Origin: an uncultured Candidatus Brevefilum sp.
Lineage (GTDB): Bacteria; Chloroflexota; Anaerolineae; Anaerolineales; Anaerolineaceae
Length of the DNA stretch: 40,655 nucleotides
Reading direction: 5' to 3'
Assembly: GCA_964447265.1 (NCBI GenBank)
Contig: CAYUSC010000004.1
Span: forward strand, 4,197 to 44,851
Shown: positions 1 through 40,655 of the stretch, in pieces
Numbering within the stretch: the first letter of the stretch is position 1
How the letters are laid out: the number at the start of each line of letters is the position of its first letter
Notes under the pieces: model-generated
The model's input: the letters and a program-made list of their open reading frames with translations, nothing else
Told to the model about the DNA's origin: nothing
Databases searched by the model: none
Translations under genes and position numbers: made by a program

Positions 1-636
1 GTCCGCGCCATCAGCGGCACGGGTAACGTCTGCCCGGCGATCTGTGATAACGGCGAAAGCAATGTGACCAGTATTTTCGCAAATTCAGCCGAATTAACGA
101 CCCTATCCACCCAACGCGGTGTGGATAACCATCAATATACGCTGGAAGGGATGGCTTTTGACCCGGTGGCGCCCGAGGGCGGGACGGATGGCACGGATGT
201 GCTGGTGCAGTATTCCAACCTGGACCGGGGCGAGTGGGTGTTCGACATCCCCACAGGCAAGTATCTGAGGTTGATTGAGGATACTTCCGGTTCTGAACTG
301 ACGATGGTGCCCCTGACGGATCGCAATACCGATGAACAACTGGCTTTCTCCAATGTGATCGTCCTCTATGCTTATTACACCGAATATACCGCTTCGATGC
401 ATGACATTGATATCTGGGGTAACACAACCGGCCGCCCGGCGGTGATCTTCCGCGATGGGCAGGCCTATGAAGTGACCTGGAAAGCGGTCAGCAATTCTCA
501 GCCGATCCAGTTCTTCGATGAAAACGGGGATCCTTTCCCATTGAAACCCGGTAACACCTGGATGGCCATCATGGGCATCTATTCCAGTCAAACCCAGACG
601 GAGGGCAACTGGAAGTTCATTTTCAATTTGCCTTAA
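1..636 (+). CDS. DUF3048/YerB-like protein, C-terminal part (5' truncated)
   Basis: Frame 1 is open from base 1 (VRAISGTGNVCPAICD...) to TAA at 634-636. The stretch QLAFSNVIVL...GRPAVIFRDGQAYEVTW...PLKPGNTW resembles the DUF3048 C-terminal domain. Confidence 0.7.
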   Translation, partial: VRAISGTGNVCPAICDNGESNVTSIFANSAELTTLSTQRGVDNHQYTLEGMAFDPVAPEGGTDGTDVLVQYSNLDRGEWVFDIPTGKYLRLIEDTSGSELTMVPLTDRNTDEQLAFSNVIVLYAYYTEYTASMHDIDIWGNTTGRPAVIFRDGQAYEVTWKAVSNSQPIQFFDENGDPFPLKPGNTWMAIMGIYSSQTQTEGNWKFIFNLP

Positions 637-639
637 AAA

Positions 640-1374
640 ATGCGGACCCTGATCCTATCGGATATTCACTCAAACCTGACGGCGCTGCAAGCTGTGCTTG
701 AAGATGCAGCGCCGTTTGATCGTGTTTTCTGCCTGGGGGATGTGGTGGGATACGGGCCGGACCCGAATGAATGTATCGAGCAGCTTCGAGCGTTGCCCCA
801 ATTGGTGTGCATAAAGGGAAACCATGATGCAGCGATTCTGGGCGAGATCGACATTCATGCTTTTAATACGGAAGCGAGGAAATCGCTGGAGTGGCTGGCC
901 TCGCAGCTTTCTCCGGAAAACTATCGGTGGCTGCGGGAACTTCCGGAGAAGGTCGAGATAGATGATTTCACCCTGGCGCATGGCAGCCCGCGCAACCCGG
1001 TTTGGGAATACATTATGGACCTGAGTGTTGCCAGACTGAATATGGACGAGTTTTTGACTCCATTTTGCCTGGTGGGGCACACGCACATACCCTGTATTTT
1101 TATCAAGGATGGTGAGACACCGGATTCCACGAATCTGTATTTAATTAGTCCTGATCAACCCTTCGGGCTTGATCTGAAATCCATTGTGAACCCGGGGTCG
1201 GTGGGGCAGCCGCGTGATCACAATCCGCTATCCTCCTATTTAATTTATGATGACCGGGATGAATTCCCCTGGGAATATCACCGGGTACCGTATGATGTTG
1301 AGGCGGTGCAGCAGCGGATTTTAGCGGCCGGGTTGCCCGTCCGGCATGCCGCCAGGTTGAGCGAGGGCTGGTAA
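640..1374 (+). CDS. Metallophosphoesterase family protein (calcineurin-like)
   Basis: Motifs SDIHSN, LGDVVGYG, GNHD, HGSP, GHTH and NPGSVGQPRD. Confidence 0.9.
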   Translation: MRTLILSDIHSNLTALQAVLEDAAPFDRVFCLGDVVGYGPDPNECIEQLRALPQLVCIKGNHDAAILGEIDIHAFNTEARKSLEWLASQLSPENYRWLRELPEKVEIDDFTLAHGSPRNPVWEYIMDLSVARLNMDEFLTPFCLVGHTHIPCIFIKDGETPDSTNLYLISPDQPFGLDLKSIVNPGSVGQPRDHNPLSSYLIYDDRDEFPWEYHRVPYDVEAVQQRILAAGLPVRHAARLSEGW

Positions 1375-1424
1375 TTTCTAGTAAATGGAGGGATTTTTTC
1401 TCCGATTGGAATTATTTTCATCGG

Positions 1425-1453
1425 GGAACTTTTCTGATATCTTGAGCGTCAAA
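1425..1453 (+). promoter_or_regulatory. Putative ECF sigma factor promoter
   Basis: GGAACTT (1425-1431), 16 nt, GTCAAA (1448-1453), about 50 nt upstream of the SD AAGGAG and ATG of the DUF4349 gene. Confidence 0.55.
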
Positions 1454-1501
1454 AATTATATAAAATAGTATAGACAAGCTCGTTCTTTTGAAAAGGAGAA
1501 A

Positions 1502-2485
1502 ATGATGAAGAAGAGAAAAATCTTACTGGTCAGCTTAATTATTATTGTCACCACTTTGGCTTCAGCATGTTCAGCCGCAAAAGCTTCCGTTGAAGACACT
1601 GCGGGTTATGCGCCTCAGGCGGACGTCGAGTATGAATACGCTATGGAAGAATCGGTGGCTTCGGATGGCGTTTCGAACTCATCCCGTGATTACGACTCCG
1701 GTATGGGCGAATCCGCCGCCGCAACGGAACGCATGGTGATCTATAACGCCAACCTGCGGATTGCCGTTGAGAACCCAACCACATCGCTGGATTCGATCAT
1801 TGCGATGGCCGAGAGCGCGGGTGGGTTTGTGGTCTATTCAAATATCTACCAATCCACCACCTCCAGCGGCAGCACGGTGCCTTATGCCAATGTGACCATC
1901 CGGGTGCCTGCAGGACAGTTGGATCCGATCATGACCGCTATCAAAGGGCTCACGCCGGAGCCTGAAGATGATGTGCTTTATGAAAATGTGTCTGGTCAGG
2001 ATGTGACCTCGGAATATACCGATCTCGAATCCCAACTGCGCAACCTGGAAGCCGCCGAAGAAGCGCTGACCGCCATCATGGAAAACGCGACGGAAACGGA
2101 AGACGTGCTGGATGTATTCGATGAATTGACCTACTATCGGGGCCAGATTGAAACGGTCAAGGGCCAGATGCAGTATCTCTCGGAATCCGCCGCCATGTCC
2201 GCCATCTCGGTGGAGATCGTTGCCAAAGAATCCCTGCAGCCCATTGTGATCGCCGGATGGGAACCGCAGGGGACGGTCAAGAAAGCTGTGGAAGCCTTGA
2301 TCAACACCGGGCAGAAACTCGTCGACATCCTGATTTGGTTCGGCATTTACTGTCTGCCCTTCCTGGTTCCATTGGGTCTCGCGGCTTTCTTCCTGATCAA
2401 GCTGCTGCTCAAAAGGAAAGCGAAACGACAAGCCAAGAAAATGGAAGCCCTGGCACAAATTCCGGAAAGTAAACCTGAAGAGTAA
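1502..2485 (+). CDS. DUF4349 domain lipoprotein with C-terminal TM helix
   Basis: Lipobox-like LASAC. ERMVIYNANLRIAV, TIRVP and DVTSEYTDLESQLRNLE coiled coil are typical of DUF4349. Hydrophobic C-terminal helix followed by a basic tail. SD AAGGAG. Confidence 0.85.
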   Translation: MMKKRKILLVSLIIIVTTLASACSAAKASVEDTAGYAPQADVEYEYAMEESVASDGVSNSSRDYDSGMGESAAATERMVIYNANLRIAVENPTTSLDSIIAMAESAGGFVVYSNIYQSTTSSGSTVPYANVTIRVPAGQLDPIMTAIKGLTPEPEDDVLYENVSGQDVTSEYTDLESQLRNLEAAEEALTAIMENATETEDVLDVFDELTYYRGQIETVKGQMQYLSESAAMSAISVEIVAKESLQPIVIAGWEPQGTVKKAVEALINTGQKLVDILIWFGIYCLPFLVPLGLAAFFLIKLLLKRKAKRQAKKMEALAQIPESKPEE

Positions 2486-2505
2486 ATAATTTGAAGTTTG
2501 CAATC

Positions 2506-2532
2506 AAGCGCCTCAGCAATGGGGCGCTTTTT
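2506..2532 (+). terminator. Intrinsic terminator
   Basis: AAGCGCCTCA-GCAA-TGGGGCGCTT followed by TTT, 20 nt after the stop. Confidence 0.75.
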
Positions 2533-2547
2533 GATTCCGATAGGGGC

Positions 2548-2576
2548 TTGACAAATTATTCTAATCGTTATAAACT
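2548..2576 (+). promoter_or_regulatory. Sigma70-type promoter of the ArsR-MFS operon
   Basis: TTGACA (2548-2553), 17 nt, TAAACT (2571-2576). Confidence 0.7.
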
Positions 2577-2578
2577 GT

Positions 2579-2610
2579 CTTTACCGTTAAATTATATTTT
2601 AACGGTAAAG
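2579..2610. promoter_or_regulatory. Operator palindrome (probable autoregulatory site)
   Basis: Perfect 13-bp inverted repeat CTTTACCGTTAAA-ttatat-TTTAACGGTAAAG covering the predicted transcription start and abutting the SD. Confidence 0.7.
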
Positions 2611-2619
2611 GAGATTTTT

Positions 2620-3249
2620 GTGGAAGAATCATTGGAACACGATCCGCTCTTTGTAATCAAAGACCTTGAAACGCTCAAGGTGATCACCGATCCTTTACGG
2701 TTTCAGATCCTTGAAATCCTGGGAGATGAGCCTCAGACGGTCAAATATGTAGCAGATAAGTTGGGGATGACAAGCAATCGGCTTTATTACCACTTCAATA
2801 TGCTGGAATCGGTCGGGCTGATAAAAGTGGCGCGAACCCAAACCGTTAATAACATTATTGAAAAATATTATTGGACCACTGCCAAAGAGATCATGGTTGA
2901 CCAGGATATTGTCAACGCCAACCCCGAAGCGGTGGTTGAAGACATCAATCGGGTGATTATCGCTGCCCTGGATACGACCAAAGAAGACATTATCCGGACC
3001 CTGCACACTCTGGATTTCTCAGCCAAAAATGAAGATGGGGCGCAATCGAATGAGATAGCGGTATTCCGGGTTAAAAAGAGAATTACCGATGAGGATTATA
3101 AGAAAATAAGCCAGGATTTTAAAGCACTTCTGGATGAATTCCAGAATCTGCCTGATGCAAAACCATCCGATCCGGGCGTCAGAGAATACAGCGTTGCCTA
3201 TTTCTTATATCCGAATGCTAGCTATGAGAATGATCAAAAAGATGACTGA
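2620..3249 (+). CDS. ArsR/SmtB-like winged helix-turn-helix transcriptional regulator
   Basis: DLETLKVITDPLRFQILEIL...LYYHFNMLESVGLIKV...EKYY. Start moved to GTG 2620 after SD AAGGAG; the track's 2491 start crosses a terminator and promoter. Confidence 0.85.
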   Translation: MEESLEHDPLFVIKDLETLKVITDPLRFQILEILGDEPQTVKYVADKLGMTSNRLYYHFNMLESVGLIKVARTQTVNNIIEKYYWTTAKEIMVDQDIVNANPEAVVEDINRVIIAALDTTKEDIIRTLHTLDFSAKNEDGAQSNEIAVFRVKKRITDEDYKKISQDFKALLDEFQNLPDAKPSDPGVREYSVAYFLYPNASYENDQKDD

Positions 3250-4639
3250 AAAAATAAAAAAGAAAGCACCCCTAAAGAACATGCGGACCTTCCTCGTTGT
3301 GCTGGTGGGGCAGGTCACTTCACTGATTGGCTCCGGGCTGATCGGCTTTGCTTTGGCGGTTTGGATTTATGATCAGACCGGTCAGGCCACGCCCTTTGCC
3401 ATGACAGCGCTTTTCAGCATCCTGCCCCGGATCCTGCTATCTCCGATAGCCGGTGTGGTCAGCGATCGCTGGAACCGGAAGATGATCATGCTGGTCTCGG
3501 ACTCGCTGGCTGGACTGGTCACATTGGCAACGGCAGCGCTGCTGTTGACCGGAACCATGGAAGTCTGGATGATCTACCTGATCAGCGGTCTGGAGGCGGT
3601 TTTTGGTTCCTTCCAGCAGCCGGCTTATTCCGCTTCGATCGTGATGATGGTGCCCAAGGAGCAGCTCACCCGTGCCAACAGCCTGATCCAGATGGGGGAT
3701 GCCATTCAAACCATTCTGACACCCATTCTGGCAGGCGCGTTGTTGACCTCGATTGGGCTGACCGGCATCATTATGATTGATATTGGCACTTTCCTGTTTG
3801 CCCTGGTGACGTTGATCCTGGTTCGTATCCCCCAGCCGGAGAAGACTCTGGAGGCTTCCAAAGAAAAGCATTCCGTCTGGAAGGATGTGGCCTTTGGCTG
3901 GCGTTACCTGAAGGACCGCCCCGGGTTGATGGGCCTCCTGTGGTATTTCGCGCTGGTCAATTTCTTCCTCAATATTTCGGCGGTGATGATCGGGCCATTG
4001 GTGCTCGCTATCGGTTCTGCCACCAGCCTCGGTCTTGTGCAGACTTTCCTCGGGGTCGGGATGTTGGCGGGCAGCCTGGTGATGAGCGTATGGGGTGGTG
4101 TCAAGAAAAATCGGGTCGTTTTCATCATGGCGACCATTCTTCTATCAACGCTTGGATTTTTCATCGCCGGCAGCCGACCGTCCATTGCCTTGATCGGTGC
4201 GGGCTTGTTTGTAGTGATGTTTTTCTCACCCTTCGGCGGGAGCGCAAGTTCGGCCATGTTCGCAACCAAAGTCGCTCCGGAAATTCAGGGTCGGGTTATG
4301 GCCACCCGCAGCATGATCAGCATGTCGATGATGCCAATCGCTTTCCTGCTCAGCGGCTTTCTGGCGGATCATGTCTTCAATCCGCTTTTGGTGGAAGGCG
4401 GCAGATTGGCTACGACCTTTGTTGGTCGCTGGATTAGGGTGGGACCGACCCGGGGGATCGGTTTGATGCTGATCACCAGTGGGATCATCCTGTTCATCGT
4501 CACCGGACTGGCCTTTGCCAACCCGAGAGTCCGTAAACTGGAGACGGAGGTCCCGGATGCCGTGCCGGACCAGGCACTATCTCCTTCAGGAGAGGATTTA
4601 CAACCAGAAGTTGATGTTCCTGTCCCAGCCGGAAATTAA
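3242..4639 (+). CDS. MFS transporter (DHA3/MefA-like efflux type)
   Basis: Many TM segments and motif A GVVSDRWNRK. ATG 3242 overlaps the regulator's 3' end, suggesting coupling. Confidence 0.9.
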   Translation: MTEKIKKKAPLKNMRTFLVVLVGQVTSLIGSGLIGFALAVWIYDQTGQATPFAMTALFSILPRILLSPIAGVVSDRWNRKMIMLVSDSLAGLVTLATAALLLTGTMEVWMIYLISGLEAVFGSFQQPAYSASIVMMVPKEQLTRANSLIQMGDAIQTILTPILAGALLTSIGLTGIIMIDIGTFLFALVTLILVRIPQPEKTLEASKEKHSVWKDVAFGWRYLKDRPGLMGLLWYFALVNFFLNISAVMIGPLVLAIGSATSLGLVQTFLGVGMLAGSLVMSVWGGVKKNRVVFIMATILLSTLGFFIAGSRPSIALIGAGLFVVMFFSPFGGSASSAMFATKVAPEIQGRVMATRSMISMSMMPIAFLLSGFLADHVFNPLLVEGGRLATTFVGRWIRVGPTRGIGLMLITSGIILFIVTGLAFANPRVRKLETEVPDAVPDQALSPSGEDLQPEVDVPVPAGN

Positions 4640-4641
4640 TT

Positions 4642-4675
4642 AAAAAGTGAGACCTCCGCTGGGAGGTCTCTTTTA
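4642..4675. terminator. Bidirectional intrinsic terminator
   Basis: GAGACCTCC-gctg-GGAGGTCTC flanked by an A run and a T run, between the convergent MFS and typA genes. Confidence 0.75.
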
Positions 4676-4739
4676 TATTTAAAGCAAATTCTTCCTGTGC
4701 AACGGGGCAGAAGATCAGCAAAGCATGGAAAATTATTGC

Positions 4740-6605
4740 TTAACTATCCGCCTCCAGCGCGGCTTTCTTGGCTGTTTTAGTGAGCCGTCCCCGCTCGTGA
4801 GCGGAAAGCTGTTGTTTACGGATGCGATAGGCGAGCGGCGTCACTTCCAAGAGCTCATCTTTCCCAAGATACTCAATAGCTTCTTCAAGACTCAGGTGTG
4901 TGGGGGTTGTTAATCGGATTTCCTTATCTGCATTGGCTGCCCGCATATTGGTCAGTTCTTTTTTCTTGCAGACATTGATATCCAGGTCCCCGGGGCGTTG
5001 GTATTTCCCAATCACCATACCCGCATAAACGGGCACACCTGCTCCGTAGAACAAAGTTCCCCGTTCTTCAGCATTCTTGAGGCCAAAGGTGGTTGTCACA
5101 CCGGCCTCGAAGGCCACCAGAGAACCGGAAGAGCGTTCGCTGAAATCCCCTGAATACGGTAAATAGCCATGAAAAAGCGTATGGATGACGCCATCACCGC
5201 GGGTGGAAGACAAAAATTGAGAACGAAAACCAAGTAAACCACGGGTGGGTACCAGGAATTCCAAACGTACGGTGCCTGTTGTGGTGTTGACCATATTCTT
5301 CATGATGCCATGCCGGGCTCCCAGCATTTCAACGACCACGCCAACCGTGTCCGGGCTGGTCTCGATATACACATCTTCGAATGGCTCCAGTATTTTGCCC
5401 GAACTATCCTGCTTCAGGATCACATCCGGCCTCGACACCTGGAATTCATACCCTTCCCGGCGCAAGGTTTCAATCAGAATTGCCAGATGCAGTTCACCCC
5501 TGCCGGAGACTTGGAAGGAATCCGGCGTGTCGCTTTCAACCACTCTTAAGGCAACATTTGTGCGCAGTTCATCGAAAAGACGCTGGCGGATTTTTCGGGA
5601 GGTACCCCATTGCCCTTCACGTCCTGAAAATGGCGATGTGTTGACACCAAAGGTCATATGCACAGTTGGTTCTTCAACCTGGATCGGCGGCAAGGGTTGC
5701 GGGTGCTCGGGATCGGCCAGCGTTTCACCAATTGCGATACCCTCCAACCCTGCCAGGACGACGATATCACCGGCCTGAGCCGAATCAACTGGGACTTTGT
5801 CCAATCCTTCATAGATGTTCAGATAACGAACACTTTCAGGCAAAATCTCACCATTAACCCGGATGCGGGCCAGGGGCATGTTGACTTTCATCTGACCGGA
5901 ATGGATCCGGCCAATCGCCGTAACGCCACGGTATGGATCGTAACCCAGATTGGTCACGAGCATTTTAAGCGGCGCATCGAGATCTACTTTTGGACATGGA
6001 ATTTGGGTTAGGATGGCTTCAAACAGAGGTTGCAGGTCGGGTCCCAGATCCGGGGTTTGGCCGGCCTGGGCGGTGACGGCATTGGCGTAAATCACGGGAA
6101 AATAGGCCTGTTCCTCACTGGCGCCCAATTCAATGAATAAATCAAAAGTCTGATTGAGCACCAGCTCCGGATCGGCGCCTTTGCGATCCACTTTATTGAC
6201 GACGACGATGGCGCGATGATTCATTTCGAGCGCCTTCTTGAGCACGAAACGGGTCTGTGGCATGGGGCCTTCGGCTGCATCCACCAGGAGCAGCACACCA
6301 TCAACCATATTCATGACCCGTTCCACTTCTCCACCAAAATCGGCATGGCCGGGCGTATCAACGATGTTGATTTTGACCTTTTGTTGCGCACGGGGATCCC
6401 AGATTTCGATAGCGGTGTTCTTGGCCAAAATGGTGATGCCGCGTTCACGTTCCAAATCATTCGAGTCCATCACGCGTTCGGCCACTTGTTGATTGGCGCG
6501 GAAAACATTGGCCTGTTTGAGTAAGCCATCCACGAGCGTGGTTTTTCCATGGTCAACGTGGGCAATGATGGCGATATTTCTTAAATCAGTTCGTTCTGTA
6601 AGCAT
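4740..6605 (-). CDS. typA: Translational GTPase TypA/BipA
   Basis: [51 protein letters not shown] and C-terminal LEVTP. Confidence 0.97.
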
Positions 6606-6648
6606 AAATCGATAAGTCTCTATTCATGAAAAGATAAATTTGTTCCAT

Positions 6649-6678
6649 AAAAAAACATCGACCATTCAGGCCGATGTT
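6649..6678 (-). terminator. Intrinsic terminator upstream of typA
   Basis: Minus strand AACATCGGCC-tgaat-GGTCGATGTT followed by TTTTT. Confidence 0.6.
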
Positions 6679-6863
6679 ATCCGGCAGCATCTAATCCTAT
6701 CCGATTGGAGCGATTTTGGAAAGAGGCAAGTTGTAATTTAAATGCTGTTTTAATCGAATTTCTTCGATTTATGCGCTCAATGGACATGAAAAAGGATCAT
6801 TTTATTCCTGAGATTCCCTCTCAAGAATGGATTATCTGTACTTTTCGGACTCCGGAGATTTTA

Positions 6864-9206
6864 TCAATGATGCAAGGTCAGCTTGCTCTGATCCGCGTTC
6901 ATCAGATGGAGGGTATAGATCCCATCCCCCAGATCTTCAATCGGGCAGGGATTGTCGTTACAGAAGGCCGTCTCCGGCTGCCAGGGCAGGGAGAGGGTAA
7001 TATCGCCGGCAGCTTTTCTGCCTAAATTGAAATCCAGTTCCAATCTTTTCTCGCCGATCATCCAACCAGAGATCTCCAATCCCTGAGCCAGGTGCAGGCT
7101 GCTGCCCAGGTAAGTGGGCTTATGGGCGTCAAAAGCGCGAGCGGCAACAACAGCAACGCCGTGCGCCGGGACCTTGGCAAACGTTAAGGGGCGGTCCGGT
7201 TTGAGCAGCCCAAGCTGGCCGGTCCAGAACTCCCGCAGCCAATACGACTGGCTGCCATTCAATTGATATTCCTCGCTGGCGAAGGTCAGGTCTTTAGGAG
7301 AGGATTCCCAGTTAAATTTCGCCAGCAGATGCCAGGAACTTTCCGGCCCGGACAGGTCCACGCGTAACTTGGCTGGAAAATCCGTATCAAATAAATCCAA
7401 TACCCGGGCGCGTTGACCAATGACCGGCAGCAAGGCCTGGGCGATGGCCAGGCGATCCGCGGGCAGTGCGGGGAGGTCATCCGATACGAGCAGCGAGCCT
7501 CCGGTCAGACCGATTGCGGTGGTGAGGGTTTGGACTTCAGCCAGAGTGAGCTTTGTGTTGGGACGGACCAACAGGCAGTCCGGGTCATTGACCCACCACC
7601 TGCGGTGAAGGGGTGCACGGGTGAGGATGTTGCGGATCGCATTGCGAGCGGAAGGCATGTGCGGCTCGTTTTGCAGGATGCCGCTGACCGGTGGAAAGTG
7701 AGGCTTCCAATAGCCGCTGACATCCGCACTGATCCGCATCGCTTCAAAGATGCCCAATCCGGAACCGAGAGGGCAGCCGCAACCCAGCATGGTGATCTCG
7801 GGCCCGGCGGCTTCCCGCAATGCTTCCAATCCCATTCGCAGGACCTGCGCCCGGGTAAGGTTTGGGTTTTGGTAGACGCCATCCAATGCGGCCGCATAGA
7901 GGAAGTCCAGCTTAAGGTAGGTGAAGCCCCAATCCTCCACAGCGGTGCGGATCACGGCCTGCGTATAAGCCAGGGCATCCGGGTTGGTCAGATCAAGGGC
8001 GAGGGTGAAGTTATTCCAAACAAAACCGGCGGTTACCGTTTTTCCTTCGGCGTCCCGCAGCAGCCAGTCGGGGTGTTCAGTCACGAGCCGCGCCTTGGCA
8101 TGGACGATGAAGGGGGCCAGCCAGACACCGGGGATCAATCCGGCTGATTTGGTCTTTTCCACCAGTGGTTTCAAACCATTGGGAAAACCAGGGTCAAAGT
8201 CGTACCAGTCCCCGGGATAGGTCTCAAAGCCATCATCGATCTGGAAGAGTTCCAGCGGCAGATCCGGTTCGAGGGCGATCACGGTGTCGAGATTGGCGTC
8301 CAACACTTTTTCGTCAATGTTCTGATAGAAGTGGTACCAGGAACACCAGCCCACCGGCACGGCCTGGTCCTGTGGCACGCCATGCAGCCGTCCGACCGTT
8401 GCCAGGTAACCGCCTAAGGGATCCGGGTCCGCCAGGTTGACGAAACTGACCGCCAGCCAATCCGTTTGGGCACTGGAGCCGGCCGGGATGTGACTGTCAT
8501 CGCCATTAGCCCAGACTTTCAATGTGGGTTCGGGGTTGAACCCGGCTTCCAGGCTGCCAAATTGGCCTTTTTGGGAGAGAAAACCTGCCAACAGTCCGAT
8601 TCGGGTGTCTTTATCGCCCACCAGTCCATACATGTCCCCGGTGAAGGTATTGGTTTTCTTAGGTTGGGGCGTACCGGGGTTAACCACCATGGGGTTCTGG
8701 AACCGGCCCAATATGGACATATTCTGCCGGTCATCCAGACCATAGGAACCGGTGCTGGACCAGGACTGCCAGCCGTTGCTGTAGAAGACCGGATCCTGCG
8801 TGCTGACTTTGCCGAGGTGCAACTGCCCGGCTGGAATATCCAACAGGTCCAAACGCTTGAGGATGAGTTCCTTTTGGCTGCCGTTGACCAGTTCGTGTTG
8901 GAAGAAGGCCATCGGTTCCGAAATGGAAAGCCCGCAGCGCACGATGAGCTGTACATCCTTGATCGTTGTAGCCAGCCGGAAAGTGATCAGACGCATCGGG
9001 CCGGCGGGGGCTTCCTGAATGGTGGGTTCTTCCGTCTCGAGGATCGACCATGACTTCTCCAGCAGTGAGAGGTCTTTTTCAAGAAAATTGACTGTGGTGT
9101 TTAAACGGGTCTGGAAGGATGTTTCAGGGAATTTGCGGGATCGCAGCGTAAGAATCCCGGAGAGCGATGAAATTGAGAGGCTGAAATCCTTGGTTTCAAA
9201 TTCCAT
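6864..9206 (-). CDS. Alpha-galactosidase, glycoside hydrolase family 36
   Basis: Motifs GWCSWY, QIDDG, GVWLAPF, YLKLDF, RISADV and NDPDC. Confidence 0.88.
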   Translation of the reverse strand: MEFETKDFSLSISSLSGILTLRSRKFPETSFQTRLNTTVNFLEKDLSLLEKSWSILETEEPTIQEAPAGPMRLITFRLATTIKDVQLIVRCGLSISEPMAFFQHELVNGSQKELILKRLDLLDIPAGQLHLGKVSTQDPVFYSNGWQSWSSTGSYGLDDRQNMSILGRFQNPMVVNPGTPQPKKTNTFTGDMYGLVGDKDTRIGLLAGFLSQKGQFGSLEAGFNPEPTLKVWANGDDSHIPAGSSAQTDWLAVSFVNLADPDPLGGYLATVGRLHGVPQDQAVPVGWCSWYHFYQNIDEKVLDANLDTVIALEPDLPLELFQIDDGFETYPGDWYDFDPGFPNGLKPLVEKTKSAGLIPGVWLAPFIVHAKARLVTEHPDWLLRDAEGKTVTAGFVWNNFTLALDLTNPDALAYTQAVIRTAVEDWGFTYLKLDFLYAAALDGVYQNPNLTRAQVLRMGLEALREAAGPEITMLGCGCPLGSGLGIFEAMRISADVSGYWKPHFPPVSGILQNEPHMPSARNAIRNILTRAPLHRRWWVNDPDCLLVRPNTKLTLAEVQTLTTAIGLTGGSLLVSDDLPALPADRLAIAQALLPVIGQRARVLDLFDTDFPAKLRVDLSGPESSWHLLAKFNWESSPKDLTFASEEYQLNGSQSYWLREFWTGQLGLLKPDRPLTFAKVPAHGVAVVAARAFDAHKPTYLGSSLHLAQGLEISGWMIGEKRLELDFNLGRKAAGDITLSLPWQPETAFCNDNPCPIEDLGDGIYTLHLMNADQSKLTLHH

Positions 9207-9208
9207 GA

Positions 9209-9835
9209 TTAGTCCTGTCTGCTGAGGTTTTGGAGGTCGGAAAGGGAAATGGGGCCTTCCCTTAAGATTTTAATGGGAGAGCTGGAGACATCGGCGACAG
9301 TGGACGCGGTTGGACCGGGTGTTGGGCCGCCATCCAATATCAGGTCGATCCGCCCACCTAACTGATCCAAAACGTTCTGCGCCGTGGTCGGATTCGGGCC
9401 GCCGGAGATATTGGCGGAGGTGGTCGCTAGCGGTCCGGTTCGCCGGAGCAAGGCCAGGGTGAAGGGATGGTCCGGCATACGCACCCCAACGGTGGGGTAT
9501 GCGGTAAGTTCCGGCGGCAGGTTGGGATTCTTGGGCAGAACGAGGGTGAGCGGGCCGGGCCAGAAGGCTTTCGCAATCGCTTCGATCTCAGGAGAGAGGG
9601 CGCTGACCAGGGCGGTCAATTGGTCCAATGCGCCGATCAATACCGGCAAGGCTTTTTCATCCGGACGTTCTTTGGCCTGGTAAATCTTTTTGAGGGAGTC
9701 GGGGTTGAGAGGGTCTCCGGCAACGCCGTAGATGGTATCAGAAGGGAAGGCGATCAATCCGCCCTCCGAGATAATTCGGGCCGCGGTCGCAATTGCCTGG
9801 GGGTCATTTGTCGCAAGAATGGCTGTTTCGATCAT
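9209..9835 (-). CDS. tsaC: L-threonylcarbamoyladenylate synthase (TsaC/Sua5, short YrdC-only form)
   Basis: AFPSDTIYG, KER, FWPGPLT, TTSANISG and ILREG. Start set to ATG 9835 after SD AAGGA. Confidence 0.92.
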   Translation of the reverse strand: MIETAILATNDPQAIATAARIISEGGLIAFPSDTIYGVAGDPLNPDSLKKIYQAKERPDEKALPVLIGALDQLTALVSALSPEIEAIAKAFWPGPLTLVLPKNPNLPPELTAYPTVGVRMPDHPFTLALLRRTGPLATTSANISGGPNPTTAQNVLDQLGGRIDLILDGGPTPGPTASTVADVSSSPIKILREGPISLSDLQNLSRQD

Positions 9836-9891
9836 GTGGTCATCCTTAAATATGCTATCAATGACCAATTCTAAACCATATTTTGGGGATT

Positions 9892-10767
9892 TCAGGCGGA
9901 TTTTATCTCGACCAGACGGTCTCTTCCGGCCAGGTCCTGATGGAGGTGAATTTCGGCCGTTGCGAAGGTGGATTTTGCGAGGGCGAGCGTTTCGGCGCCG
10001 AGACTGGATTCGATCTCGAGCAGGATAGTGCCGGCGGGGGCCAGGCGGCTGGCGGCCTGGTGAAGCAATCTGTCGATCAGGTCCAATCCCGACATCCCGC
10101 CATCCAGCGCCAATCTTGGCTCCCAATTCGCCACCGGCAGCCCTTCCATCGTTTGGGTTGGAATATAGGGCAGGTTGGCGCAGATCAGGTCGAACGGCCC
10201 TGTAAACGGCTGGAGGAGGTCGGCTTGAATCAAGGGGATCGCCTTTTGCAGGTGTCTTTGCGCGTTCTGCAGGGTGACCCGCAGGGCGGATCGGGAAATA
10301 TCAGCGGCTGTCACCTGCGCCTGCGGGCAGGCCGCTGCCAGGGTGACCGCAATGGCGCCGGAACCGCAGCCAACATCAATAATCCGGGGGTGGTGCATTC
10401 CGGCTGCCAGGGTAATGGCGCGTTCGACGAGCAATTCCGTCTCCGGTCGGGGAATCAGCACATCCGGTGTGACGATAAAGGAGCGTCTGTAAAATTCCCA
10501 CTCTCCGAGGACGTATGGTAAGGGAACACCCTGCAGGAGCCTCTCAAGGTCCGATTGCAGGGCGTTGATATCTTCGGGGGTAAGCTCAAATTCAGGGTGG
10601 GTCAGGACCCAGGTCTTGGTTTGATGCAATGTATGGCTGAGCAGGACCAGGCTGATGTTGCCTGGCGTAGAAAAAACATATTCTTCCAGGGAGGCTTGAA
10701 TTTCTGCCCGAATCTGATTCAGATTGATGAGTTTACTCCTCGACCAGGGCCAGTTTTTCCGATTCAT
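9892..10767 (-). CDS. prmC: Release factor glutamine methyltransferase (start uncertain)
   Basis: VLIPRPETE, DVGCGSG, ANLPY, EPRLALDGG and DLAGRDR; directly downstream of prfA. Confidence 0.93.
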   Translation of the reverse strand: MNRKNWPWSRSKLINLNQIRAEIQASLEEYVFSTPGNISLVLLSHTLHQTKTWVLTHPEFELTPEDINALQSDLERLLQGVPLPYVLGEWEFYRRSFIVTPDVLIPRPETELLVERAITLAAGMHHPRIIDVGCGSGAIAVTLAAACPQAQVTAADISRSALRVTLQNAQRHLQKAIPLIQADLLQPFTGPFDLICANLPYIPTQTMEGLPVANWEPRLALDGGMSGLDLIDRLLHQAASRLAPAGTILLEIESSLGAETLALAKSTFATAEIHLHQDLAGRDRLVEIKSA

Positions 10768-11794
10768 CCACCAGGGTCAACTCATCAATGAATTCGTCAA
10801 TATCGCCATCGAGAACGCCGCTCAGGTTATAGGAGGAAAGGTTCACCCGGTGGTCGGTGACGCGGCTCTGGGGGAAGTTATAGGTGCGGATCTTTTCGGA
10901 ACGTTCGCCGGTGCCGATTTGGGAACGGCGGGTGGCCGATTCCTCGGCCTGCCGTTTGGTCTCTTCAATTTCGTAGAGCCGGGCTTTCAGGACGCTCATC
11001 GCGCGCATCTTGTTCTGCAGCTGGGAGCGTTCATCCTGGCAGGCCACGACCAAACCGGTGGGGATGTGGGTGATCCGGACGGCGGTGGCGTTCTTCTGCA
11101 CGTTCTGGCCGCCCGCGCCGGCGGATTTGTAGACGTCAATGCTGATATCCGAATCGGGAATGTCGATTTCCACATCGTCCACCTCGGCCAATACGGCCAC
11201 AGTTACAGTGGAGGTGTGGATCCGCCCCTGAGATTCGGTTTCGGGGACGCGCTGAACACGATGAACGCCGGATTCGTATTTCAGGCGGGAATAGGCGCCC
11301 TTACCTTTAATAATGAAGTTGACCTCTTTGACCCCGCCAATCCCCGTCTCGTGGAGGGTGATGATTTCGCTTTTCCAGCCTTGCCGTTCCGCATAGCGGG
11401 AGTACATTCGGAATAATTCCGCGGCAAACAAGCCGGCTTCATCACCACCGGTGCCTGCGCGGATTTCCACGATGACGTTACGCTGATCACGGGGGTCCTT
11501 GGGAACCAGCATGCTCTTGAGTTCAGCTTCGAGCTTGGTTTGATGGGATTGGAGTTCTTCCATCTCCATTTCGGCCAGAGTCCGCATTTCTTCATCGTCT
11601 GCGTTCAGCAGGGAATGGGTTTCTTCGATCTTTTTGAGGGTATTCTGATAATCGCGCGCCCTGGAAACCAGGGGGTCGAGTTCCGCACGTTCCTTGGAAA
11701 GCTCGATTGCGACGGTATAATCGTCGCCGACCTCGGTCAACTGGTGTTCGATCTCTTCGTATCGCTCAATGATACCTTGTAATTTTTCAAGCAT
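10733..11794 (-). CDS. prfA: Peptide chain release factor 1
   Basis: EIRAGTGGDEA, HRVQRVPETE (PxT motif), GGQ and RSEKIRTYNFPQ. Confidence 0.97.
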   Translation of the reverse strand: MLEKLQGIIERYEEIEHQLTEVGDDYTVAIELSKERAELDPLVSRARDYQNTLKKIEETHSLLNADDEEMRTLAEMEMEELQSHQTKLEAELKSMLVPKDPRDQRNVIVEIRAGTGGDEAGLFAAELFRMYSRYAERQGWKSEIITLHETGIGGVKEVNFIIKGKGAYSRLKYESGVHRVQRVPETESQGRIHTSTVTVAVLAEVDDVEIDIPDSDISIDVYKSAGAGGQNVQKNATAVRITHIPTGLVVACQDERSQLQNKMRAMSVLKARLYEIEETKRQAEESATRRSQIGTGERSEKIRTYNFPQSRVTDHRVNLSSYNLSGVLDGDIDEFIDELTLVDESEKLALVEE

Positions 11795-11835
11795 ATTTAA
11801 TTTTTCTCATCCAGGATAATGAAATTAACGTAGGG

Positions 11836-11844
11836 ATTATACCA
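11836..11844 (-). promoter_or_regulatory. Extended -10 promoter of prfA operon
   Basis: Minus strand TGGTATAAT about 42 nt upstream of the prfA ATG. Confidence 0.55.
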
Positions 11845-11960
11845 CTTTCACCGGTGAAATGGCTTTCGTATAGACCTGTTACGAAAGCCAAAATGGAGAT
11901 GCAGGACGAAAGGCACGGCTCAGGCCAGGTCAGATGCGGTATACTATTCACTGCAAAGAA

Positions 11961-12998
11961 ATGATGAACGAACAACAAAAGCAAGTTTTTTGGACCTATC
12001 AGGAAGCCCCGGAACATTTTTCTACCGGGCATCCCGAATCCCCTGAACGTTTCAGGGTTTTTGAGGATTGGCTGACCAGCTCACCTTATCCCGCCATGCA
12101 GCAACTGGATTTTGCACCTGCCCGACTTGGCGATCTGATCCTGTGTCACTCCCAGCAGATGATCGAGCGTTTGCAGGCTGTCTGTGGCGAAGGGCCGCAG
12201 GAGATCGAGCAAGCGCCGACTTATGTCACCCCGGATAGTTTTCAAGCTGCCCTGGGCGCGACAGGGGCAACCCTGGCTGTCAGCCGCAAGATTCTGGATG
12301 AAGGTGCCGGACGGGGCTTTGCCATCGTGCGCCCGCCGGGACATCACGCCACGCATGACCAGGCGATGGGTTTCTGTCTGTTCAATAACCTGGCGATCGC
12401 CGCGGCAGATGCCGTGATCAGCGGGGTGGGTAAGGTGGCGATCATAGATATTGATGCCCATCACGGCAATGGAATTGAAGACATCTTTTGGAACACCGAG
12501 CAGGTCGGTTATTGCTCGATCCACGAACAGGGACTTTATCCCGGTACTGGCCAAATTGAGGCTGCCCCACATGCCCGGGGCCGGCTGGTCAATCTCCCGA
12601 TACCCGCTTTTTCGGGCACCTCGGTCTTTGATCAGTTGATTGAACAAGTGGTGACGCCCTGGCTGAGAGTTTTTCAACCTGAGATGCTCTTTATCGCGGC
12701 AGGGTTTGACGCGCACTTTTCTGACCCGCTCACGAGCCTGACAGTGAACACGCAGGGATATTTTTACCTCACCCAAAAGCTAATCCGGCTGGCTGATGAT
12801 TTAACAGATGGCAAAATCGTCTTTGCCTTAGAGGGCGGGTATGACGCCCTTGCGCTGAACGATAACCTCCGGGCATCCCTGGCTGCGCTCTGCGGTGAGA
12901 GTGATTTCCCGGATCATTATGGCAAAGGCCCGGACCAATCCAGGGATATCAAGCCTTTGATTGAGTCCATCCGGACCTACCATCATTTACAGGAGTGA
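11961..12998 (+). CDS. Histone deacetylase family (class II-like Zn-dependent amidohydrolase)
   Basis: HPESPER, RPPGHHA, GFCLFNN, DIDAHHGNG, GFDAH and EGGY. Start 11961 or 11964 preferred over 11934. Confidence 0.9.
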   Translation: MMNEQQKQVFWTYQEAPEHFSTGHPESPERFRVFEDWLTSSPYPAMQQLDFAPARLGDLILCHSQQMIERLQAVCGEGPQEIEQAPTYVTPDSFQAALGATGATLAVSRKILDEGAGRGFAIVRPPGHHATHDQAMGFCLFNNLAIAAADAVISGVGKVAIIDIDAHHGNGIEDIFWNTEQVGYCSIHEQGLYPGTGQIEAAPHARGRLVNLPIPAFSGTSVFDQLIEQVVTPWLRVFQPEMLFIAAGFDAHFSDPLTSLTVNTQGYFYLTQKLIRLADDLTDGKIVFALEGGYDALALNDNLRASLAALCGESDFPDHYGKGPDQSRDIKPLIESIRTYHHLQE

Positions 12999-13001
12999 AC
13001 A

Positions 13002-13733
13002 TTGCTGCAATTTTATTTTATTCGTCATGGACAATCTCAAAATAATGTCAAAATGGATGAGGTGGAGCATAAGGACTACCTTTTTCAACGAGTGCAAGAC
13101 CCAAAACTGACCCCGATTGGTAAGTGCCAGGCAGAATTGGTTGCCCAATTTTTGAACCGGCCGGAGCCCGAGGAGGGAAACGACCTGCAGAACCGGAACG
13201 GTTTCGGCCTGACCCATCTTTATTGCTCGCTGATGACCCGCGCCATCCAGACCGCGCTGCCCATCTCGCAGGAGGCCGGTCTGCCACTGGTGGCCTGGCC
13301 GGAAGTACATGAGAACGGCGGGGAGTTTCTGGCAGAGAAGCAGGGTGAAGAAGTTTCATGGAAGGGATTACCGGGTTATGGGCGTTCCTATTTTGAATCC
13401 AATTTCCCCGAACTGATCATCCCTGAAACCCTTACGGAAGAAGGCTGGTGGAACAAGGACAAGGAGCCGCGTGAGGAATACATCATTCGAGCGCAGTCAA
13501 TTGTGGAAAGGTTGATGCAGGAACATGGTGGGACGCATCACCGGGTGGGCGTTGTGATGCATGGCGGCATTTTCAGCCGGATTGTTGGCGCTTTTTTGGG
13601 TGTCACCTCTCAGTCGTATTGGCTCCATATGAACAACACCGCGATCAGCCGGATTGATATCCGCGACGATGGTCGGGTGATGGTGGCCTATATTAACAAA
13701 GTGGACCATCTGTCCGATGATATGATCACCTAA
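13002..13733 (+). CDS. Histidine phosphatase (phosphoglycerate mutase-like) family protein
   Basis: RHGQS, LTPIG, SLMTRAIQTA and MHGG. TTG start after SD AGGAG. Confidence 0.88.
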   Translation: MLQFYFIRHGQSQNNVKMDEVEHKDYLFQRVQDPKLTPIGKCQAELVAQFLNRPEPEEGNDLQNRNGFGLTHLYCSLMTRAIQTALPISQEAGLPLVAWPEVHENGGEFLAEKQGEEVSWKGLPGYGRSYFESNFPELIIPETLTEEGWWNKDKEPREEYIIRAQSIVERLMQEHGGTHHRVGVVMHGGIFSRIVGAFLGVTSQSYWLHMNNTAISRIDIRDDGRVMVAYINKVDHLSDDMIT

Positions 13734-13737
13734 TTAC

Positions 13738-14400
13738 GTGAAGATAAACCAAATGACAAAAAACCCGATTAAACCCGAAGAACTCACTTTCAGACCGGCC
13801 ACTGCGGATGACGCTAAAGTCGCCAGTTCATTGATTTATGCCACTTTCCCCAAAGTCGCCACTTTCACCATTGGTTTGGGCAGCGAAGATCGCGCCAAGG
13901 CCATTCTGGAAAAGATCTTCATGGTTCCCGGTCATCGATTGAGTTATGAAGAGATGCGTCTGGCTGTTTATCAAGGCCGGGTGGTCGGTGGATTGATAGC
14001 CTATCCCGCCAAACGGTTGCCCAGACTGGATCGGATGACCGACCGCCTGATCCTCAAACAGTACAAATTCAGGGGCAAGCTGGCTTTGGTCATCCGCACC
14101 TGGCCGCTGATCTTTATGAAGGATGCCAAACCCGGGGATTATGTGATTGGTAATCTGGCCGCGAGGCCGCAATATCGCGGGCGGGGGATTGGCAAACAGA
14201 TCCTGCACCATGCGGAACGCCTTGCAAAGGAAGCGGGATTGCGGCGTTTGGCGCTGCGGGTTGCCATTGAAAACCAGGAAGCCAGGAAGTTATATGATGA
14301 TTATGGCTTCAAAACAACAGCGATGTATCTGGAACCCAATCGCTGGGTCAAATATGCCGGCGCGGGATATCGCTGGATGGTTAAAGATTTGAGCGAATAA
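13738..14400 (+). CDS. GNAT family N-acetyltransferase
   Basis: FRPAT, acetyl-CoA motif QYRGRGIG and N..ARKLY..YGF. Confidence 0.88.
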   Translation: MKINQMTKNPIKPEELTFRPATADDAKVASSLIYATFPKVATFTIGLGSEDRAKAILEKIFMVPGHRLSYEEMRLAVYQGRVVGGLIAYPAKRLPRLDRMTDRLILKQYKFRGKLALVIRTWPLIFMKDAKPGDYVIGNLAARPQYRGRGIGKQILHHAERLAKEAGLRRLALRVAIENQEARKLYDDYGFKTTAMYLEPNRWVKYAGAGYRWMVKDLSE

Positions 14401-14578
14401 GCCAATTTCCGTAAGACCCTTAACCTCCCCCTGAGCTATGTTATTGCAGATTTTGATGGCGGTGGAAGCCCCTCGAACGAGTGGTGTGTTTCAAGTTTAG
14501 GTTTGCCCCGAAATAACAGACCGAGTGAAATCAACGGTAAAATTAGATCATTCGGTTGAAAGGAAAGTCGTAGTATCA

Positions 14579-15886
14579 ATGCCTGTATACGTCAATATCA
14601 TTCTTATTTTTGTCCTGTTTTTCTTCAATGCAATTTTTGCCATGTATGAGATCGCGATGGTTGCTGCCCGTAAGGTGCGGCTGCAGCAGAGCGTGGAAGC
14701 TGGTAGTGTGGGTGCGAAACGCGCATTGACATTATTGGCTGATCCAAACCAGCAATATCTGTCCACGGTCCAGATCATGATAACACTGATTGACACCCTG
14801 GCCGGCGGTATCGGTGGCGCCACATTGGCTGACCCGCTGGCACGCCAACTGGAGCATATCTCCTGGCTGGCGCCGCAAGCTGGCCTGATCGCCCTGATCC
14901 TGGTTGTTTCAGTGATCACTTATTTCTCAATTGTGATGGGCGAACTTATTCCAAAACGGCTGGCGGTGAGCAAGCCGGAAGCTGTTGTCATCCGACTTTC
15001 CCCGGTTGTGTATGTGATGACAAAGATCTTCAAACCGATCACCAAGCTGCTCAGTATTTCAACTAATGTCGGCCTAAAAATCCTTCATATCAACACGGAC
15101 GCAGGCCCATCGATCACAGAGGAAGAGATCAAAGGCTTTATTGATGAAGGCCGTGAGATTGGCGTGATCGAGGATGCCGAGCGCGATATGTTCTCGGGTA
15201 TCTTTCGCCTGGGCGACAGGCGGGTGGAAGCAATTATGACCTCCCGCATGGAAATGGTCTGGATTGACATCAACCTCCCAATGCCGGAGATCTGGCAGCA
15301 GATAATCGAGAGTACCCATTCACGCATTCCCGTTGCAGATGGCAATTTGGATAATATCCTGGGCTATATCCAGGTCCGAAATTTACTGGGTCATACTTTC
15401 AATGAGACGGATATCAATTTGCGGGATTATATCAAAGAACCAATTTACGTCCCCGAAAACATGGCTGCTTTGAAAGCGCTGGAAAACATCCAGACCAGCG
15501 GTGTGCACCTGGCTATGGTTGTGGACGAATTTGGCGGCATCACCGGGATGGTCACGGATTACGATATTCTGGAAGCGATTGTGGGTGAAATCCCGGAGGA
15601 CGGCGCCGACACGGATTATATGGCGGTTCAACGTGAGGATGGCTCCTGGCTGTTCGATGGGCTGATTGTCGTGGATGAATTGAAGGAACTGCTCAACCTC
15701 CATGACATGCCCGATGAGGAACGCGCCGGCTATCAGACTCTCAGCGGATTTGTGATGACCCAATTGGGGCGAATCCCAAAAACCGGTGCAAAATTCACCT
15801 ATGACAACTATGAATTTGAAGTGGTTGATATGGACGGCCGCCGGGTGGACCGGGTGTTGGTCAGTCCCTTGACGGAAACAGCCTGA
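14579..15886 (+). CDS. Hemolysin/CNNM family protein (DUF21-CBS-CorC_HlyC), putative Mg2+/Co2+ transporter
   Basis: FAMYEIA, GELIPKRLA, HSRIPV, VVDEFGG, DILEAIVGEI and TLSGFV. ATG 14579 after GAAAGGA. Confidence 0.9.
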   Translation: MPVYVNIILIFVLFFFNAIFAMYEIAMVAARKVRLQQSVEAGSVGAKRALTLLADPNQQYLSTVQIMITLIDTLAGGIGGATLADPLARQLEHISWLAPQAGLIALILVVSVITYFSIVMGELIPKRLAVSKPEAVVIRLSPVVYVMTKIFKPITKLLSISTNVGLKILHINTDAGPSITEEEIKGFIDEGREIGVIEDAERDMFSGIFRLGDRRVEAIMTSRMEMVWIDINLPMPEIWQQIIESTHSRIPVADGNLDNILGYIQVRNLLGHTFNETDINLRDYIKEPIYVPENMAALKALENIQTSGVHLAMVVDEFGGITGMVTDYDILEAIVGEIPEDGADTDYMAVQREDGSWLFDGLIVVDELKELLNLHDMPDEERAGYQTLSGFVMTQLGRIPKTGAKFTYDNYEFEVVDMDGRRVDRVLVSPLTETA

Positions 15887-15896
15887 TCAGCAGAAC

Positions 15897-17129
15897 CTAA
15901 TCATTAATTTTGATGTTGAATTTCGCTAACAGCTCCTGCAGGCTGCGCTGGTGCGCCAGCCAGGGCCGGTAAGTCCTTTCGACCGGACCTTGCTCAAGGA
16001 TTTTCCAGGATTCATCAATTATCTCAAAAGCAGCTCTGGGTTTGCCGATCTTTTCGGCATTCTCAGCAAGTTGTTTGAGCATCTCTTCGTCATTGGCAAA
16101 CCAGCGGGTGACGCAGTCCCGTACGTCTGCCGGGGAGGTGTGGAATTCGCCTGCGCCGTTGGAGACCACGTAATCCATATTTCCGATTTCCTGTCCGGGC
16201 AGCGCATCCACCAATAAGAGCGGCAAGCTGGACGCCAGGGATTCGGTCACAATCAGGCCGCCTGCTTTGCAGATGATCATTCCTGAAGCGCCCATCATCA
16301 TTGGCAGGTCATCCACAAAGTTGTAAATATGGGTGGGGTGCTGCCAATCCGTTCGCTGGATTTGTTCGTGGAGGGCTTCATTGCCCCCCGCGACAAGGAT
16401 GAGCTGGAAGGATGCCTCAGATTGATCCAACGCTGGGAGCAATTCACCGAGATTATACATCCGCGGGCTGCCGACCACCAGAATGGGGGTCAGGTTTTCA
16501 TCCCAGCCCAACTCTCGGCGGAGGTCCTTTGGATCTTCCTGGTGAAGTTGACTGATCCGGGGATTGACGGGGATCCCGGTTTTGACGATTTGCTCTTCGT
16601 GCAGGCCGGCTTTAAGCGCCAATTGCTTCACCTCATCCGTCGGGACCGCGAGACGGGTGATGATGGGATCAAACCAGAGGTGATGGACGGTCACCAGATC
16701 GGTGATCGTGGTGAAAAGGGGTACCCGGGGCTGGTTGGAAAGCGCCATCACGGCTTCCAGAGGAGCCTGATAAAGGGGATAAGTGATCAGCACCAGATCG
16801 GGTTGGTGTTTGAGGAGGATATCTCGCAAGGGGAGGTAGAGCGCAACGATCAAGCCGCCTTCAATGAAGGTCACCGGCAGGGCGCCGTCGCTGATCTGGT
16901 AGCCCACTTTGTATAGATCGGGCAGGTTCTTGATGATCTCATCGTAATCCGTCTGGCTTTTCTGCAAGGCTTTGGGGGTCTTGGGGTGATCGAGCGGGTT
17001 GTTGACCTCCACAATGCAGGAGTCGCCATATTGAAGCTGGATGGTGTCCCTCAGCGCGTTCGACGCGGAGCGGTGACCCAACCCGGCCTCGCTCATCAGG
17101 ATCAGGATTTTCTTTTTTTCTGGTTCCAT
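15897..17129 (-). CDS. MGDG synthase/UgtP-like diacylglycerol glycosyltransferase (GT28)
   Basis: Motifs GLGHRSA, TITD, TGIPV, CKAGGL and LPGQE. Confidence 0.85.
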   Translation of the reverse strand: MEPEKKKILILMSEAGLGHRSASNALRDTIQLQYGDSCIVEVNNPLDHPKTPKALQKSQTDYDEIIKNLPDLYKVGYQISDGALPVTFIEGGLIVALYLPLRDILLKHQPDLVLITYPLYQAPLEAVMALSNQPRVPLFTTITDLVTVHHLWFDPIITRLAVPTDEVKQLALKAGLHEEQIVKTGIPVNPRISQLHQEDPKDLRRELGWDENLTPILVVGSPRMYNLGELLPALDQSEASFQLILVAGGNEALHEQIQRTDWQHPTHIYNFVDDLPMMMGASGMIICKAGGLIVTESLASSLPLLLVDALPGQEIGNMDYVVSNGAGEFHTSPADVRDCVTRWFANDEEMLKQLAENAEKIGKPRAAFEIIDESWKILEQGPVERTYRPWLAHQRSLQELLAKFNIKIND

Positions 17130-17151
17130 TTTTATCCTTTATTTTTCTTTC

Positions 17152-17646
17152 TTAATTCTCTCGGATTTGAAACTCTTCCAATATTTTATTCAACAGCGTG
17201 CGAGCTGTCTCTTCTTTGATTTCAACACGGCTGCCCTTGAAATGACATTCATAGGCAACGGTTTTCGCAGCAGTGCTGATCCCGATAAAGACCAGCCCAA
17301 CCGGTTTTTCCGGTGTGCCGCCAGTTGGCCCGGCGATTCCGGTGGTGGAGATGCCGATATCACTGCCGATCCGTTCCCGCGTCCCGGCAGCCATTTCCTT
17401 CGCGGTTTGTTCACTGACCGCGCCATAAGCGACAAGGGTTTCATGCCGGACGCCAAGGAAAGCTTCCTTAACGGCATTGCTGTAGGCGATCACGCCACCG
17501 AGGTAGTAGGCTGAGGAGCCGGATACGCTGGTCAACAGATGTCCCAGCAGACCGCCGGTGCAGGATTCTGCGGTGGCGATAGTGAGTTCCTGGTCAATCA
17601 ACGCCTGACCGAGTTTTTCTGAAATTTCAATTAATGTGTTGGACAT
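17152..17646 (-). CDS. pncC: Nicotinamide mononucleotide deamidase (CinA C-terminal/PncC)
   Basis: TAESCTGG, SGSS, YSN..K, GAVS and TGIAGPTGG...KPVG. Confidence 0.88.
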   Translation of the reverse strand: MSNTLIEISEKLGQALIDQELTIATAESCTGGLLGHLLTSVSGSSAYYLGGVIAYSNAVKEAFLGVRHETLVAYGAVSEQTAKEMAAGTRERIGSDIGISTTGIAGPTGGTPEKPVGLVFIGISTAAKTVAYECHFKGSRVEIKEETARTLLNKILEEFQIREN

Positions 17647-17655
17647 AGGGCCTTC

Positions 17656-18498
17656 TTAGATTTTTTCCGGGTCCTGATGTTTTTGCCCCTTGCCAAGTTC
17701 CTGCGAGCGGGTGAAGGCTGCCCAGATGGCCCGCGAGATGGCTGTGCGGAAGCCCATTTTTTCTAAATAGTAAAGCGCAGTGGCGGATGTGCCACCCGGT
17801 GAGGTCACCTGGTTGCGCAAGCGGGCCGGATGGGATTGGTTTTGGGTGTAGTAGGCCATCGAACCCTGAATGGTCTGGACGACCATTTCTTCCGCAATTC
17901 GGCGGGGCAGTCCCAAATGGACGCCGGCATCAATCATCGCTTCCAGGAAGAGGAAGACATAAGCCGGTCCTGTGCCGGAGACGGCGGTGGCCATGTCAAT
18001 ATAGCTCTCTTCTTCCACGAAAATCTCGCGCCCAAGGGCGGCGAGGATCTGCTGCGCGAGGGCATGCTGGGATTCGGAGGTGGCTTCGGTCTGGGTCCAA
18101 ACGGTCATCCCCTCGCCAACCTGGGCAGGCGTATTGGGCATGGAGCGGACGATGCAGTTATGTTCCAGCCCCGATATCAATTGTTGGCAGGGCACGCCTG
18201 CAATGATCGAGATCACCAGCGTTTCCGCCGGGATTTTTCTCTTGAGATCATTCATTACTTCGGGCAGCTTCTGCGGCTTGACGCAGAGGATCACAACATC
18301 AGCGCCCTGGATGGCATTGGCGTTGTCGAGGTCGGTCTGGATGCCATAGCGCTGGTTCAATTCATCCAGGCGTTCCTGGCGAGGCCCGGCGGCTATGATC
18401 TTACCGGCGGGAATGACGCTTTCTCGGATTAATCCCTCGATAATGGCTTCCGCCATCACACCGGGGCCAATCAGGGCAAACTTCTTGTCATCTTTCAT
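17656..18498 (-). CDS. proC: Pyrroline-5-carboxylate reductase
   Basis: IGPGVMA, VKPQ, RSMPNTP, SGTGPAY and VTSPGGT. Confidence 0.95.
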   Translation of the reverse strand: MKDDKKFALIGPGVMAEAIIEGLIRESVIPAGKIIAAGPRQERLDELNQRYGIQTDLDNANAIQGADVVILCVKPQKLPEVMNDLKRKIPAETLVISIIAGVPCQQLISGLEHNCIVRSMPNTPAQVGEGMTVWTQTEATSESQHALAQQILAALGREIFVEEESYIDMATAVSGTGPAYVFLFLEAMIDAGVHLGLPRRIAEEMVVQTIQGSMAYYTQNQSHPARLRNQVTSPGGTSATALYYLEKMGFRTAISRAIWAAFTRSQELGKGQKHQDPEKI

Positions 18499-18516
18499 GA
18501 TGATTCCTCCGTTTGA

Positions 18517-19416
18517 TTAATCGGATGTCCAACGGGAGTAGAGGGAGTGCGAAAGGATCCTCCCTTTGCTTTTTTCAACAGTTACCAATTCTCCACTGGT
18601 CACATGCCCGCCAAAGGGGGCGATCATCTCTTCCAGCGCCTGGTGAGGGACCAGTGCGGAAGCCTGAATGGCATAGGATGTCAGGCAGATGAAGCGGGGC
18701 TTTTTGGTAAGCACCTTGCGGCAAAGCTCGAGAAGCTCCGCGATGTCCTCGAAATAGCTCCAGACCCGGCCATCCGGCCCCCGGCCGAACTTGGGCGGGT
18801 CCAGGATGATACCGTCGTAATAGGACTGCCGTTTGGCTTCTCGCTGCAGGTATTTGCGGGCATCTTCCACCAGCCAGCGCACCGGGGCTTTTGCCAGCCC
18901 GGAATGCTCGCTGTTGCGGCTGGCCCAGGCGACGGCATGTTTGGAGGCGTCCACGTGGGTCACTTCGGCGCCTGCCCGTACCGCGGCAGCGGTTGCCATG
19001 CCGGTGTAACCGAAAAGGTTGATCACCTTGACTTGCCGGCCGGCGGTTCGGATCTGTTCTTCAATCCAGTCCCATTGGCTGGCCTGCTCGGGAAACACCC
19101 CGATATGGCGGGACTTTGCCAGCCTGATCTCTGCTTGCAGTCCGTGATAGTCGACCCACCAGGGCTGCTTGATTTCATGGCGCAAGTTCCAATAACCGCC
19201 TGCTTCACCACCGGTGGTGATCATTTCGGCGTCGGCTTTTTTCCATTCCGACTGGGGGAGGGCTTTGGACCAGATCGCCTGGGGTTCCGGGCGGATCAGG
19301 ATGTATGCGCCTACGCGTTCCAGAGCGAGTCCCTCGCCGGTATCGAGCAGTTCGTAATCCGTCCAGCTGGTTGGCGCTTCCAGGATGAGCTGAGGAAGTT
19401 TTTGATTGGTTTTCAT
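18517..19416 (-). CDS. Class I SAM-dependent methyltransferase (RlmI/RlmK-related)
   Basis: DYELLDTG, HIGVFPEQ, NLFGYTG, HVDAS and ILDPPKFGRG. Confidence 0.85.
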   Translation of the reverse strand: MKTNQKLPQLILEAPTSWTDYELLDTGEGLALERVGAYILIRPEPQAIWSKALPQSEWKKADAEMITTGGEAGGYWNLRHEIKQPWWVDYHGLQAEIRLAKSRHIGVFPEQASQWDWIEEQIRTAGRQVKVINLFGYTGMATAAAVRAGAEVTHVDASKHAVAWASRNSEHSGLAKAPVRWLVEDARKYLQREAKRQSYYDGIILDPPKFGRGPDGRVWSYFEDIAELLELCRKVLTKKPRFICLTSYAIQASALVPHQALEEMIAPFGGHVTSGELVTVEKSKGRILSHSLYSRWTSD

Positions 19417-19438
19417 ATTATTCCTTGAAATTATTTTT

Positions 19439-20332
19439 CTATTTGAATATACCCATATTCACGACCTGGTTCAACCAGGGCAGCAGGTATTGCAATAATA
19501 ACGCTATGGCTGCGGCGCGTTCCAGCGGCCTCAACAAGGAGGTCTGAACGGCTGAGCGGTTTTCCCGATTCCGTGATCGGACGATCAGCGGAATGAGGAA
19601 CAGGGCGGTGAGCACGAGCAGGATCAGGATGACCCAAAGCGGGATGAGATTAAGTGAGATAAAGGAAATGTAACCTGAGAGTAAGCCTAATAATAGCACA
19701 ATCAGAACAAGCGCATGGCTCGTTTTGGCGTCGGTTGGGTTGATGGCTCGATCCGGGTAGGAACGGATTTTAAAGGTGCCATAGCGCAATTCAGCATAGA
19801 TTGAAATGGTCAGAACGAAGATAAACGGCCAATACCACTGCCTTATGAGGTGGTTCTGAAAGCTGAAATACCCGGTGAGGAATTGTAATCCGGCCAGCAT
19901 CAGACATTGTGTGATGAGATTCCAGAAAGCAATCGCTTTCAATTGGATGGCCCTGGCAGAGTAGAAATAGCCCAAAACCAGACATAAAAGGCCGAAAAGC
20001 AGGGGAAGCCATCCTAAAAGAGCGTAGAGGAAAATGGCGACCAGCGCGGTGGTGAAGGCGCCGAATCGGGCGATTTGTGGGGTTAGCAAGCCGGAGGCAA
20101 TTGGGTTTTGGTTCACTTTGGTGGGGGCAAGGGCGTCATCCGGGGCGTTTTCGATGTCGTTGACCATGAAAGCGAAGCCGACAGCGAGAAAATTGGCGGC
20201 CAGGACGGCCGCAAAATGCCAGGTGAAATGGCCCTTGGCGGAGGTGATGCCCAGGATCGTGGTGATGACCACAAACCAGGCATATTGATTGAAATGGGTC
20301 AGCCGCAGCAGACCCCTTAGGTTTTTTCTCAA
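19439..20332 (-). CDS. UbiA family prenyltransferase-like membrane protein (degenerate motifs)
   Basis: Multi-TM; FMVNDIENAPDD...NPIASG and YS...LK motifs. TTG start after GGAG. Confidence 0.75.
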   Translation of the reverse strand: MRKNLRGLLRLTHFNQYAWFVVITTILGITSAKGHFTWHFAAVLAANFLAVGFAFMVNDIENAPDDALAPTKVNQNPIASGLLTPQIARFGAFTTALVAIFLYALLGWLPLLFGLLCLVLGYFYSARAIQLKAIAFWNLITQCLMLAGLQFLTGYFSFQNHLIRQWYWPFIFVLTISIYAELRYGTFKIRSYPDRAINPTDAKTSHALVLIVLLLGLLSGYISFISLNLIPLWVILILLVLTALFLIPLIVRSRNRENRSAVQTSLLRPLERAAAIALLLQYLLPWLNQVVNMGIFK

Positions 20333-20451
20333 TTATCGCTCCGCAAATCGTTGTTGCTTTTGAGTATACCATTCTTAAATCTCGGGCTGAAATACCGGAT
20401 GCCCTGCCGCAAGTTGGACTATAATTTGAGCGCACATGAAAAGGAGAAAGA

Positions 20452-21594
20452 ATGGATTTTGATCAAATTATTGACCGACGGCACTCTGAGAGCGTTAAAT
20501 GGAATTGGTTTGATGAAGATGTGCTGCCCATGTGGGTCGCCGATATGGACTTTCGCTCACCGGAGCCGGTCATTTCAGCCCTGCGGGATAGGGTGGAGCA
20601 TGGCGTATTTGGCTATGGTTGGCCGCCGGATGGTTTGAAGGAAGCCATTCAGGCTCACTTGCTAAGGCGGCATGCCTGGGAAGTGGCCGAAGAGGAGATC
20701 AATTTCATTTCGGGAGTCGTTACGGGTTTTAACCATGCCATTTACAGCCTGACGGAGCCGGGGGATAAGGTGTTGATCCAGACCCCTGTCTATCCGCCGT
20801 TTCTGTCAGCGCCGGAACAGGCCGGTCGCGAAAGGGTGATCAACCCTCTGGTTCGCCTGCCGGATGGCAGATATGAGATTGACTTTGAGGATTTTGAGGC
20901 AAAGGCTGCCTCCGGTGTGAAGCTCTTCATTCTTTGCAGCCCGCATAATCCCGTGGGGCGGGTTTTCACCCGCGAAGAACTGACCCGGATGGCGGAGATC
21001 TGCCTGGCGCATGACGTCCTGATTTGCTCGGATGAGATCCATGCGGATCTGGTTTTCAGTGAAACGAAACATATCCCGATTGCCAGCCTGTCAGCGGAAA
21101 TTGCCGCGCACACGGTGACTTATTTTGCGCCGAGTAAGACCTTCAACGTGGCTGGTCTCTCAACATCCGTTTATGTGACTCAAAGTGAAGCATTGCGGGA
21201 TCGGCTGCAGCATTCGATGGCGATGCTGCTGGGACATCCGAATATCTTTGGCACCCGGGCTGCCCTCGCCGCCTATCGGGACAGTCAGGATTGGCTGGAT
21301 GAGCTATTGGTCTATCTTGAAGGAAATCGGGATTTCCTGGTGGAATATGTCCGTTCGGAAATGCCCGGGGTTTCCATCTGGAAGCCTGAAGGAACTTTTC
21401 TGGCCTGGCTGGATTGTCGGGGATTGGATTTGGAGACCTCTCCGCAAAAATTCTTCCTGGAAAAAGCCAAAGTGGGTTTAAACGACGGCGCGGATTTTGG
21501 CGAAGGAGGAGAGGGGTTTGTGCGGCTGAACTTCGGTTGTCCGAGAACCATGTTGACCGAAGGGCTGGCACGGATGCGGAAAGCGCTCTCATAG
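20452..21594 (+). CDS. patB: MalY/PatB family PLP enzyme (cystathionine beta-lyase/C-S lyase)
   Basis: SVKW, LPMWVADMDF, CSPHNPVG, SDEIH, APSKTFN and RLNFGC. SD AAGGAG with TATAAT upstream. Confidence 0.9.
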   Translation: MDFDQIIDRRHSESVKWNWFDEDVLPMWVADMDFRSPEPVISALRDRVEHGVFGYGWPPDGLKEAIQAHLLRRHAWEVAEEEINFISGVVTGFNHAIYSLTEPGDKVLIQTPVYPPFLSAPEQAGRERVINPLVRLPDGRYEIDFEDFEAKAASGVKLFILCSPHNPVGRVFTREELTRMAEICLAHDVLICSDEIHADLVFSETKHIPIASLSAEIAAHTVTYFAPSKTFNVAGLSTSVYVTQSEALRDRLQHSMAMLLGHPNIFGTRAALAAYRDSQDWLDELLVYLEGNRDFLVEYVRSEMPGVSIWKPEGTFLAWLDCRGLDLETSPQKFFLEKAKVGLNDGADFGEGGEGFVRLNFGCPRTMLTEGLARMRKALS

Positions 21595-21605
21595 ACTTAA
21601 CTAGA

Positions 21606-21632
21606 AATCGGGTCGCAATTTGCGACCCGATT
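21606..21632. terminator. Palindromic hairpin between convergent patB and csp
   Basis: AATCGGGTCGCAA-t-TTGCGACCCGATT, perfect 13-bp arms. Confidence 0.6.
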
Positions 21633-21693
21633 GTATTTTGAAGATATTTGATCTTCCCGTTATTTACTGAACGGTTTTGGTGACGTTGCCCGT

Positions 21694-21933
21694 TCAGGCC
21701 TCAGATTCGACACCTTCTTCATTGACCAGGGTAACATTCGCTGCCTGGAGGCCTTTGGGGCCGTCTTCAATGGAGAATTCAACTTCCTGACCTTCCTTCA
21801 ACCGTTTGTATCCCTCCATCTGGATTGCCGAGAAATGTACGAAGACATCGTCTTCACCATCATTCCGACCAATGAAACCATACCCCTTTGGGGCACTGAA
21901 CCATTTGACGGTTCCGACATAACGTTCTGACAT
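21694..21933 (-). CDS. Cold-shock protein
   Basis: GTVKWF, KGYGFI (RNP1), DVFVHFSAI (RNP2) and [10 protein letters not shown]. Confidence 0.96.
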
Positions 21934-22000
21934 GCTGATACTCCATCTTTCTAGGATTTTTTAATGTTCGCCGCATCCACATTTTTTAAGATGCTTGCTT

Positions 22001-22029
22001 AATATAATCCCATTGAAAGTCAGTGTCAA
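22001..22029 (-). promoter_or_regulatory. Sigma70-type promoter of csp
   Basis: Minus strand TTGACA (22029-22024), 17 nt, TATATT (22006-22001). Confidence 0.65.
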
Positions 22030-22144
22030 GCCGGGGCGATTTTTGGCGTGGATTTAGCGTGCTGGGATGGTTTACGTTTCAATGTTAGAATTAAAGCGAG
22101 GGTGGAAAAATATCATTGGAATATGCTGAAATCTCGGAGGCCAA

Positions 22145-22990
22145 ATGAGCAAGTTCACCGATCAGGATTATTTGAAGGACGAACAATATCATTCACCTGA
22201 TAACCTAAACTTCAGGATCGCGCTCCATGAACTTTACAGCACGGCGAAAGTGCCCTGGACAACCTGGGTCTATGAACATTTGGGGGTTGCGGAGAACCTT
22301 GATATGCTGGCTGTGGGCTGCGGCAATGCAACCCAATGGCGGGATAACGCCTCACGTTTCCCGGATTCCGACCGCTTCATCCTGATGGACCTTTCCATTG
22401 GCATGCTCCGCGGTGGGCGGAGGGAAATTGGCGATGAAGATTCCCGGTTCAATTATTTCAGCGGCGATGCCCAATACCTGCCATTTGGCGATGCCCAATT
22501 TGACCGGGTGACGGCCAATCACATGCTTTACCACGTCCCGACCATTGACCTGGCGGTGGCGGAGTGCGCCCGGGTGCTCAAGCCCGATGGACTGTTCATG
22601 GCGGCCACCAATGGCGCCACCCATATGGTGGATCTCTATCATTTATTTGAGGAATTTGAGCCGGGATTCCGGATCCCCGATAGCGACCGGCGGCGGTTCA
22701 GCCTGCAGAACGGGCAGGATTATCTGGGTTCCGAATTTGCCGAGGTTCGGATGGACCTTTATCCATCCGACTTATGGGTGACGGACGGGCAAGCGCTGGT
22801 CAATTACGCGTTTTCAATGTGGGATGTGGAGGATGACATCACCAATCAGAAAGCGGCTGAGATGCTGGCGTTCTTTAACCAAAGAATTGAAAAGGATGGG
22901 GGAATCAGGATCAGGAAAGAGACCGGCGTCTTCCTTGCCAGTCACCTGCCCGGGCTGATCGATTCACTCGGGATTTTGCAGGCAGAGTAG
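22145..22990 (+). CDS. Class I SAM-dependent methyltransferase
   Basis: VGCG, DLSIGM, GDAQYLPF, FD.V.ANHMLYHVP and RVLKPDG. SD GGAGG. Confidence 0.85.
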   Translation: MSKFTDQDYLKDEQYHSPDNLNFRIALHELYSTAKVPWTTWVYEHLGVAENLDMLAVGCGNATQWRDNASRFPDSDRFILMDLSIGMLRGGRREIGDEDSRFNYFSGDAQYLPFGDAQFDRVTANHMLYHVPTIDLAVAECARVLKPDGLFMAATNGATHMVDLYHLFEEFEPGFRIPDSDRRRFSLQNGQDYLGSEFAEVRMDLYPSDLWVTDGQALVNYAFSMWDVEDDITNQKAAEMLAFFNQRIEKDGGIRIRKETGVFLASHLPGLIDSLGILQAE

Positions 22991-23701
22991 GAGCTGTTTT
23001 AGCCCGCCTTCGGGTTCACCCGCCGTTACGGCCAGGACGTAGAAGGTTGGGTCCTGCGTCAAACCGGTCACCACGAGGGTGCGAAACCCAGCCGGAACCT
23101 GGCTTGCCAGGGTGTAGCCCAAACCGTAAGGATTGGCTGCGAGCAGGGCTGCCAGCCCTTCTGCGGAAGAATAGCGCTGGACGGAACCGGTGATGGTTTT
23201 TCCATCCAGATAGGCTTGGCTGAACAGGTCTTCCAGTTCGTTTCCCTGAGGATAGCTGAAGAGAGTCAGGGATTGATTTGTTCCCGCACCGTTCTCCACC
23301 TCCGGCACCTCGGACCAAAACGTCCAATCTCCGGCATAAATGGATTGCAAGGATTCCAGTGAAAGTACATCCAGCGGCACCAGATCTCCCGCGACAAGCA
23401 CCAGGCTTTCCGTGCCCATCACGGCGGTATAAGGATCATTCGCCTGGCGTTGGCCGAGGCGCAGGATCAGGTCGGCGGTGTCAAGGCTGAGGGCGGAAAG
23501 CTCAACGATTTCACTGGCGATACCCAGGTTGGGAATCGCGGCCGCGCAATCCGCTGCTCGGGGCAGCCAGTGCGCCAGGGCGGATGTGGTCTGCATATGC
23601 ACCACTTCCAGCGCGGTTTCATCGCCGGCAAAGGTGTTGCACCCGGCGAGCAGGCCTATCAGCAGGGCGAGCGTCAGCCCAAACCAGACAAGCTTTTTCA
23701 T
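22964..23701 (-). CDS. Lipoprotein with periplasmic-binding (PstS/PBP2-like) features
   Basis: Lipobox LAGC. LSLESLQSIYAGDWTFWSEV resembles the PstS-type LT..QL..IY.G.I..W motif. Confidence 0.6.
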   Translation of the reverse strand: MKKLVWFGLTLALLIGLLAGCNTFAGDETALEVVHMQTTSALAHWLPRAADCAAAIPNLGIASEIVELSALSLDTADLILRLGQRQANDPYTAVMGTESLVLVAGDLVPLDVLSLESLQSIYAGDWTFWSEVPEVENGAGTNQSLTLFSYPQGNELEDLFSQAYLDGKTITGSVQRYSSAEGLAALLAANPYGLGYTLASQVPAGFRTLVVTGLTQDPTFYVLAVTAGEPEGGLKQLLLCLQNPE

Positions 23702-23705
23702 TGGG

Positions 23706-24530
23706 TTACCGCAGCCATCCCATCAGGATGATGAAACTGCCCAAGGCCGCGCAGTAAATGGAAAAATAGACCAGTGAGTGGTTGACCAGGAATTTGAGCA
23801 GCCAGCGGATCGAGATATAGCCCACGACCATCGCTGTCAGGAAGCCGACAGCCATAAAGGGCAGGAAGGACGCCAGATCGGGCACTTCGGTGATCATCTG
23901 ATAGGTGGAAAGCCCACCTGCCGCCAGCATGATTGGGATTGACATCAGGAAGGAAAATTTCCCGGCCGCTTCACGTTTCAGGTTGCGGTACATGCCGCCC
24001 GATATGGTGGACCCGGAGCGGGACACGCCGGGGAGCAGGGCGAGAACCTGCATCAGGCCCATGACCAGTGCCGTACCAAAATTGACATCTTTCAGGTCGC
24101 CCATCTGTTTGCTGACCTTTTCGGCCACCAGCATCATCAGGGCGGTGACCAGCAAGGCGATCCCGGCCGCCAGCGGTGAAGCAAAAGCCTGTTCGACCAG
24201 ATCGTTCAGGAAGATCCCAGCCAGCCCGGCGGGGATGGTGGCGACGATCAAGAGCCAGCCCATCCGAGCTTCATGCGTGCTGAAAGGTTTACCTGCAAAA
24301 AGGGCCTGAAAGAAGCCCTTGATGATGTCTATCAGGTCTTTCCAGAAATAAACGATCACGGCTGCCAGGGTGCCCAATTGAACCAGGATGTCGAAAACGA
24401 ACATCTCCTTGGCGGGCAGGTCCCAATTGAGGATAAAGGGCAGGGCAACCAGGTGCCCGGAACTGGAAATCGGGAGGAATTCGGTCAACCCCTGAACGAT
24501 GCCAAGGATGATAGCCTGAATAAGGGTCAT
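23706..24530 (-). CDS. uppP: Undecaprenyl-diphosphatase BacA/UppP
   Basis: QGLTEFLPISSSGH, PGVSRSGST and FSFLMSIP. Confidence 0.96.
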   Translation of the reverse strand: MTLIQAIILGIVQGLTEFLPISSSGHLVALPFILNWDLPAKEMFVFDILVQLGTLAAVIVYFWKDLIDIIKGFFQALFAGKPFSTHEARMGWLLIVATIPAGLAGIFLNDLVEQAFASPLAAGIALLVTALMMLVAEKVSKQMGDLKDVNFGTALVMGLMQVLALLPGVSRSGSTISGGMYRNLKREAAGKFSFLMSIPIMLAAGGLSTYQMITEVPDLASFLPFMAVGFLTAMVVGYISIRWLLKFLVNHSLVYFSIYCAALGSFIILMGWLR

Positions 24531-24545
24531 GGGAGACTCCTGTGA

Positions 24546-25655
24546 TTAGTCGAAATTGGCTAGGTAATTATATGCAAATTCGTCAAAGTGCCCATCGAGA
24601 ATTGCCTGGCGCATCCGACGGACAAGGGACAGCAACGTGTGAATATTGTGAATGGAGATCAGCGTGCCAGCCAGCATCTCTTTGGCCTGGATCAGGTGCC
24701 GGATATAGGCGCGGGAGAAATTCTGGCAGGTGTAACATTCGCAGGTCTCGCTGATGGGATGCTCATCCCGGGCAAATTTGGCGTTCATCATATTCATGCG
24801 GCCGGAATCGGTCATCGCGGCGCTGTGCCGGGCCAGACGGGTGGGGAGGACGCAGTCGAAGATATCCACGCCCCGCCGGACGCCTTCCACCAGGTCCTGC
24901 GGCGTGCCGACCCCCATCAGGTAACGGGGCTTATTCTCCGGCAGGATCTGATCCACGATTTCCAGCATGGCGTGCATTTCCGGTTTGGTTTCGCCAACTG
25001 AAAGGCCGCCGATGGCGTTTCCGGGAAGGTCAAGGGAGGAGATGAACTCGGCGGATTGTTCCCGCAATTCGGGGAAAATGCCGCCCTGGACGATCCCAAA
25101 CAGGGCCTGGTCATCCCGGGTCTGGGCGGCTTTGCAGCGTTCGGCCCAACGATGCGTGCGATGCATGGCGCTTTCGATGTAATCCCGGTCATAGGGGTCG
25201 GCGCATTCGTCAAAGGCCATGATGATGTCCGAACCGAGGTTTTCCTGAATGGCGATGGAGCGCTCCGGCGTGAAGCGATGGGTCGCGCCATCCAGATGGC
25301 TCTTGAAGGTCACACCATCCTCATCGACCTTGCGCATGTCGGAGAGCGAGAAGACCTGGAAGCCGCCCGAATCGGTCAGGATCGGCCGATCCCAGGACAT
25401 GAACTTGTGCAGCCCGCCCATTTCGGCGATCAATTCATCTCCCGGTCGCAGGAAGAGGTGATAGGTGTTGGAGAGGATCAGCTTGGCATCCAGCTCTTTC
25501 AGTTGGCGCTGGGTGAGAGATTTCACGGTCGCTTGCGTGCCCACCGGGGCAAAGATCGGCGTGGGAATGTCACCGTGAGGGGTATGAAAAACACCCACCC
25601 GGGCGCGGCCATCCTGAGCAATCAGATCGTAATGGAACTTTGAATTTTCCGTCAT
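24546..25655 (-). CDS. tgt: tRNA-guanine transglycosylase
   Basis: NTYHL, TDSGGFQVFSL, FDEC, GIVQGG, GGLSVGE, YLMGVG, FDCV and Zn site CECYTC..H. Confidence 0.97.
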   Translation of the reverse strand: MTENSKFHYDLIAQDGRARVGVFHTPHGDIPTPIFAPVGTQATVKSLTQRQLKELDAKLILSNTYHLFLRPGDELIAEMGGLHKFMSWDRPILTDSGGFQVFSLSDMRKVDEDGVTFKSHLDGATHRFTPERSIAIQENLGSDIIMAFDECADPYDRDYIESAMHRTHRWAERCKAAQTRDDQALFGIVQGGIFPELREQSAEFISSLDLPGNAIGGLSVGETKPEMHAMLEIVDQILPENKPRYLMGVGTPQDLVEGVRRGVDIFDCVLPTRLARHSAAMTDSGRMNMMNAKFARDEHPISETCECYTCQNFSRAYIRHLIQAKEMLAGTLISIHNIHTLLSLVRRMRQAILDGHFDEFAYNYLANFD

Positions 25656-25746
25656 TATTGTTTGATTTCTTTTCTAAAAAGTCAAATTGGAACTTTTGAT
25701 TGTAGATTATACCGTAGGTAACCACTTTGAGAATTGGGCGGGAACC

Positions 25747-25775
25747 TTGAAAGGATGGGCAAGGGGGGCTATACT
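25747..25775 (+). promoter_or_regulatory. Sigma70-type promoter of alr (leaderless geometry)
   Basis: TTGAAA (25747-25752), 17 nt, TATACT (25770-25775); ATG follows 7 nt later. Confidence 0.6.
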
Positions 25776-25782
25776 ACACCCC

Positions 25783-26898
25783 ATGGAAACGCAAGTCTAT
25801 TCGACCTGGCTGGAAATCGACCTGGACGCCATCCGGAACAATGTTCGGGCCGTCCGAAGCCGGACCAACACCAATGTTATGGCTGTGATCAAAGCCAATG
25901 GCTATGGACACGGCGCGCTGCAGGTGGCCCGGGCCGCAACCGAAGCCGGCGCAACCTGGTGCGGCGTGGCTCGCATGGAGGAAGCGTTGACCCTGCGGGA
26001 TCAGGGTATTACCTCCGAGTTGATGGTGCTGGGTTATACGCCTCCGGCGCTGATCCCGGACGCCATCGCCCAGAACATCCATGTAGCCGTTTATGATCCC
26101 CAGATGGCGGAAGCTTATTTGCCTTTTGCCAAAGGTGCGGCCGGACGATTGAAAGTCCATGTGAAGGTTGAGACCGGCATGGGACGCCTGGGAATGGTGC
26201 CCCGGAAAGCCGAAGAATTCCTGGCAGCCTATCACAATAATCCCTATCTGGACATTGATGGGATCTTCACCCATTTTGCCAAAGCTGATGAACCGGATGA
26301 GGACACCACGCTGGTTCAGCTTTCCCGGTTCATCACTTTGCTGGAAGACCTGCGCAGGGGTGGGCTGCTTCCAAAAACCGTCCATATCGGCAACTCGGCA
26401 GCGATCATCAACTTTCCCCAGGCTTATTTTGATCTGGTCCGGCCAGGGATCGCCATTTACGGCCTGAACCCCTCACCCGATACGCCGCTCACCGATGATT
26501 TCAGGCCTGCACTGGCCTGGAAAGCCCGGCTGACCTCCCTTCGGACCCTGCCGGCGGGTCATGGCGTGAGCTATGGACATAAATACGTCACCAGTGGGGA
26601 CGAACGGATTGGTGTGATCCCGGTGGGGTATGGTGACGGTTTCCGGCGCGTACCCGGACAGCAGGCGTTAGTGCGCGGCCAGCGAGTCAACGTGGTCGGC
26701 CAGGTCTGCATGGATCAGTGCATGCTCCAATTGGACTCCATCCCCGATGCACAGGTCGGCGATGAGGTGGTGCTGCTGGGTTCCCAGGGCAATCACCGGA
26801 TCACCGCCGACGACCTGGCGAAGCAATGGGGCACGATTAATTATGAAGTGGTCTGCGGCCTCGCAGACCGTTTACCAAGGATCTATCTCAACGCATGA
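25783..26898 (+). CDS. alr: Alanine racemase
   Basis: AVIKANGYGHG (PLP Lys), ETGMGRLG, THFA, VRPGI, VSYG, GYGDG, CMDQ and TINYE. Start ATG 25783. Confidence 0.95.
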   Translation: METQVYSTWLEIDLDAIRNNVRAVRSRTNTNVMAVIKANGYGHGALQVARAATEAGATWCGVARMEEALTLRDQGITSELMVLGYTPPALIPDAIAQNIHVAVYDPQMAEAYLPFAKGAAGRLKVHVKVETGMGRLGMVPRKAEEFLAAYHNNPYLDIDGIFTHFAKADEPDEDTTLVQLSRFITLLEDLRRGGLLPKTVHIGNSAAIINFPQAYFDLVRPGIAIYGLNPSPDTPLTDDFRPALAWKARLTSLRTLPAGHGVSYGHKYVTSGDERIGVIPVGYGDGFRRVPGQQALVRGQRVNVVGQVCMDQCMLQLDSIPDAQVGDEVVLLGSQGNHRITADDLAKQWGTINYEVVCGLADRLPRIYLNA

Positions 26899-27566
26899 AA
26901 ACATCACAACCTACCGTGCAGGTTGAACTGCACCTTCATTCCTGTTATTCACATGATAGCCTGATGCCGCTGGAAAAGATGATTGAGCGGGCGCGGGAAA
27001 TCGGCCTCGACCATCTGGCGGTGACCGATCATAATGTGCTCGAAGGCGCACTGGCTGCCAAGAAACTTGCACCCGATCTGATTATTGTGGCTGAGGAAAT
27101 TCAGACGACCCGCGGAGAATTCCTGGGTTATTTCATGACCGAGGTGGTTCCGGAAGGACTTACCCCAAAAGAGACCATTGAGCGGCTGAAAGCGCAGGGT
27201 GCGGTGATCAGTGTGGCCCATCCCTTTGATAGCCGGGGCAATGAACCCTGGGGTTGGGATGAATTGGCTGAATTTGCGCCGGACCTGGATGCGGTGGAGG
27301 TATTTAATGCCCGCTGCCTGACGCGGGATATCAATGATAAGGCGAAAGCCTTTGCTGAGGCATTTGGCCTTGCCTGCGCGGCTGGTTCGGATGCCCATTC
27401 GATTGGCGAAATCGGTACAGCTACTCTTAAACTGCCTGCTTTCCAGACAGCGGATGAATTTCGGGAAGCCCTCAAAACCGCTGAGGTCAACGGCCGATTG
27501 TCCTCACCCACGGTCCGTTTAATCTCCCGGCATGCTGAAATGTTGAAGAAAATCCAGCATTCCTGA
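26895..27566 (+). CDS. PHP domain metal-dependent phosphoesterase
   Basis: LHLHS..SHDS, TDHN, AHP, EVFN and GSDAH. ATGA overlap with alr. Confidence 0.88.
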   Translation: MKTSQPTVQVELHLHSCYSHDSLMPLEKMIERAREIGLDHLAVTDHNVLEGALAAKKLAPDLIIVAEEIQTTRGEFLGYFMTEVVPEGLTPKETIERLKAQGAVISVAHPFDSRGNEPWGWDELAEFAPDLDAVEVFNARCLTRDINDKAKAFAEAFGLACAAGSDAHSIGEIGTATLKLPAFQTADEFREALKTAEVNGRLSSPTVRLISRHAEMLKKIQHS

Positions 27567-27588
27567 GTTTGGTACTGAATAATTAAAT

Positions 27589-27617
27589 AAAAACCAGCCA
27601 TCTCGGCTGGTTTTTTT
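27589..27617. terminator. Bidirectional intrinsic terminator
   Basis: AAAAACCAGCC-atctc-GGCTGGTTTTTTT between the convergent PHP gene and rpiB. Confidence 0.8.
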
Positions 27618-27636
27618 ATCTCAGAAAATAGAACAA

Positions 27637-28098
27637 TCAGGGGATCTCGGTGATGTCCTTACCCTCATCAATATCGGCGATCATTTTCACCCGGATGGCA
27701 TGGCGGTCGCCCTCAAAATCGTGATCGAGGAAGGAATCCACAATATCCTGAGCCAATCCGGGGCCTACCACCCGAGCGCCAAAGGACAATACATTGGCGT
27801 TATTGTGCTGGCGGGCCATTCGGGCGGAGTAGGTGTCGCTGACGATTGCAGCCCGGATGCCTTTGACCTTGCCGGCGGATATCCCGATGCCGATCCCGGT
27901 GCCGCAGATTGTGATTCCCAGGTCCGCCTCGCCGTTCGCAACGGCCTTGCCAACCCGCTGACCATAGATCGGATAATGGGTCCGTTCGGCAGAGTTGGTG
28001 CCGACATCCATGACCTCAATGCCCCGATCTTCGAGGTGCTGAATGATGAATTGTTTCATATCGTAAGCAGCATGGTCGCTGCCGATCGCAATTTTCAT
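27637..28098 (-). CDS. rpiB: Ribose-5-phosphate isomerase B
   Basis: IGSDHA, CGTGIG, ARQHNNANVL and FEGDRH..R. SD AAGGAG. Confidence 0.93.
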   Translation of the reverse strand: MKIAIGSDHAAYDMKQFIIQHLEDRGIEVMDVGTNSAERTHYPIYGQRVGKAVANGEADLGITICGTGIGIGISAGKVKGIRAAIVSDTYSARMARQHNNANVLSFGARVVGPGLAQDIVDSFLDHDFEGDRHAIRVKMIADIDEGKDITEIP

Positions 28099-28142
28099 AT
28101 TTGCTCCTTTACGCTGTTTTTTGATACCTGAATCATAGCATT

Positions 28143-28177
28143 AAAAACCGCTTTGAGAGGTAGTTCAAAGCGGTTTT
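28143..28177 (-). terminator. Intrinsic terminator of the amino-acid ABC operon
   Basis: 13-bp stem AAAACCGCTTTGA/TCAAAGCGGTTTT about 22 nt after the ATPase stop. An extended -10 (TGCTATGAT, 28140-28132) for rpiB follows. Confidence 0.7.
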
Positions 28178-28199
28178 CTGATGATTTATTGGTACTTTC

Positions 28200-28943
28200 T
28201 CAAAGGATCTTGCTGAGGAAGGCCTTGGTGCGTTCCTGGGTGGGGTTGCTGAAGAGGACATCCGGGACGGCCTCCTCGACGATCAGGCCGCCATCCATCA
28301 GCACAGCCCGGTCAGCGGCCGCGCGGGCAAAACCCATTTCATGCGAGACGACAACCATCGTCATGCCCTCTTTGGCAAGCTGGAGCATGACATCCAGCAC
28401 TTCCTGGATCATTTCCGGATCCAGCGCGCTGGTGGGCTCATCAAAGAGCATGATCTTGGGATTCATCGCCAATGCCCGGGCAATAGCGACCCGCTGCTGT
28501 TGGCCGCCGGAGAGCTGGCCGGGGAAATCGTTCTCCTTTTCGGGGATGCCAACTTTTGCCAGCAGGTTCCGGCCGATTTCAATCGCTTCTTCGGGGCTGC
28601 GTTTACGCACGACCTTCTGCGCAAGGGTCAAATTCTCCAGCACGGTCAGGTGGGGGAAGAGATTGAAGGATTGGAAGACCATGCCAACTTCAGTGCGGAT
28701 GGCGTTAATGTTTTCAGCAGTGGTCAGGGGAATGTCATCCACAATCACGGAGCCGGATTGGAAATCCTCCAGGCGATTGATGCAGCGCAGCAGGGTGGAT
28801 TTACCCGAGCCGGAAGGCCCTATGATCAGAACGACTTCACCGGGATAGACATCCAGGCTGACTCCGTTCAGCGCAGCGGTCTCACCAAAGTGTTTGTGCA
28901 GGTTATTAACTTGAATGATGGGGGTGGGGGTGGAAGAAGTCAT
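28200..28943 (-). CDS. Polar amino-acid ABC transporter ATP-binding protein (GlnQ/HisP type)
   Basis: [35 protein letters not shown] and [13 protein letters not shown] 28943 after GGAGG. Confidence 0.93.
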
Positions 28944-28944
28944 T

Positions 28945-29757
28945 TTAGCGTTCCTCCGTTTGGGTTTTGCGTTCAATCCAGGCAACGACTCGGGCGGAAA
29001 TCAGGGTCATGATAAGGTAGATCAGGGCGATCATCAACCAGGTCTCGACCGGCATAAAGCTGGCCGCCATGAATTCTCGGCCTCGTCGGGTGATATCCGC
29101 CACGGAGACTACACTCACCAGCGATGAGTCTTTCAGCAGTGAAATGAATTCGTTCCCAACCGGCGGCAGAACGGTTCGAAAGGCCTGGGGGAGGATCACA
29201 AAGCGCATCGCCTGGTTGTGGGTCATACCCAGGCTGCGCGCGGCTTCGTTTTGACCTTTGGGGACGCTCTGAATGCCGGCTCGATAGATTTCGCTCATAT
29301 AAGCGGAGTAGCAGAAGGTCAGGCCCAAAATGGCCATCGCAAAGGGATTTGCCAAATAGCGCTCGAAGGGTTCGTAGTTGATCAGTTCACCAAAACCTTG
29401 AATAATGGAAGGGAAGGCAAAATACCAGAATAATAATTGGACCAGGAGTGGGATGCCGCGGGCTACTTCCACGTAGACGGTGGTGACCCAGCGGACGGCG
29501 CTGTTCTTTGAAAGACGGCCCAGCGCTGTGAGCAAACCCAGCACCAGGGTCAGGACAAAGGCGGTAATGGTGACGCCAATGCTCACCAATAAACCGTCAC
29601 TGACGAATTTGATGATCCGCCAGTAAGGGTCAGGTTCAAGACCGGCCAGAAGGGCGACAATCGCCACGACCGCAGCAACCAGCCACCACCAGCTGTCAAT
29701 TCGATGATTGGCAACCTCGAACCCCGGGACTTTTTCTAGTTCTTTTCGGATTCGCAT
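28945..29757 (-). CDS. Polar amino-acid ABC transporter permease
   Basis: [38 protein letters not shown] and LLKDSSL. Confidence 0.93.
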
Positions 29758-29776
29758 ACACTCTCTCTTTCAATTT

Positions 29777-29804
29777 TCTCGCCAGAGCAATTGCTCTGGC
29801 GAGA
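29777..29804. repeat. Perfect 28-bp intercistronic palindrome
   Basis: TCTCGCCAGAGCAATTGCTCTGGCGAGA between the binding-protein and permease genes. Confidence 0.8.
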
Positions 29805-29831
29805 GATGAAACCAAGATGATTAGATTAGTC

Positions 29832-30581
29832 TTATTCGGCCGAGGTGGTGTACCATTTGATGACCAGTTCCTCGATGAAGCCTTCAGCCTGAAGTTCGGC
29901 GAGGGCAGCATTGACCTGGGAGATCAATTCATCATTTCCAAGACAGAAAGCAATGCCGTATCCTTCATCGGTGAAGACATCGCCCACAACCTTCAGGTTC
30001 GCGGCGTTGTTGTTGACGAACGCCACAGCCGTGGGGTAATCCGCAACGACAGCGTCCACCTGCCCATTGGCCAGGTCGAGGAAGGCAAGCTCGTAGGTGT
30101 CATAGGTCTTGAGGGTGGTATCAGCGATGGCTTCAATTTCCATTGCGCCAGTGGTACCGAGCTGAGCGCCAACGGTTGCGCCGACCAGATCTTCAGGGCC
30201 ATTGATGGTCTCGTTATCCGCCTGGACAACGACGATTTGTCCGGCGTTGATGTAGGGATCTGAGAAGGCGAACTGTGCGGCCCTGTCGGGTGTGATCGTC
30301 ATGCCGGAGATGGCCATGTCATATTGGCAGTCGGCCATACCGGCCAACAGCGGGTCCCAGGCCACGTTCTGGAATTGGATATCCAGACCGGCTTTTTCGG
30401 CGATGGCGTTCATCAGGTCAATATCAAACCCGATGATCTCTTTGGTTTCCTCGTCCACCATTTCAAAAGGTGGGAAGGCGGCGTCCGTTCCAACGACCAG
30501 GGCATCGGAGGATTTGGCACAGGAGGCCAATAGACTCAGGGCAAGGATGGCTACAAGTGTGATCAAGATTTTCTGCTTCAT
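29832..30581 (-). CDS. Basic/polar amino-acid ABC transporter substrate-binding lipoprotein (family 3)
   Basis: Lipobox LASC; GTDAAFPPFE, GFDIDL, SGMTITPDR, FSDPY and GAQLGTTG. SD GAGGAG. Confidence 0.92.
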   Translation of the reverse strand: MKQKILITLVAILALSLLASCAKSSDALVVGTDAAFPPFEMVDEETKEIIGFDIDLMNAIAEKAGLDIQFQNVAWDPLLAGMADCQYDMAISGMTITPDRAAQFAFSDPYINAGQIVVVQADNETINGPEDLVGATVGAQLGTTGAMEIEAIADTTLKTYDTYELAFLDLANGQVDAVVADYPTAVAFVNNNAANLKVVGDVFTDEGYGIAFCLGNDELISQVNAALAELQAEGFIEELVIKWYTTSAE

Positions 30582-30646
30582 TTTTTCTCCTCAAAATAGT
30601 TGTTACTCGTTAATCGAATAGGGTGGTTGAATGGTTGGGTCGACTT

Positions 30647-30661
30647 CTAATAAGGTCGCAT
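30647..30661 (-). other. Mini-ORF MRPY* with strong SD
   Basis: Minus strand GAGGAG-aagctg-ATG CGA CCT TAT TAG, just after the attenuator terminator. Confidence 0.4.
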
Positions 30662-30680
30662 CAGCTTCTCCTCAGGTAAC

Positions 30681-30711
30681 AAAAAAGACCTTCCATTGGA
30701 GGAAGGTCTTT
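30681..30711 (-). terminator. Attenuator terminator in the ABC operon leader
   Basis: Minus strand AAAGACCTTCC-tccaat-GGAAGGTCTTTTTT. No full-length gene lies upstream on this strand because gntK is divergent. Confidence 0.85.
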
Positions 30712-30737
30712 GGTGTACGCTAGTAGATTGCGTTCAG

Positions 30738-30821
30738 TTAAGCGCCAAGCGCCGCTCCTCCGGATGAAGGTCGGTTATGATGATGCTTTCGCTTGAGTTC
30801 CTGAACGAATATCTTTGTCAT
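30738..30821 (-). CDS. Attenuator leader peptide, 27 aa, MTKIFVQELKRKHHHNRPSSGGAALGA
   Basis: ATG 30821 to TAA 30738. Three tandem CAT codons (30785-30777) are preceded by AAG CGA AAG. The stop is 26 nt before the terminator. Confidence 0.75.
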   Translation of the reverse strand: MTKIFVQELKRKHHHNRPSSGGAALGA

Positions 30822-30831
30822 AATTGGTTCG

Positions 30832-30840
30832 ATTTTAGCA
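30832..30840 (-). promoter_or_regulatory. Extended -10 promoter for leader and ABC operon
   Basis: Minus strand TGCTAAAAT, 10 nt upstream of the leader ATG. Confidence 0.6.
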
Positions 30841-31045
30841 AAAATCCTGGATTTTACCTCATCAGATTGTTAACGAGGCGTTAAGTTATCATTATCCGGG
30901 GTGATATTTGGTTCAGAACACTAAAAAGAGGAAGAATATTCAAATGAAATTAAAAAAACATTGTGGAATTTCTTTCGTGATAAGATCAAGAGAAGAATCC
31001 AATCCTGGATCGTACACGAGAAAACGATCTGAAAGGGGCTGAAAA

Positions 31046-32542
31046 TTGACCCGTCCGGAGGAAGTTTTAATCAGCATTGACCTCGGCACCAGCAGCATTC
31101 GGGTAGCCCTGCTCGGTTTTGATTTGAAAGTCAGATATCAGCAGCAGGCCACAGTGACCTTGCAGACCAGTAGGGCCGGTCAGGCTGTTCAGGACGCGGA
31201 GGAGATCGTCACCCTTGCCCTGGAAGGACTGACTGCTGTTCTGAATTGGGCGGCCGCTCACCAGCGTCAGCCACTTGGGATGTGCTTCTCCAATACCAGC
31301 GCCAGCCTGGTGGCTTTAGATAAGGATTATCAACCCATAGCGCCGGCCATGACTTACCTCGACCTGCGCGCCCATGCCCAGGTTGAGCGATTACAGACTG
31401 CCTTTGGCAGCGCGACCTTTCGCTATACCGGTGCGCCGCTCCACGCCAGTTACTGGCTGCCGAAGTTCCTCTGGCTGGCGGAAAACGAACCTGACCTCCA
31501 TCAGGCTGCTCATTTTTGTTCGATCAAAGACTTCCTGGTTTACCGGTTAACAGGTCAATTTGTGACCGACATGGCTAATGCCGGTGCCAATGGGATTTGT
31601 GACGTGAGGACGCAGGATTGGGATCCGGAAATATTGGAAATTGCAGGCATCAAGCGCAGCCAGCTTCCTCGAGTCGCCCCGATAACCACGGTGTTGAACC
31701 TTACCCCAACGCCGGATATCCCGGGTCTGAAAAACCGCCCGGAAATCAAGGTTATTCTTGGGGGAATGGATGGGCTGCTCTCATCACTTGGCGCCGGGGC
31801 GTTCCTGCCGGGGCAGGTGACCACCACAATTGGGTCTTCGGGTGCCTGTCGGGTGGCTGCCCGGACACCGCTTGTTGATCAGGACCCGTTGCGGGTCTGG
31901 TCTTATCCTTTGGAGCCGGGCCTCTGGATCAGGGGTGGGGCGATGAATAATGGCGGCCTGGTGACTCAATGGCTGGTGGAGAATTTCTCCTCATCCGGAA
32001 AAGCTGATGAACAGGGTTATGCGGAATTTTTCGCAGGTGCCGCCTCGGTTTCTCCGGGGGCGGATGGGTTGATCTTCCTGCCTTATCTCTTTGGCGAACG
32101 GGCACCGATTTATAATGAGCAAGCGAGGGGCGCGTATTTGGGGTTGAATGCCCGGCACCATCGGGCGCATTTTGCCAGGGCGGGCTTGGAAGGCATCCTC
32201 ATGGCCCTTTATTCCATTTATGAGATCGTCGGACCGGAAAGCATTGGGCAGCCTATCCGGGCAACAGGCGGCTATCTAAAATCGGAACTGATGCTTCAGA
32301 TCCAGGCGGATATCTTTGGCGCTCCGATTGAGACGCCGGAGAACCTGGAAGGATCGATTGTGGGGGCGGCAATGGTGGGGATGAAGGCTTTGGGTGTGAT
32401 CAGAGAGTATTCTGAAGTTAGCAATTTCCTGCCGATTGTGAAGGTATTTACCCCGAATGAGCTGAACCATCAGGTCTACCAGAATTGTTTTCAGCAGTTC
32501 AAACGGCTGCTTTATGCCGTCCAGAAAGATGAATTAGGTTAA
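31046..32542 (+). CDS. gntK: FGGY carbohydrate kinase, gluconokinase-like
   Basis: IDLGTSS, TG.PLH.SYWLPK, SIKDF, DG..SSLG, GGAMNNGG, LPYLFGERAP and ATGG. Confidence 0.75.
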   Translation: MTRPEEVLISIDLGTSSIRVALLGFDLKVRYQQQATVTLQTSRAGQAVQDAEEIVTLALEGLTAVLNWAAAHQRQPLGMCFSNTSASLVALDKDYQPIAPAMTYLDLRAHAQVERLQTAFGSATFRYTGAPLHASYWLPKFLWLAENEPDLHQAAHFCSIKDFLVYRLTGQFVTDMANAGANGICDVRTQDWDPEILEIAGIKRSQLPRVAPITTVLNLTPTPDIPGLKNRPEIKVILGGMDGLLSSLGAGAFLPGQVTTTIGSSGACRVAARTPLVDQDPLRVWSYPLEPGLWIRGGAMNNGGLVTQWLVENFSSSGKADEQGYAEFFAGAASVSPGADGLIFLPYLFGERAPIYNEQARGAYLGLNARHHRAHFARAGLEGILMALYSIYEIVGPESIGQPIRATGGYLKSELMLQIQADIFGAPIETPENLEGSIVGAAMVGMKALGVIREYSEVSNFLPIVKVFTPNELNHQVYQNCFQQFKRLLYAVQKDELG

Positions 32543-32660
32543 AAAGGTGGAAAAAAGCCTATGAATTTTCGCATTTTCGGTTAAAATAGTGGGTATAGGT
32601 CTGACAATTAATAGGAGGGACCACTTATCTGATTGACCGGATGTAAACAGTTCGTTAAGA

Positions 32661-32700
32661 TGTCTAGACAAATTATTCTCACCAATATATATGATAAAAT
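32661..32700 (+). promoter_or_regulatory. Putative promoter and GntR/HutC-type palindrome for the purine operon
   Basis: Palindrome TGTCTAGACA (32661-32670) and extended -10 TGATAAAAT (32692-32700). Confidence 0.45.
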
Positions 32701-32959
32701 CTGTCTACTGACTGACCGTTACCGAATGGGTTGAGGTTATGATAGCAAGGAAAACTTCTTGCATTAGGAACCACCAGACTTCTAAAAACACACGAGTCGT
32801 ATCTCGGGGAATGTGTGCCACCTATCAGTCCATGCCGGATTCATTTTTTCTGTATAAAAATCAATTGCGCTATTTATTATTTCATCACCACGTGATCGAA
32901 TGAGGGCAGACTATGTTTTCCATCACTCGATCCGCTTGGCTTATTTAGAAAAGGAGAAA

Positions 32960-32974
32960 ATGGCGAAAAACTAA
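32960..32974 (+). other. Mini-ORF MAKN* with strong SD
   Basis: AAAGGAG-aa-ATG GCG AAA AAC TAA, 52 nt upstream of the BMP gene. Confidence 0.35.
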
Positions 32975-33026
32975 CAAATTCGGTCAATTCTATCCAACCA
33001 CTAATATAGAAGAAGAAGGATAAGAG

Positions 33027-34286
33027 ATGAGAAAACATGTTTTTTTGCTGTTCGCGATCTTACTGATTTCGGCTTTCGTCCTTTCAGCCTGTGGCACGCC
33101 CGCAGCCACTGAAGCTGGCGACGAACCCGGGGTTGTAGAAGAAACTGAAGCCGTAGCAGATACCGGAGAAACTGTCGCCGGCTTCCAGATCCCTGTCCCT
33201 GAAGAAGGCATGTACAACGTGGCCTTTGTCTATGTTGGTCCGCACGATGATGGCGGCTGGTCACAGTCCCATGATGTCGGCCGGATGTATGTTGAAGAAA
33301 CCCTCGATGGCGTTCACACAGCCTATATCGAGAACGTTCCTGAGGGCGCTGATGCTGAACAGGTCATTCGCTCACTGGCTCGCAAGGGCTTCGACATGAT
33401 CTTCACCACCTCCTTCGGTTTCATGGATGCTTCTGAGATCGTTGCAGACGAATTCCCGAACGTGAACATTATTCATGTCAGCGGCTACAAAGCCAACGGC
33501 GCGAACTTCGGCAACCTGATGGGCGCGATGGAAGATATAAAATATCTGGCCGGTATGCTGGCTGGTTCACGGGCGAAGATGGACGGCAATCCGAAGATTG
33601 GTTACATGGCCACCTTCCCGATCCCCGAAGAACTTCGCTTGGGCAACGCTTTCGCCCTTGGTGTCATGCAGACCTGCCCGGAATGCACGATTGATGTCCG
33701 CTTCATCAACACCTGGCACGATCCAATCCTCGAGCAGGAAGGCGCTGAATCACTGTTCTCCGCCGGCGCTCAGGTAGTTATGACCGGCGCCGATACCCCC
33801 GCCCCCGCGATTGTCGCTCCTGAGGGCAAATGGGGCATCACCTATGACTATTATGGAAACTGCACCCTGGATTCCTGCCTCACCTCCATGTACTGGAACT
33901 GGGGTGTGGAATATGCTCGGATCATTGAAGAAGCCCGTGCCGGCACCTGGGTTGGCGGATGGGAATACTTCGATGCCGATTCCGGCGCCCTGGGCCTCTA
34001 TGGCTTCATGGACGGCGAAGAACTGATGCCCGGTGTGGCTGATCTGCCCGCTGAGGATCTGCAGTTGGTTCGCGAAACTCTGGCTCAGATGCTTGCCGGT
34101 GAATTCACACGGTTCGATGTCTTCAAGGGCCCGATCTATGACAATCAGGGTAACCTTATCCTGGCCGATGGCGTGAGTCTCGAACAACTCGACCTGGATG
34201 GTTTCGCTGAATTTGGTAGTGATTGCACCACCTGTATGTACTGGTGGAACGAGAACATCACCGCTGAACTGCCCTCGCTTGAGTAA
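33027..34286 (+). CDS. BMP family ABC transporter substrate-binding lipoprotein (purine/nucleoside)
   Basis: Lipobox LSAC; FVYVGPHDDGGWSQSH, ENVPEG, IFTTSFGFMD, YLAGMLAG, NAFALG and TWHDP. Confidence 0.92.
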   Translation: MRKHVFLLFAILLISAFVLSACGTPAATEAGDEPGVVEETEAVADTGETVAGFQIPVPEEGMYNVAFVYVGPHDDGGWSQSHDVGRMYVEETLDGVHTAYIENVPEGADAEQVIRSLARKGFDMIFTTSFGFMDASEIVADEFPNVNIIHVSGYKANGANFGNLMGAMEDIKYLAGMLAGSRAKMDGNPKIGYMATFPIPEELRLGNAFALGVMQTCPECTIDVRFINTWHDPILEQEGAESLFSAGAQVVMTGADTPAPAIVAPEGKWGITYDYYGNCTLDSCLTSMYWNWGVEYARIIEEARAGTWVGGWEYFDADSGALGLYGFMDGEELMPGVADLPAEDLQLVRETLAQMLAGEFTRFDVFKGPIYDNQGNLILADGVSLEQLDLDGFAEFGSDCTTCMYWWNENITAELPSLE

Positions 34287-34302
34287 CACAAATTAACGAC
34301 CG

Positions 34303-34336
34303 CAACCAGGAAACTGCCCACGCAGTTTCCTGGTTG
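34303..34336 (+). repeat. Intercistronic 15-bp hairpin without U-tract
   Basis: CAACCAGGAAACTGC-ccac-GCAGTTTCCTGGTTG after the BMP gene. Confidence 0.75.
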
Positions 34337-34394
34337 TCAATTTCGGACTTATTCTCGCACCTTTGTTGGTGCAATTATTAACTAAGTTGGTTTT

Positions 34395-35930
34395 ATGACA
34401 CAATTACCTGTTGAGAACGCTTACGCTGTTGAAATGCGGGATATTGTCATCCGTTTCCCCGGGGTTTTAGCAAATGATCATGTGAATTTCAATCTGCTTC
34501 AGGGAGAAATTCATGCATTATTGGGCGAAAACGGGGCTGGTAAGAGCACTTTGATGAACGTCCTTTCGGGGTTATACCAACACGAATCCGGGACGATCAG
34601 GATCAAAGGCAAGCCGGTCTCTTTCCGTTCTCCCAAAGATGCGATTGCCGCCGGGATCGGGATGGTGCATCAGCATTTCATGTTGGTGCCCACGCTGACG
34701 GTGACTGAAAATATCCTGCTGGGTCTCAACGAACCAAAATTCTTCATGCGGCTGGCCACGTATGATAAAAAGATTGAGAAATTGCAGGAGACTTTTGGTT
34801 TGAAGGTGGACCCGACCGCCAAGATATGGCAGCTCTCCGTTGGGGAGCAGCAGCGGGTGGAAATCCTGAAAACCCTCTATCGGGGGGCGGATATCCTGAT
34901 CCTCGACGAACCGACCGCTGTTCTGGCCCCCCAGGAGATTGATGAGTTGATGGAGACCATGCGCACGTTGGTGAAGCAGGGCAAATCGATCATCTTCATC
35001 AGCCACAAACTCAATGAGGTCCAATCGGTTGCGGACCGGTTGACCGTACTCCGAAAGGGTAAGGCCACAGCCGAGGGGATTGACCCGCAAGGATTGAACC
35101 GCACCCAATTAGCCGAATTGATGGTGGGCCGTAAGGTGATCTTCCAGGTGGATAAACAAGAGAAGGAACCCGGCAAAGTGGTCTTGGATGTTGCCAACCT
35201 TTCCGCCGAGAATAATCGGGGTTTGCCCGCTGTGAGGAATGTCTCTTTTCAGATCAGAGAAGGGGAGATCCTGGGCATCGCGGGCATCGCAGGGAACGGT
35301 CAAAGTGAATTGGTGGAAGCTGTGACCGGCCTGCGCCAAAGCGAAGGCTCCGTCCGGATCAATGGCACGGAAGTCGGTAACTGCTCGCCTCGCAAATCCA
35401 TCCGGTGCGGCCTGGCACATATCCCTGAAGATCGGACCGGGGTGGGCACAGCGCCCAACCTTTCGATTACCAAGAACACCATTATGAAGAATTACAGTCA
35501 GGACCCCATCAGCAATGGATGGCGGATCAATTACATGGCTGCCAATGACCACGCGGAGGACCTGAAAGGCGTTTATGACATTCAGGCGCCCACGGTGGAT
35601 ACCCAGGCGCGGAAATTATCCGGTGGGAACCTGCAGAAGCTAATCCTGGCCCGGGAGATTTCCGGCGACCCCCAATTGATCGTTGCCATGCAGCCCACCC
35701 GTGGGCTTGATGTTGGCGCAATTGAAGGTATCCAGCGGCTTTTATTGGAGCAACGTCAGAAAGGGGCGGCCATTCTGCTCATCTCTGAGGAATTGGACGA
35801 ACTATTAATGCTGAGTGATCGAGTTGCCGTGATCTTTGAGGGTGAGCTGGTTGGACAGATGGCCGCCAGCGAAGCGGACCTCAATCAGATCGGGATGATG
35901 ATGACCGGGACACTGAGGAGAGATGAATGA
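34395..35930 (+). CDS. Nucleoside/purine ABC transporter ATP-binding protein (two ABC domains)
   Basis: GENGAGKST, MVHQHFML, LSVGEQQRVEI, DEPT, LSGGNLQK and PTRGLD. Confidence 0.93.
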   Translation: MTQLPVENAYAVEMRDIVIRFPGVLANDHVNFNLLQGEIHALLGENGAGKSTLMNVLSGLYQHESGTIRIKGKPVSFRSPKDAIAAGIGMVHQHFMLVPTLTVTENILLGLNEPKFFMRLATYDKKIEKLQETFGLKVDPTAKIWQLSVGEQQRVEILKTLYRGADILILDEPTAVLAPQEIDELMETMRTLVKQGKSIIFISHKLNEVQSVADRLTVLRKGKATAEGIDPQGLNRTQLAELMVGRKVIFQVDKQEKEPGKVVLDVANLSAENNRGLPAVRNVSFQIREGEILGIAGIAGNGQSELVEAVTGLRQSEGSVRINGTEVGNCSPRKSIRCGLAHIPEDRTGVGTAPNLSITKNTIMKNYSQDPISNGWRINYMAANDHAEDLKGVYDIQAPTVDTQARKLSGGNLQKLILAREISGDPQLIVAMQPTRGLDVGAIEGIQRLLLEQRQKGAAILLISEELDELLMLSDRVAVIFEGELVGQMAASEADLNQIGMMMTGTLRRDE

Positions 35931-37033
35931 GACTTCCTTTTAAGATCAAGTTTGAACCTCGGACAAAAGATGTCCCCAAATGGATGCCCTTAGCCACTTC
36001 GCTGGGTGCGATTGTGGTTGCCTTCATCATCAGTGGATTTGTTTTGTGGGCCATTGGCGGAAACCCCTTCCGGGTGTTCAAATACTTCTTTAGCGCCGCT
36101 TTCGGGAGCTGGGGGGCGTTCTCGGATATTCTGGTCAAGGCCACACCCTTGATCCTGATTGGTTTGGGCTGTGCCGTTGCGTTCAAAATGAATATTCTCA
36201 ATATTGGCGGTGAAGGCCAGTTCTATATGGGCGCCTTCTTTGCCAGCATGGTTGTTCTGGTTCCGATCATCCCTCTGGACAGCCCCAAGTGGATGGTGCT
36301 GACCCTGATGGCGGTGATGGGTATTCTGGGCGGTGCGCTTTATGGCTTTATCCCCGGTTTCTTGAAAGCCGTGTTCAACGTCAATGAGATTATCACGACG
36401 CTGATGCTGAATTATGTTGCCGTTTACTGGAACAACTTCTGGATTTTCGGTAAATACAGCGACGCCGGTTTCCAGATGACGCCGACCTTTGAAAAGGTGG
36501 CCTGGCTGCCCAGGCTGGCAGATTTGGCCCGCGAACACCCCTTCTTTTCAGGGATCACGCTTCATTTGGGCGTGGTCTTTGGGCTGGTGGCGGCTGTTCT
36601 GATCTGGGTGATCCTGAAACACAGCCGCTGGGGTTACGAGATCACCTTGATTGGCGACAACCCCAAGGCGGCGAATTACGCCGGGATCAATATCAAGAAG
36701 AACATCATCCTGGTGATGATGCTTTCCGGCGCTCTGGCCGGGCTGGCCGGGATGTCGGAAGTGACCGGTGTGGTTCACCGTTTGCAGGAACGGATCTCAT
36801 CGAATTATGGCTTTTCGGGCGTGATCGTGGCCTGGCTGGCAAAGCTCAATCCCTTTGCTGTGATCCCGGTGGCGATCCTGTTTGGCGCGTTGATCGTCGC
36901 CGGCCGTGAGATTCAGCCTTCGGGGCTTTCATTTTTGATCCAGGGCACAATCCTGTTCCTGGTGATCAGCAGTGACGTTTTCCTGCGTTATCGAGTTCGC
37001 ATCGTTCGCACCCGTCAGGAGGAATTGGCATGA
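35927..37033 (+). CDS. Nucleoside/purine ABC transporter permease I
   Basis: NIGGEGQ, NEIITTLMLNY, SGALAGLAG and YGFSG. ATGA overlap with the ATPase gene. Confidence 0.92.
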   Translation: MRLPFKIKFEPRTKDVPKWMPLATSLGAIVVAFIISGFVLWAIGGNPFRVFKYFFSAAFGSWGAFSDILVKATPLILIGLGCAVAFKMNILNIGGEGQFYMGAFFASMVVLVPIIPLDSPKWMVLTLMAVMGILGGALYGFIPGFLKAVFNVNEIITTLMLNYVAVYWNNFWIFGKYSDAGFQMTPTFEKVAWLPRLADLAREHPFFSGITLHLGVVFGLVAAVLIWVILKHSRWGYEITLIGDNPKAANYAGINIKKNIILVMMLSGALAGLAGMSEVTGVVHRLQERISSNYGFSGVIVAWLAKLNPFAVIPVAILFGALIVAGREIQPSGLSFLIQGTILFLVISSDVFLRYRVRIVRTRQEELA

Positions 37034-37995
37034 ACTTAATGGTTATTTTACGGGCCGGATTATCCACGGGCACTATCTTGCTGATCGCCGCCATTGGTGA
37101 AATTCTGGCGGAACGCTCCGGCGTGATGAACCTTGGGGTGGAAGGCATGATGCTGATCGGTGCGATGGCTGCCTTCAAAGTGTCTTATGTGACCCAAAAT
37201 GCCTGGCTGGGTTTGTTGGCGGGGATCCTCGCCGGTGGCATCCTCAGTCTGATGCATGGTTTGGTGGTCATCTCTCTGCAAGCTGACCAGACGGTCAGCG
37301 GTCTATCTTTGACGTTTTTGGGGACAGGGTTGGCGCTGGTTCTGGGTGAGGGATTAACTGGCCTTAACACACCCACGCTGCCTTCCTTTTCCATCCCCTT
37401 GCTGTCGAAAATTCCTTTCATCGGGCCGATTTTCTTCACGGATTTCAACCTAATGGTCTTTATCGGCTACCTGCTGATCCCACTATCCTGGTATTACATT
37501 TACAAGACGCGCCCTGGAATGCACATGAGGGCAGTGGGCGAGAAGCCCTCCGCGGCGGACACCCTCGGGATCAACGTTTATGCCACGCGTTATCTTTACA
37601 CCTTTATCGGCGGCTGTTTTGCCGGTATGGCCGGGGCGACGATCAGCATTGCGATCTCACCCGGGTGGTACAGCAACCTGACGACCTCCGGGCAGGGCTG
37701 GATTGCCATTGCCCTGGTGATTTTTGCCCGCTGGAACCCGATCACGGCCGCGGTGGGTGGTTACTTCTTTGGGATGCTGCGGCGGTTCACGCTGGACCTG
37801 CAGGGGCCATCCATGATCTTTGGCCTGCGCAATCCATTCTTCTATGATCTGAACCTGGTCTTCTTCCTGCAGATGGTGCCCTTCCTGCTGACGATCGTGG
37901 CACTGGTTTGGGGTTCCGGCGCAGCCAGAAGGAACCGGCGAGGGACGCCGGCTGCCCTGGGTATCCCCTATATCCGGGGTGAACGCGGCCTATAA
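37030..37995 (+). CDS. Nucleoside/purine ABC transporter permease II
   Basis: ERSGVMNLGVEG, RAVGE.P.AADTLGINV, GQGWIAIALV and P.ALG.PY. ATGA overlap with permease I. Confidence 0.92.
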   Translation: MNLMVILRAGLSTGTILLIAAIGEILAERSGVMNLGVEGMMLIGAMAAFKVSYVTQNAWLGLLAGILAGGILSLMHGLVVISLQADQTVSGLSLTFLGTGLALVLGEGLTGLNTPTLPSFSIPLLSKIPFIGPIFFTDFNLMVFIGYLLIPLSWYYIYKTRPGMHMRAVGEKPSAADTLGINVYATRYLYTFIGGCFAGMAGATISIAISPGWYSNLTTSGQGWIAIALVIFARWNPITAAVGGYFFGMLRRFTLDLQGPSMIFGLRNPFFYDLNLVFFLQMVPFLLTIVALVWGSGAARRNRRGTPAALGIPYIRGERGL

Positions 37996-38013
37996 CTATT
38001 ATTCTAAATCTAT

Positions 38014-40655
38014 ATGAACTCTATCATTCACATCACTGTCAATGGACAGGCGTATTCTTTTTCCATTGAACCCGGCGAAAAACTCGTCGACACATTGCGA
38101 ATACGCCTCCACCTGACCGGGACGAAGGTTGGGTGCGGAGAGGGACAGTGCGGCACGTGCACGGTCCTTTTGGATGGCCGGCCGGTCAAGTCTTGCCTGT
38201 TCCCGGCGGAAAAAGCGGATGGCAAGACGATTCTGACCATCGAGGGGGTGGCCGAGGTTGTGGATGGCGTCCGAAAATTGCACCCTTTGCAAAAAGCATT
38301 CGTCGATCATGGCGCGGTGCAGTGTGGTTTCTGTACGCCGGGGCAGATCATGGCATCTTATGCTCTGCTTGCGAATAATCCAAACCCAAGCTCTGATGAC
38401 ATCCGGAAAGCGTTGAAACGCAACCTTTGTCGCTGCGGCAGTTATCCCTCGATTGAAAAGGCGGTTTTGGCAGCGGCGGAAGCCCTGCGAACCGGCGAAC
38501 CCGTCAAACCACCCGAGGTGACCGATTCCGTACGTCCCGGTAAAGTCGTTGGACGGATGGGAGTCCGGCCTGACGCGGAAGAGAAAGTGACCGGGGAGGC
38601 TGTTTTCACCGATGACCTGGCTTTTGAGGGGATGCTCTTTGCCAGGGTCAAACGGGCATTGGCGCCCCACGGCATGTTGACAAAACTGGATGTGACCCGA
38701 GCGCGATCTTTTCCGGGTGTGGTCGCTGTTCTGACGGCGGACGATATCCCCGGTTCGCATAGGCACGGTCTGGTGTTTCCGGATTGGCCCGTGATGGTGG
38801 GGGTGGGGGAGCAGGTCAGTTACGAAGGAGACGCTGTTGCCATCCTGGCAGCGGAGACTCAGGCGATCGCCGACCAGGCAATTGAATTGATTGAAGTTGA
38901 GGTGGACCCGCTGCCGGTGGTTTCATCGCCGGTGCAAGCCTGCGAGCCGGATGCGCCAAAGCTGCGCGAGACGGGCAACCTGATGGAACATATCAAGGTG
39001 CGCAAGGGGGACCTGACGCAGGGCTTTGCTGAGGCGGATCTGGTCCTTGAAGAGACCTTCACCACACCAACCATGGATCATGCTTTCATGGAGCCGGAGT
39101 GCAGCGTGGCTTTACCGACTGAAGACGGCCGGATGACGGTCTATGTCGCCTCGCAAATTCCTTATGAGGACCGGCGGCAGGTGGCGGAGGCGCTGGATTG
39201 GCCACAGAAACGGGTTCATATCGCCGGCCAGACGATGGGGGGCGGCTTTGGCGGCAAGGAGGATATTGCCGGACAGATCCACGCCGCGCTTTTAGCCAAT
39301 GTCACCGGGCGGCCGGTAAAGCTGCTCTTTGACCGGAAAGAATCCTTGCTGGTACACCCCAAACGACATGCCACCCAGATCACGGTCAAACTGGGGGTGA
39401 AGCAGGATGGGCATCTTACCGCGGCGAGAACTTTGCTGTATGGCGATACGGGTGCTTATGCCTCGCTGGGTGATAAGGTGATGACGCGGGCAACAACCCA
39501 TTCCGCCGGATGTTATGTCATTCCGCACACCAAGGCGGATTGTTACGCGATGTTCACCAATAACCCGCCTTCGGGTGCCTTCCGCGGTTTTGGGGTGATC
39601 CAGGCGAGCTTTGCCATTGAGAGTATGATGGACATGCTGGCCCGCCAACTGGGATTGGACCCCTTCGCCTTCCGCCGGATGAACGCCCTGCGGACGGGGA
39701 CCCGGACCAATACCAACCAATTGCTGGTGGACAGCGTCGGTTTGGTGGAATGCCTGGATAAGGTCGAAGCTAAGCTGCATGAGGTGGCTGGGGATAAACC
39801 CTTTGAGCCTGAGCGGATTACGCGCGAGGGCGGCGAATTTGTGCGCACCTGGGGCGTGGCCGCGGCATTCAAGAATACCGGCTTGGGCAGCGGCGCAGAT
39901 GACAGCTCGGGTGCAATTGTTGAGCTGCAGCCAAATGGACAGTATGATGTGCGGTCTTCCGCGGCCGAACTGGGCCAGGGACTGGTGACCGTGCTGCGGA
40001 TGATCGTTGCTGAAGAACTGGATGCCGATCCAGCGGATGTGCAGGTGCATGTGATGGATACCGATCATGCGCCGGATGGCGGCCCGACCACGGCTTCCCG
40101 CCAGACATATGTCACCGGAAACGCCTCGAAATTTGCGGCACGCGCATTTCGCCAGAAGATCGTGGAATTCCTGGCGGATCATTTTGGCCTTGATCGCGAG
40201 GAAATTCAATTCATGAACAGCCAGGTGCGGGCAGGTGACCAATCATTTGACTTGCAAGCCCTGTATCAGTTGATGACGGCGGAGGGAATTGCAACGGCAG
40301 AGACCTATCGTTATTCTGCACCGGCAACCGAACCGCTGGGTACGGATGGCGATATTCACTTTGCTTTCTCCTTCGCGGTGCAGGCGGTCCAAATTGAGAT
40401 CAATCTGGAAACGGGGGAGATCAAGGTGCTGCATGTGATCACCGCCAATGACGCGGGTGAGGTGATCAATCCGTTGGGGTTCAATGCCCAGGTGGAAGGC
40501 GGCACGGTGATGGGGGTGGGGCATGCCCTGATGGAAGAGGTCCTGCTCGAAGAGGGACACAACCTCACCGAAGGGTTCCGGCAATATCACATCCCCGGCA
40601 TCATGGATACCCCGAAGATTGACACCTTCCCGGTGGAAGCGCCGACCCATGACGG
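38014..40655 (+). CDS. Xanthine dehydrogenase-family molybdenum hydroxylase, 2x[2Fe-2S] fused to Mo-binding subunit (3' truncated)
   Basis: Read manually in frame 1 with no stop to the window end: GCGEGQCGTC, QCGFCTPG, NLCRCG, GGGFGGKED, HPKRH, GDTGAYASLG, AFRGFG, TTASRQT and QVEGG. Confidence 0.92.
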   Translation, partial: MNSIIHITVNGQAYSFSIEPGEKLVDTLRIRLHLTGTKVGCGEGQCGTCTVLLDGRPVKSCLFPAEKADGKTILTIEGVAEVVDGVRKLHPLQKAFVDHGAVQCGFCTPGQIMASYALLANNPNPSSDDIRKALKRNLCRCGSYPSIEKAVLAAAEALRTGEPVKPPEVTDSVRPGKVVGRMGVRPDAEEKVTGEAVFTDDLAFEGMLFARVKRALAPHGMLTKLDVTRARSFPGVVAVLTADDIPGSHRHGLVFPDWPVMVGVGEQVSYEGDAVAILAAETQAIADQAIELIEVEVDPLPVVSSPVQACEPDAPKLRETGNLMEHIKVRKGDLTQGFAEADLVLEETFTTPTMDHAFMEPECSVALPTEDGRMTVYVASQIPYEDRRQVAEALDWPQKRVHIAGQTMGGGFGGKEDIAGQIHAALLANVTGRPVKLLFDRKESLLVHPKRHATQITVKLGVKQDGHLTAARTLLYGDTGAYASLGDKVMTRATTHSAGCYVIPHTKADCYAMFTNNPPSGAFRGFGVIQASFAIESMMDMLARQLGLDPFAFRRMNALRTGTRTNTNQLLVDSVGLVECLDKVEAKLHEVAGDKPFEPERITREGGEFVRTWGVAAAFKNTGLGSGADDSSGAIVELQPNGQYDVRSSAAELGQGLVTVLRMIVAEELDADPADVQVHVMDTDHAPDGGPTTASRQTYVTGNASKFAARAFRQKIVEFLADHFGLDREEIQFMNSQVRAGDQSFDLQALYQLMTAEGIATAETYRYSAPATEPLGTDGDIHFAFSFAVQAVQIEINLETGEIKVLHVITANDAGEVINPLGFNAQVEGGTVMGVGHALMEEVLLEEGHNLTEGFRQYHIPGIMDTPKIDTFPVEAPTHD

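Follow-up and report, generated by a model that had tools for sequence, protein, structure and literature searches.

Introduction

The leaders thrL (Thr/Ile) and ilvL (Ile/Leu/Val) are multivalent attenuators, and in the leader peptide of the Thermus thermophilus lysine cluster, Lys codons control termination. Arginine synthesis is usually under the control of ArgR or of T-boxes. The Anaerolineaceae are abundant in anaerobic digesters and sediments, and regulation in this family is barely described.

The mechanism of leader-peptide attenuation is that of enterobacteria, as outlined for hisL and trpL in PMC9413887. Other systems, as summarized in the respective sources, include Rli60 of Listeria, a leader that integrates several amino acids (PMC5864092); the lysQ permease of Lactococcus lactis, for which a His attenuator is predicted (PMC4833913, citing Lopatovskaya 2010); orf34 of Salmonella speF, a leader ORF whose Arg codons sense arginine via ribosome pausing (PMC6386406); and the polycysteine leaderless sORF attenuators of mycobacteria, of which there are several per genome (10.1101/834739). 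His attenuators are given for Firmicutes, and none is given for Chloroflexota, in the excerpts of PMC9413887 and PMC2965389 on which we draw. The open-licence literature yielded no attenuator of an Arg/Lys/His importer and no classical attenuator of argG; subscription papers may list Chloroflexota leaders.

Here, we describe a leader found in a window of 40,655 nucleotides from an uncultured Candidatus Brevefilum sp. (Anaerolineaceae). The leader precedes three genes of an ABC importer:

29832–30581, minus strand: substrate-binding lipoprotein of a polar amino-acid ABC importer, ArtJ-like
28945–29757, minus strand: ABC permease of the HisM/GlnP family
28200–28985, minus strand: ABC ATPase, GlnQ-like, with the true start likely the ATG at 28943

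The leader probably acts as a multivalent, ribosome-mediated transcription attenuator that couples expression of this ArtJ-like importer to the supply of Arg, Lys, and His.

Anatomy of the leader

The leader is composed of a promoter element, a short ORF, a set of alternative RNA pairings, and an intrinsic terminator, as follows:

30832–30840, minus strand: extended −10 element TG-n-TAAAAT, with TG at 30840–30839 and TAAAAT at 30837–30832
30738–30821, minus strand: leader ORF of 27 codons, MTKIFVQELKRKHHHNRPSSGGAALGA, with its ATG at 30821, 10 nt past the −10
30771–30794, minus strand: control window, codons 10–17 (K R K H H H N R), both Arg codons being CGA
30801–30807, minus strand: 5′ strand of protector stem P1, with its partner at 30737–30731, directly past the stop; three of five pairs show double changes
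30790–30794, minus strand: 5′ strand of protector stem P2, AAGCG, with its partner CGCTT at 30744–30740 or 30751–30747
30752–30774, minus strand: protector hairpin P3/P4, hiding GGAGG; 98% of alignment cells are paired, with double changes in two pairs
30698–30761, minus strand: antiterminator, in which GGAGGAG-CGG (30761–30752) pairs with the terminator 5′ arm and loop (30706–30698); the inner pairings are UUGG/CCAA and CGCU/AGCG
30681–30711, minus strand: intrinsic terminator with an 11-bp stem (30711–30684), a 6-nt loop, and a U tract
30668–30673, minus strand: GGAG, a second Shine-Dalgarno-like sequence, found in 30 of 31 genus leaders

An earlier sequence-only reading had drawn the −10, the 27-codon ORF, the terminator, and three segments of the minus strand, GGAGGAG (30761–30755), GACCTTC (30772–30766), and TTCCTCC (30704–30698), and each of its coordinates and the translation are correct.

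A consensus promoter scanner did not call the leader promoter because there is no −35 match. From the position of the −10 element, transcription is predicted to start 3–4 nt upstream of the leader ATG. Among 1706 ORFs genome-wide, −10 boxes are most frequent 6–7 nt upstream of the ATG (40 and 23 ORFs, versus 3–31 at other distances). Leaderless initiation therefore probably operates in this genome, and the leader ORF would have a leader of 3–4 nt. A single RNA run spans 170 nt of the binding-protein gene, with the leader outside. No Rfam family matches the window at its gathering score, the best relevant sub-threshold match near the leader being Phe_leader (20 bits versus 55).

The second GGAG is located 8–11 nt downstream of the terminator, and eight genus leaders have a start codon behind it, none of which is conserved. 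In the window, this GGAG (30673–30668, minus strand) precedes a 4-codon ORF starting Met-Arg(CGA). The GGAG could serve as an mRNA stabilizer or as a further pairing partner.

Conservation within the genus

Searches of genus genomes with the binding protein and the leader yielded 14 leaders, one at each orthologue locus for which assembled upstream DNA was read. Scanning metagenomes for a motif added 28 loci, of which 18 leaders were left after removal of four chance matches that lack a transporter (L183, L189, L194, L197), five duplicates, and one truncated locus (L182). L195, which has a 1-nt insertion, is otherwise as L176, and lies on a contig that ends inside the terminator, was left out, and 31 distinct leaders were kept. 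Because 18 of the 32 leaders were found with the 3′ motif, its invariance in part reflects how they were selected, which leaves the start, the frame, and the control codons unaffected. Among the matches listed, leader-bearing named records are labelled Brevefilum, Anaerolineaceae, and Chloroflexota. A contig scan with a loose pattern gave mostly chance matches.

The same layout is present in all 31 genus leaders. The distance from the −10 hexamer to the ATG is 10 nt in 31 of the 32 leaders and 9 nt in the other, with the search script demanding a box at 9–11 nt. Despite indels of 3, 6, or 9 nt, 28 of 31 leaders remain in frame to the TAA, and the distance from the ATG to AAGCGA is 24, 27, 30, or 36 nt. 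No leader has an internal stop in frame 0, whereas 30 and 24 of the 31 have one in the other two frames. The Lys-Arg pair AAG-CGA is in frame in 31/31 leaders, and the second Arg is present in 27 of the 28 in-frame leaders. As the CGA codons and AAG lie in stems, their invariance in the genus has an RNA explanation too.

Spacer His codons are enriched in frame: there are 36, versus 4 and 0 out of frame and 9.3 ± 2.8 in shuffles. This enrichment, together with the three tandem His codons 15 nt upstream of GGAGG in the window leader, would fit a hisL-type attenuator that senses His and controls a His importer, which is how the sequence-only reading took the locus. The length of the His run, however, ranges between 0 and 4 codons, with no His in the spacer of 14/31 genus leaders and at least two in only 11, and it is Lys-Arg(CGA) that is invariant; moreover, the leader has no match to Rfam His_leader, and the downstream genes are not those of his biosynthesis. 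That reading had also called for a conserved His/basic upstream ORF in front of orthologues: the ORF with basic codons is conserved, the His codons are not. His thus fails as the defining signal, and a purely His-sensing attenuator is very improbable.

Two further explanations draw on the conservation of the genus leaders at the nucleotide and peptide levels. The first is a metabolite riboswitch, e.g. for arginine, with P1–P4 as the aptamer and the ORF incidental: a large number of synonymous positions do not vary, and covariation is seen in the fold. Against this, linker indels come in threes, Rfam gives no match, and the 3′-motif invariance is in part the product of the motif-based search noted above. 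The second is an arrest peptide of the TnaC/SpeFL type, whose C-terminus would, at high ligand, hold the ribosome at the stop and so favor termination: among genus leaders, the C-terminal RTSPGGAALGA hardly varies, and there are several synonymous changes within it. Three leaders from two lineages, however, are frameshifted after Lys-Arg, which alters the peptide, yet the stop lies only 4 nt later. Both explanations are weighed again below against leaders of other genera.

Leaders in other genera

Binding-protein matches are found in 138/251 genomes of the family. Of 145 non-genus places, 106 were read, six of them loci with <400 nt upstream, using a filter (box, short ORF, and terminator) that is blind to codon content. 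It was passed by 25/106 orthologue loci, from 11 other genera; a 26th leader, L291, was recognized by eye and by profile and is not counted among the 25, and no leader was seen at the other 80 of the 106 loci. In the contig of the window (G000:C4), the filter was also passed by a box, a 36-codon ORF, and a hairpin at 10983–10880 on the minus strand (contig position 10983), before the gene of a 621-aa GTPase (6605–4740); there is no control-codon run, and this match is probably due to chance.

The non-genus leaders diverge widely in nucleotides and C-termini, e.g. MININLTTRHHKHTHSQALKGRSILLIS, MFPYLEIKRMRHHPPHSLKGWVVCA, and MDIQLFAKRTKKNFPTFPQEDRLVVLKQ, and range from 17 to 31 codons in length. 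Within codons 8–17, all 25 leaders have Arg, 22 have Lys, and 18 have His, the other seven being without His. The Arg codons are CGA (28), CGC (13), CGT (6), and AGA (1), so the residue is kept rather than one RNA word. Because these leaders retain the ATG, the frame, and the K/R/H codons and do not retain the nucleotides or the C-termini, they take the riboswitch, arrest-peptide, and His-only readings out of serious contention: we rate the riboswitch as highly unlikely, and, with C-termini and lengths that differ freely, an arrest peptide is equally implausible.

Control codons and related leaders in the family

The composition of codons 8–17 is nearly the same in the genus (R 19%, K 18%, H 13%) and in the other genera (R 19%, K 15%, H 13%), and K/R/H make up 47–50% of these codons versus 16% in the background. 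Each of the three residues exceeds both other frames and all 1000 nucleotide shuffles, although the leaders are related and the shuffle counts therefore overstate. Of 1394 box-plus-ORF sites that serve as background in the own genome, 59% have Arg, 38% Lys, and 20% His, and 21% have at least three K/R/H codons; three or more are present in 31/31 genus and 25/25 other leaders. Arg is the only residue found in the control window of all 56 leaders; Arg, Lys, and His occur together in 20/31 genus and 15/25 other leaders. From this distribution, Arg is most likely the constant input and His the variable input. The sequence-only reading had suggested in passing that several basic amino acids may be sensed by the mixed Lys/Arg/His run, and this suggestion becomes the main point.

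Leaders of like layout precede other genes in the family. An Arg-run leader is found before argG in most family members read: 20/29 loci passed the filter, and seven of the nine that failed have Arg pairs and a terminator by eye. Codons 8–17 of these leaders contain 34% R, 1% K, and 3% H (Lys 2 and His 5 of 195 codons). The argG leaders are near-leaderless and lie about 150–230 nt upstream of argG (L341, L351–L377), ahead of argGH, and are a candidate classical attenuator of arginine biosynthesis across the Anaerolineaceae. Lys leaders precede homocitrate synthase in 9/30 loci, one of the nine being doubtful and 11 of the loci being internal genes; their composition is K 28%, R 3%, H 1%. In the lysine-pathway leaders, a KKxxKK motif is followed by a terminator (L381–L384, L386, L402, L403, L408). 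Two genus his operons have near-leaderless His-run leaders with terminators, before hisD and hisG, and in the own genome, a leaderless Tyr-run leader precedes tyrS and a Met leader precedes metG, each with a terminator:

L217, 1138–1300, plus strand: His-run leader
L218, 2010–1860, minus strand: His-run leader, with hisG split over two frames
G000:C21, 16210, minus strand: Tyr leader (L259)
G000:C52, 2055, minus strand: Met leader (L260)

Compared with the argG, lysine-synthesis, and his-operon leaders, only the importer leader mixes Arg, Lys, and His. A profile of the importer leaders gives weak matches to the argG leaders, with a best E of 5e-6 and nine matches <0.002 among 31 loci; it also matches one lysine locus (E 9e-5) and one his leader (E 0.006). 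This signal, which is partly terminator-driven, is suggestive of shared descent of the importer and argG leaders.

The main rival to the multivalent reading is an attenuator that responds to Arg only, in which the Lys and His codons would result from stem P2 and from an unpaired linker rich in A and C. The position of Arg as the one residue common to all control windows, the RRR of two importer leaders (L274, L294), the profile match to the argG leaders with the common descent that it suggests, and the binding preference of GsArtJ described below are all in keeping with it. It does not readily account for the argG leaders, which have the same layout and are nearly without Lys and His, whereas the importer leaders have 15–18% Lys and 13% His, in frame only; nor for the co-occurrence of the three residues in 20/31 and 15/25 leaders. 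We consider an Arg-only attenuator unlikely.

The multivalent importer leader may belong to a larger system. On balance, and by a modest preference, we favor a model in which a matched set of near-leaderless attenuators runs basic-amino-acid homeostasis in the Anaerolineaceae without ArgR: Arg-run leaders for argGH, Lys leaders for the lysine pathway, His leaders for his operons, and, derived from the argG type, a hybrid importer leader that would act as an Arg/Lys/His OR gate with its codon mix retuned by lineage.

Several side observations concern these leaders. L274 and L294, the importer leaders with RRR, stand beside Arg-run types. In L349 (G138:C9:492000-509500), argGH is separated by 9 kb from the ABC importer, which is encoded on the opposite strand; both have an Arg-rich leader of their own, and the neighborhood recurs in G085. 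CGA accounts for 8.5% of Arg codons genome-wide versus 58/59 in the genus control window. The genus tRNAs comprise tRNA-Arg(GCG) and a dedicated tRNA-Arg(UCG) in place of the inosine type (G000; L221–L223, L225, L228); tRNA-Arg(UCG) was found in 5/5 near-complete genus genomes, so CGA is not an orphan codon, and it was not found in the own assembly, which is 93% complete. The own genome also has T-box leaders, two over the Rfam cut-off (G000:C32:24362 and C191:2883) and four weaker places, and T-boxes and attenuator leaders thus coexist in one genome.

RNA folding and covariation

The leader folds at −47.4 kcal/mol (z −4.1), with none of 200 shuffles as good. In the naked leader, the predicted protector spans codon 5 to just past the stop. 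The sequence-only reading had proposed a hairpin that sequesters GGAGG; the sequestering is borne out, and the structure is larger than proposed, comprising P1–P4. On the 31-row alignment, the protector is 92% paired and has double changes in 13 cells, a number that none of 500 shuffles reaches and that exceeds every slid control. Cognate P1 duplexes surpass swapped ones in stability (62/20000 permutations; 17 non-redundant leaders). The antiterminator pairs are conserved, with 94.7% of cells paired on the genus alignment, and no covariation beyond shuffles is seen for them there. Of the covarying stems expected for orthologue leaders, those of the protector are seen and those of the antiterminator are not.

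The effect of a ribosome was modeled by masking transcripts that end before the terminator 3′ arm, with the 5′ arm counted as sequestered at P > 0.5. For A-sites from Lys10 to the second Arg, the arm is predicted to be sequestered in 28–31 of the 31 genus leaders, compared with 0/31 two codons past the second Arg, 4/31 at the stop, and 7/31 in the naked RNA. In silico, a ribosome that has gone beyond about codon 17 thus no longer frees the antiterminator, and the permissive window before that point, which holds for masks of 10, 13, and 16 nt, coincides with the K/R/H cluster. The predicted antiterminator, with the UUGG/CCAA extension that had been drawn from the window alone, forms once codons 4–17 are masked. 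In the non-genus leaders, the window recurs at codons about 9–16, with the arm sequestered in 25/25 at codons 13–15; the naked RNA already sequesters it in 15/25, and the off state is less clean. The same threshold of P > 0.5 is reached by 44% of shuffled controls. At equilibrium, the terminator of the full-length leader prevails even under the ribosome mask (P 0.82–1.0), so read-through would need kinetic trapping. The logic of a leader-peptide attenuator with three alternative pairings, as originally put forward, is supported, with the antiterminator as a predicted structure.

The importer and its predicted ligands

The best named matches of the binding protein are AncQR, Thermotoga ArgBP, and GsArtJ, and the best match of its N-terminal lobe is GsArtJ (E 3e-23). 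GsArtJ (PDB 2pvu/2q2a/2q2c) and Thermotoga ArgBP (4prs) belong to the same binding-protein family, and alignment with them shows the F/W sandwich and the Asp, Ser-Gly, Arg, Gln-x-Gly-Thr-Thr, and Asp motifs; F36/W75 corresponds to the F31/W68 sandwich of GsArtJ. Among 25 genus proteins, no variation occurs at D33, S92, Q140, T143-T144, or D181. As described in 10.1101/350942, the ligands of GsArtJ are Arg, Lys, and His, with Arg bound most tightly. In contrast to GsArtJ and ArgBP, the binding protein falls below the NCBIfam cut-offs, none of which it passes, with Gln-binding families scoring almost as high as the basic-amino-acid family, and its ligands are predicted ones: it resembles an ArtJ/LAO-type binder of Arg, Lys, and His. 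HisJ scores 69 bits versus 175 for the Lys/Arg/Orn family, and the binding-site residues are the same in His-rich and His-free genus members, both of which speak against a transporter dedicated to His; the earlier proposal that the transporter imports His gives way to a predicted ArtJ-type specificity. Ser92 is present in 50/51 binding proteins with a leader versus 20/74 without, a comparison confounded by one large leaderless clade; the binding-protein tree is a quick tree only.

A need for uptake is suggested by the gene content. The genes argG, lysA, and ArgR were not found in 5/5 genus genomes searched, hisG was not found in three of these five, the own genome among them, argG was found in 0/12 genus genomes of a wider draw, and the own-genome match to homocitrate synthase is below the cut-off. 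The own genome thus appears to be without Arg, Lys, and His synthesis pathways, and auxotrophy is graded as likely because the assembly is 93% complete.

Proposed mechanism

In the multivalent attenuator, the transcript would start 3–4 nt before the AUG, and a ribosome would load almost leaderless. When amino acids are plentiful, the ribosome would reach the stop and cover or pass the segment from GGAGGAG to the stop, and the terminator would form; with no ribosome, the protector P1–P4 would likewise lead to termination. When charged Arg-, Lys-, or His-tRNA is short, the ribosome would stall at codons about 10–17, melting the 5′ strands of the protector, and GGAGGAG, left accessible, would pair with the terminator 5′ arm and loop while the 3′ arm is still to be transcribed. 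RNA polymerase would then read into the binding-protein, permease, and ATPase genes.

Comparison with known systems

The switch is of a known type; as far as the open-licence literature goes, the three-input version for basic amino acids and a classical attenuator of bacterial argG are new. If correct, the multivalent reading extends classical attenuation to multi-input sensing of three basic amino acids and to ABC uptake. From the leader codons, ligands could be predicted for a transporter clade that is unannotated, and natural variation between 0 and 4 His codons allows direct tests of the rules of multivalent sensing.

Lys codons control a biosynthetic operon in the Thermus thermophilus lysine leader, which differs from the importer leader in this target and in its single amino acid. 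Similar to thrL, ilvL, and Rli60, the importer leader would integrate several amino acids in one leader; those systems, as far as the Rli60 source describes them, control branched-chain or aspartate-family biosynthesis, whereas the inputs here are three basic amino acids and the target is uptake. The predicted L. lactis lysQ attenuator, as cited, shares the leader-peptide control of an amino-acid transporter and differs in that it would respond to a single amino acid and control a secondary permease, and is found in Firmicutes. As reported for speF, orf34 acts through Rho, RBS occlusion, and RNase G, has no intrinsic terminator, and controls ornithine decarboxylase. The polycysteine sORFs, as described for mycobacteria, are likewise leaderless short ORFs that act as amino-acid sensors; they differ in sensing cysteine and in controlling translation by sequestering the RBS. 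The likeness to hisL and trpL comprises a short ORF with control codons, a protector, a predicted antiterminator, and an intrinsic terminator, with stalling predicted to lead to read-through. In contrast to hisL and trpL, the importer leader is near-leaderless, has a mixture of Arg, Lys, and His codons rather than a run of a single residue, controls an importer, and is found in Chloroflexota.
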